Shown: in pieces, positions 1 through 64,000 of the stretch
Layout of the letters: each line of letters opens with the position of its first letter
Position numbering within the stretch: position 1 is the first letter of the stretch
Source of the DNA: Octopus vulgaris
Lineage: Eukaryota
Reading direction: 5' to 3'
Assembly: GCA_951406725.2 (NCBI GenBank)
Contig: OX597820.1
Span: 43,896,001-43,960,000, forward strand
DNA: 64,000 nucleotides
The notes under the pieces: generated by a model
Seen by the model: only the letters and a program-made list of their open reading frames with translations
Database searches by the model: none
What the model was told of the DNA's origin: nothing
Position numbers and translations under genes: made by a program

Positions 1-368
1 AGGAGGAGGAGGAGGAGGAGGAGGAGGAGAACGACGACGACGACGACGAGGATGGAGGAGGTTATTCAGTTAGTACACGCAATGGTTAGGTTACTAATAG
101 ATTTTATTAACATATAGTAATTGTAATATGATGACGGCGACGCAGAGAGGCATGTGGTGGTGGCGGTAATGATGATGATGATGATGATGATAACAACACG
201 ACGAAGACGGCAATAATGATGAGAACGATGATGATGATGACGATGATGATGATGACGACGACGAAGGTGGCGATGATGGTTGCTGTTACGATGACACTGC
301 TGGCGAAATCAAGTAAGTGAATACCGATGGCGTTGCAGAATATAAAAAAAATACAATAAAGTAAGACA

Positions 369-406
<38 letters not shown>

Positions 407-1202
407 ACGACGACAACAACAACAGCAACAACAACGACAACAACAACAACAACAATAACAACTACAGCAACAATGAATATCAACAACAGAAACTAAAGAA
501 CATTACATAAACTAAGCGGTGGTGGTGACGACTGCCGTCTCTCATAGCTAGCAACAGAAATATTGCATTTCGGGAATGATAATAACGAAAGTACGGACAG
601 CAATAGTTGCCTTCCAGCAAAAACAAAAACAAAAAAGAAAACTGCTTAAAATGTCTGTCCATATTTCGAAAACAGTAGCGGGGTGTGCGCTGTATTTTGG
701 GATATATTTTTTAATTTCTTTTTACTTTTACTTCATTTTTCTTTTCTGTTTTTTTTTTTGTTTTTTTTGTTACTTTGCCTTGTCATACCGAATTAGCAAT
801 TCAAGGAATATTATTAGGGAGAAAATGGAAAGCCTGAATTTCAAACCCCTGGAATATAAATTAGGAGGAGCAGGTTTCGAGAAAAAGACGGTAATTAATG
901 AACGTTCTGTGAGACATGGTGAGAAGTTATTATAGATAGGGAACGGTGGAAATTACCAACAGTCTGTAGACGTTATTCTCGTTTGCATATTTGACATAGT
1001 AATTATTGATGAAACAATAACAACAAAAGCACTAACAACTACAACACTAACAGCAACAACACCAGCAACAACAACAACAACAACACAAACAACTACGTGA
1101 ACGATTTATTCTGCAAGAGGGAAAGCAGAAGTAGATTCGACAAAAAACAGCGTGTTGTAAAAAGCAAGACAATAAAGAAGTTGCGATGTGGTGGCTTGTC
1201 CT

Positions 1203-1610
1203 GTTAGAAATAGCAGCTAAATCTCTTTCAAATTACACACACTGTTGTTAGAAACAGCAGTCCAGTTTCCTCCAAATTGCACACTGCTGTTAGAAATGGC
1301 AGGCAAATCGCTTTCAAATTACACACAGATGTTAGAAATAGCAGACCGGTTTCCTTCAAACCACGCCCTACAGTCAAATATAGCATCCAAATTTTCTTAA
1401 ATTCACAACCTGCCGTTAGAAATAGTAGCCAAATCACGTCCTGTTGTAAGACGTATCAGTCAAATATCCTGAAATCACAACTTGCTGCTTAATATAGCAG
1501 TCAAATCTCTTTTAAATCACTATTCGTTGTTTGAAATAGCAGCCGATTTTCTAACACATCACACCCTCCTGTTAGAAATAAGAACCGAATAACAACCTGC
1601 TAATCACACT
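1203..1610 (+). repeat. Diverged ~42-bp minisatellite, about 10 copies (consensus approx. GTTAGAAATAGCAGCCAAATCTCTTCAAATCACACCCTGCT)
   Basis: Unit starts at 1203, 1247, 1289, 1331, 1373, 1415, 1446, 1487, 1529 and 1571, mostly 42 bp apart. Confidence 0.85.
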
Positions 1611-1734
1611 GTGTTGTTCGAAGTCGAACTCAAAAGCCTTTGAATCAGATCCTGAAGTTCCCCGGTTACAACCAGCGAACAGAAAAACAAGAAAGTCACT
1701 CCGCTGGCGTCAGACCTGCTCGAGATAGCCGATG

Positions 1735-1870
1735 TGTTTGTTGTAAGAGGTTTGCCTCCCAACCACATGGTTCCGGGTTCAGTCCTACGTGGTACCCTAA
1801 GCAAGTGTCTTTTACTACTGCTTTTGTGAGTGGATTTGGTAGATGGAAACTAAAAGAAGCCTGTCGTGCG
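1735..1870 (+). mobile_element. tRNA-derived SINE, family B (CORE-like), 5' part
   Basis: GTAAGAGGTTTGCCTCCCAACCACATGGTTCCGGGTTCAGTCC...GTGAGTGGATTTGGTAGATGGAAACTAAAAGAAGCC matches the copies at 62771, 52870-53025 and 10075. Confidence 0.8.
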
Positions 1871-1961
1871 TATATATACGAATACACACACTCACATACA
1901 CCACACAGACACACACGCACAGGCACACATACACACATACATACACACGTACACACAAATA

Positions 1962-2620
1962 CAGCGTACTCGGGCTAAATTCGACAGTTTGCATAAAAGA
2001 AGAAAACAATAATCCATCCAAAACTTTAAATATTTTGACAAATTAAAATCTATCAACTAAGTTATGGCTGGGAGATAATAGTTTGTTTCAAATAGCCGCC
2101 CTCAGATTCCACCACATTCTCAAAGCAGCTCCAGAACCTGGCATATGTGCTCCTTAGTGTGTTCCTGAGATCTTCTAACATCTGATCTTGGCCACTATTT
2201 TGACCTTGGTGTTACAGACAGAGCGGTTGGTGTGTATATCAATCGCACGTCACACATGGTAATTAATGGTATTAGAATTGGAGGAATTGAGGTACCAAAA
2301 ATTGAGACTGGTGAAATCGTTGAAATTCTCCGACAACCACTTCTGACTCTCTCTGAAGGTTTGGTAAGGAGCCGACTCATGCCGCCACATGAAATCATTT
2401 GTAGGAACTGTTTGACCATAATCTCCAACAGCTTCACGCAGCCGTCTCAATTCAATGACGTGGGGCGGTATGACGTCACCCTCACTGGAAACACATAAGT
2501 CGGATTGTAGACAAGCTATTTGTTGTTCTGAGTATTCTTCGACTAGTTCTGCTAGACGTTCTTTGCATCTGAGAAGAACCACATAATTTCCTGCTCAACA
2601 TTATGCCTCATGCTGCTAAG
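1962..2620 (-). mobile_element. Decayed Tc1/mariner-superfamily (maT/DD37D-like) transposase fragment
   Basis: ORF 2250-2582 encodes VSSEGDVIPPHV, HESAPYQTFRESQKWLSENF (D-x-A-P-x-H region) and WYLNSSNSNTINY (WPPxSPDLNPxDY region). A TA|CAG end lies at 1960-1964. Resembles the 23440-24368 copy. Confidence 0.7.
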
Positions 2621-3406
2621 GAGCTTCTTTACCTTCGGCAAGCGGTTCTTCTCAGCCTTGGCTGTCAGAATTTGTCTTTTGTGCCTCTTGCAAATTTCTT
2701 GCTTCTAAGATATGTTCATAGCAGGTTCAAAATGTATCAAAGATATAATGAGAGCAGTTCGTATGATGCCATTACCTATGTAATACATCTCCAGCACACA
2801 GTATCACCAACTACTTGTAGAATGTCAAATACTCCCTAAAATAACAATTATTTCCTATGCACGATTGTCATGAAAGATCTAATGCGCTCTTCTGGAAAGG
2901 CACCTCGTACGGAAGAGGATGACAAGTCGGCAGGAGAGTCTCGTTGTTATATGGTCAACACAAGCGTTGGAGTTGATCTCAAGTTTGTTCCTGGGTTTAC
3001 ATACCTGCGGTTTGTTATTTGTGAGAAATTATGGATCTAATACAATGCACTATACACATACACATGTACAGACAGAGCACACACAGAGCAGGCGCACGCA
3101 CACGCAGAACACATACACACACACTCACACACATACACACACATATATATCATTAAATACTCATGACAGTTTAAAATTTAAATTAATGGATTCCGTGCCT
3201 TTAATATAAGTGTTTGTGGAAATATATGTTTGTGAGCGTGTGTGTGTTTATGTATATATAGATATTATATATTATATATATAGTATAATATATATATGTA
3301 TATATACATACATATATATATGTGTGTGTATATATATATATATAGTATATACATATATATATATATATATATATGTATGTACATATATGTACAACATACT
3401 GTTTAT

Positions 3407-3439
<33 letters not shown>

Positions 3440-3961
3440 GTATATATATATACACAAACATATATGCTTATATATAAACACACAGATATGTATGCCCATT
3501 TGCGAAGCGTAGTTTTATGAACGTGACTGTGTATGTGCCTTGCGTGTGTCCCTGTGTGAGTGTGCGTATGTGTGTGTGCATATGTGTGTGTGTGTGTGTA
3601 CATGTGTGTGTGTGTGTGTGTACATGTGTGTTGGTGTGCTTCTCCTTATGTGTGCATGTTGTATTAGATAGCTGCAGGCGTAGGTCCGAGAAACTCGAAG
3701 ACATAGACTAAATAAGGCAGCAGCAGACATGGGGATTGCGAAACGTCCCTTTAATTATTGCAAACTTAAATATGAATAACAGAAAATTGCAACAACATTT
3801 AAATAAAATGAATAAAAACTGAGCATGAAATGATGGCAATGTGCATAAAATGCATATTGTCGCTGCATGGTTAGCAGTTATTTACTTGCAGAATTTTTTT
3901 CCACCGGATGCATATTTATGAAGGCTTGAACACACAGACATACATATATGCACGTGCCTAC

Positions 3962-4006
<45 letters not shown>

Positions 4007-4091
4007 TGCGTGTGTGTGTCTGTGTGTATGTTTCTGTCTGTGTCTCTGTGTGCGTTTGTGTATTTATGTAGGAATCATATATAAGTATATA

Positions 4092-4137
<46 letters not shown>

Positions 4138-4344
4138 TATATATATAATTTTCCAACAAATATATAAACTATAGTAAATATATGTAATTACATTTATTTA
4201 CATATTACATATGTATGTACATATGTGTATAGATAGATAAATGTATATACGTATGATATATATATATATATATATATCATATACAATTACACACATATAT
4301 ATGTGCATATGTACACGCATATATGATTATGCATGCACACAGGC

Positions 4345-4383
<39 letters not shown>

Positions 4384-4445
4384 GGTAAAAATATATATAT
4401 GCATATATGTATATATCTGTATATATGTATATATATATATGTATG

Positions 4446-4494
<49 letters not shown>

Positions 4495-4501
4495 ATATAT
4501 G

Positions 4502-4533
<32 letters not shown>

Positions 4534-4563
4534 CATGTTTATAAATATATACATATATATGTG

Positions 4564-4626
<63 letters not shown>

Positions 4627-4854
4627 ACATATATATATATATATATATTCCCTATCCTGTTATTCATTGGAAATTCAAGATTCCGGTCCGCTTTTGTTTG
4701 GCTAGTTTCATTTTTTCATTTGTTTATTTCATTTTTGTGCCGATGTCAAAATTATCTAGCTAACTGTTGTGTTGTAAAAGCTAAATTTCGCCATCTTGCT
4801 TCCATTGCGATTTTGATTTTTTTTATATATTTCGTTCCTTCTTCTTCTGTTTCC

Positions 4855-5355
<501 letters not shown>

Positions 5356-5642
5356 TTCATAAATCTCGTTCTTCCTCACCCGACAAATGTTTAGCGTGAA
5401 GAATGTTCGTGCCATAACGGAGGACTGAGTATCGACTGCATAATTATTTCTCTTAAAGACACAGTCTACCTAGAGCCGAAGATCCATTAGCAACCAAATA
5501 AATATATAAACGAAGAAAGACTGAAAGAAAGATAGATTGAAAGAACGAAAGTGAGAGATATAGAGAGAGAAGCGAAAGAAATCTGTTAAAAGTACAATCT
5601 ACAATCACGACAAGAATAGTATGCATATATATACATATATAT

Positions 5643-5712
<70 letters not shown>

Positions 5713-5867
5713 CGTCGCCCAAAACATGGGATCTTGGAATCATCTTTACAACGTGGGACGATGTTCACGGCGGCAAAAGGAGAAAAAAAAACATACGACG
5801 AAAAACACTCAAATGTTATACGAAATAAAACGAAAAAAACTACGTAAAGCAATTCTTAAAACTACAT

Positions 5868-5937
<70 letters not shown>

Positions 5938-6051
5938 GAATAAAACCACGAAGAAGCAAATGACAAACAACAACTGTAAAGGACTTGCATAAAATAAAAT
6001 ATATATAAACTATACAAAAATAAATATAGAAAAATCTTGAAAAGCAACCAC

Positions 6052-6082
<31 letters not shown>

Positions 6083-6344
6083 TACACATATATATATATA
6101 TCCACGCGCAAATCTAAATCAATGTATGTGGTATAGAAAGAGAGCAAGTATGCGTGCGTATGACTATGCGTGTGTACCGCATTAGCTGTGCTATGTTTCG
6201 TTTCGTCTGTTGTTGTGTCTGTTGTTGTTGTTGTTTTAGTTGCTGTTTCTATTATTGTAGTTGTTGTAGTTGTTGTCATCGTCGTCGTTGTTGTAGTTTT
6301 TGTTGGTGGTTTTGTCGGTGGCGGCGTGTCTGTTGTAAACATAC

Positions 6345-6503
6345 GGTTGGACGGCCAAACATTGCATATGGTATATACAAGAAGAGGCTGGAAGCAAATT
6401 CAAGGCTGTGGATGTGTTTTGGATGCATTCAAGCCGGCAGAGAATAAATGCTACAAGCTATTCCACACCAACTAGCACGACCTCTTGGAAGGTTTCCTGG
6501 AAG
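6345..6503 (-). other. Candidate 159-nt spliced exon of a minus-strand host transcript
   Basis: Unique-sequence island with a strong acceptor (TTTTCTTCCTTATTTCGTTATAG|CTTCC) and donor (CAACC|GTATGT). All three frames contain a stop, so it would be a UTR/start exon or a terminal exon. Confidence 0.35.
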
Positions 6504-6514
6504 CTATAACGAAA

Positions 6515-7910
6515 TAAGGAAGAAAATATAAACAGCAAAAGAGAGAGAGAGAGAGAAAGAAAGAAAGAAGGAAGGAAAGAAGGAAAGAAAGAAAGAGAAA
6601 GGAAGGAAGCAAGCAAGCAAGGAAGGAAGGGAAAAGGTGGAAACAAAAATATAAGATGCAAAAATAATTATTTACAAAGTAATACAACTGAACAGAACGC
6701 TGTTGTTGGAGGAAGGAAGGTTGAGGGAAGGAAGGAGAGGGGTTCGGGAGGGCTGTATGAAAGAAAATGGAAAAGAAGGAAGATATGCAGAGAAATGAAG
6801 GAATCGTTGTGTGAAAGAATGGAACGGAGGAAAAAAGAAAGAAAGAAAGAATTAACGAATGAATGAATGAAAAAAAACAGAAGGAAGGAAGGAAGGAAGG
6901 AAGGAAGGAAGGAAGGAAGGAAGAAAGGAAGGAAGGAAGGAAAGAAGGAAGGAAGGAAGGGAAGGGAAGGAAGAAAGAATTAGTGAATGAATAAGAAAAG
7001 AAGAAAGAAAAAAGAAAGGAAGAGAGAGAGAGAAAGAAAGAAAGAAAGAATGAAACAAAAAAGAAAGAAAGGAAGAAAGAAAGAAAGAAAGAAAGGGAGG
7101 AAGGAAGGAAGGGAAGAAAGAAAGAATTAATGAATGAATAAAAAAAGAAGAAAGAAAAAAGAAAGGAAGAGAGAGAGAGAAAGAAAGAAAGAATGAAACA
7201 AAAAAGAAAGAAAGGAAGTAAGAAAGAAAGAATGATTGTGATAATGGAAATATTGAATGAATATTAAAAGTTATTTTTAATGTCCTTCTTTCATAATATG
7301 CTTCATTAATATCGTTTCTTTCTTTGAGTTTTCTTTCATTCATGTTTGTTCTTTTCGTTTAGAAAGAATCAGAATTAAAAGATTTGAAGAAGTAATTGTT
7401 GAATGAACAAGCAAAAGACAAAAAGGGACGAAGAACGAAAACATTATTAAAAGCCAAAGAAATGAACGACTACCAAAAAGGAAAAGAATTTGAAATGGGA
7501 GACATAAATGAATAAGAATTTGAAGAAGTGACAAAGTATACAGAGAAAAGAGAGAGAAAGAAATGAAGAAATAAAGTCAAAAAAAAAAAGAAAGAAGAGA
7601 GAACGAAAGAAAGGAAGAAAGGTAAAGGAATGAAAGATATGCCAAATCACAAATAGAAAAGAAGGAAACAAACCAATGAGGAAAGAAAGAAAAATCAAAC
7701 AAACGAACTCACAAACAAACAAACAAACAAACAAAAAGAAAGAATGAAAATGAAATAAACGGAAGATGAAAAGAAAAGAAACGGAAGAAACGAAAGACAC
7801 AGAATGAAAGGAAATAAAGGGAAGAAGGAAAAGCGCATGAAGAAGGAACAAAGACACAAAGATGAGACGAAAGAAAGATAGAAAGAAACAAACAAACAAA
7901 AATGAAAGAG

Positions 7911-7945
<35 letters not shown>

Positions 7946-8020
7946 ACGGAAACTAAAAGAAAAGGGAAAAAGAAAGGGGAAAAGAAAGCGGAACGAAAAG
8001 AAAGAAAAAAAAAAAAAAAG
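6515..8020 (+). repeat. Long purine-rich low-complexity tract, (GAAG)n/(GAAA)n, with an internal ~110-bp duplication
   Basis: Read directly; near-identical blocks begin at about 6963 and 7110. Confidence 0.9.
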
Positions 8021-8057
8021 TGCAAGCTGCTGACATATATGTTCTTATGTGATATAA

Positions 8058-8830
8058 GGCGGCGAGCAGGCAGAAACGTTAACACGCCGGGCGAAATGCT
8101 TTGTGGTATTCCGTCTGCCGCTGCATTCTGAGTTCAAATTCCGCCGAGGTCGACTTTGCCTTTCATCCATTCGGGGTCGATTAAATAAGTACCAGTTACG
8201 CACTGAGGTCGATATAATCGACTTAATCCGTTTGTCTGTCCTTGTTTGTCCTCTCTGTGTTTAGCCCCTTGTGGGTAGTCAAGAAATGTGTATTTCGTCT
8301 GTCTGAACGTTCTGAGTTCAAATTCCGCCGAGGTCGACTTTGCCTTTCATCCTTTCGGGGTCGATTAAATAAGTACCAGTTACGCACTGGGATCGATGTA
8401 ATCGACTTAATCCGTTTTTCGTCCTTGTTTGTCCCCTCTGTGTGTAGCCCCTTGTGGGTAGTAAAGAAATAAGTATTTCGTCTGTCGCTACGTTCTGAAT
8501 TCAAATTCCGCCGAGGTCGACTTTGCCTTTCATCGTTTCGGAGTCGATAGATTAAGTACCAGTTACGCACTGTGGTTGATGTAATTGACTTTATCCAATT
8601 GTCTGTCTTTGTTTGTCCACTCTATGTTTAGCTCCTTGTGAGTAGTAAAGAAATAGAAATAGGTATTTCGTCTGTTTTTACCTTCAGAGTTCAAATTCCA
8701 CAGAGGTCGACTTTTGCCTTTCATCCTTTCGGGATCGATAAATTAAGTAACAGCTGCGTTACTGGGGTCGATCTAATCGACTGACCCCTCCCTAGAAAAA
8801 ATTTCGGGCCTTGCGCCTAGAGTAGAAAAG
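8058..8830 (+). mobile_element. Meta-domain tRNA-SINE (family A), nested tetramer
   Basis: One full tRNA-like head (GGCGGCGAGCAGGCAGAAACGTT...GAGTTCAAATTCC), then four Meta-like domains (GGTCGACTTTGCCTTTCATCCTTTCGGGGTCGAT..AAGTACCAG) 182-190 bp apart. The last unit has a different tail. Confidence 0.9.
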
Positions 8831-9013
8831 GTTATGTGATATATATTAATAATACAGTTTACTTAGTGCAAACATAGAACTCAATATGTTGGGTAGAATG
8901 GGTATATATGTCTATCATATCAAATGTTAACAGTCTATAGCTGTTACAATCGCGCCGGTTCCCTTTACAGTCAGTTTTCTTAAATTATTATAATCACTAC
9001 GGAAAGAAGTATA

Positions 9014-9928
9014 CGAGGTGGTATCAAAATGTTCCCAGACTAGTTATGTTTAATAAAAAATATAATAACTTATTTACCTATGTTTTAACATCATGTCCTT
9101 CGAAATAGTCCCCTTGAGCAGCAATACACCGGTCCTAGCTTTCCTGCCACTTTTGAAATCCGACCCGGAAGTCATTATCCGTAAGCGAGTCGAAGACCTA
9201 CAATTTGCTCTGAATATCGACAAGTGTTAAAACGACGGCCATTGAGCTACATTTTCCTCTTGGGGAAGAGATGGAAGACCACAGGTGCTAAATTTGGCAA
9301 ATAGCGCGGGTGCAGAAGTGATAACACGTTGTTTTTTCGCGAGTGAACAGAGCTCGGTGACAGGGTGCTTTGTCGTTGTGAGCAATCCAATTATTCGCGC
9401 TCCACAAATCCGGACACTTTCGCCGAATGTCTTCCCTCAAACGCTTCATAACGTAACAGTAGAACTCTTGGTTGACGGTCTGGCCATGGAGGACTAATTC
9501 TCGATGTACAACACCACGTTTCCGGTGATGACGCTCGTGGCGGGTCTTCCAGGTCATTCATCGTCTTCCAGGGACGTTTTTTTCCGCATTTGAAGCGCTC
9601 GTGCCACTCGTAACATTGCGTAGGACCCATTACCTTGTTGTCGCCGTAAGCTTGCCGAAGCATGCTCAATGTCTATGTAGCAGACTTCCAAATTTAACAC
9701 AAAATTTCACGCTAGCTCGTTGTTCCTATGCATGACAAAATCGCAGACTACAGAGTAGATGTAATAACCAAAACAAAAATTTCACAACTTTCGAAATAGA
9801 CACAGCAATGTCACTCTGCACATTGCATAATGAAGGTCACTTGTTAGCTCTCACTTCACATGCAACCGTGTGCTGCCATGTGTTGGCGCGCTACAGAAGT
9901 GGTTCGGGAACGTTTTGATACCACTTCG
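9014..9928 (-). mobile_element. Internally deleted mariner (DD34D) element with both terminal inverted repeats (TIRs)
   Basis: TIRs CGAGGTGGTATCAAAATGTTCCC (9014) and GGGAACGTTTTGATACCACTTCG (9906-9928), with TA on the left. HTH remnant MLRQAYGD..QCYEWHERFK; catalytic region GVVHRELVLHGQTVNQEFY..RLREDIRRKCPDLW..HNDKAPCH. Confidence 0.92.
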
Positions 9929-9999
9929 AATATTGAGAGAATTCCTTTACCATAATATTACTATCATTCACAAACCATTAGTGGTGTGAAAGATGTTGT

Positions 10000-10052
<53 letters not shown>

Positions 10053-10074
10053 ATGTTAATTTGAAATTTACATT

Positions 10075-10267
10075 CAGGCGTAGTTGTGTAGATAGAAGTT
10101 TGCTTCCAAAACACATGCTTCCGGGTTCAGTCAGACTATATTGCACCACGAGAGAGTGTCTTCTACTGTAGCCCTGGGCAGACCAAAGCATTTTTGAGTG
10201 GATTTAGTCGAAGGAAATGTGTGTGTGTGTTTGTGCGTATGTATATGTATGTGTATGTATATATATT

Positions 10268-10308
<41 letters not shown>

Positions 10309-10333
10309 ACGTATGCATATAGGTATATATGTA

Positions 10334-10386
<53 letters not shown>

Positions 10387-10545
10387 GCATATCCATGAGT
10401 GTGTGTGCGCGCGCATGTCTTTGTGTTTGTATTTATGTTTGTGCTCCATAGTGTTTGACAACTGTAGTTGCTTTTTCTGTATGTTGCAGTGACTGAGCGG
10501 TTTGACAAAAGATTCCGAGAGAATAAGTACCAATCTTTAAAATAG
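10075..10545 (+). mobile_element. SINE family B with internal (TG)/(TA) microsatellite expansion
   Basis: Head 10075-10217, microsatellite 10218-10440, tail TTGACAAC...GAATAAGTACC. Confidence 0.75.
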
Positions 10546-10598
10546 ATACTACTACCACTACTACTGCTGCTGCTGCTGTTTCTATTACTATAAACTAG

Positions 10599-10672
<74 letters not shown>

Positions 10673-11213
10673 TCGCTCCATTCCTTACACGACTAATGAA
10701 CTATCGATCATAATGCTTTTATCCTAGCGAAAATCATTAGCAATAATTGTTTTCTCCTTTTGTAAATTTAATAATAATTTCTATAATTAATAATAATTTC
10801 TCTTCGTACTGAAGAGATCCAAGAAGGCTGAAATAGCTACAACATATATGTATGTATAGATAAACACACATACAATTAGACATACAAACGTTCATACGTA
10901 TATGCATATATGCATGCATTCATCTCTTTAAGTGAACATTTTTCTGGTTGAAATACACCGAAAAATGGCGACACAGCAGTCAAAAAATCGTAAAAAATAA
11001 GGATTTTCATATTAAAAAAAGTAGCTTTTTGATGTAAATAATTTTTGGTCTTAACATGTTCCGATTTGAAATTTTTCTTCACCGGAATGAAGAGCAAGCC
11101 TTCTCCTATCATACTTTCAACTTTTGTCAATTTGTGCCACAGGGTATCGGGGGAGATAGTGTTAGTTGAAGGCTACCAAACCTGCACACACACACACACA
11201 CAGACAACTTCAG

Positions 11214-11265
<52 letters not shown>

Positions 11266-11279
11266 GACCTGCTGAACAA

Positions 11280-11330
11280 GTACTCTGAGTGTACAGCTGT
11301 TCATAAGGAACAACCGTACACTCAGAGTAC
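11280..11330. repeat. Inverted repeat, 23-bp arms with a 5-nt loop
   Basis: GTACTCTGAGTGTACAGCTGTTC and GAACAACCGTACACTCAGAGTAC pair at 21 of 23 positions. Confidence 0.85.
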
Positions 11331-11814
11331 ACTAGAGTGCAGAGCTGACCTCCTTAAACGAAGCCTTAGAGAAGAAATACCAACAAAAATTATGCATAAG
11401 TACATGCCGTGTAAGCCAGAGAACATCAACAACATTGACAAGAACAATAATCTCTTAGGCATACGATAAATACACCACGTTCCTCTAAAAGGTTAGTCCT
11501 TTGGTATCCAGGAACAGGAGATAACTACTAATGTCAGTATCTGCAGAATATTCGATAATGGGATACAGTTGAGTTTTTTTCTACGGTTAACACTTGTGCA
11601 ATAGTTTCTTGCATCACACGAAGTAAAAGTGAAAGTATTTTATGAGAAGATATGGTAATGGGTTTTACGAAATAACAGAGAGTAGTGTTGACAATCTATC
11701 ACCGAGTATGATGCCTTTTTATTTTTTTTGGTATTGTATAGCAGGCGATTGTCTAAGTTTTATCTAACCTTTGAAAATTAGAGTGATACACCATATCTTC
11801 GTTAGGTGATAAAT

Positions 11815-11935
11815 AGCATATTATGTTGTGTTTGGGGAGAGTCATTCTCTTTTAGTGCCTTATAACACCGTTGAGTGTGTTAAATAATAAGGCACTAAAA
11901 GAGAATGACTCTCCCCAGACACAACAGAATATGCT
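11815..11935. repeat. Fold-back inverted repeat, 49-bp arms
   Basis: 11815-11863 pairs with 11887-11935 with 2 mismatches. Confidence 0.9.
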
Positions 11936-12639
11936 TCAACACACGAACTCATATAAAGAATCTTGCAAACCAAATCCAAAAGCGAAATATGATAAATAGC
12001 AGTTTTTTATTGTGTGGGTGTGTTTGTGATATTGGTTTGTGTGAGTGTGTATTTAATATTGGTTTGTAAAAAAACAAAAATAATTAGAATGAACACCGTC
12101 AATTTCTGCGTTGAGTATTTACTTGTTTTATCACATAAACTGCCTGCTCATTGAATTAACAAATGCGTGACTGAGTACTTCACATATAATCAAATCAAAT
12201 TCTATCAGCAGTATGCGGCAACGAACTTCCAAATACTTTCCCACTACCTAATTTCAGTTATAAGACAGTCAGACCCGATGTTATGGTAAATGACATTTGC
12301 CCAAAAAGCAACGCTCTGGGAACTGACCCAGGACATTATGAATACTTTTTAAAGATTTAGTCATGCTGTATTAACTGGTTCTATTCATGTGATGTAATAT
12401 AGACAATTCTAACAGGAAATTATGCTACTAATGTAGAAAATACAAAATGATATCATCTTAATGAAAAGTTCGTTTTTATATAAGTCTAGGATATGTGGTT
12501 GTAAGTTTTTGCTTCAGGTGATATAATTTATAGTTTGAAATTTCAAGGTTTATTCCAGCCTGTCTGATTTCTATTTCACTCCTGAAATATGAAATAATAA
12601 AATACCTGATGAGCATAAACTGATAAGGTAAGAATGCAG

Positions 12640-12935
12640 GAAAATACATCGGTGTGACAACTGATGCAGAAGCTGAGAAATTATAAGCAGCCTCCGCATA
12701 CATGTGACCAATATTGTACGCGGTTATCCACAAATGTCATGACGATATTATCTACTTATGACGTAGACGATGTCATGGGTAACGCATGGAAAAGATAGTC
12801 CTGAGGAAAAAATTAGACGAAGTTGCAGATATTTGGATGAAATACTTAACAATACTGTAAAATGTAGGCATGACAAACTAAACATAATGCTCTAGGACAG
12901 AGAAAAGGAATGGTGGAAATCAAATGTCTCACAAA
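12640..12935 (+). mobile_element. Highly decayed LINE (RTE-like) 3' fragment
   Basis: Translation remnants RMEKIVLRKKL and DREKEWWKSNVS resemble RTE ORF C-termini. The match is weak. Confidence 0.3.
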
Positions 12936-12979
12936 TTTAAATGTTAAGGGTGAATAAAAAAAGCTATGCTGAACTTTAA

Positions 12980-13492
<513 letters not shown>

Positions 13493-13900
13493 TAAGTAAT
13501 GAGAAAATTGCATATACTTCACCTTGATTGTGGTGTCAGATTCATATACTGGAATAATACGCTAACTGCCTCGGAAACTAACTATCACAAAACCTGAACG
13601 TACATACATAACAAACTTCAATTCAGAGACCATAAATGAAACAGTGAAAATATGTAAAATATTCAAGAAGTTTAAGTATATAGTAAGTATATATGCAGGT
13701 GTATAGACATACAAACATATGTATATTTGCACATGCAGATTAGCCATGCAATGACATGCATTGAGCGAGCACACGTTTAAAACTACGAATTGGATGTTGT
13801 CTCGATTGCAACGAGTCTTGTTTGTAACTTGAACCCTGACCTACTGTCTCTCGTTCTTTCTTCAGTTGCTATCATTCTCTCTCTTTCCCTTTTCTCTTCT

Positions 13901-13935
<35 letters not shown>

Positions 13936-14332
13936 AACTCTCTTTCTATTGGCGATAAATTTAGAAAATTTAGAAAATAAAATCAGAATATACATAAATA
14001 CATGATGATTATATAATATTCTGGAAACGTGTTAAGAGAAATATGACGCCAGTAGTCTTAAACTCGTATATTCAGAGATAAACACGTATAATTCAAGATA
14101 AACAGTTATCATATGAAGAAAGATAGGAATAGAGATCAGCAACTCTATAAAGATATGAAGATATGAATAGAGATCGGACTTTCACGTATAAATAATATTC
14201 AATACAGGCTACACGTGATAAAACCACATAAATCTCACACATATAAAACTGCGCCTTAGGAATGGTCTTCACCATTAACGACACTAACATACATGTGCAC
14301 ATATAAGCAGAGAGAGAAGAAAATAAAAGTGT

Positions 14333-14407
<75 letters not shown>

Positions 14408-14410
<3 letters not shown>

Positions 14411-14532
14411 TCTGTGAATCTGTGACGGAATTGTCGGCAATTATATCCACATATATACACAAGTCCGTTACTAAAATTACTTGCATCAATGTAACGACAT
14501 ATATCAAGTGTGTGTCTGTGTGTGTGTGTGTA

Positions 14533-14592
<60 letters not shown>

Positions 14593-14691
14593 ATCTGTGA
14601 ATCTGTGACGGAATTGTCGGCAATTATATCCACATATATACACAAGTCCGTTACTAAAATTACTTGCATCAATGTAACGACATATATCAAG
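14408..14691. repeat. Direct duplication of a ~100-bp unique segment plus (TG)n, period 183 bp
   Basis: 14409-14508 is identical to 14592-14691 by eye. Confidence 0.9.
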
Positions 14692-15009
14692 AGAAATCGT
14701 CCCGCAAATTCACTTAAATGTGTAGGGTAATCGAAGTGCATATGTAGATGGTGAGTAGATATACATACACAAACACATACGCACATACACATATGCATAC
14801 TATATATAGTTTATTTGGCTTGTGTCTGAGCGCGGTGTGTGTTAGGACTCCCAACATGTTGTTTGAAAATAATCGTTTGAAGTATACAGAATATTAAATG
14901 TTGAATACAAATGTTCATTTAATTCATACACATACACACACACGTACACATACCCGTATTATCAAAACTAGCAGTCATATAGCCACAGATGCATACATGT
15001 ATGTGTGTG

Positions 15010-15069
<60 letters not shown>

Positions 15070-15076
15070 TATATAC

Positions 15077-15193
<117 letters not shown>

Positions 15194-15225
15194 CACATAC
15201 ACAAACATTATATACATATATATAT

Positions 15226-15552
15226 TGAGACCGCCTTCGGTCATGATTGACCATGGGATTGCACCTAGAAAGATACCCTCCCAAGCACAAGTCCGGGTAA
15301 GTTTGTTTATGAAAACCAGCAGTCGTCCATGCATAGCGGCCTCCACTTATCCACGCCACCAGTGTTATCCAAGGGAAAGGCAACAACCGATACAGCTTGG
15401 CACCTGTGACGTCGCAACTCATTTCTACAACTGAGTGAACTGGAGCAACGAGAAATAAAATGTCTTGCTCAAGAACAAAACACGCAGCACGGTCGGGGAT
15501 TCGAACTCACGACCGCATTATCGTAAGCTCGACGCTCCAACCACTGAGCCAT
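15226..15552 (-). mobile_element. tRNA-derived SINE, family C
   Basis: Minus-strand head ATGGCTCAGTGGTTGGAGCG..GTGAGTTCGAATCCC (A and B boxes), followed by CORE-like TTCTTGAGCAAGACATTTTATTTCTCGTTGCTCCAGTTCACTCAG. Preceded by (TA)n, with another (TA)n about 30 bp downstream. Confidence 0.8.
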
Positions 15553-15578
15553 AAACAAACGTACACAAACACAAAACA

Positions 15579-15668
<90 letters not shown>

Positions 15669-15849
15669 CGTGTATGTGCGTATAAATAAATATATAAACA
15701 AACGCATACCTACACATATATGCACACATGTATACACATACATAAATATATGCGTGTGTGGGTGTGTGTTTGTGTCTGTATGTCTGTGTGTCTGTGTGCC
15801 TCTGTGTGTATGCAACTTTTATCTTTTAGTTATTTGTTATTAGATACCG

Positions 15850-16285
15850 ACTATGCTGGGGCACCGCTTTGAAAAATTTTAGTCGAATGAATTGTCTCCG
15901 GTACTTCTTTTATTTCAAACGTGGTACTTATTCTATCGTTATTTTGCCGAACCGCTAATGTTACAGTGACGTAAACACACCAACACCGGTTGTCAAGCGG
16001 TGTTGTGGGACAAATACAGAAATAATACACACACACACACACAAACACGCACACATTCGCACACACGTACACACACACACACACATATATATACACACAT
16101 ATATATATATACATATATACATACATATATATTCTCCTATTGCCTTGGGACGACCAAAGCATTGTGTGTGGATTTGGTAGATGAGAACTGAAAGAAGCCA
16201 GTCGCATATATATAAGGCAAAAGGAGAAGACACTCGCTCAAGGTGCCACGCAGTGATTGAGCCTACCACTCAGCCGCGCCTAGAC

Positions 16286-16380
<95 letters not shown>

Positions 16381-16832
16381 AATATAAATACGATGGGTCT
16401 CTTTCAGTTTCTGTCTACCAAATCCACACACAATACTTTAGTCGTCCGAAGGCAAAAGGAGAAGATAAGGTGCCATGCAGTGATTGAGCCTACCACTCAG
16501 CCGCGCCTACACACATACATACATACTATAGCCTCGGGCCGACCAAAGCTTTGTGAGTGGATTTGGTGCACGGAAACTAAAAGAAGCCCGTCGTATATAT
16601 GTGTGTGTGCGTGTGTGTGTGTATATGTGTGTCTGTATTTGTTCTTCCACCATCGCTTGACAACCAATGTTGGTGTGTTTACGTCCCGGTTACTTGGCGG
16701 TTCGGCAACAGATCCCGATAGAATAAGTACTAGGCTTACAAAGGATAAGCCTTGGGGTCGATTTGATCGACTAACGGCTGTGCTCCAGCATGGCCGCAGT
16801 CAAATTACTGAAACAAATAAACGAGTAAAAGA

Positions 16833-16835
<3 letters not shown>
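15850..16835. mobile_element. Cluster of family B SINE copies in opposite orientations
   Basis: Minus-strand pieces at 15850-16030, 16215-16285 and 16390-16510; plus-strand pieces at 16138-16205 and 16525-16835. Confidence 0.8.
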
Positions 16836-16864
<29 letters not shown>

Positions 16865-16909
16865 TCTTTTACTCGTTTATTGATATATATATATATATAT
16901 ATATATATA

Positions 16910-17190
16910 CTTTATTTAAAGCAGCAGAAAATTCTACAAAACTTGTTACTCTGAGTTTCACGTTGCCGTTCATCGGACAGTTTTTGCTAGAATAGAACCG
17001 ATACGTCAATTCTATCCAGATATCGGTTCTGTTCTAGCAAAAGCTGTCCGATTAACGGCAACGTGAAACTCAGAGTAACAAGTTTTGTAGAATTTTCTGT
17101 TGCTTTAAATAAAGCATATTACTCTACCACTGGTATTTGAGTACTCTTTGTTTCCACCTTGTTTCACATTTATGTGTTTACTCCGGTATA
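16910..17190. mobile_element. Asymmetric fold-back element (probable PLE pseudo-LTR in inverted arrangement)
   Basis: ~93-bp arms at 16910-17002 and about 17021-17114, plus an unpaired ~75-bp extension. Lies between (TA)n and (GATA)n. Arms carry CCGATGAACGGCAACGTGAAAC. Confidence 0.65.
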
Positions 17191-17195
17191 TATAG

Positions 17196-17280
<85 letters not shown>

Positions 17281-17299
17281 TAACAGAAAAGAGGAAGTT

Positions 17300-18990
17300 C
17301 AACTATCCCCACGTAGTGAGTTGTAATATATATAAGAAATTAAAAAAGGAAAATACGCACACTTACATAGTTTTAATATAACTTTTAATATATCGACCGG
17401 TTTCGCAATCGCTATTTATAATATTATGTTTTATTTATTTGAAAATGTATTTTTTCTGAAGAAGAAATTTTGTCCATGTTGTATGTGATGAAATCCACGA
17501 GCAAATGACTTCACAAGTAGATAAATAAGGGGGGGGGGGGGTTAATTGGTTATCGCTATTATTGTTATTGTTGGTGTAAGAGAGATAACTGTTCAGCTTT
17601 CGGTAATGGGAAGGGAATATATATGTACAGACAAAACAAGTTTCGAAAAGCTTGTTTAGTGAGGGGATTTATGCACAGTGATGTAATCGTGAATTAAGAT
17701 ATGTAAAAAGATAAAAGATGGTTATGCGTGCATATTAAGGCGTGTTCTGTACTTGTCAATGAAAAAGTTTCTTTATTTAAACGTTCTTGTGGAGATATTG
17801 TGTCTTTGCACTGATAGAAGGGGAAGACTGTGAAATTTAGTTTGATGTTATCTGCACATTTTCCTATATGTTCACTGAGAGGAATTTGCCTGTATTGCGG
17901 GAAGCGGATTTGCTCTTTATATAGAGTGGTTCTCTTTCTCAAAGTCATACTCGTTTGTCCAATATAGTAGTGTCCGCAGCCCGAGCAAGTTTTTATATAA
18001 ATTAGGTTCTCAGAGGCACAAATGAAACTAGTTTTAATTGTGAACCTCTGTCTTTGTTTGAAAAGGAAATCCGAGCCTTCAAGAAGGTTGGGGCAGGTTC
18101 CACAGTTTGGGCGTCCACATTTTTCAACTGTTGGTTTCGTGGTTGTTTTGTCAAGCTTCGTGTTTGTTAGTAGTCTCTTTAGCGATTTGTCTTGTGCATT
18201 TGATGAGTTTGTGTGTTTTGAGGATGTCATTCATTTTTGGATCTCTAGTTAGTAAAGGAAGAGTTTGCACCATAGTGTTGAATGCCTCACTGTTTCTGGG
18301 GTTGTGTGTTGATATAAATAGTAATGTTTTGAGTTGAGGTGTGGTGATTTGTTTTGTTGTTCTTAGTGTTTTTGTGTCTAATTGTTTGGTACGTTTAATT
18401 ACCTCGTCAATAAGTGAGGGTGGGTATTGTTTTTCAATAAGCGCTGTTTTGAGGTCTTGAAGACGAAGGTCCCAAGTTGTTCTATCAGATACTATTGTGC
18501 AAATCCTTTTTGCCAAATTGAAAGGGATATTTATTTTGATATGTTTCGGTTGGCATGAGTTAAAGAGGAGATATTGTTTTGAATCAGTTGTTTTATAATA
18601 GATGTCAGTTACGATTTCATTGTTAACTTTTTTTATAAAGATGTCTAAAAATGGGAGTTGTTCTGTGTTATATTCCATTGTGAATTGAATGTTACTATTT
18701 ATATCATTTAGTGTTGATTTGAAATCCAAAAGTTTGTCGATGTTCTCCTCCCAAATGATAAAGCAGTCATCTAGGTATCTCTTCCAATTTTCTCTTATGT
18801 AGAGGTAAAATGGGTAAACATATTTCTGAAGTAATACTTCATATAAGGTGAATTAAAAATAACCCATTATTAGGTTCGCAAGAACAGGAGCTGCTTTCGT
18901 TCCTATCTCAATTCCGCAATTTTGACGATAGTATGTGTCATCAAATAGGAAATAATTGTTCTGAAGTATACATACGGGAGTAATATCTTT
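17300..18990 (-). mobile_element. Penelope-like retroelement, 5'-truncated RT + GIY-YIG endonuclease pseudogene (Neptune-like Cys linker)
   Basis: RT motifs YYRQNCGIEIGTKAAPVLANLIMGY, WKRYLDDCFIIW, IQFTME..LPFLDI and TDIYYKTTDSKQYL; linker KCGRPNCGTC; endonuclease NLIYIKTCSGCGHYYIGQTSMTLRKR. Frameshifts present. Confidence 0.93.
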
Positions 18991-18999
18991 CTTCAGTTG

Positions 19000-19332
19000 T
19001 GAGATCTCTCTCTCTCTCTCTCTCTCTTCCTTTCTCTGTCTGTCACTCTCTCTCTCTCTCTCTTCAACCTCATAGATCTGGTTTCCCGATTTCTGTGCCG
19101 CATGATTCCACCTCAGCTGGACGGGAAGCCAGTCCATCGCAGCGTTACTCAACAAACCGGAAGAGAGAGAGAGTGAGAGAAAGTTGTGGCGAAAGAGTAC
19201 AATAGGGGTCGCCACCACCCCCTGCCGGAGCCTCGCGGAGCTTTTAGGTGTTTTCGCTCAATAAACACACACAACGCCAGGTCTCGGAATCGAAACCGCG
19301 AGTCCGCTGCCCTAACCACTGGGCCATTGTGC

Positions 19333-19335
<3 letters not shown>
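19000..19335 (-). mobile_element. tRNA-derived SINE, family D, at the 5' truncation of the PLE
   Basis: Minus head GGCACAATGGCCCAGTGGTTAGGGCAGCGGACTCGCGGTTTCGATTCC; body contains GCGATGGACTGGCTTCCCGTCCAG; (GA)n tail. Confidence 0.75.
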
Positions 19336-19368
<33 letters not shown>

Positions 19369-19400
19369 TTATATATACACACACACAAACACACACACAC

Positions 19401-19447
<47 letters not shown>

Positions 19448-19493
19448 TACACATATAATATATCTATATATATACATATATATATATACACAC

Positions 19494-19528
<35 letters not shown>

Positions 19529-19805
19529 CATACACACATGCATTTATCTATACATGTATATTATATATACATACCTATATATATCACAAAAGCACATAAA
19601 GTAACAGCCATAATTTTCTACACAACGCCGAGTCTTGCAAATAAGTATATCTATGCACACTTACACACATTTCATACACGCGTGCGCGCGCGCCTCTCCC
19701 CCAACGTACAAACAAATACTTATGTACATATATATATGTACGTATACATGCATGGGTATATATACACATACATATATATAGAGAGAAACACACACACACA
19801 CACAT

Positions 19806-19836
<31 letters not shown>

Positions 19837-20247
19837 CAAGCATACATATGTACCTATACGTAAATGGAATATGAAGGCATACGTAAATATATACATATAA
19901 GCATATACATATTTCATTCTACGTGTCTTTTGCTGTTCAAAATCTTGCACACATTATATCTTAGTTATAAGTTCTTAATAACATTTCCCAACCATATATT
20001 AATCTGTTCATGTGTACTTGCGTTTGTGTAGTAGTATATTTACACACAGAGACGTGCATATAAACATTGTGATGGATTTTTGTCTACTTTTGAAGAGACG
20101 TACGTATATTTTTCATGTCTTTTAATACTTATATGTATACAAGCATTTCTATACGTGTAAGCAGAAAATCGTATGTGTATATATATATATATTTATATAT
20201 ATAAATATACATATATATATACATACATATATATATACATATATATC

Positions 20248-20291
<44 letters not shown>

Positions 20292-20519
20292 TATACATAT
20301 ATATATGTATATATATATGTATTTATATATATGTATTTATACATATATATGTGTGTGTATATATATATATATGTATATATACATGTATATATACACACAC
20401 ATATATATGTGTGTGTATATATGTATAAATATATAAATATATACAGTCATATATATTCATATATACATATATATACGTTTGTGTGTGTATATATATGTGT
20501 GTCTGTGTTTGTGCGTCTG

Positions 20520-20550
<31 letters not shown>

Positions 20551-20668
20551 TGAAAGAAAGAGAGATACATAGATAGATAGATACATGCATACATACATAC
20601 ATATTTACATGTGGATATCTGCATATATGTTTACATATATACATCCTGCGTCTGTTTATGTTGTTGAT

Positions 20669-20723
<55 letters not shown>

Positions 20724-20784
20724 TACATAAGTATATACATATATATTTACATATATATTCACAATAGTATTTACTTAAACATAT

Positions 20785-20815
<31 letters not shown>

Positions 20816-20849
20816 TATACATAATGAGTTCATGTATGTAATACATGCA

Positions 20850-20887
<38 letters not shown>

Positions 20888-20960
20888 TTTTTCTGAATAT
20901 GTATACATACATACATACATGTACAGACACACATATAATTATGTGTGAATGTATATAATG
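19336..20960. repeat. Extended degenerate (TA)n/(CA)n/(TATG)n low-complexity region
   Basis: Read directly. Confidence 0.9.
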
Positions 20961-21257
20961 CAAATAAAAGAATCCTGGAACTGATTAGAAAACAGCGTGA
21001 CCCTCTTTATTTCAGCTGAGAACTAGCTGAGCTTCCTTTGTGTAATGTTTTCCGGAATGAAATATATAGTCGTGACTTTATTTGAAACTTTCCATATATT
21101 CTGCTTTTTGTTGGTGTTGTCATTTTTGTCAAGTTTCCTCATTACATTTCTGTAATATTTTTTTTCTCTTTCTTTCTTCCCTGCCACGTATCTATTTGTT
21201 TACTTTGAATTTTTCTAGCTGGTGAAAATTCTTATAGATTTTTAAAGATTTCCCTGT

Positions 21258-21552
<295 letters not shown>

Positions 21553-22238
21553 GTGTTATTTCAATGCGTTTATTTTATTTTTTTTTTTCTTGTCTTTCCA
21601 CTTTTCTTCTCACTAAACTTGACTCGACGTTCTTATCACAAGTTTAATGTCAGTCACCATTTTTGAAAATCTGAGCAAAAATACATATGCCTGCATACAT
21701 ACACATACTTACACACTTACTCTCTAACTCTCTCTCTCACACACACACACACATATGCACAAATATATTTATATCTATATATATATATATATATATAGAT
21801 ATAAAAACACGTGCGTTATGCCTCCGTATGTATATATGTGCGCATGAATATGTGCGTATAAGTATATATGCGCATATTTATATATGTGCGTATGTGTGTG
21901 TGTGTGTACGCGTGCATTTGTGTGCGTGTGTGTGTATGTGTAATATATATATGACTGTCTACGCTTGCATTTATATAATTTATATTTTCATATCTCGACT
22001 GGAATCATGATGCAGAAGAAAACATTTTTTTCTTACGTTAGGTATACACTTTCCACCCACGTATACGTGTGTGTGCGCGTGCGTGCGTGTGTAGAAATAT
22101 ATATGTAACACACATGCAAGCACACACACACACATACACACACGTATATATATATATATATATATATATATACGTGTGTGTGTGCTTGCGTGTGTGTTAC
22201 ATATATATTTCTACACACGCAAGCACACACACACACAC

Positions 22239-22300
<62 letters not shown>

Positions 22301-22301
22301 G

Positions 22302-22351
<50 letters not shown>

Positions 22352-23229
22352 TATGCAGACAAACATGCATCATTTTACAGTGGCGTATATTCATACATAT
22401 ATTCTAAGCGCACGTAACACGAGATTGTACGTGTGTGTGTGTGTGTGTGTGCGTGCGAGTGATTTTTGCAACTGCGAAAATGTGTTTATATAAGTTTAAC
22501 TTTAAATATGCCATGTCATATTCCTAATGTTTTTATTTGGTTTAGTCTCATAGATTCAGAACTATTTTTCAATCATTATCTACAGTAGAGAAATGATAAT
22601 AATGCTGGAGAGAAGAAAATTGAATTTTACAAAGGAGATTCCTTCTCTATTGAGATTTGGGCACGAGCTGTAAGTAGATATATTGTTTCTAATTATTATT
22701 GTTATTGTTATTATGCGCTTGTGGTAGTATTATTTGTTTTTCACACCATATCTTTAAAAGTTCCATATTAATTAATTTCAAGCAGGCACTATAAAAAGAC
22801 GAAATGAAGATTCTATAATTATTTACTTTTTCCCTCAGAGAACAAATATTTCATGCGAATTTGAATTATTTGCTTTGAATGTGATTTGTTATTTTGAAAG
22901 GGGGAGGGGTATTCTTCTGATGATTTGAACCTGACTTTCAATCTTCAGTTGTTGAGCTAGCTAATGTTTATATTTTTTTTCGTGTTTGCGCTTTCTTTTT
23001 TGCTTGTTTTTTTAAGGGTTGTTTTATTTTCTCATAGTTTTATTTCTTTCAGGTTGCGAAAACCATAATTAGGTTTCTTTAAAATGGAGAGAAATATTCT
23101 TGAAAACTCTTTAAGATAATTAATTTGATATTTACGGTTGAGCCTTTTTAATTTTTATTTTTGGGCTTTGTTTTGTGAACTAAACAATAAGAGACGATAA
23201 CCAATATTATTTTTGTAAATGTTTGAAGC

Positions 23230-23351
<122 letters not shown>

Positions 23352-23439
23352 ATTTATGTATGTACGTATAATCATTCCTTTTATTAGTTAAAAGCATATC
23401 TTCCATGTAAATCATAATAAATTTATTAGTTTATTTGTT

Positions 23440-24366
23440 TCATTTGTATTTTCATATGTTAATCAGCAGATAAGAGGAAGGTCCATCGACCTTAGCAGTT
23501 GTCTCCTATTTCTCCAGCACAGAATGATGAAACTAAAATGAAAGAGAGCTACACAAATTTAGAAATATCTCGATTTTTAAAAGTTGCCAGATCTTTCGTC
23601 TACAAAGTTTTAAGGAGCCAGAGACTAAAGGTGGAAACGTATCACCAGTATCAAAGTATAAAAAACATTCTAAACGCTCTGAAATCATCAGAACACCTGA
23701 ATTTATCCAGCAAGGTCAACAGACCATTGATTACAATCCCAAAAAGTCCATAAAGTCAATGGCAAAAGATCTCCAGGTGTCAAAAGTAACAGTCAGAAAT
23801 GTTGTCCACGAAGACATTCGATATAAGTCTTATATGTTGAGGAAAAGTCAATTTGTCAGAAAAAGCAAAAGAAAATTACTACATTAGATCTAAAAGGCTC
23901 TTAAACAAACTGAAAAATCCAGCAGAAAAAGATTTGATTTGGTTTTTCTCAAACGGAAAAAACTTCGATCAAGATCAAAATGTTAACAGAGGAGACAGGT
24001 GGTTATGTACAGACTCTTCTGAAGTTTCAAGTGTTACGCATACAAAATTTCTTGCATCTGTCATGGTTTTAGTGGTTGTCAACAATGAAGGGCATGTGAT
24101 GCCACCTTACTTTATTCTGCAAGGCTTTAGAGTTAACTCTGTCGTCTACATTGAGTTCCTGGAAATAATTCTTAAGCCCTAGCATATCCCCTAACATTTG
24201 GCCTCCTGATTCCTCAGATCTCAATCCATTGTTGAGAGAGGGGTCAATGAACACGCCCATAACACCAAAGGTTCTTTGAAAGCTACCATAGTCAGAGTAA
24301 TGTCTAAAATGGAGCGAGACCACTTGATTCGAGCATGTACATGGCTTAGATCTCATATAGAAGCAG

Positions 24367-24368
<2 letters not shown>
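23440..24368 (+). mobile_element. Tc1/mariner-superfamily (maT/DD37D-like) transposase relic with internal deletion
   Basis: HTH NLEISRFLKVARSFVYKV; RSKRLLNKLK..IWFFSNGKNFDQDQ..RWL..SVMVLVVVNNEGHVMPPYF..VYIEFLEIILKP, joined almost directly to WPPDSSDLNPL. Confidence 0.85.
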
Positions 24369-24432
<64 letters not shown>

Positions 24433-24434
<2 letters not shown>

Positions 24435-24611
24435 GCTATATTAAATCTCTGAGCGAGAAGTAAACAGTAACAGTACGGAACCGTAGAATACATTTGCCAA
24501 CTAAATGTAGCTGTCCCATTGAGAACGATGTTATTGTTGCCTGTGACTAAAAACAACAGTAACATCGTCCTCTATGGGACCGCCACATTTAGTTGGTTAA
24601 TATATTTTACG
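24433..24611. repeat. Asymmetric fold-back element between (TA)n tracts
   Basis: Imperfect ~58-bp arms at 24482-24539 and 24556-24611, plus an unpaired ~48-bp left extension. Confidence 0.8.
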
Positions 24612-24634
24612 ATATATATATATATATATATATA

Positions 24635-24830
24635 GGGAGAGTTTACGAAAAAACAAAAGACGAAGACAGGTGGTGTACAAAACAAACAGATGTATTAGTA
24701 TAACGCTCAGGAATAGAAAAAGTCTTTTACGTTTCGAGCCTACGCTCTTCTACAGAAAGGGACACAGAAAAAAACAAGGAGAGAAAAAAATGTGTGTAGT
24801 GGCTAACGATCTATCATAGCGACTGACTCG
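24635..24830 (-). mobile_element. PLE-type terminal repeat carrying a minimal hammerhead-like motif
   Basis: Minus strand 24760-24722 reads CTTT-CTGTAGA-A-GAGC-GTAG-GCTC-GAAAC-GTA-AAAG. Abuts (TA)n. Confidence 0.6.
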
Positions 24831-26011
24831 GATATAAAGAATGAACTCTCAGATTATATTTACATTTTAGGGCGAGCGCTGTCTGATCTTTATAGTAAAC
24901 ACTGACTATGTACAAATGCTTTACGCTATTAGATGTCGTCACAATCACTATTGTGCTCATGAAAAATGTTTGCTGTTCAGAAATTATATTTCACATATGG
25001 AAAAAAAAGAATTAGTTTCCTGTCTGGCCAAAGGTAATTTGCATATTTAAAAATAATGAAAAAACAAACGAAATAACTCGAGGCCAACGGCATGAATTTG
25101 AATAATTTCAAAATACCATGAATAAATTCTTAAGTTAATTTACATGCAAGCAAAAAGAAGACCTGATCGCTGTTGTAAGCAAGAGATGACTATGTACATA
25201 TGTTTTAATCTGTTACACCTCGTCAGCAATAACACAGTTTCGGCATGTATTGTGATTAGAAGGAATTACAATTTTGTGTAAACAACTGAATACAGGCATA
25301 TATATGGTGTATTCCAGACGTTTTGAGAGGAAACATTTATTAATTTCACAGAAAGTACAAACCACTGATCTACTTCCAAACAGGATCCGCTTACTTAGAT
25401 GCACTTGTGGTATCGCTCCAACCACTTCGTGAAGCCCCATGCAAACCTTCTAAAGTGAAGGTATCCAGGTCTCCTATCACCGCCTCTTTCGTCTTCACAC
25501 ACACAGACACACAGGCACAGTCATAAAACTTACATACTGAGGGATAATCAAGCAGAGAACTCCATTGATAAGAAATTATAAAGACTAGAAGCAATCCAGG
25601 AACCAAGATGTATTGTTGACACACCAGAGTGGGCTAGGTTTATTGGATAGCCAAGCGGGGATTAGAGAGTTGTACGTAAAATAAGATAAATGGATTATTT
25701 AAACTATAGCCCATTAGTAGAATGAATTTGTATGGAAGGCGGTGGAGGAAAAGTTCAACTGGTTTCAGAGGCGAAAGCTATAGAAGTCTGTGGTATTGTT
25801 AATATTATTGCTTAAGAAGATGGTATTATTAATATTATTGTTAAGCCGACATTGCCTTTCATCCTTTCGAGGTCTATCAGATTGTTAATATTATTATTTA
25901 AGGTATTATTAATATTATCGTTTACGGAAGGCGGTGGAGGAAGAGTTAAACTTCAGCTGGTTTTAGAGGCGAAAACTATAGAAGTCTGTGGTATTATTAA
26001 TATTATTGTTT

Positions 26012-26650
26012 AAGGCGGCGAGCAGACAGAATCGTTAAGCACGCCGAGCAAAATCCTTTGCGCATTTGGTCTGTGCTTAAGTTCTGAGTTCAAATTCTGC
26101 CGAGGTCGACTTTCCCTTTCATCCTTTCGGTGGGGGGCAGGTTGATGAAATAAGTACCAGTTGCGTACTGGGGATCGATCTAATTGACTGGCCCCCTCTC
26201 CAATAATTTTGGGCTTTGTGTCGAGAGTAGGAAAGAATATTATAAGAGGAAGGCGGTGAGCTAGCAAAAAGGTTAGCACGCCGGGCAAAATGCTTAGCGG
26301 TATTTCGTCTGTCTTTACGTTCTGAGGTCGACTTTACCTTTCATCCTTTCGGGGTTGATGAAACAAGTACCAGTGAAGTACGGGGATCGATGTGATCAAC
26401 TTACCCCATCTCCACAAATTTCAGGCCTTGTTTAAGGCAGTGAGCAAGCAGAATCGTTAAGCACGCCGGGGAAAATGCTTAGCGGCATTTCGTCTGTGCG
26501 TACATCCTGAGTTCAAATTCCGCCGAGATCGACTTTGCTTTTCATCCTTTCGAGGTCGATAAATTATGTACCAGTTGATCACTGGGGTCGGTATAATCGA
26601 CTTACCCACTCTCCTGAACTTGCTAGCCTTGTTACAAAATTTGAAACCAT
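26012..26650 (+). mobile_element. Three head-to-tail complete family A SINE monomers (tail type B)
   Basis: Heads at about 26013, 26252 and 26436, each with a Meta-like domain and a GGCCTTGT-type tail. Confidence 0.85.
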
Positions 26651-27493
26651 TATTAGTATTACTGAAAGTGCAAGTTTATTGAGAATAAATATATAAAATA
26701 GAGCGAACTATAACATATAAGGATATTATGAATAAAGTAATAATGAATAATAAATACTATAATAAAAAAATGATGAGAAAATAAATCTAGTGAGGTAAGT
26801 ATATAAATTTAGTTTAACTTGTTTTTCATTATAATAGGTGTTCAGTAAATAATAAACCAGGAAACACTTGACGTTGTTTATTTAATAATTTTGCTGCAAG
26901 TGAGTAAATATTACATAAGCTATAAGCCAAGTGTAGAAATACGAATTAAAGAAGTTGGGGAAGAATCTACGAAAAGAACTATGAAGAAATAAATAAAACA
27001 GAATAAACGAATGTAATGATAGGTTACTTAAATCCAGGAACATTTCAGCTCCCCCTTCGTATCAGTTTCTATATACATTCCCTTACTACAAACTAGTCAC
27101 TATCTACACTCATGGACCCACAACTCTATACTTCCTTCATATCATCATATATAATCTGATGGCCTTTTACTTATATCTACTTTTATTTTCAGCGACGGTA
27201 CTACCAACTTCTATCGTCATTTGCCATGGATTTTCTGAGATACCTCAACAATGGATCTGCTAACTGACAATATCTTGTACTATGGTTCTCTTTAATCTTT
27301 TCATCGTAGATCTACTAGCTGATGTTATGTTTTACTTTAGACACTCAATGAACTGTTAAACAATAATTTAAGATCCGTGTACTTAGCTATTCTAGAAACA
27401 GCTGTAAGAGACTTTGCCTTCTGTCTAGTCAACCTTTGTGGCATGATTCACTTCGATATGCATCGATTCTTTATGGATCTCCTGTAATCAAGA

Positions 27494-27752
<259 letters not shown>

Positions 27753-30700
27753 AAGTTTCTTTATTGGCCACACAGGGCTGCACACAGTTGGGACAAGTTA
27801 CAAGGTAGAGCTTTTCTTTTGGGGGTATGAAAAAACAAAGAACAAAAAACAAAAGAAACAAAAAAGTGGCGTAGGTTTTCGATCAAAAGGGATCGTAAAA
27901 GGGAAAAAAAGGAAAAAAAGGAAAAAAAAAAGGAAAAAAAAGAAAAAGAAACAAAAGACAAGAAAAAGGAAAAAAGAAGAAAAAAGGAGGAGAGGAAAAA
28001 AACGATCAATATGGATCGTGTATCACAGAGTCATGATGTACGGTATAAAGGGGGAAGCAGATAAGGTTTATCCGTGGGAAGAAAAGCCTACGAAAAAGAC
28101 CAAGGTAACCTCGGTCAATATTGTTATATGTTACCACATTTGTTTGCATGTGGGTAACCCCCTGTTTTCAATTTCTGGATTCATAGGATTATGCTCAAGG
28201 TGGCTTCGTCATTCGTCATCCTTGCTACATTCACCCATCTTTTTTTAAAACATTCGCTAGACAAAACTTGCCTCTCTACTCTCACTTTCCTTTTCAAGTG
28301 GTACTTGAAGAAGTTGATGAGAGATTGACCAGAGAGGAAAGTGTTTGTCTCCAATCCTTTCAGACGCGTCCACTAGATTCTCTTGCCATAGCCACAAGGA
28401 TGATGAAAATAGCTCTTCCTTCCCGTTTGAAGGAAGGAGGGGTGACAATATTGACGATAGACTCGGCTGATAAACCGACTCGTCCCACACGTGACAGCAG
28501 TTGTTCGACATAAGCCCACAGGTCGGAAATTGTTGGACACTGCACGAGTGCGTGCAGAACGGTTTCGTCGCTCTGACCGCATCTCGGGCAGGTCGGCCCC
28601 GTGTTTCTCGAGCCGTGTCTATAGAGCTTATCCCGAACGGGTAGTGCTTCTCGGTAGCACTGCCAGGCCAGGGATCTCTGGAAGTTGTCCATGGGCCCTG
28701 GCCCGAAAGTCGTCCCGAACAGGCAGGTCAGGTATTCCTGGTCGACGTCCAGGTTCGCCCCGAGCTCGTCGTCGTACTTCCCCTCCACTAATCCCCTATA
28801 GAATGCTTTGGTTGTGATGGAGTCACTCAAGGTCGACCCAGGACGGCAGAGTTGCTTGAGAGCAACGCGACACTCGCGGTGTCATTCGCCTTTCCTCGGC
28901 CTCTTTCTGATCCACGACTGCAGTTCGGTCATAGAGACGAGCTGCGGGAAAGCGTGCCTCACAAACGGCGACCACACATGTTCACCGTCGTCTACGAAGT
29001 GCCTGAGATGTCGCAGTCTCAGCGCGTGTCTGCGCATCATCAACCACGGCATGCGCAGCCCTCCTTTTAACGGGTGTTGACAGTAAATGGATCGCCTGAC
29101 CATCGGGACGCATCCTTTCCACAAGAAGCGAAAGAGAATGCGTTCTAGTTTGGTGATGGTAGGGTCGGGACAAGGCACGACGGTCAGGCGGTAGTAGATG
29201 ACGGACGTGATGTACGTGTTCGCCACCCCCGCCCGACCTTTTAGAGACAGTTTCCTCTCGGCCCATTGCCGGGCGGGAGTGACCACCCTACTCATTATCT
29301 CGTTCCAGTTCTTCTCCACTTGGAGGTCCAGACCGAACCAGACCCCGAGCAACTCGACCGGACCGTCGGTCCAGCGTCCCACGACGGAGGCGCTGGTGGA
29401 CGGCATGGGCTTGCTTCTCTAGGTGCCTAATCGCAAGACCACTGACTTTTCCCGGTTGATTTTTGCTCCTGTCGCCGCTTCGTAGTTTTTCAATGTCTCG
29501 CCGACCTGCTCGATGTGCTCGTGGCTAGACACTATGACGGTGACGTCGTCCGCGTATGCAGACACGCTCGTCCCGCATCCCAGTTCTCCTGGGATGCCCC
29601 TCAGAGTTGCCAGCTTCCGCAATAATGGCTCGAGAGTCAATACGTATAGAAGCGACGAGCTGGGGCATCCCTGACGGACCGAACGTGCGATGTCGAAAGG
29701 TCTCGATAGATGTCCATTTACGCGAATTACCGAACGGAAGCCTCTGTACAAAGCGGCTATCCAGCCGCGAAAGACGGGACCGAAGTCAGCCGCTCTGAGG
29801 ACAGCCTCCAAGTATCGATGGTCCACCCTATCGAAAGCTTTCGATTGATCCAAATTGATCAGCGCCCCACCCATGCCAGGTTCGTTAACTACCCTGTCTA
29901 TGATGTAGCGCATCATGGTCCGGACCGGCTCGGCGCACGTTTGCGCCTTGTCGACCAGTTTCTCGATGACAAGCGCCAACCTCTTGGCTAACACCTTGGC
30001 CAAAATTCTCAAGCCTGCATTAAGCAGAGTGATGCGCCTAAAGCTATCTATTACATTTCCCTTGTTTAGATCTTTCTTCAGCAGTGTTACGGCTCCTCGG
30101 CTCACAAAACCAGGAATGCTCCCGTTTTGCTGCCAAGACGTCTCCTAACAAGTCTGGAATACAACTGTAAAGCTCGTAGAGTAGACCATCCAAACCCGGC
30201 GATTTGTCACTCGAGCATTCTGCCATCGCGTTCTGCACTTCCGCCGCCGTGATGGCACCTTCGCAGCACCCTGCCTCTCTTGTCGAGAGTCGTGGTAGGC
30301 TGTGTAGGTAGGCATTGAAGTCCATCCTACGTTCTTGCCCGCCACTCGTCCCGAACAGTCGGGCAAAATGCTGTTGAAAGGCCTCACACATTTTACTTCG
30401 CTCGAGCAATTCGCGCCCCTGTTCATCTACCAGAGACCGAATGGTGGCTTTGTTGCCCTGTTGCGCCTCTGCCAACCGGGCCTCTCTCGCGGCTCCAACA
30501 CCTTCATTCCTGAGAGCACGCATCCTAGCTCTGACAGCACACCCTTAGTGTTTGGCGTTGAAGTGTTGGTCGAGGGCCAACCTCGCCGCCAAAACATCGG
30601 ATGCGATGCCGCTTCTAATTGCCTCTTCTAGCTTCTTAACTAGCTCACCCTCTACTCTATTTCTATCTATGGCTAGTGCTTTGCTGTACCTAATCGCTTC

Positions 30701-31652
30701 TGCTTTTACTGCTCTCTTGAGAGCAAACCACCATTTGTTGTTGATGATGGCTCCCGTCAAAGCCCTCTTTACTAGTATGCTAATCCGGTCTCTGAAAACC
30801 TGTCTCGATGGGAAAGACGCGTTTAGTTTCCAGTATCTGGGACCCTGCCTAAGTGTCTTACCTAAGTTTAGCGTACATATCACAAGTTTGTGAACCGTGT
30901 AGCTGACTATGTGTAATTGTGGACATCCTATGCTATCTCTATCTACTGTCCTACACAGTATCCTATCTAGATACGACCTCGACGACCCGATGCGGTTGCT
31001 CCATGTCCACGTTGGCGCATTCGGGTGGTCTAGTCGAAAAGCGCACCCATTGCTGCCGTCGACATCCAGGACGACCAGTCTACCCTCCGGGTCTACGAAT
31101 ATTGTCTTTACTTTGAGATCCAGACTCTTGCGAAAAAGTACCGCGGTGCCACTACCGCCCATTCTTGGCAGACAGGAGGGAAAATAACTGTTGAACTGTC
31201 CGCCAAACATGGTCTTTAGGGTCCCCGGATTGTGGGGTCTGGTCTCACTTATGGCTATGATTTCTAACTTGTGTGACTTTATGTCACTTAAGAGGTACCC
31301 TTGTTTCCAAGGGGACCCCACGCCACGCGCATTTACACAACCAATCTTGATCATAATCCTAATGAATTAGAATACAAGTGAACAGAGGGTTACTTACTGC
31401 TCGAAAGTTTTTGCTTTCTCCTCCTTTGGTTTGTCCTCGAGGAGATCCCAGTAAAGTTTCTTTGTGAGATATTTTTAGCATTTACCAACCGCACTGGGGA
31501 AAATGCCTTTGAGTCTGTGTTGCAGACTTTTGGAGATGTGTAATATTTTGATGTGGTCTGGTGGTGTTGTGTATGGGTGATTGTTTGTTTTTATGTCATC
31601 TTCTGTAATGTTTGTTTTTGATTTGATGTATTCCATCAAATTTGTGTTTTTG
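27753..31652 (-). mobile_element. Tx1/L1-clade non-LTR retrotransposon, 5'-truncated and decayed
   Basis: GC-rich island containing the end of ORF1, ORF2 and a 3' UTR ending AATAAAGAAACTT directly before (TATC)n. (GATA)n on both sides. Confidence 0.93.
28181..31354 (-). pseudogene. LINE ORF2 (APE endonuclease, RT, C-terminal zinc finger), frameshifted with internal deletions
   Basis: Endonuclease MIKIGCVNARG..IAISET..TWTW..SRSYLDRI; KSPGLDGL; RT FRRITLLN, LDQSKAFDRVDH, VRQGCPSS, AYADDV; LSLKGR; zinc finger CPRCGQSDETVLHALVQC. Confidence 0.92.
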
Positions 31653-32208
<556 letters not shown>

Positions 32209-32458
32209 TAAAAGGGGGGTTACGGATTCATAGAAATCAAATGTAGTTAAAACCTAAAGATGGAAACAGCACGAAGGTGTGTTTCAAGATTGTTTTATAT
32301 TTTACATTTGTTACATTCAGTGACTTATTATAAAATACAACTGGTTTTGATGTGCATATTCATATTATCAAGTGAAGGTCAAAAATTGGGAATAAGTAAA
32401 GATTGGAAAATCCAAAACAGTTTCTTCTCATATTTTGTTATTTTGTGCATAGTTGAGA

Positions 32459-32522
<64 letters not shown>

Positions 32523-33018
32523 GCACACACACACATAGTTGAGAAGATGAATATATACATATATATATATATGCACACACATACTAATCCATCATACGAA
32601 AGAGTAGGGTAACTTATGAATTAGAGTTTTGGCATTATGGATAATATCAAAAAAAGTATGATGTATAACCAATAATGGTGATTTAACTTATATAAAGATT
32701 TTTGGCCATTTTACAAAATATATAAATGGATATTAATTTTCAAAGGAAAAAATCCTTTAAAACAAAATTAAAGAGAACAAATTTCTCATGCGTAGCATCC
32801 TCCCATAACTACTCTGTCTTTTGCTTCGCCAACTCATCTTCTGTTCCTATGGTTCTTTATTGCTATTCATCCAGCACATCTTATGTTAGCGCTCTTTGTA
32901 TTTCTCTTTTGCTTTCTCTCTTCACTTCTCTGTATACGATGTAAACTGTGAGTGAACTGGAGAATCAACCAACCGACAAACCAATCCAAATTTATATTAG
33001 CTATTATAGTACGTACAA

Positions 33019-33067
<49 letters not shown>

Positions 33068-33069
<2 letters not shown>

Positions 33070-33459
33070 AAAATAAACAACAAGAATGGATCCGGTAATT
33101 TAGTACAATTGTTTCATACTACAACATTTTATTAAAAGCTGTAAATATTACACCAGATTTAAGATTCCTAGTAATCTTCAGCTAATTTTATATAGGTTTT
33201 CCAATAATATAAAGTTCTCAAATCAATTAATAACATCTTAGGGAAGGTAAATATTACCGGCATCTTAAATCTGCTGTAATATTTACAGCTTTTAATAAAA
33301 TGTTGTAGTATGAAACAATTGTTCTAAATTACCGGATTCATTCTTGTTGCTTATTTTTGATTATAATCATCCCGCATATTTTTATGGGTAACAACCATAA
33401 AAAATTCTGGTGCATCTAAATTAAGTGCCATATTCATTTGAATCTAAATTGTTGCTGAA

Positions 33460-33462
<3 letters not shown>
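33068..33462. mobile_element. Asymmetric fold-back element between (TA)n tracts
   Basis: ~107-bp arms at 33068-33175 and 33253-33359, ~78-bp spacer, ~100-bp unpaired right extension. Confidence 0.8.
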
Positions 33463-33504
<42 letters not shown>

Positions 33505-33565
33505 ATATAGATATATACATAGGTATATATATATACCTATATATATATTTGTATATAGATACATT

Positions 33566-33619
<54 letters not shown>

Positions 33620-35350
33620 CAAATGAAAAACAGAAGATGGAATATACGAGAATTTATTATTCATCACAATTGTTTCGACACATCTAGCATCAATTCCTCT
33701 TGGGTGGTACACTCAACAACTGGTTCAGGAGCATCCGGTGGTGCAGATCTATCGTGTCGGGTGATAAATAAATAAATACAACTCGTTAAATTGACTGTTC
33801 TACAATGTAACTTTCCGTTTTGTAGAGAGAAAAACAGCCCAGACGGATGAAATATCTTCATTGATATAGAAGATTAGAAATAAAATCACAGATGGCAAAG
33901 AGAGAAACGAACACGCGATCCAGCGAGAAAAGTATTTAAAATAACCGTTAACAGATACGGATGTATAAACGTCCTCAAGCAAGCTCCATGGCGCCAGCAC
34001 ACTTGCTCATAGAAGCATCCACAAAAATGTGAGCATACGCACATGCTGAGGTTTGGTGTACTCGTGATCACAAAGCGTGTTAGTTATTTACTTGGTGTTT
34101 ACAAGAATGGGGAGGTTAAAAGTAAACTTAAGTCATTCATACCTTAAATTAAATTAACGGCTATTCAAAATTCATTCTCTCTGTAAGTGTGTATGTGTGA
34201 ATGCTCGTATATGTAGATACGGGCATGTGTGTATGTATTGTACAACAGTAAATAGTTCACCAACAAATGATGCAACTAGAATTGTCTGTCTGCTACTTCT
34301 TCAGTTACAAACGCGTGCTGTTCTTACTCTATGAGATGATGAAATATACTGCAATTTTCGGGGGCTTTGATGCCAGTGTGAGAAAGTTTCCCTTCGACGG
34401 GTGACTTCCTAATCCCTGTGCATACAACGGAACGGACGCCTCTAAACTGAAGCAAGGGTCGGGTTGTGTAGCTAAGCCCGGTCAGCCAATTTAGTCATTA
34501 GTTCCTCTATCCAAAGAAAGAAACGGTGCATCCACGTTTACACTCCACACGATTTCCATCCATTTACTATAATTCATTCACAAAGGTCGCTTGACCAAAA
34601 ACTGTAATAAAATTTCATTTAACGAGATTCGTACTGGGATAAAACCTGAAACCCCGTCGTCGTTGGATAAACGGTCTTAACCACAAGTCTGCACCCATTC
34701 CCAGACTATAATCTCGTCGAGTAACAAAAGCAAAAAGAAAAATTATGTCAGGTCACGCTGGCTATATTCCCTTTATCATGAAATTGAAACTAATTGAATA
34801 CACGAATTATTATTGTCAATTCTAGTAATCATGAGAACATAGTTGTCATTTTCTTAGATTTTTCTTTAATTTCAGCACGCCACTTCAATTCACACAACAT
34901 TCTCTTGTTTTGGTCATAAATATTTTTTTCTTAATCAGAACTAAATAATGTTTCTACCTCAGTGGTATATTCTTTCTTTCATGTTTGTTGTTGTATGTAT
35001 GCTCTTTTCTCTGTCTTGCATCATTTGCTTCGTATTTAATTATTATTTTATTAATACCATTGTTATAATAGTAGTGTTATTATTAGAAAAGTTATTACTC
35101 TTTTAATAATTTGGAGAAAGGGTATATCGTTATGTCATTTAGCACCATGCTGACTAAAAACTAACATATAAACATGATGAACAAAACATTTTCAACATTC
35201 ATAAACATATTAGCAACATGCAGTATAACAACAACAACAAAGAAGGGGAGGAGGTGGGGAAAGCGGGGGAAGATGGTGAGTTGGAGGAGGCGGAGGAGGA
35301 GAAGGAAGAAGAAGAAAAAGAAGAAAAAGAAGAAGAAGAAGAAGAAGAAG

Positions 35351-35385
<35 letters not shown>

Positions 35386-35485
35386 GAATGAGAATGAGGT
35401 CGCAAATACATAATTTAGTCACAAATACGTAATTTCGCATGTATTTATGACTGCATTTGTACGGACGAAAGTAAGTATGTGTATG

Positions 35486-35551
<66 letters not shown>

Positions 35552-36344
35552 TGTATGTATGTATGCATGTATGTATGCGTATATGCACGTATGTTTGTTC
35601 GTATGTGTGTGCCAGTGTGCGTGTGTATGTGTACGTGTCTGCGTTTAAGTATATATGTATGCATATGTGCGTGAGTGTTTTATGTTTGAGTTACGCATGT
35701 GTGTGTCTGTATGTGCTTCTATAAACACGAAAATCTGTTTAAATACATACGTTGTTTTCAACTGAATATATTTCCATCGTGTCTGTATATAAAATTTGTA
35801 TAATTCACATATTTTTATAAAATTGCGATATACACATTTTTATGTAAGTATTAATGTGATGACCTTGTATACGCCTTCAATGACCAAACTTCAATGTACT
35901 GCAAGGTGCACTGAGATGCTGCAGAAGTGCAATATCTCAAATAGTTTAGTTTCTATAGTATTTTTCCTTATACAATCACCAACGTAAGATAACAGGATTT
36001 ACAAAGTATCATATGCACAATACTCAGTATTACAAACGAAATTTATGCATTTAACCTGTGATAAAATATATTCATGTTGCACATTTTCATAATTTATGAT
36101 TTTATAGAGGATTTTTTCATATTTTTATTTTATTATTTATATTGAGTATAAAGGCTACTACGTATAAATCTTCAAAGACGAGATGTTAACTGGTAACTTT
36201 ATTGAGCTTGTTGAAACCTGAAAAGCTATTTGTTAAGTGAACACGTGTCTAAAAAGAAATTTAATAAGCAACGGTAAACATAAGAAGTATTCTACCTAAT
36301 ATGTCGTATTAGGATTTTCTTTTCTTTTATTCGGGTTGGTAAAG

Positions 36345-36650
36345 CGGGTGGCTTTGTGGTTAGGGTATTCAGCTTTCGATCGTAAGGTCGTGAGTTCGAA
36401 TCTCGGCGCCGCATGACACTCCTTTTTTACGTTACTCCAGTTCACTCAGCTGTCAAAAATGAGTAGTACCTGTATTTCAAAGGGCCGGTCTTGTTAATTT
36501 CTGTTTCATGCTGAATCTCCCTGAGAACTACGTGAAGGGAACGCCTGTCTGTGGAGCGCTCAGCCACTTGCACATTAATTTCAAGAAAGGGTGTTCCGTT
36601 GATTGAACCAACAGGTACCTTCCTCGCCGTAACCGACGGAGTGTCAGGTT
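36345..36650 (+). mobile_element. tRNA-derived SINE related to family C
   Basis: GTGGCTTTGTGGTTAGGG..GTGAGTTCGAATCTC head and TTACTCCAGTTCACTCAGCTGTCAAAAATGAGT, as in 15226-15552, but a different 3' body. Confidence 0.75.
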
Positions 36651-38136
36651 CTATTCGAGTTAGAAAACAGTACCCGCGACCATTTTAAAGGTCCTGTAAC
36701 TCACATAGGTGAAAGCGGGTGCGGTATCCTCAAATGGGGCGGGGGGGTAATCTGAATGCTTTCAAAAGAGATGGATTAAGCTAAAGGCACCCAAGGTACA
36801 AAGTGATGTTAAACCAGGAGGCAGATTAAGTCTACGACCCAAGTAAGCCATAACGAGATTTTTAACTCGGAACAGAAAGAGCCAGAACAAGTAGAAGAAG
36901 GCATCGGTTCTGATAGTCTTATAGTTCCACCAACTCCCCACTTAGATTGATAATCGTTTTAGCGACCTCGAAAAGATGAATGGCAAATATGTCAACAGTA
37001 TGATTTGAACTCGGACTATAGAAACTGATGACAAATATTGAGACACATTCTATCAGACTTACTAACGATTCAGAAAATCCAGAGATGAAAGATATCTATT
37101 ATTATGGGGTTAGAATGTATTTGAAATTTAAGAATTCCGTAATAAGTAAGTAACGAAATAATTAAATATCTGTATTCTATGCAATGTTTTCCTTATTCCT
37201 TATTTCAAATTTAAACTTACAATCCCGCCTAATATTATAAAGAAATAGCTATCTCTCTTGTGTAAAATGTTTGCAAGGTCATACTACGCAGATAATATTA
37301 AACACTGAAAATAGGTCTGTTGATCTCCTTTTGCAGACCTCAGAGCGTAAAATATATTATCTGCTTTCCACCACAAGAATATAAATGCATTTTTACTAAA
37401 ATTACACGCTATTAAGTTTACCTTACTTCATACTCCAATAAGAAAAAAAAAAGGAAAAGTCACAATGCTGCGCGTATGACTTTTATCAATTGATTCGACG
37501 TTTACTGCTTTTTTATGCAAACCCGACTAATTTTGATGCATCCAAGGTTATTTTTTTCAGAGATCAGTTACATTGATGCGCTTCACATTAAGCTCAAACT
37601 ATGAAAATCAGGGCTGAACCAACGATTGATCTGTTGAAAATATATACTCAACAACGGCATCGTTCGCCGAATGTGATATAAAAAGTTGTTATTCATCATC
37701 TGGCCATTGACATTTAATCATGTTGACTAGGGTTTCTGGTTTTTAATTGTTTTTGGGTTTTTTTCACTATTTTGCAGCTGATCGTCGATCGTTGAAACCT
37801 TATTACTTGGATGATTAAACTTAGAACAGTCGACATATTTACGAGAATTAGACGAGTCTTACATTATCATCAATCAATTATAACTTCTTTATTCTTCAAT
37901 CAATTATTTTTCAGACTGTTTCAGTAGACAAGAATAATTAAAGTTTAAGCAAATGGTTTGTTTTAAAACACAATATGACATTACTGTTATATATTTGGGA
38001 CGTCCAATTAAATTGCGACTTCTCCCAGAAACAGTAGCTTTCTATTTAATGATGAGAAATTTATTGGGTATTGAATTCTCACCAAAACTGATACGCTCGT
38101 AGCAGATAACTAACACATGCATACATATGCACATAT

Positions 38137-38950
38137 GCGAGGGTGGATTGGATTGAAAGGTACATGAGCTGACCATGAATGAATGATGCTAGAGCTGTGA
38201 AATCTTACATGCATTAATTTCAACTCTTCTTATTAATAAATGCATTGTTTCTTTCGAGGTAAACTGGCAACATAGCGGCTTTTCTTGAAAATGAACAAAA
38301 TTTGGCATCGGAGTGTAGTCAATTAACTGCAGAAAAGGGGGTTAGCCTCCAATGACATTCATGCTAACGTGCTTGCTACATTAGGGAACAGCGCTCCAGC
38401 TTTATCAGCAGTGTAAATGTGGGCAGTTGAATTTAAGAGGAGAAGGAGGAGTCTTGAAGATGACCCAAGGTCTGGACATCCCGCGGCTGCTACCACCGAG
38501 GAAAACATTGATAGTGTTAAACACATGGTGATAGGCAATTGACTATAAATCAAATGGCCAATGCAATTTAGCATATCCCGTGAGAAGGTTGAGAAAATAC
38601 TGAACAATAAAGTGGACATGACGAAGGTTTCTGCTTGGTGGCTGCCACGTCTTCTGACACCGGATCAAAAGCGTACCAGGTTGATCACATACGGGAAACT
38701 CTGAGATTGTTTGAGGTAGATCCAGCTGGTTTCCTTGAATGTTTCCTAAACCAGGATGGGTGTTGGTTTCATCACACTGAGCCAGAAACAAAGAGACAAT
38801 CCATGCAGAAGAAATATCCCTCCTTACAGCTCCGAAGAAGGGAAGGAGATGGCTTCAGTTTGTTGAGAAGCAAAAGGCATTGCGTTTATTGACTATCTTT
38901 AAAACAGCCATATCATCAATGAAGAATACTATGCCAAGTTGCTGAGGATT
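38137..38950 (+). mobile_element. Mariner (DD34D) 5' half, decayed
   Basis: CGAGGGTGG end. From 38291: MNKIWHRSVV..DIHANVLATLGNSAPALSAV*MWAVEFKRRRRSLEDDPRSGHP; WLPRLLTPDQKR; WFHHTEPETKRQSMQ; INEEYYAKLLR. Confidence 0.88.
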
Positions 38951-39267
38951 TTTAACCCATTAGTAAAATACGCAACTGTGAACATAGAACATAGCGGTGT
39001 TTAAGGGAAGATGAGGGCTGATGGAATTATGCATATAACCATCGTGAGTAGGCCTTCATGTACCAAATTTTTGGGGTAATAAGAACGTCTTTTACAATTG
39101 AATTTCTACCATGACGGTTGGTGTGCGTGCACACGCGTGTGTGTTTGCACATGCGTGTGTGTGTTTGCACATGCGTGTGTGTGCACGCGTATATGTTTTT
39201 GAGTGTGTACATATAATATATAAACACACACAGATTTCTCTGCCTATTTATAAACGAACACTGAAGG

Positions 39268-39478
39268 GAGAGACCTGGCAGGATCGTTAGTAAACCGGGC
39301 TTAATTGCTCAGCGGCATTTAGTCTGTCTTTATGTACTGAGTTCAAATTCCACCGAGGCAGATTTTGCTTTTATCTTCTGGGACCGATAAGATAAGTACA
39401 ACTAAAACACTGCGGTCGATGTAATCAACTTACACACTCCCACCAAATTCTAGCCTTGTGCCAAAATTTGAAGCCAGT
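39268..39478 (+). mobile_element. Family A SINE monomer, diverged
   Basis: Head, Meta-like domain and AGCCTTGTGCCAAAATTTGAA tail. Confidence 0.8.
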
Positions 39479-39834
39479 ATATAGACACTAGAAAACATAA
39501 AAACGAAACAAATATGTTAAGAAAGTAGTCATATGTATTGCATATACCATGTGTGTGTGCGCGCGCGTGCGAGTTTGTATGCCTGTTCTTTAAATGTGCT
39601 TAACTGTTCAATTTATACACACATACACACACAAACACTCGTATATTCTTACTTATATATATCTGCATATAATTAATATACGTATATATAAGATGTGTGT
39701 ATGTATGTCCTTTTGTTGCCTTTTTAATTAATCCTGAAAAAAAAAATATTTATATTATAATATGCATATATATGTATATATATATGGATGTATATATATA
39801 TATATATATATATGGATGTAGTATGGATGTATTG

Positions 39835-39899
<65 letters not shown>

Positions 39900-40687
39900 T
39901 ATTTATTTATATTTATATTTATATTTATATTCATATTTATATTTATATATACATATATATGGGTATGTGTGTGTGTGTGTCGACATACATGCATGTTATG
40001 GATTATAATTAAGATTTGACAAAAGCTTTATGATATAGCATAAAAGTAGTTATTTTATTTTAAAACACGTATTTTGGAATATATTGTTATTGCATGCTGC
40101 GTTGTGCATGCCAGAGATGATACATAGTTGAACTTAAATTTTGCATTTTTTGGACGACATATTTAAATAAATGAATTATTAAATAAGGTTTTATCTATAG
40201 ACATGACTTCAATTATTTTCAACATGGTAAGCGTAATTGCACATAATGTACTCGCGTACTCACATTCGAGTAGGAGGAAAAACAGAATCACAAGTAATCA
40301 CACACACACACACACATATACACTCATTTGCGCATATATACATGTTTACTATGGTTTCTTCTTTCTTTTCTTCCTCTTTGTTACTTATCTTCGAGATTTT
40401 TCATATATTATAATTACTTGAGCTTATCGTGATATGAAGTTTTGGGATCAAAAACTTGTTTTTTTTATAATTTTTTTTTTTGTTTTTTTTGGAGAAGCAG
40501 AAAACCACGAATTCATCGCAGGTATGTACAAGGTATGACGCAAGGAGATGGCTGATATTTGTTTTTAATTATTAATTATCGATCCCTCTTGTAGGTGGGT
40601 TAGGTTCTGTTTTAGGGACAACTTACTTTCGAATGTTGAAGTTAGCTTCTCTACAATCTCCACCCATACTACAAGACTGTTAATATA

Positions 40688-40892
40688 CTTTTCTACTCTA
40701 AGCACAAGGCTCGAAATTTCAGGGGAGGGGGACAGCCGATTAGATCGACCCCAGTACGCAACTGGTACTTAATTTATCGATCCTGAAAGGCAAAGTCGAC
40801 CTCAGCGGAATTTGAACTCAGAACGTAAAGACAGACGAAATACTGCTAAGCATTTCGCCCGGCGTGCTAACGTTTCTGCCAGCTCGCCGCCT
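40688..40892 (-). mobile_element. Family A SINE monomer (tail B) with ~17-bp target-site duplication (TSD)
   Basis: TACAAGACTGTTAATAT (40670) and TACAAGTTTGTTAATAT (40893) flank the element. Confidence 0.88.
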
Positions 40893-40921
40893 TACAAGTT
40901 TGTTAATATTATACTATAAGA

Positions 40922-41510
40922 AGGCGGCGGGCTGGCAGAAACGTTAGCACACCGGGCGAAATGCTTAGCGGTATTTCGTCTGCCGTTACGTTCTGAGTTC
41001 AAATTCCGCCGAGGTCGACTTTACTTTTCATCCTTTCTGGGTCGATAAATTAAGTACCAGTTATGCACTGTGGTCGATGTAATGGACTTAATACCTATGT
41101 CTGTCCTTGTTTGTCCCCTCTATGTTTAGCCCCTTGTGGGTAATAAAGAAACAGGTATTTCGTCTGTCTGAACATTCTGAGTTCAAATTCTGCCGAGGTT
41201 GACTTTGCCTTTCATCCTTGTGGGGTTGAATAAATAAGTACCAGTTACGCACTGGGGTCGATATAATCGACTTAATCCGTTTGTCTGTCATTGTTTGTCC
41301 TCTCTGTGTTTAGCCTCTTGTGGGTAGTAAAGAAATAGAAATAGGTATTTCGTCTGTCTTTACGTTCTGAGTTAGAATTCCACCGACGTCAACTTTGCTT
41401 TTCATCCTTTCGGGGTCTATAAAATGAGTACCAGTTGACTACTGAAGTTGATCTTATCCACTTACCCACTAATCCGAAATTTCTGGCCTTGTACCAAAAT
41501 TTGAAACTAA
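40922..41510 (+). mobile_element. Family A SINE nested trimer
   Basis: One head, three Meta-like domains, junctions AAAGAAA(C/T)AGGTATTTCGTCTG at about 41150 and 41340. The last unit is more diverged and has tail B. Confidence 0.9.
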
Positions 41511-41789
41511 TATTATAATAATATTATATTATAAAGCACACCGGACAAAATGCTTAGCGGCATTTAGTCCGTCTTTGATTTCTGAGTTCAAATTCCGACA
41601 ATGTTGTATTTTGCCTTTCGTCCTTTAGGGGTCGCTGAAAAAAGTGACTGTTGAGAATTGGGGGGTTGATGTAATCGATTATCCCTTTAGCCCCAGAATC
41701 CTAGGCCTTGTGTCAATAGCAGGATGGATTATATTATAAATAAGGTGGTTAGTTGGCAGAATCGTTAGCTAGCAGGAAAGATGCGTTAT

Positions 41790-41970
41790 ACTTGTTTGAG
41801 TCTTTTTACTGCGGTCATACTGGGGCACTACCTTGAAGAAATTTAGTCGAATGCGTCGACCCCAGTACTTCTATTGTCACTTTTGCTGAACCGCTACGTT
41901 ACGAAGATGTGAACACACCAACACCGGTTGTCAAGTATTTGTGTAGGACAACCACAGACACAAAGACGCT

Positions 41971-42062
<92 letters not shown>

Positions 42063-42210
42063 TGATGAGTCTCTTTCAGTTTCCGTCCATCAAATCCTCT
42101 CAGAAGGTTTTGGTCGGTTATAGTAGAAGACACTTACCCAAGGTGCCTCACTAAACCCGGAACCATGTGGTTGGGAAGTAAACTTCTTACTGCACAACTC
42201 ACGCCTGTGT
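41790..42210 (-). mobile_element. SINE family B with internal (GATA)n
   Basis: Tail 41790-41960, (GATA)n 41971-42062, head 42063-42210. Confidence 0.8.
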
Positions 42211-44841
42211 TTCCCTAAAACCAGGAGAAATCCCGCTTTACGTTCTGAGTTCAAATTTTGCTGAGGCTGACTTCACCTTTCTTCTTTTTGAGGTTGATAA
42301 ATTAAGTACGAGTTCAGCATGGACGTCGATGTAATAATCATCACCTCTGCTTTCCACCTTGATTTCAGGCTTTGAGTCAAGAGCAAAACGAATTATTATA
42401 TTGTAAACGGCGTCAGAGTGAACAGTGCCAAACTAAACGTCAGTTTGAATCCCAGAATAAGAAGGAACTAATGAAGATCTCTGATTTACCGACAGTAACA
42501 TGAAACCAAAAGAAGAATTCGTGGGATGCTGAAATAATTTGTAACAGTGAGAAGTAGAAAATATATCGCTTAGGTCTCTTGGCCTTCTGCAGAAAGCAGA
42601 AGACGAAACGACCGTACAGAAGCAAGTGTCGGATTTTGGTATTACCTCGTTACAGTTTTTTTCACCTCGTATCGCATTCGATTTCCATATTTATCATATT
42701 TTCGTTGTATATACATAGCATTATGGAAAAGTGAATTCTATCAACGATACAGTCTTCTATACGATAGAATACAAACCTGGTGTAGTTTAAGTATTTAGAG
42801 TTTGTTTTGCGACTATGGTATTTCAGGGTCACTTCCATGGCGGATAACTTTGGTCAAACGTTTTCCACAACAGCCTTAGATGAATAAAACATTCAGTGAG
42901 ATCCAAATTTAGTAGTGAGAACCTATATAGAATTTTGTTAGCGAAATTGCTTCTGTTCTTTAATGTTAGATTTGACCTATCACTCAGTTTGATTACTACC
43001 TGGCTGTAGGGTCGGTGACTTTAGCTCTGTTACACGTCTTCCGGCAAGATCTCCGGTTTCTCGGTAATGTCCTTCATTTTACCAATTTATTTCGGGGTCT
43101 TGAAATAGGTTATAGTTGTGTCACTCTTTCCCTGGCCAATTCATAAAAGAAAATTGAACTTGTGCCTTGTAAGAGAAATAAATTTTATTTCTTAAAACTT
43201 TTTCTTATATTTCATTAGAAAACTAATATTGGGCATTTGTGATATTGTATTTTTAGTGTAACAACATTTCTCTAAATAGATAAATATACTATTATGTACT
43301 GTGTCATATGTAATGCATTCTTTCCAGACTGCCTTGAGTTACTAATGCTGTTGATAATGATAAACATCTATTTAATCATATTAGGTAATTACAACAATAC
43401 TACATTGATACATCACACTCCTTTATCTGCGTCCGCTTCATAGATTGATATCCGTTTGCAATAAATTAGCATTAGGTGTTTGATAAAACAAAATTGATAG
43501 ATCTAAAGTAAAAGGATGTGTTATATATTACCGACTAACATATTATTGATTATATTGATTTCATTGTTAAATTTAAATTTCACGCACTTAGCCCCAAATT
43601 GAATGCCAATAGGGCATTTTGAATAAGAAGATATATTTGAAGATAATAAACTACAGTTGTTTGATTTAATACTTACTGTTACTATCATGCTTAGTACTAG
43701 CTACTACTATCAAAAGCTAGATAAATGTAAACTGTTTCAAATGTCCCAAAACGGATGTCAACTGATAAAGCAATAAATATAACTGGGATCTTTTCTATTT
43801 CTACCATGTAGAAATCTATCAACTTCTACAAAATAGCAGAATCCATTTGCCTGTAAATGCAGAGCCTACATGCGTCGTTGGCAATTTCTATTTTCATGTA
43901 CAAGTACCTGAGCTAGGTGCTTAACGCAAAATTCATGTATTTCAATTTAATTCTTACTGGAGCCTTTACAGAACGTTTTATAAGGAGGGCAAATGAAATA
44001 ATTCTCTAAAGTACATAATTATCCTTACAATTCTCTGACAGATAACGAACCAGTGTTAATACACTTTCTGTCCAAAACTATTTACCAGCTTGCAATGCAA
44101 AATGCATTTCATTACATTCTTTAAAGAGCTAAATGCAAAAGCTTTATTCCATTTCATTGTGTGTACACATAATTATTTCATTTACTTATTTAATGGTATA
44201 ACGTCTTCAAAACTTATACTATTATAATTTCGATTTTCCTTTAAATGTTTCTACATGTCAACTGTGCATTCATAGCGGTGTGTTTAAGAAATTTGCTTTC
44301 CACACACGTGATTCCGGTTTTGACTACACTGTGTGGTTCGTTGGACGAGTGCCTTCGGGTTAGGAAATACTTTGCGAATTGGATTTGGAAGACTGATACT
44401 GTGCTGGAACAGATGTATGTATGTTGTGAACGTATGCTTGTGAGTTTATGCATGTATGTGTGCGTTTGTGTGTGCGTGTGACGCGTGTGTGAAATACGTT
44501 AGAACGTTGAGAAAATATAAACCGGTGAAAGGTAAGTAAAAGAAGTAGTTAGAAAAGTTAGTTCGTGCCTTTCATTTCGGTTCTGCCTTTGATGGTAAAT
44601 GAGGATGGCTTCCTTGAGCTCGATTTTCCCAAAAGCATCCAAAACATAGATGTATATTTTTGAAGAGGATTAAGTCAGAAATACCTGTTTAATAATTTGG
44701 TTGTTTGCAATTTGACAAAATTCATTGGAATAGCTATAGACTTTTCGTTCTGATACGTATTTATTTCCAAGCCTAAAAAAAATTAACGCATCTCATAACA
44801 TTTTTTTTTTATCCACTCCACCTGTAACGCGGATTATTCCT

Positions 44842-44926
<85 letters not shown>

Positions 44927-45298
44927 CACACATATGTGTGTGCGTGTGTGTATCTGTCTATCTATCTATCTATATATATTATATATGGTTCTAATCCAGA
45001 AACGAATTTTCGTCTATAATTTATCCAAATGGGCTGTGATTTCGTTATTTTCTTTCTTTTTGCCATATACGGGTTGCAAATTCTGATTGTTTGTGGAGAC
45101 TTTTTTACTAGTAGGAGAAATGGTGACCTATTTGGCTGCCATTTCTAATATTTTCGGTATGTGGTTTTGAGCAACTTGTTGCAATTAACCCTTTATTCTA
45201 ATTAATATAATCCTTACCAAATATGGTCTTTTCCATACCGATAAAACTACTAGGTGAAATTCATTAATTTTATTAAATTAATTATATTTCACCCTTTT

Positions 45299-45342
<44 letters not shown>

Positions 45343-45439
45343 TATTTGCATACATGCATACCGAGCTACGTAAATATATATATATATATATACATGAACG
45401 GTTCTTCTTGCGTATGCGAATCTATGTGTGTCAGGGGGA

Positions 45440-45473
<34 letters not shown>

Positions 45474-47130
45474 CAGAGAGACAGAGAGAGCCATAGAGAG
45501 AGAGAGCCAGAGAGAAAGAGAGACAGAGAGAGCGCGTGAATGTTTGCGTGCTGCACACAGAACTTGCTTCGTAAGTAAAACTTTAAGATAAAATTGTTTT
45601 CTCTTTTTCTCTCGTTCTCTCACCCCTTCCATGTCTTTGTTTTCAACTTGCTCTCTCTCTCTCTCTCTCTTTAACCCCCACCCTTTCTCCCTCAGATCTT
45701 TCCATTTTGAGTTAACTGACGTTCCACTTCCAAACACACTAAAAGACTTCTAATCTATTTTTCATAGGTTTTTATATCTTGTGTTTATTAGGTGTAATGT
45801 CAACACCTCGCTAATGCAACAGTCATAATGACCAGGGGTCCTTCGTCGATTCCTGTAGAAACTCCTTTGTTGATTCTCGTAGAGGTTACCTCGCTTGATC
45901 GATAAACTGGATCTCTCTCTTTGCTTCTTGCTAGTTGTTCGTGGTTCAAAGCTTAAAACAGCATGCCATATTAGAATCAAACAAACGGAAGATGTTGGAA
46001 GAGAAGAATAAAGGAAACCTGCGAGAACTGATCTTACAGCAAATGTTGGTTTTTATCTCAGAAAATAGAGGTGAAAGAACTGCATTAGAAAGCGCAATGA
46101 ATATGAACTGCTTCATATTAAATCCTACATTGTAGGTTATTAAAAAGATTTGCCGCATCTGATTTCATGATGGGAATATTCAGAAGATAGGAATTATGCA
46201 AATATTTTCAACATGAAAGATGATTTTATTGAAAATATTACATCTAGAAAAGAAAAAAACAACTTATTACATGTTAGAGATCGGGAAAGGGGCTCGATAG
46301 AGCGAGAGATGTTTAGGAAGTGAAGGAAAGGAATGAAGAGGGGTGGAATGGAAAACAAAAAGACAGAAGGTAATTTTATAAACTGGAGAAAAATTACATA
46401 GTGACGTAAAAGAACGTAGGGGAGTAGGTGGAGTAAAAGTGATGGAGGTGGACTAATAACTATGGAAGGATAAGTTATAAGAAACATTGGCATTATGCAG
46501 AGAGAAATGGGGAGGGGGAAATAGAGGTTGTTATGAAAACAAGAAGAAGAAAAAACAAAGAGAGTGAATAATAAGAATAATATACATAAATTGAAAGGAA
46601 GATATTCATAGAGAATGAGAGCGCAATGTATAAATATATACAAGGATATATATGTACATGTATATATGTATGTATGTATATATATATATATATATATATA
46701 TAAACATATAAGTTTATATTTCATTATATTGGTGTTTGTGTATATATATATATATATATTCTGTATGTAAATGCATTTACGTATATGCTTGTGTGTATCT
46801 TATATAGTTATGTGCGCAGCGAGAGAGGGGGGAGAGATGGAGAGAGGGTGAGGGAGAGGAGGAGGAGAAGGGGAGGGAGAGAGAAAGTGGGGATCGGGTT
46901 TGTTAGAGGAGAAAGTAATAAAGAGTATAGAACAACTAACAGAACAGAAGTTGGAAAGAAGCAAAAAAAAAAGCAGAGAAGGAAAGAAAGAAAAGAAGAA
47001 GAGGAGACAAACCTACTGCGAAAAGTAAGAGCAAATTTACAGCAAAATCGAAGACATGGAAAAGAAGAGTTTATGGGTAGAGTGAGATGAATAAGGAGAG
47101 GCAACTGGTTCATTGGAAGACAAGAGAGCA

Positions 47131-47176
47131 ATGAAAAGCCAAACTATTTTTATAACTGGTTGCTTAACTTTTATAG
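47131..47176 (+). CDS. Candidate first coding exon, signal-peptide-like (MKSQTIFITGCLTFI-G, phase-1 intron)
   Basis: GCAATGA start context, 46 nt, donor ATAG|GTAATA. No downstream partner exon found in the window. Confidence 0.25.
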
Positions 47177-47504
47177 GTAATATATTAAGTAAAATGCATC
47201 TTAAGGAGATTGAGGAAACTATGGTTGTATGTGCGAAGGAGCAAAACCGTTGAGGAAGTTGCTCCGTTTGCTTTGTTTGAATCTCGTTGTTGTTTGTTGT
47301 ATTATATTGATGTTGTCTTACACCCTATTATTGCTATTGTTGTTGTTGTTGTTGCTGTTGTTGATGTTCTTGTTGTTGTTAATGTCGTGTTATTGCTATA
47401 TTTTTTTTAGCTTATTTTCATTTATTTTTTGATGTAGCTTGTTTCTTTGGATTTTCTTTTTGCAAGTGCGTCTGTGCCTGTTCGTGCGAATGTGTTTTCG
47501 TTTC

Positions 47505-47576
<72 letters not shown>

Positions 47577-48055
47577 CGTGTGTGTGTGTTTGTGTGTGTG
47601 TGTGTGTCTTTCTGTGCTTCTGTGAGTTCGTGTGCTCGCGCGCACGTGTGTGTGTGTGTGCGTGCGTGCGTATGCTATTCTCTGTTCCCTTGTTCTGAAT
47701 TAGAAACGAACGAAAGACGATATTTTTTGAAGTAGTTAGATGTAAAAGGGAGATGAAGAAAGGAAGGGATTGGGGAACAAAGGAAGAGGAGGTGAGAGAG
47801 AGAGGGGGGAGGAGAAATGAAGGATGCATGTGCCAGAGAAAGAAAAAGAAAAAACGATGTTGTGGAGGGAAAAGTTTTTGGGGCTCTTTTTGTCGAATTT
47901 CTGACATACGATGACAGAGAAAGAAAAAAATATACAGCAGGGTCGTTTGTTTCACGAGAAAATAATTGGAAATCTCTTAAAGGTTACTATACGTCTATTG
48001 TCATACAAATACATTACACACGCGCGCACACACACACACAATCACACACGCACAG

Positions 48056-48871
<816 letters not shown>

Positions 48872-50399
48872 GGAAGCATATGCATGTGTATATGGATAAA
48901 AATATCTGTATATGTATGTCTGAGTATTTGTGAGTGTGTGTGTGTGTGTGTGTGCATGTGGATGCGTTCATGTGCGTGAGTGTACGAATTTGTATGTGCA
49001 TACTCATGTGTGACTTTTAATGTTTAAATTTTTGACTGTGTCCGAGTTAAGATCTTTTTCTTGTTTTATCTAATATTTATTTATTATTTATTTATTTTCC
49101 TAGCCCTTAAGAAAGAACAAATGTCTGTTTTCCTCTCTTTATTTCCTTTTCTCTTTCCATCAACCACCAGTTCGATTATTTGATCCCATTTCGTTGCATT
49201 CACTTATTTCTACCTACTCCTCCTCCTCCTCCTCCTCCTTTTTCTTCGTTTACTTCCCCTTTTTCTCGTCCTCCTTCCTCCTTCCTCCTCCTCAGTTTTT
49301 CTTCTTCCTCATCTTTCTTTCCTCCTCCTTCTTTTCTTTTACTTTTGTTATAACTACTGATACTAATCTTGCAAATTTCACAACTATCACCAGACAATTG
49401 CAGCTACTTTCACTACTGCTACTGCCACGACGACCACCGCCGCCACCCCCGTCGCCATATTAGTACTACTACTACCACCACCACGACGGCGATGACCACG
49501 GCAACGACGATAACCACGACAACGACAACGACGACTACTACTACTACTACTACTGCTACTACTACTATTTCTACTACTACTACTAATACTACTACTATTA
49601 CTACTACTACTACTACTACTATTTCTACTACTACTACTACTACTTTTAGTGTTAATAATAGTTATGTTTACACATTTGCCTCACCTTTGTTTATTTCTTT
49701 TCACCAGCCTCACCCGACCATTCATCATTCCTCACAAAAACTTAGCACACACTTCCGTCACACACACACACACACATGCACACACATACATACACAGACG
49801 CGCATACGGATGCACACGAACACGGTTGCTAACAACACATGCAAGTATCTTTGCGCATAAACGCTCACTAACAACGCATCGTCACAAACATATTTACATA
49901 CATATATACGCGCCATAACTTAACACTTCGTTCTTTGTTGCTTTTTTGTTTATTTGTTATTCGTTTCCCTATTTTTTTTTTTTTTTTTTTTGGGCAAGAA
50001 GGAATTGTTAGGCGAAGTGTATAGCAGCAATAATTACAGAGCTCGGATAAGTAATGCATCAATACAGATGGTACCTTATCTTGCTACCAGCTTTGCGTTC
50101 TGGCAAGAGAATTGCATTGCTAACAGAACCCGGAGATTGAAGTACGATATACGCGCTCGCATGATGCAGGTATTCGAGTGCGTATCAGCCTGCGTACGCA
50201 TATATGTGTGAGCGCCTGCGTATGTGTTTGTGTGGGTGAAGAAGAGAGAGAGAGAAAGAAACAGAGAAAGTGTGTGTGTTTGTGTGTGTGTATGTGTGTG
50301 TGTGGTGTGTTCAATCGAAATGAGATAGGATATAATAGGTATTGTTGTCACTTAAAGATGTTTATGGATATGCATGTATATGCGTATATCTACTATCAT

Positions 50400-50768
<369 letters not shown>

Positions 50769-51778
50769 TATACATAGATATTTACGCACAGAAATAAATA
50801 TATGTATAGAAATACATATATAATAAGTATAAAAGTATATATATAATCTACGCTTATACGTGTGGGTGTACACAAACCCTCCATCCATACGTACATACAT
50901 TCACACATGTGTATCGTTCTATTTAGATACATTATAAACAAGTTTTAAGCCTAAGCCTAATCCTCTCCTCTTAAATATGGCTGCCAACATTTGCATGGAT
51001 TCATTTACACTGACTAAAGATCTGTATTACAAGAACCGGCAAAAACAAATTTGCCATTTTAACAACTTCTTAATCTCCCTAATTTCCAACTAATCCACTG
51101 CGTTTATCCGTTTCTTTCTATCATTTGATTTGTACTTGTTTTTGTTTTTGTACTGTTTCTGAGATGATTTTCTTCGTATCTGTTTCTCTGTGTGTGTAAA
51201 TGTGTTGTTTGTTTGCATATATGTTCTCTTATATATATGTGTGTGTTTATGCTTGTACACATGTGTGTGTGCGAGAGAGACAGAGAGAGAGAGCGAGAGT
51301 GTGTGTATGTGTGTGTTCGAAAATACTCATAGCGCTGTTAGTTAATCATTTAACTTGTTAAATGCAACGAAAATTTGTATGACAAGATTAATTTTCTCGA
51401 GAGGATTAGTTACTATTAACTTGTATTTAGTACAATAAGTTAGCAAAATGAATCAGCAACGAACTTAAATATTTCTCGCAGTATTTAGTTTTAGTTTCCA
51501 TGCTCTGCGATCCGGGTTCAAACTGTTCTCGGATCGATATTTCATTTTTTCTAAGCCCGATAAAGTGGTATTCGTATTGCATGTCATGCGTAAGACTAGC
51601 AATGTTACAGTGAAAAGGGAGGAAAAAAAGGCAAACGAAGTGGGTGGGGGCCTCCACCTCAGAGTGGAATGACGTTTTCTGGTCAAAACCATTTTAGAGA
51701 AAAAGAGATGGGGAGAGATGGAAGCTAGCGAAAAGCATTGCCCACGACAGGAGGGCTATTCAACAATGGCAGCAGCGA

Positions 51779-51838
<60 letters not shown>

Positions 51839-51878
51839 ATTTAAGCCCAATACTGAGGGTTGTGGGTTTCTTGGTACC

Positions 51879-52320
51879 TATTTCTTTACTACCCTCAAGG
51901 GGCCAAACACAGAGAGGACAAACAAGGACAGACAGACAGATTAAGTCGATTATATCGACCCCAGTGCGTAACTGGTACTTATTTAATCGACCCCGAACGG
52001 ATGAAAGGCAAAGTCGACTCAGAACGTAACAGCAGACGAAATACCTATTTCTTTATTACCTACAAGGGGCTAAACACAGAGGGGACAAACAAGGACAGAC
52101 ATAGGTATTAAGTCGATTACATCGACCCCAGTGCGTATCTGGAACTTAATTTATCGACCCCGAAAGGATGAAAGGCAAAGTCGACCTCGGCGGAATTTGA
52201 ACTCAGAACGTAGCGGCAGACGAAATACCGCAAAGCATTTCGCCCAGCGTGCTAACGTTTCTGCCAGCTCGCAGACGAAATACCGCTAAGCATTCCGCTC
52301 GGCGTGCTAACGTTTCTGCC
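51879..52320 (-). mobile_element. Family A SINE with a younger copy nested in its head, flanked by a 14-bp TSD
   Basis: GCAGACGAAATACC at 52032-52045 and 52271-52284 flanks a near-full-length copy at 52046-52270. The rest of the host head lies at 52285-52320. Confidence 0.88.
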
Positions 52321-52615
52321 ATCAAACCCAATACGTTACTGTTACTTCATCTTATTGACTCCGGACGAATCGAAGACAAAGCTGACCTCAGAAAGGCAAG
52401 ATTATACAAATACCGCAAAGCATTCTATTCTGCTGCTGTAACGATTCTATAAATCCACCACCACTGTCAACATACTGGAATCGTACTTTTATCGGGATTT
52501 TTACGTTATATCAAATCCTTTGAGTTACACCAATTCTTATTCTAAAGTAAAAATTTCATTAAATTTTATTTCAGTTGTTATTGGGAAGAAATCCTGCTAA
52601 ATAGTTAATATGTTA

Positions 52616-53025
52616 TATTCTCTTTTACTCTTTTACTTGTTTCGGTCATTTGACCGAGGCCATGATGGAGCACCGCCTTTAGTCGAGCAAATCGACACCA
52701 GGACTTATTCTTTGTAAGTCTAGAACTTATTCTATTAGCATCTTTTGCCGAACAGCTAAGTTACGGGTACGTAAACACACCAGCGTTGATTCTCAAGCGA
52801 TGTTGGCGGGGCACAAATACAAACACACAAACATATACAAACACATACATATATATATACACATATATACGACGGGCTTCTTTCAGTTTCCGCCTACCAA
52901 ATCCACTCCCAAGGTTTTGGTCGGCCCGAGGCTATAGTAGAAGACACTTGCCCAAGGTGTCATGCTGTGGGACTGAAGCTGGAACCATGTGGTTCATAAG
53001 CAAGCTACTTACCACACGGCCATTC
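52616..53025 (-). mobile_element. SINE family B, near full length and well preserved
   Basis: Tail (TCTTTTAC)2TTGTTTCGGTCATTTGAC, short internal CA/TA tract, head ending CTTACCACACGGCC. Confidence 0.88.
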
Positions 53026-53677
53026 ATACACCTTTAATTTTGTTTTAATATTGCTGTTGTCGTTGTTGCCGTTGCAGTGGCGGCGGTGGCAGCCGCGGCG
53101 ATTATTGTTTAGTCGTCCCAACCATCTTTTATCACGCAACATTGTAATCTTAGGCCTTCCGCCGTGACCAAGTTCTTTTCCTTTCTGTTTTTTTACTCAT
53201 TTGATTTTATATGAACCCCAATCAAGAAGTAGATTTAAAACTCAGAAATGTCCGGAGATTCAATCAGGCTATAGTGATTATCAGTTCCTAATATATTCTA
53301 TCCTCTGAGTTGTGCTATTTAACTAACAAAGAAACTAAATTCCCACTGTTTGTGTCCATCGAGTTCTAAAACCGGAGTAAGCTAAACGTAGCGGAAATCT
53401 TGTAAAATAGATATGCCGCGTAAACGGTATACGAAACCTTTTTGTTTACATATAAATCATTTCCAAATTGATGTTCACAAACCTTCATAGTCTTGTACAC
53501 ATATTTCAACAAAAGCCTAGGACTATTTTTCTTTGAATTATTTGATGAGAGATTTTTCTTTTAATGTTCTGCTTTATAACATAATTGATCAGAGGATAAA
53601 GGGCACACGTCCTTCGCCATTTTCAGGAACTCTCGGGTTAGTGGAATGTAGAATCCTGTGACTAAAGTCATTACCCA

Positions 53678-53830
53678 AATAATCCTTTCTACTATAGGTA
53701 CAAGGCCTGAAATTTGGGGTGGGAGTTTATCGTTTACAGTGCTCAACTGGTACTTATTTCATCGTCTCTGAAAGGATGATAGTTGACTTTATTGGAATTT
53801 GAACTAGGAACGTATAGACGGGAGAAATTT
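53678..53830 (-). mobile_element. Family A SINE fragment
   Basis: CTTTCTACTATAGGTACAAGGCCTGAAATTT..CTGGTACTTATTTCATCG..AAAGGATG..GAATTTGAACT. Confidence 0.75.
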
Positions 53831-55075
53831 TCACTGGTAGCCATTCACACAATGTATTAAGCAACATTACATAAATATTTCGGCTGGCATGGGAATATCT
53901 CAAAAATGTTATACATAACGCTAGATTCGTTCAACATCAACTTCCATTATAAATAAATTTCTAATAAAAAAGAACTCTGTGAATACATAGACATGGTTCT
54001 GTGCTTAACAAGTGAGCTTCGCAGGCTACACGATCCGAGTTCGAAAACGTTCTAGGAAAACCAAACATATATCTGGTGTTGTCAGCTTGACTGCCAATCT
54101 GCAGTTAGCCCTAGAGGAAGATGGAAATATATTTGGCCTCATGAGTGCACTACCTTTAAAAACACACAGTGGTTGGGTCCTAATAACTTAGTGCCTATTG
54201 TATATGTGTTTCTAAGTAATATCCTATTTTTGTGTCCTAATTAGATATGAACGTCGAAATTTAACATACTAAAATAACTTCTTTTGCCTTTTTTTTAAAT
54301 TTAAATTCATGATAAGTCTTATAGGTTGAAGATGACAAAGTATTAAAGAAGTTCGTTTCCTAAATTCGAACCCATTGCGTGGTATCTTCGGTAAGTACCA
54401 TTTTCTATTGAGTCTATACATACTTTGTGAGTGATGTTAGGTAGACGGAAACTGAAAAGAATCCCAGTGGATTGTTCCAGTAATCGAAAAGGTACAGCTT
54501 TGTCACACATTGTGTCATACTCATTTTGACTGGGAATTACATTAAGGGTACCTAAGGGTCTGTGGAATACTCAACTACTTGCTCATTAATACAGGTACGC
54601 GTTATTCAGTTGATGAAATGACCAAATCCCTATCATCAAATGACGGAGACTACATACACACTCCCATCCAACCCCCCCCCTCACACACACACACACCTGG
54701 GGTTTTTTTGGCAAGTTTTATTTCAGTGTTCCCTGGATTCTGACTTTATTACCTGCTGAGGTCAAATCCGCCTTTCAAGTCTTGAGAGATCGATGAAAAA
54801 TGCAGTGGATTGACAGAGCTGTAAAAACACTGAACAGGATGCTTTGCAGCACTTGTTCCAGCCCTTTACCTTCTAAATTCTATTGGGGGCTATGGCATAA
54901 TCCGTCCCCGGGTTGAAGACGCCACCCGGCATTCGGACCAGTTTTGCGATTTCAACATACCTTCTTACTTTCCTCCGACCAATCTCAAAGCCTTTGTATG
55001 GGGTCATAAACACTACATGATTTCCTAACTAAAAGATAAAAAAAAAATACTTGGACCGTTACTTCTCATAAGAAT

Positions 55076-55713
55076 ATTGGTTTCAAATTTGGGCACAAAG
55101 CCAGCAGTTTTTTCTTTTTTTCGCGGAGTAAGTCGATGATATCGACGCCAGTCTTCTACTGGTACTTATTTTATTGACCTCAGAAGGATGAATGACAAAG
55201 TCGACCATATCGGAATTTGAAGCCAGAGCATAAAGACGAACGAAATGCCGCCAAGCATTTTGCCCGATGTGCTAATAATCGTGTCAGCTCGCCGCCTTAT
55301 TTCTAATAAGAATATTGATTTCAAATTCTGGTACAAGGCCAGTAAGTTCGGAGTAAGGGATAAGTGGATTACATCGACCTAGTACTCAGCTGCTACTTAT
55401 TTTATCGACCTCGGAAAAATGAAAGGCAATGTCAACCTCAGCGGGATTTGAACCCAGAACGTAAAGGCAGACGAAATGCCTATTTCTTTACTACCCACAA
55501 GGGGCTAAACACAGAGAGGACAAACAAGGACAGACAAACGGATTAAGTCGATTATATTGACTCCAGTGCGTAACTAGTACTTAATTTATCGACCCCGAAA
55601 GGATGAAAAGCAAAGTCGACCTCGGCAGAATTTGAACTGAGAACGTTACGGCAGACGAAATACGGCTACGCATTTCGCCCGGCGTGCTAACGTTTCTGCC
55701 AGCTCGCCGCCTT
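55076..55713 (-). mobile_element. Family A SINE cluster: monomer plus nested dimer
   Basis: Monomer at 55076-55298. Older tail-B unit 55312-55480 joined at CAGACGAAATGCC|TATTTC to a young tail-A unit at 55481-55712. Confidence 0.88.
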
Positions 55714-56500
55714 ATTTCACATAATGAATGTTGCGATTTATTCGAGTGCGGCTTCAGCTATCCTTAGAAAATAAGGATTTATTGGGGGTGAGGAGTGAAA
55801 GACAGGAACAAAACCAGTCGGATGTCAAAACTTAGAATATTCAAAACAACACATTCGCTGCACTAGAAAAAGGCAAAAAGAAAACAAAAAAAACAAACAA
55901 ATATATTCTATAGAAGACATAGCTGAGACTGTGTGACATTCATGGCCTTCTTAATGGGAAGAATGCGAGCAATTGACGTAAATTCACTTTCTACTTGGAT
56001 TAGAAACCGTTTTGTGAACTTAGTTGTAAATCTACCACCCTCAACACATACAGCAAATAATATTTAAATCTGTTCAACGCATTATGGACTGAAATATTCC
56101 ACTCAGGTTATCAAAGGTATTACTCGTTTAGCATTACAGCTAAATTATGGAAATTCAATAACATTAATAGTATATGTATGTTTTGCATATTTACTTTCCT
56201 TTCATACACACTGATCAATTTGCACGTGCGGTAATAAATGTAAATGTGTCTATATGATGAAATCGCTTTATACCTATCGAAATCTTTCATTTCATCTTTA
56301 CTAGGCCCAGCGGTAAAATTACTAAATTGATGTTTCCAATTGGTCAATCAGCCATTTATGTGTCGACGTTCTAATGTTATAAACAGTTAGCTGAAATGAC
56401 AGTATATTAAAAATGTGATTCTATTAGGAAATGTGTATTTGTGTTAGTCTGAGTGTGTAGACTATTTTGTCTATTTTCATAAAGCTTCCCGTTATATATA

Positions 56501-56531
<31 letters not shown>

Positions 56532-57723
56532 TTGTGTATGCAGAGAGAGACACACACACTCAAAGACTGAGAGTGACAGAGGTGTGTGTGTGTGTCGAAG
56601 AGTGTGTATGAGTGCGTTTGTGAATATGTTACTATGTGTATAACTGTACAGCGTATCGTTGTTGTGTTTTCCTATCTTGCGACGAGAGGCGTCTGAAAGC
56701 ATTTATCTTCGGACAAACATGATGATGTTATCTAAAAATTAAAATAAAAGAATGGATTCATACTACATCATAAATAGAATAAAGCAAATAATTATGAATT
56801 ATCAATTATACGGATTTTTTTTTTCCTTTACATCAACAAATAACAAAATTTTAGAAATTACTGGAATTTTTTTTTTTTTTTTGCTTCTTTTGTTTTTTCA
56901 TATTATTCAATCACGACTTCTTTAAAATGAGAACGTGATTTGGAGGTCAAATTGAAATGGATGATAATTTTTAAAGAATCGTCTATGAAAGCTACGTAGC
57001 GGCAATATGCAGAATCGCAATATGCGTTAGTGAAATTAATTTGTCGTATTTGTTGCAGTTATTGATGTTTTCAGTTCAAATCACGCCGAGGTCAACTTTG
57101 CATGGTAACCTTCCGTGTTCATAAGATGAAGTAGCAGACAAGATTAATGGAATTGTGAAAGTGTTAAATGTAATGATTTGCTGTATTTGTTACAGTAAGT
57201 CACTAAGAACATAAAGCGTTCGATGAAAGGCAAAAGGAGAAAATATACATATTCTGCCAAGGAAGTTCTATGGCAAACACATACTGCTTGTTCATGAAAT
57301 CGCTAAAAGTCATTTGTTGACTTGATAGTATGGACAAATATCATGGATATATCAGTGAGATGTGATAGAAAAAGAAATGATTCAACTATAGTCCTTTATA
57401 AGGAAACATAAAGGTTAAGCGAATATTTTTGAGTTGGTTATGTAAGATACTCTGATGAAGAAGGGCATCACCACAAGACTTTCCAGACTGAGAAAGTGAA
57501 GAATTTATGATTAGATGCAAGTCCTGGACTGAATGCTTGCAACAAAGTGTACTCCTGTAAAGCACCCAGAGCATGGCAGTGCTATTAAACCGAGGCATGT
57601 CTTATTATATATAACATGTAAGAAGAGGAACGGTCATTCCTGCAGAAATCCCATTTAATTTTATCATATTTAACTTGGAAGGATATGAGGCTATGGCAGA
57701 AGGCACCCATCTAAACATTTGTA

Positions 57724-57941
57724 CGAGGGGGTACTGAAAGGTTTCTGGCTTTGGGTAAAAGATAATACATGAGGGTCAGTTACTTATGATTTTAGTCTAC
57801 ATAGTCTCCTTTCAGATTTACAGACTTATTACAGCGGTCCTTCAATTTTTTTTTCTAACATGGTAAAAGAACTCAGAGCGTTGGGCCTCTAACCAGGCCT
57901 TTCACAATACTCTTAAAGTCAGGAACTTTTCAGCACCCTCA
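57724..57941 (-). mobile_element. Mariner-derived MITE (~220 bp)
   Basis: TA|CGAGGGGGTACTGAAAGGTTTCTGGCTTT versus AAAGTCAGGAACTTTTCAGCACCCTC. The interior encodes a mariner C-terminus remnant (KAWLEAQRSEFFY..LKDRCNKSVNLKGDYVD). Confidence 0.8.
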
Positions 57942-58226
57942 CCCACTCATACACTGGGTTCGAATCTTTAAACATGGTGGTAACAAATGAGCCTGAATTA
58001 TTATAGTGATTTCACGTATGGCATTCCTAGATTTCATCAAAGCTACTTGTCACTTATACAAGGAGGAATATATTTGCTGATGGTTTGATTTTCATTATAA
58101 TATCTGGTAGACGTGACTTTGTAGGAAAGAGTGTTACAAAAATGCGTTAGTCATTTGCAGAAAATGTAGTCTCGCAATCTAAAGTGTATAAAACTCATAG
58201 TCAGTCGTTCTGTTCTTTCTATAATT

Positions 58227-58303
<77 letters not shown>

Positions 58304-58334
58304 ATCTATCTATCTATCTATCTGTCTATCTATC

Positions 58335-59870
58335 TCTCCGTTTCTGGGATATATCAAGTGATAGGCTAGCATGTCTGTACATTAGGTATTCCGACATCAG
58401 AGACAAAGTGAGTATGTATGAAAGTTCGAGACAAGGAAATTCACAGTGCATTAGAAATAAAATAGAATAAAGAGTAAAAGTAGATAGAATACAGACAGAA
58501 TACATCTTTAGATTCTTCCATAGGTTCAAATGCAAGCAAAATCAACACACATAACACTTGCCTATATGCATCCACGGTTGTTACAATATGCGTACATTTT
58601 TCCATTTATTTCTCTTCTCTATCAACATGAGTATCTTAGAAGCTATATAGCTTTAATTCTTTTAATTTAACTTTTTAATTCAACTTTTAACCTTTAATTT
58701 TTATTTTAGTTAATTATTCATCCATTTAATTGTTGTCTTATACTATATATGCCCCCTTAAGCTAGGCAGCTATTTTTAGCTATCCCTACTGACCGCTGAA
58801 CTAAGTATTCTCTCTGACCACACCTAACCTAGAATTAATCGACATAAATACCTTCCTCCTTCACTTTACCAAATCCTTATACCTATTTCTTTATTACCCA
58901 CAAGAGGCTAAACATAGAGGGGACAAACAAGGGCATAGGTATTAAGTCGATTACATCGACCCCAGTGCGTAACTGGTACTTAATTTATCGACTCCGAAAG
59001 GATGAAAGGCAAAGTCGACCTCGGCGGAATTTGAACTCAGAACGTAATGACAGACGAAATACCTATTTCTTTACTACCCACAAGGGGCTAAACACAGAGA
59101 GGACGAACAAGGACAGACAAACGGGTAAAGTCGTTTATATCGACTAACTGGTATTTAATTTATCGACCCCGAAAGGATAAAAGGCAAAGTCGACGTCGGC
59201 GGAATTTGAACTCAGACGAAATACCGCTAAGCATTTCGCCCGGCGTTCTAACATTTCTATCAGTTCACCGCCTTACATTTCTACCAGCTCACCAAATCCT
59301 TATACCCTAACCTTTCAATCGACACTTTCGAAGAATAAACTGGTATCTTATCGCTATCTTTATATTTTAGTTGTTATCTTTTACTTTTGATTTTTGAATT
59401 TACTTTCGCTCTCATTCCTTTTTCCTTCAACCATCCCATTCCTTTTTTCTCTCTTTCTCGTCTCTCTTCTATCCATTCGCTCACAATCCATTTCTGTCTA
59501 TCTTGATGATTGTCTTTCTCACTCTATATACCCACGTGGACCATTTACATGCTAGCTAACCACTTAATGCATTACATCAACATGAACGCATCATTCAAAA
59601 TACTACCAAAATACTGCCTGGATTTACCTAAGGATCTATACCTTCACGAAAGTACGGACAAATCTCCACACACTCTGAAAAATGATGAACTGTGAACTTC
59701 ATTCTCCGGTTTATGTTCTTCTATCTACTTTTACCCTTTATTCTACAATTTTATTCCTTATAAACTGCAAATTTTCCTGTCTAGAACTTCCATACATATT
59801 CACCTTGTCTCTGACGATCCAGTGGATGGACATGCTAGCCAATCACTTGGCAAATCCCAGAAACAGCAGT
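58335..59870. mobile_element. Pair of inverted ~170-bp homologous segments with hammerhead-like cores (probable PLE termini)
   Basis: The reverse complement of 58340-58500 aligns with 59700-59865; CTGA(C/T)G(A/T)...ATCCCAGAAAC occurs in both. Confidence 0.6.
58884..59290 (-). mobile_element. Family A SINE nested dimer with 16-bp outer TSD
   Basis: ACCAAATCCTTATACC at 58868-58883 and 59291-59306; two Meta-like domains. Confidence 0.9.
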
Positions 59871-60319
59871 AAGGCTTCAAATTCACCTTACCCAAACTCA
59901 ACTATTTTAAATTACTTGAGATACTGTTCTTACCTTGGTTTTTGTTGTCTGTTTTCCTCTAATATAATACATACCTGCTAACACGGAAGCCTAATACGGA
60001 TCCCTAGCCCTAGCCTTAGCTGTGAACAAGGAACCTAACAGATGACCAATTATAGCACTTACTCAGAGTACCTATTCGTTTAGATCACTAAAACCCCTCA
60101 TTTTATTTATAAGGGTTTTCTTCCCATGCTGCCACTTGATTTGATCATTATTTAGAATAACGCTCTTATCCTTATTCAAATGTATAAATTTATACACACA
60201 CATCTATATGTAGAGAGAGAGAAGCGAAGTACACACATATGTATGTATTGGTATATATGTGTATTCAAGCAAACATATATATAGGTAGGTGTATATATAT
60301 ATATATATATATATATTAT

Positions 60320-60432
60320 AAAATTGTCAAATAACCATTATAATTTATACGCATAAATTATAATGGTTATTTGACAATTTTTGTCATTCTTTCGGCATAT
60401 TTGGCATTAGAATTTTTCTTTTGCCCTTATTT

Positions 60433-60435
<3 letters not shown>
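60320..60435. repeat. Perfect 29-bp-arm hairpin with unpaired extension, between (TA)n tracts
   Basis: AAAATTGTCAAATAACCATTATAATTTAT-ACGC-ATAAATTATAATGGTTATTTGACAATTTT, then about 50 bp of unique sequence. Confidence 0.88.
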
Positions 60436-60490
<55 letters not shown>

Positions 60491-60501
60491 CATATATATA
60501 C

Positions 60502-60566
<65 letters not shown>

Positions 60567-60624
60567 GTGTGTGTGTATAAAATATATACATGCATACATA
60601 CATATATATATATATTTTAATTCA

Positions 60625-60852
60625 TTTTTAGTTGAGTCGAACAAATCTACTCCACGACTTATTCTTTGTAAGCCTAGTACTTATTCTATCCGTCTCTTTT
60701 GCCGAATCGTTAAGTTACGGGGACGTAAACACACCGAAAATCGGTTGGCAAGTGATGGTGGGGGTACAAACACAGACACACGCACATAAATATATACATT
60801 AATATGAACCCGGAACAATGTGGTTGGGAAGCAAGCTTCTTACCACGCTTGC

Positions 60853-60855
<3 letters not shown>
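60625..60855 (-). mobile_element. SINE family B, internally deleted
   Basis: TTATTCTTTGTAAGCCTAGTACTTATTCTATC..GGACGTAAACACACC; GAACCCGGAACAATGTGGTTGGGAAGCAAGC. Confidence 0.8.
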
Positions 60856-60893
<38 letters not shown>

Positions 60894-60970
60894 TGAATGT
60901 GTGTGTATGTATATATATATATATTTGTTTGTGTGTGTGCATATATAGATAGATAGATAAACTACTAACT

Positions 60971-61028
<58 letters not shown>

Positions 61029-61040
61029 TATTATATAAGA

Positions 61041-61362
61041 CGAGCTGGCAGAAACTTTAGCACGCCGGGCGAAATGCGTAGCCGTATTTCGTCTGCCGCT
61101 ACGTTCTGAGTTCAAATTCCGCCGAGGTCGACTTTGCCTTTCATCCTTTCGGGGTCTGTTAAACAAGTACCAGTTATGCACTGGGGTCGATATAATCGAC
61201 TTAGTCCGTTCGTCTGTCCTTGTTTGTCCTCTCTGTGTTTAGCCCCTTGTGAGTAGTAAAGAAATAAGTATTTCGTCTGTCTTTAAGTTCTGAGTTCAAA
61301 TACCGCCGATGTCGACTTTCTCTTTCACCCGTTCGGGAGCTGTTAATTTAAGTACCAGTTGC
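61041..61362 (+). mobile_element. Family A SINE nested dimer
   Basis: Young tail-A unit joined at AAAGAAATAAGTATTTCGTCTG (about 61260) to a diverged, truncated unit. Confidence 0.88.
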
Positions 61363-61667
61363 ATCGAACGAATTAATGTTCAATACGTTGTAATATACAC
61401 AGTTTATTGAAACTTAAAACTATTTTCAAAACGGTATTTTCATACCGCTGCAAGCGTCAGGTGAGACATTTCGCGATTCCGGTTAGCAATATATCTATAT
61501 GCATTGACGTAGGTATGATTTCATAAGTTGCCTTAAGATCTTGTGCACCCATAGACGAAACTCGGAGTCATGAAGTAACGAATGACAGACACAACCCAAA
61601 TACAATATATTATTAAACTCTTCTACAGTATAGAGTCTTCGTTTTCCCAACAGTCAAAACTAAACAT

Positions 61668-61698
<31 letters not shown>

Positions 61699-62139
61699 AT
61701 GTATGTATGTATATCTATATATACATATATGTATGTATATACATATATATACATATTTGCATGTATATATATATATATGTATACATATATGTATGTTTAT
61801 TTATACATATTTTATGTATAATGTATATATATATATATATATATATATACAAATATATATATATATATGTATATACAATATAATATTATATTACATTATA
61901 TTTATGTGTGCATCTTGATTTGCTTTATGTATCTGTGTGCGCATGTGTGAACGTATGTGTCTACATCTAGGCACACCAATAGATATGGGTGTATATTAAA
62001 TATGTTTATATATGACGTAAACTGAAGGATAGGAAATGATATTTGTTTAATGTGGTTAAATCTGAAAATACCCAGAGTTTTTATTAAACCATAAAACTTA
62101 ACTACATGAACCTACATATACATACATACATATATATAT

Positions 62140-62181
<42 letters not shown>

Positions 62182-62738
62182 GCACACACGCACACATACC
62201 TGTACACATGCATACCAATACACACGCATACACACACACATATCTGTGTTCTACATTTTTTGCTTACTGTCGCTTACGTGTTCTCCTCTTTCGCCTCTTT
62301 ATTTTAAAAATATTTAAATTTCTATTTAAATATCAGACTCTAGGTATACTTGCAGTCATTTGCAAGCAGCAACTGTTTACGTATCTATATTTTGTTTCAT
62401 ATTGATTTAAATCCGATAATATAATTCGTCATTTGGTTTTACTACCAATATAAAAAGGAATTGCGATTTTTCATCTCTATTTTTTATATTCAAACCCACA
62501 AACATACATACACACGTACCCTCGTATGCGTGTGTTTGCGTGCGTGAGTGTATTTTCTATACTGGAATATACAGTAATGGAGGAATATTAAATACGAAAT
62601 GCTCATAAAAATAGGAAACCATCTATAAGCGAAAAAACATAGATGTCTGTATACATATATGTGTGTGTGCGTGCATGTGTATGTGGGTCGGCTTTTCTGT
62701 GTGTCTATCTATCTATATATATGTATGTGTGTGAATAA

Positions 62739-62769
<31 letters not shown>

Positions 62770-62770
62770 T

Positions 62771-62933
62771 AGGCGGAGGCGTGGCCGTGTGATAAGAAGC
62801 TTGCTTCCCAACCACATGGTTCCGGGTTCAGTCCCACTGCCTGGCACCTTAGATAAGTGTCTTCTACTATAGCCTGGAGCCGATCAAAGCCTTGTGAGTG
62901 GATTTGGTAAACGGAAACTGAAAGAAACCCCAC

Positions 62934-62935
<2 letters not shown>
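62771..62935 (+). mobile_element. SINE family B head within (TA)n
   Basis: AGGCGGAGGCGTGGCCGTGTGATAAGAAGCTTGCTTCCCAACCACATGGTTCCGGGTTCAGTCCC...GGAAACTGAAAGAAACCC. Confidence 0.88.
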
Positions 62936-62986
<51 letters not shown>

Positions 62987-62988
<2 letters not shown>

Positions 62989-63689
62989 AAAATAGGACAA
63001 GAATGCAAAACATCCAGACAGGTGATACTACAAAAAAGAGGAAAAAAACAGACGATGCAAAGAAAACAAGGACCGGTCATTCGGAGTTTTCTATCCACAG
63101 TCGAGTTCCAGATTTTCTTTGCAATTTCGGCTGGTTATACTCGAGATTCCTCCAATCTGGCCAGCCCCAAGGAAAACTAAGCTTAGAGTATTAGACTCCT
63201 TGGAAGAAAGCAGCGAAAGTATACGAAAACAAGGACGAAAAAATGGAGAAATGTTACACAAATACAAATGCAAGTAACAGGACATAACAACAGGTGTCTT
63301 TCGACTAAGGACGAATTAAATTAAGCTGGTGTGTGTGGAAGTAAAATCTTACGGCTGGAACATAAGATTTAACATGCACATGAAGGAATATAATTGTAGC
63401 GGGGATGGTAGTGGAACCAAGAAGGAAAAGTGAGGGTTGGCCGAACACCAGTCACGTGGGGAGAGAAGAGAGAGAAGCAGAGGCAGAGGGGTAGGAGAAT
63501 TAAGGAGGTGCAAGAAAAAATGTAAGGACACCGTGAAGTAAAAAAAGGGGCGAAAGTGAGCATGAAGAGAAGACCAGGAAATGTAAGAGAGAGAGGGAAC
63601 AAAAGAACGAAGAGTGGAATGGATGAAGTAAGAGTGAAAGGGCTGATAAAAAGAAGGAAAGAATAGAAAGAATAATAGAGTCGTACAAA

Positions 63690-63731
<42 letters not shown>

Positions 63732-64000
63732 TTAGATATAAGAGACCAAAGTGTACGTACGCCGCTATATACTTATATATTTTAAAAAATACAAAAATGG
63801 GACAAGAACGCAAAACATCCAGACAGTTAGGTGACAAAAAAAGGGACTAAAAACATCCAAACAGACAATACAAAGAAAACAAGGACGGGTCATTCGGAGT
63901 TTTCTATCCTCAGTTGAGTTCCAGATTATCTTTGCAATTCCGGCTAGTTATACTCGAGATTGCTCCAATCTGGCCATCCCCAAGGAAAAACTAAGCTAAG
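62987..64000 (-). mobile_element. Two direct copies (~805 bp apart) of an unclassified repeat next to (TA)n, possibly PLE-derived
   Basis: 62987-63185 aligns with 63792-64000 (CAAAAAT.GGACAAGAA..AAACATCCAGACAG..TCATTCGGAGTTT..TATACTCGAGATT..CCCCAAGGAAAA). Confidence 0.6.

Follow-up and report, generated by a model that had tools for sequence, protein, structure and literature searches.

Within the 64-kb window analysed here (the whole stretch of DNA, 64,000 nucleotides), a tandem array of SINE units at 8057-8831 (+) joins one head to three units with a tail of one type (X) and a last unit with a tail of another (Y). Its layout raises the question of how such arrays are built, whether by insertion of successive elements at a preferred site, by local duplication of a SINE segment, or by the copying or joining of transcripts, and, if by insertion, which unit contributes the head and at which end the array grows.

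Organization of SINE arrays in the window

The tetramer, termed array A, agrees with the original prediction of four non-identical units behind a single head, the last of them bearing a different tail. All four units share a core of approximately 117 bp, to which the X tail adds about 65 bp ending in AAAGAAATA, and each opens with the 12-mer GTATTTCGTCTG (at 8106, 8290, 8473 and 8663, with one mismatch in unit 1). The further expectation that every unit is joined at the same junction holds for the register of the join, which is identical throughout and begins with the 12-mer, and fails for its letters, since the X-tail ends at the three junctions differ (CAAGAAATGT, TAAAGAAATAA and TAAAGAAATAGAAATAG). 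TRF describes the array as a repeat of period 184 with 3.6 copies and 85% matches. The last unit clusters with the monomer at 40688-40890 (support 93/87 in the core tree), and the score of the TSD enclosing the whole array was equalled in 1 of 2000 random flanks from the window and in 0 of 2000 shuffles. The X-to-Y junctions of arrays A (8648-8662) and C (41330-41344) both show a doubled GAAATA end, a form that is frequent in contigs of the public runs X1 and X4.

BLAST of the units against the window, together with inspection, revealed five further arrays (C, D, E, F and G) as well as Y-tailed monomers or remnants, about eight in number, the window holding some 20 SINE copies or units. Junctions outside array A lie at 41155 and 41345 (+), 52044, 55479 and 59062 (-), and 61268 (+), each no more than 5 bp from a position at which the junction had been predicted to recur. 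When 11 elements were examined for TSDs, significant repeats were obtained for seven (arrays A, C, E (weakly) and F, unit D1, and two monomers) and none for the other four. The two TSD copies of array F are identical at 16/16 positions and start with GGTAT (59291-59306 / 58868-58883). Array D contains a duplicated 13-bp site (52272-52284 / 52033-52045); GGTAC of non-SINE sequence follows its last tail, and a search for an outer TSD at this array found none. Coordinates are collected in Table 1, and all statistics given below refer to the six arrays of this one window.

Table 1. SINE arrays, their parts and a LINE in the window
Feature	Positions	Strand	Remarks
Left copy of 12-bp TSD, array A	8045-8056	+	12/12 identical to 8832-8843
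SINE head, array A, 49 bp	8057-8105	+	A-box-like motif 8068-8078, +12 in head
5' arm of 13-bp hairpin, array A head		+	Hairpin spans 8088-8117
Unit A1, X tail, alpha type	8106-8289	+	B-box-like motif 8132-8141
Unit A2, X tail	8290-8472	+	Same subfamily as C2 (array C)
Unit A3, X tail with doubled GAAATA end	8473-8662	+	Most diverged X unit
Unit A4, founder body, tail Y1 (AGTAGAAAAG, ending at 8830)	8663-8831	+	Adjoins right TSD copy
Right copy of 12-bp TSD, array A	8832-8843	+	
Broken L1/Tx1-type LINE	27756-31366	-	APE endonuclease PF03372, RT PF00078, zf-RVT PF13966 (Pfam)
Array C: head, X(beta), X(alpha), old Y2 unit	40922-41507	+	15/16 TSD in A+T-rich flank
Array D: resident head, duplicated 13-bp site, near-full X(beta) with own head, resident X(alpha) body	51879-52320	-	
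Array E: young head, X(alpha), old Y2 body	55318-55712	-	Decayed outer TSD, common to next Y2 monomer
Array F: partial extra head, head, X(alpha), X(beta)	58884-59289	-	16-bp TSD
Array G: young head, X(alpha), 3'-truncated old Y body	61039-61362	+	

Neither an ARAGORN gene nor an Rfam match indicated a tRNA in the window; motifs that resemble the A and B boxes of the Pol III consensus are present, the former in the head and the latter in every unit, and a tRNA origin of the SINE head is likely. Octopus is said to harbour the tRNA-derived SINEs OK, OR1 and OR2, reportedly described by Ohshima and Okada in 1994, and the heads and cores in the window presumably resemble these. OR2 is named a CORE SINE (PMC4758252), and tRNA-Core SINEs dominate the repeats of octopus genomes, of which SINEs are the main repeat class (PMC8967140). 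No Rfam ribozyme matched the SINE units up to E 10, which argues against their being retrozymes, and an LTR or TRIM reading was discarded, since the first unit is unlike the last and no internal part is bounded by terminal repeats. SINE pattern scans of viral contigs, metagenome contigs and prokaryote genomes gave 0 matches. In three public contig runs, 299,449-588,111 pieces matched at 80% likeness, figures that do not represent copy number.

The window as a whole is microsatellite-rich animal DNA. At 40844-40970 two oppositely oriented SINE heads, separated by 33 bp, stand back to back and constitute a long inverted repeat; matches to Rfam miRNAs were dismissed as spurious products of these two inverted heads. 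Y-tailed SINEs also form full-length head-to-tail tandems (55081-55712, -; 26015-26647, +), and the TSD copies shared at 55.1-55.7 kb suggest that Y re-targets its own A+T-rich TSD.

A fixed junction between X tail and SINE head

The X-tailed SINE subfamily occupies a single position (G^GTA) that lies between the A-box-like and B-box-like motifs of heads of its own family. Of the 11 X tails in the window, nine are followed by the head-site 12-mer of a resident head; two instead adjoin non-SINE DNA, before GGTAT and GGTAC, one of them with a 16-bp TSD (array F). Irrespective of context, all 11 precede an RGTA, TGTA or GGCA word at one register. GGTAT words in head context make up 12 of the 103 in the window, against 9/11 X tails found there (binomial p 1.7e-7, with the words counted after insertion had happened). 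Among the nine Y tails found, none joins the head site. A motif of 4-5 bases does not by itself account for 9/11 in heads, a point against the explanation proposed below, which assumes longer recognition or homology-aided capture.

Array D is informative as to the level at which joining took place. Along the array, the resident head is followed by the 13-bp site, a near-full X element that carries a head itself, a second copy of the 13 bp and then the resident body, the usual arrangement left when a retrotransposon inserts into a head. Counting against this, TRF allows the two heads to be a local 55-bp duplication; such an event is less apt because its end must by chance fall where the length of the array F TSD predicts. 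The TSDs at D and F argue for insertion at the DNA level at the site.

These features bear directly on an explanation at the RNA level, in which cleavage of SINE transcripts within the hairpin loop of the head would yield 3' halves that are ligated in RtcB-like fashion, or template-switched, to X-tail ends ahead of one integration. The head does contain a 13-bp hairpin with a 4-nt loop, in which 94.9% of cells are paired across nine distinct heads (head folds z -2.1 and -2.7); the junction falls 1-2 nt beyond this loop, and RNA joining predicts a head belonging to unit 1. RtcB joining before retrotransposition is known for U6/L1 (PMC6789731). We nevertheless consider this explanation very improbable, given that X tails meet GGTA in non-SINE DNA as well, with a TSD in array F, that array D duplicates a DNA site, that Y bodies diverged by 15% are unlikely transcript partners, and that covariation in the hairpin is nonsignificant (52/500).

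Contigs of other loci bridge the junction in public runs X1 (record 4) and X4 (record 12); in run X7 it is bridged in none of the eight contigs listed, and one junction form is present in the summary table. Summed depth at the X-tail end versus the core was 0.17M vs 18.0M in X7 (organism C), 19.5M vs 58.9M in X1 and 18.3M vs 49.6M in X4, sums that are not copy numbers and provide a lead only: the last ~15 nt of the X tail, of far lower relative depth in X7 than in X1 and X4, may be lineage-restricted. Among the pieces listed from three contig runs (80% likeness) none extends across 8021-9010; depth at 8945-9010 was 0 in all four public runs compared, of 24 listed, and the raw-read run X21 gave 18 of 12.9 million reads. 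Folding of the X tail was no better than that of shuffles (z -0.4 to 2.0).

Ancestry of units within and between arrays

If a SINE segment had been duplicated in tandem on the spot, or had recombined unequally to yield a SINE-derived satellite, the units of an array should be each other's closest relatives. In an alignment of all 11 X units, none had its nearest relative in its own array (0/11), and mean distances were 12.0% within arrays (6 pairs) versus 10.3% between them (49 pairs), with a permutation p of 0.98 for the duplication prediction. SINE-derived satellites exist in reptiles (PMC10702118), and the period near 184 bp would accord with one. The X-unit distances contradict local duplication, as do the shared endpoint at six loci and the presence of last units from other subfamilies; only strong inter-locus gene conversion could rescue this reading, to which we attach almost no likelihood, and assignment to the class of SINE-derived satellites was rejected on the same kinship evidence.

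Mixed ancestry is equally apparent when arrays are compared. The beta group comprises C1, D1 and F2, which stand first in arrays C and D and last in F; alpha thus precedes beta in F and follows it in C and D. Units A2 and C2 form a clade (96/94 in the core tree, 89/91 in the unit tree) and have different neighbours. No unit order is shared by any two of the six arrays, and their last units are variously Y1, Y2 or X.

This diversity also weighs on a second alternative, by which rare multimers would be transcribed from a single head and retrotransposed whole via the last tail, leaving arrays that are copies of a few composite masters and carry no local history. Outer TSDs do enclose arrays A, C and F in their entirety, and the X units mostly lack T4 terminators, the few such runs being scattered. 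Six arrays with six compositions, subfamilies in both orders, the sisters A2 and C2 among different neighbours, and the decayed TSD of array E are difficult to reconcile with copied masters, the construction of which would still require site-preferring insertion; we judge this alternative decidedly unlikely. The original prediction of sequential insertion at a preferred site, as opposed to tandem duplication, is thereby upheld by unit kinship and by the TSDs at D and F. Two patterns that had been named as capable of overturning it, closest relatives within an array and identical multimers at many loci, were both sought in the window: the former is contradicted by the distances given above, and no single multimeric master occurs among the six arrays.

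Relative age of heads and units

Insertion into a head leaves a choice as to whose head is retained. In arrays C, E and G the core of the last unit lies approximately 15% off the majority and the head 4-9% off (pooled, 8/139 for heads vs 50/327 for last-unit cores, p=0.002; singly, p=0.037, 0.035 and 0.24, G alone being nonsignificant), and monomers have a head and core of like age in 6/6 cases. Array E has an old-type base right after the junction, yet a young head that shares two variants with that of G, and its outer TSD is decayed (~4 differences in 22) next to a young X unit (2.8%). The age of the array A head is not assignable (p=0.49). The pairing of a young head with an old terminal unit, seen in C, E and G, makes it likely that the newcomer brings and keeps its head and that the resident is beheaded. 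The notion that incoming units were headless is accordingly reversed, the head going with the newest unit. The same combination would be expected from a copied X-Y master, and the nearly intact TSD of array C (15/16) beside an old last unit fits a retrotransposed, ready-made multimer as well.

Measures of divergence give a partial order. End branches of the last Y unit measure 0.13-0.15 vs 0.04-0.07 in arrays C, E and G, and are tied in array A (A4 0.065 vs A3 0.067). Private and CpG changes amount to 3.3, 2.8 and 5.5% in array A (the last value being that of A3, which lies 9.4% off the X majority), 2.8 and 5.0% in C, 2.2 and 3.7% in D, and 3.8 and 2.3% in F. Three of five pairs of neighbouring X units follow an age gradient; F is reversed (3.8% vs 2.3%) and A1/A2 are near a tie. 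In array D, where order is set by the TSD, the newer unit is the less diverged (2.2% vs 3.7%). The prediction that the oldest unit stands last holds in three of the four X-Y arrays (C, E and G), the exception being the tie in the tetramer for which it was made. There is good support for the founder standing last; a strict sequence of the X units we only infer. To that extent an array is a partial record of insertion order, and its proposed likeness to spacer acquisition is an analogy only.

A variant sharing the insertion step and differing in polarity alone would make every regenerated junction an equal target, with incoming copies trimmed by pairing of TSD overhangs and only the position of the founder informative. 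It draws on the recreation of GGTATTTCGTCTG at every junction and on the X-X gradient of just 3/5. The base after the 12-mer is C in 5/5 first units vs 1/5 internal X units (p=0.024), from which we conclude that position matters; counting against this, F2 carries the internal-type T though it is founder-like, and under the variant the T of internal X units could derive from a Y target. A tail-TSD-head junction, with an internal head following an X tail, was found at 0 of 9 junctions, and heads of newcomer type occur in arrays C and E. With these and the difference between first and internal units against it, we regard the variant as somewhat unlikely.

Comparison of the X tail with a LINE in the window

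The broken LINE (Table 1) falls in the L1 group, judging from its APE, RT and zf-RVT domains and from the best PDB matches of its protein, which are to LINE-1 ORF2p; among named sequences, those closest to the protein come from cephalopods (Argonauta 63%, Acanthosepion 51%). Its last 50 nt (27756-27805) are identical to the X tail of A2 at 39/50 positions, and shuffled controls did as well in 0/500 cases for A2 and D1 and in 1/500 for E1. Y tails gave no match to the LINE 3' end, and no partner for them was found in the window. The LINE sits inside (TATC)n, with repeats on both sides and not at GGTA, and a test for a shared target showed that this copy and the SINE differ in insertion target. 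Its location in (TATC)n makes this copy at best a relative of the partner, and a sister LINE family may have GGTA as its target. Tx1-clade LINEs are known to vary in target specificity (PMC4494074).

Proposed mechanism

As a whole, the arrays are probably best explained by self-site insertion with head replacement, through target-primed reverse transcription by an L1/Tx1-type LINE enzyme. A Y-tailed or X-tailed monomer would insert first and create the outer TSD. The LINE enzyme would then nick GGTA in the resident head and copy a full-length X RNA, the cDNA end of which, complementary to the 47-bp head of the resident, would anneal to this head and replace it; a seamless single head would result, and the resident would be left with its B box and without its A box. 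Where this last step failed, both heads would stay around a TSD of 13-14 bp, as in array D, or part of the old head would stay, as in array F, layouts that may be likened to annealing failures in R1. Since the newcomer carries a head and the head is the preferred site, each insertion would supply a new target, the array would grow at its 5' end, and beheaded, promoter-less bodies would be shifted downstream. This explanation is founded on observed features, namely X tails joined at one site, the TSDs, units of diverse descent, heads younger than the last units of their arrays and a tail that matches the LINE. From these we infer which enzyme acts, that annealing takes place and in what sequence the X units were added.

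More tentatively, and as a reading that we hold less likely than not, the SINE lineage may have evolved homing into the Pol III promoter of its own family. After exchanging its tail for one of Tx1 type it would insert between the A and B boxes of residents, overwrite their heads, silence them and always add units at the head end; thousands of arrays in strict newest-first order would then chronicle the activity of SINE subfamilies, and CGTAT heads would confer an evolved immunity. The heads of E (55664-55710, -) and G (61039-61083, +) display a two-sided T-G to G-C change at the top pair of the hairpin, which turns the target GGTAT into CGTAT, and both arrays stop at two units; immunity to re-insertion is a possible consequence of the change (n=2, covariation nonsignificant).

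Relation to known systems

The Zepp LINE of green algae inserts into itself and, like the SINE described here, accumulates inside its own copies; it differs in being an autonomous LINE that forms few large clusters, as opposed to promoter replacement in a dispersed SINE. Clusters of Zepp are mentioned in PMC9940879. SINEU-3 of crocodilians, mobilised by Tx1-Mar LINEs (Kojima 2015, PMC4494074), provides a likeness in several respects, as a target-preferring SINE driven by a Tx1-type LINE, with its target in another repeat, a 16-bp TSD and tandems ascribed to sequential insertion. It targets a Mariner transposon, however, and its tandems are whole copies around the TSD, whereas the SINE described here goes to its own head and the resident is probably beheaded. 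In Drosophila rDNA, tandem arrays of R1 and precise 5' junctions of R1 and R2 have been documented (Stage and Eickbush 2009, PMC2718515). R1 arrays are built by re-insertion at a regenerated 14-bp site, and upstream target sequence in the RNA anneals to give a seamless 5' junction, with a two-copy form upon failure that is comparable to locus D; R1 is an autonomous LINE in 28S genes, whereas here a non-autonomous element targets its own family. Tandem Dip/B1 SINE multimers in jerboa and SINE-derived satellites (PMC10702118) resemble the present arrays in having head-to-tail SINE units, which there are full-length or locally amplified; the units here differ in descent and all are cut at a single head position.

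Our literature search returned neither these arrays nor a SINE that targets its own head with head replacement; early octopus SINE work, SINEBase or Repbase may cover them. Target-preferring SINEs, sequential insertion and homology-resolved 5' ends are known parts, and the new twist is self-targeting in the promoter with replacement of the head. Should one subfamily indeed target and replace the promoters of its kin, this would represent competition among non-autonomous elements, and the same self-targeting, if true, a safe-harbour strategy that requires no host gene as target. If arrays prove to be ordered across many loci, SINE subfamilies could be dated directly relative to one another, and natural 5' junctions in their thousands would allow a test of how target homology primes second-strand synthesis, which is still debated for LINE integration. 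For repeat annotation, 'tandem repeats' of 184 bp would be entered as nested insertions and not as satellites.

Neighbouring sequences

Other repeats are present in the window. Broken ORFs at 17694-19257 (-), with a weak GIY-YIG match (E 0.005, below the Pfam cut-off), presumably resemble a Penelope-like element, and the segments at ~9010-9500 and 23537-24182 we take to be Tc1/mariner-like remnants; a Pfam search with two ORFs at 23.5-24.2 kb gave no match. Two-copy tandem duplications of 147 bp (6950-7232, 93% matches) and 183 bp (14327-14691, 97%) lie in microsatellite-rich DNA and are possibly products of assembly or slippage.

Follow-up and report, generated by a model that had tools for sequence, protein, structure and literature searches.

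The minus strand between 52320 and 52032 carries one SINE copy inside the head of another copy of the same family, with the same 14-mer on either side, which raises the question of whether these elements insert into their own kind and, if so, by what route. The window is the whole 64-kb stretch of DNA that was analysed, AT-rich and dense in microsatellites, and all coordinates refer to it. Nested insertion of tail-A copies into heads of their own family, by either of two routes considered below, is the probable answer.

A SINE copy nested in a related head

Head positions are numbered from the G of GAGCTGG (52270, position 1), upstream of which most copies carry the leader TAAGGCGGC. Read along the minus strand, the locus is made up as follows:

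52321..52440, minus: decayed older copy of the family immediately upstream of the host head (by eye, unaligned)
52285..52320, minus: remnant of the host head (head positions 6-41) with the A-box-like motif; two differences from the majority head, neither present in the inserted copy
52271..52284, minus: target duplication of 12-14 bp, upstream copy, corresponding to head positions 42-55
52046..52270, minus: inserted near-full-length tail-A SINE copy, subtype A2 by unit alignment
52048..52094, minus: LINE-like final part of tail A, from comparison with the LINE end in the window
52032..52045, minus: downstream copy of the target duplication
51879..52031, minus: remainder of the host, tail subtype A1, B-box-like motif lost through a 17-bp deletion
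51875..51878, minus: GGTA opening the non-SINE flank; no left-hand duplication matching this GGTACC flank (at 51878) was seen

The layout from 52320 to 51879 bears out the preliminary description of a near-complete copy lying between two 14-mers in a host head. The inserted copy (225 bp, GAGCTGG...AAAGAAATA) has GGTATTTCGTCTGC on both sides and its own copy of this 14-mer at 52229-52216. The 14-bp duplication reported earlier is present, with a length better given as 12-14 bp, since its final two bases (GC) also match the upstream leader of the element. Of all units in the window, the inserted copy has diverged least, with 3/118 body positions off the A majority. Each of the two heads at 52216-52320 departs from the majority head at two positions, none in common, and a recent 55-bp duplication of the head was rejected because no derived change is common to both. 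The host remainder carries C at position 55, as both heads do, and is the only later unit with C, which fits it as the other half of a split host.

The head appears tRNA-like, with box-like motifs TGGCAGAAACGT and GAGTTCAAATTCC that resemble, by eye, the A- and B-box consensus, although neither ARAGORN nor Rfam identified a tRNA. Rfam likewise found no snRNA match in 51700-52500, with one chance match only (E 5.6), so that the U1/U2 snRNA-derived head of SINEU elements is not found here. The promoter boxes of the old copy, proposed earlier to be separated by the insertion, are indeed parted at this locus, but the B-box-like motif of the host is deleted in any case (17 bp). Each array in the window keeps a complete A-box/B-box head at its start, and the promoter therefore passes to the newcomer instead of merely being divided. 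An almost identical deletion of the B-box-like motif (16-17 bp, between GAG repeats) occurs in two unrelated copies (52018-52019 and near 26325). Beyond the host tail, the flank at 51779-51878, which terminates in (ACT)20 when read along the minus strand, may itself represent the 3′ end of a different retroelement.

Tail-A arrays and the bases beyond their tails

Twenty-two SINE units from the window were aligned. Tail A, which ends in AAAGAAATA and has two subtypes (A1 and A2), is found in 11 of them; the other 11 have tail B or tail C or are truncated. The elements are short, dispersed, multi-copy and non-coding, with head, body and tail, as is usual for SINEs. Tail-A units are confined to six arrays, each opening with a head, behind which come 184-bp units beginning at head position 42 (Tandem Repeats Finder periods, 167-184 bp). 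The five arrays other than that at 52032-52320 are:

8056..8840, plus: head, three tail-A units and a tail-B host
40921..41520, plus: head, two tail-A units and a tail-C host
55305..55716, minus: head variant GCGTAGCCGTA, one tail-A unit and a tail-C host opening with GGCA
58868..59306, minus: two-unit tail-A array (59290-58884) in non-SINE DNA, with 16-bp duplications at 59306-59291 and 58883-58868
61041..61400, plus: head variant GCGTAGCCGTA, one tail-A unit and a truncated host opening with AGTA

Subtype order varies among arrays (A1-A1-A-B, A2-A1-C, A2-A1, A1-C and A1-A2), and the array at 58884-59290 also begins at GAGCTGG. A duplication had been claimed at a junction shared by all arrays. 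The junction itself is shared, at least one tail-A-to-head joint falling at the same base in 6/6 arrays, whereas a host head, duplication and full copy are visible together in only one of the six.

Tail-B and tail-C copies at 26005-26660, 41520-41730 and 55065-55310 are also arranged head-to-tail, but through AT-rich tails joined to whole heads, unlike tail A. Two family copies lie head-to-head about 40 bp apart (40680-40885, minus, and 40921, plus), and joints of this kind were also seen in public contigs. Elsewhere in the window, a 183-bp tandem duplication (14327-14691, 97% identity) includes a GT microsatellite, and two frames at 17694-18852 (minus), which gave no Pfam hit, resemble by eye parts of a Penelope-like element, namely its reverse transcriptase (RT) end and its nuclease of GIY-YIG type.

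The 11 tail-A ends are followed by GGTA (seven), AGTA (two), TGTA (one) or GGCA (one). Nine continue as a family head from position 42, and the other two adjoin non-SINE DNA that starts with GGTA, at 51878 and, as GGTATAAGG past the array 58884-59290, at 58883; both of these GGTA flanks had been noted in the preliminary description. In one reading GGTA is simply the end of the tail, and arrays arise by DNA slippage or unequal crossing over between the GGTA of a tail and that of a head. This would account for GGTA after 7/11 tails and for the Tandem Repeats Finder periods, and unequal recombination has been proposed for reptile SINE-derived satellites (PMC10702118). The array at 58884-59290, however, is flanked on both sides by a 16-bp duplication starting with GGTA (13-16 bp, as GGT also fits a leader variant), and the target therefore already contained GGTA when the element inserted. 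The tail at 55480 is followed by GGCA, the form seen in tail-C heads, whereas the head of the copy in front reads CCGTA; the downstream bases are therefore those of the host. Neighbours within arrays are not closest relatives, and arrays end in other subfamilies. GGTA as SINE tail, with multimers formed by recombination, had been named in advance as an explanation that would overturn nested insertion; duplications and unit divergence within the window contradict it, and we consider it very improbable. AGTA, found twice after a tail and again in the solo copy at 40844, is what CpG decay of the C-G in the head would produce.

Target-site duplications of the kind left by SINEs are present at 58868/59291 (16 bp) and 52032/52271 (12-14 bp). 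Lengths agree between 52032/52271, 59290 (13-16 bp) and a tail-only unit in the public run X22 (13-14 bp).

The duplications and the GGCA at 55480 uphold that part of the earlier proposal in which GGTA belongs to the target; GGTA alone cannot give the bias towards heads. GGTA occurs at 306 of about 128,000 positions, and both non-head ends would fall at such sites by chance with a probability of ~6e-6. Family heads make up no more than 19 of these 306 sites (at most 6%), yet they received 4/6 first insertions (binomial P=2e-4) and 9/11 ends (P=7e-10, assuming independent events, which multimers moving as units would break). A bare GGTA preference is therefore insufficient and was rejected; a longer match is needed.

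That longer match might be read by the endonuclease alone, as a site of roughly TTAG(C)/GGTAT present in many thousands of heads, with no pairing of RNA, in an arrangement like that of Tx1-Mar and SINEU. TTAGC precedes GGTAT in the head and GTTAG precedes it at the non-SINE site 59306, the upstream side being readable at only this one non-family site. The endonuclease is said chiefly to set target choice (PMC4494074), and all evidence for nested insertion fits equally. Against this, heads opening with AGTA or GGCA have been hit while both non-family sites are exact GGTA, as pairing further along would permit, and we regard the endonuclease-only route as possible if somewhat doubtful.

Local tandem duplication was rejected. 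Divergence between tail-A pairs is 12.4% within arrays (n=6) and 10.6% between arrays (n=49), and in the tree two supported groups (88/90 and 93/97) each join units from different arrays; units of one array are thus not the closer ones, as they would be in a SINE-derived satellite. The four end hosts (all non-A) diverge by 13.6-21.8% from the A majority, compared with 2.5-11% for the 11 tail-A units, and by 11-20% from the non-A majority, a rough figure as this majority mixes subfamilies. Unit divergence and the more diverged end hosts together argue against local duplication. In 4/4 arrays with more than one A unit, the divergence of the front unit does not exceed that of the units behind it, a weak trend. 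Position 55 is C in 5/5 first units and T in 4/5 later tail-A units (Fisher P=0.048), a pattern that plain stacking at the front end does not predict.

Founder multimers might instead have spread whole as read-through RNAs, or concatemers might have formed in one event by RT jumping between RNAs that start at a predicted hairpin loop in the head, the 55-bp head repeat then being a 5′ re-copy. A single pair of duplications encloses the whole two-unit array at 58868-59306, and two changes are common to both head pieces at 59290, which is what re-copying of a template would produce. The second units at 8289 and 41154 cluster (88/90), T at position 55 correlates with the rank of a unit in its array, and position 42 is the first base past the loop. 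This account is nevertheless unlikely: unit order and subtype vary among arrays, the hosts at array ends show greater divergence and fall into three kinds, tail-B and tail-C hosts lack the LINE-like tail, the heads at 52216-52320 have no derived change in common, and GGTA at both non-family flanks is left unexplained.

Tail-A junctions in public sequence data

Four public runs out of 24 listed, labelled as other organisms (X4 as B, X11 as C), were compared with 52019-52290. Contigs matching in X4 and X11 numbered 449,641 and 226,111; figures for these two are partial counts and summed contig depths rather than copy numbers. In X4, depth was 8.2M at 52034 (12 bases past the tail) and 26.8M at 52053 (31%), and in X11 it was 0.29M and 1.75M (16%). 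Calibration on 10 of the window's junctions (all but that of the reference itself) gives rough shares of tail ends joined to heads of 38-55% (X4) and 14-24% (X11), against at most 6% from the share of GGTA sites, which suggests a junction with a head at very roughly 15-55% of tail-A ends in these two other samples. For comparison, PMC4494074 recognises a target where it holds >20% of copies; the share is 9/11 in the window and, roughly, the values just given for X4 and X11. Joints reaching back ~180 bases show several host types after the tail. Loose ends in X4 included at least 1017 tail-to-head joints and at least 1077 ordinary head starts, partial counts that give no usable fraction.

The junction with a visible duplication is rare in X4, with a depth of 9.1e3 at 52279-52288 compared with 1.7e7 at 52259-52268, or at most ~0.05% of head depth; depth at 52279-52290 is an upper bound to which misplaced head pieces may contribute. 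The raw runs X21 and X22 held only 15 and 219 matching reads. In 66 of the X22 reads (compared with 52033-52099), a unit of ~79 bp consists of GCTATTTCGTCTG and tail A alone, representing either a truncated copy enclosed by a 13-14-bp duplication or an internal deletion that ends at the same place. The unit may belong to a small satellite that arose from a truncated insertion.

A tail-A 32-mer had no matches in metagenome contigs, and a 25-mer from the body had none in genome and viral contigs. The body 25-mer matched one metagenome-contig locus (L001, 545-769), behind a different tRNA-like head on a contig that stops before any tail; the central domain, represented by this 25-base motif, is thus common to a SINE of another organism.

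Candidate LINE partner, predicted head hairpin and proposed route of insertion

A partner LINE sharing the 3′ end of tail A had been predicted, and the window contains a LINE with a similar terminal 50-mer, the exact partner not being found within the window:

27756..31652, minus: decayed LINE with APE and RT, L1/Tx1 group, lying within (TATC)n, the last 50 nt resembling tail A

The LINE encodes APE (PF03372), RT (PF00078) and zf-RVT (PF13966) domains. Its APE before RT, C-terminal zinc motif and L1-group RT are those of the Tx1 clade. It appears to be of L1/Tx1 type, as assigned by domains and best matches. The nearest solved structure to its RT is L1 ORF2p (63.7 bits), with R2 barely lower (59.4), and among named sequences its best matches come from Argonauta hians (63%) and Acanthosepion pharaonis; no named Tx1 sequence was among the matches. 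The last 50 nt score 48-56 against three tail-A copies (best of 300 shuffles, 38-39) and 20-24, no match, against three B/C tails, so that a 3′ tail shared with a LINE, as is typical of SINEs, is found for tail A and not for tails B/C. Both ends finish at AAAGAAA. Because only 36-39/50 columns match and the LINE sits in (TATC)n rather than at GGTA, it is a relative of the likely partner and not the partner itself. Tail A was likely captured from the 3′ end of a site-seeking LINE of L1/Tx1 type, and an R4/Dong partner, at first considered, was dropped for tail A once the end of this LINE was seen to match it. The LINE itself is possibly from a microsatellite-specific family.

L1-Tx1 is listed among coleoid LINE families (PMC8967140), and elements of the Tx1 clade often choose microsatellites or other repeats, with site-specific examples in Tx1L (in Tx1D), Keno (in U2) and Kibi and Koshi (in microsatellites) (PMC4494074). 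Like Kibi and Koshi as described there, the window LINE (APE-RT-zfRVT) lies in a microsatellite, and it also has a tail-A-like end. The closest parallel to the arrays is SINEU-3 of crocodilians, moved by Tx1-Mar LINEs, for which one site in another repeat and tandem copies sandwiching the target-site duplication, read as sequential insertions, are reported (Kojima 2015, PMC4494074). The octopus SINE shares the strong bias to one repeat site and the tandem copies around a target duplication, but the target of SINEU-3 is a Mariner DNA transposon and its head is from U1/U2 snRNA, whereas the octopus SINE targets its own tRNA-like head; every new copy therefore supplies a further target, and seamless joins become possible at the 5′ end. 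Zepp/ZeppL, L1-type LINEs of green algae, likewise nest in their own copies and build tandem arrays (PMC8226300). These are autonomous LINEs with 5′-truncated copies joined as 3′ ends at centromeres, in contrast to a non-autonomous SINE in short dispersed arrays with one fixed base in the head.

The literature searched, with most subscription papers, Repbase and Dfam outside its scope, did not describe any SINE with its own head as target, nor these octopus arrays. The novelty suggested in the preliminary description holds to that extent for own-head targeting, while the general habit is in print for SINEU-3 (PMC4494074); an own-family head as target is a new twist on known site-specific retroelements. 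OK, OR1 and OR2 are abundant tRNA-derived SINEs of octopods, and the window SINE appears to be of this general type. OR1 and OR2 (Ohshima and Okada 1994) are cited as octopus tRNA-derived SINEs in PMC4824008 and PMC4758252. Bivalve MetaSINE alignments in PMC4824008 look, by eye only, unlike the window SINE.

A hairpin is predicted in the RNA of the head:

52216..52245, minus: predicted RNA hairpin, 5′ arm at head positions 26-37, loop at 38-41 and 3′ arm at 42-55 (z -3.5 for 52190-52270)

The stem has 12 pairs, its 3′ arm equals the duplicated 14-mer and the insertion point (position 42) is the first base past the loop. This coincidence may be due to chance, may reflect a guide for the enzyme or may hint at template switching. 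As the duplicated 14-mer is also a hairpin arm, it is on its own weaker as direct proof of insertion. The locus had been put forward as direct evidence for self-targeting; it is real, but it is one locus, and its junction reaches at most 0.05% of head depth in X4. Neither tail A nor the LINE end is predicted to fold beyond shuffles (z -0.3 and +1.8).

For the route itself, repeated target-primed insertion by a partner of L1/Tx1 type, in which pairing of read-through RNA lifts heads above other GGTA sites, has in our judgement an even chance of being correct. The nick made by the partner enzyme would fall immediately before GGTA, the two strands being cut about 13-14 bp apart. A copy inside a head would be transcribed through its tail into RNA that continues with GGUAUUUCGUCUG; tail A has no T4 run, and T4 is absent before the first tail end in 3/6 arrays and lies inside unit 1 in the other three. 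Such RNA would pair over 4-5 bases at ordinary GGTA sites and over a long stretch at family heads, which would then be favoured. At the far end the new cDNA would itself be head sequence and would usually anneal to the head of the host, leaving a single head, no visible seam and additional 184-bp units; more rarely the ends would join without homology and the duplication would stay visible, as at 52032-52284. Pairing of this kind raises targeting in R2Ol and is required in R1Bm, and R2Ol, R1Bm and SART1 are alike in that read-through RNA matching DNA past the nick improves targeting (PMC6530143, PMC7265360). Those cases are based on experiment and concern LINEs in rDNA or telomeres, whereas for the octopus SINE we only infer it. 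Against the read-through route, structure-guided template switching could yield the same ends at the hairpin-arm 14-mer.

A further step, which we think doubtful, is that the family behaves as a homing SINE with its target written in its own RNA. On either side of a nick at the hairpin loop, read-through transcripts would base-pair with the family head, and young copies would overwrite old heads and take over their loci and promoters. Each success would supply a new read-through source and a new target, and the choice of site would be inherited through SINE RNA and not only through the endonuclease.

SINEs are the largest repeat class in octopus genomes, with about 40% of repeat content (PMC8967140). 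If a subfamily prefers its own kin, copy counts, divergence ages and consensus models will be skewed, since many apparent copies will combine a young front part with an old rear part. The case would show how a SINE can be redirected by exchanging its tail for that of a site-seeking LINE, and the system offers a natural test, at very high copy number, of RNA-target pairing versus endonuclease choice in the landing of non-LTR elements.

Variant heads at 55707 and 61041 stand before different hosts, which suggests that the head of the newcomer replaced that of the host. Both alter the two partners of the closing pair of the predicted hairpin, through the variant GCGTAGCCGTA at 55664-55676 and 61071-61083, a change that hints at selection on the RNA fold.
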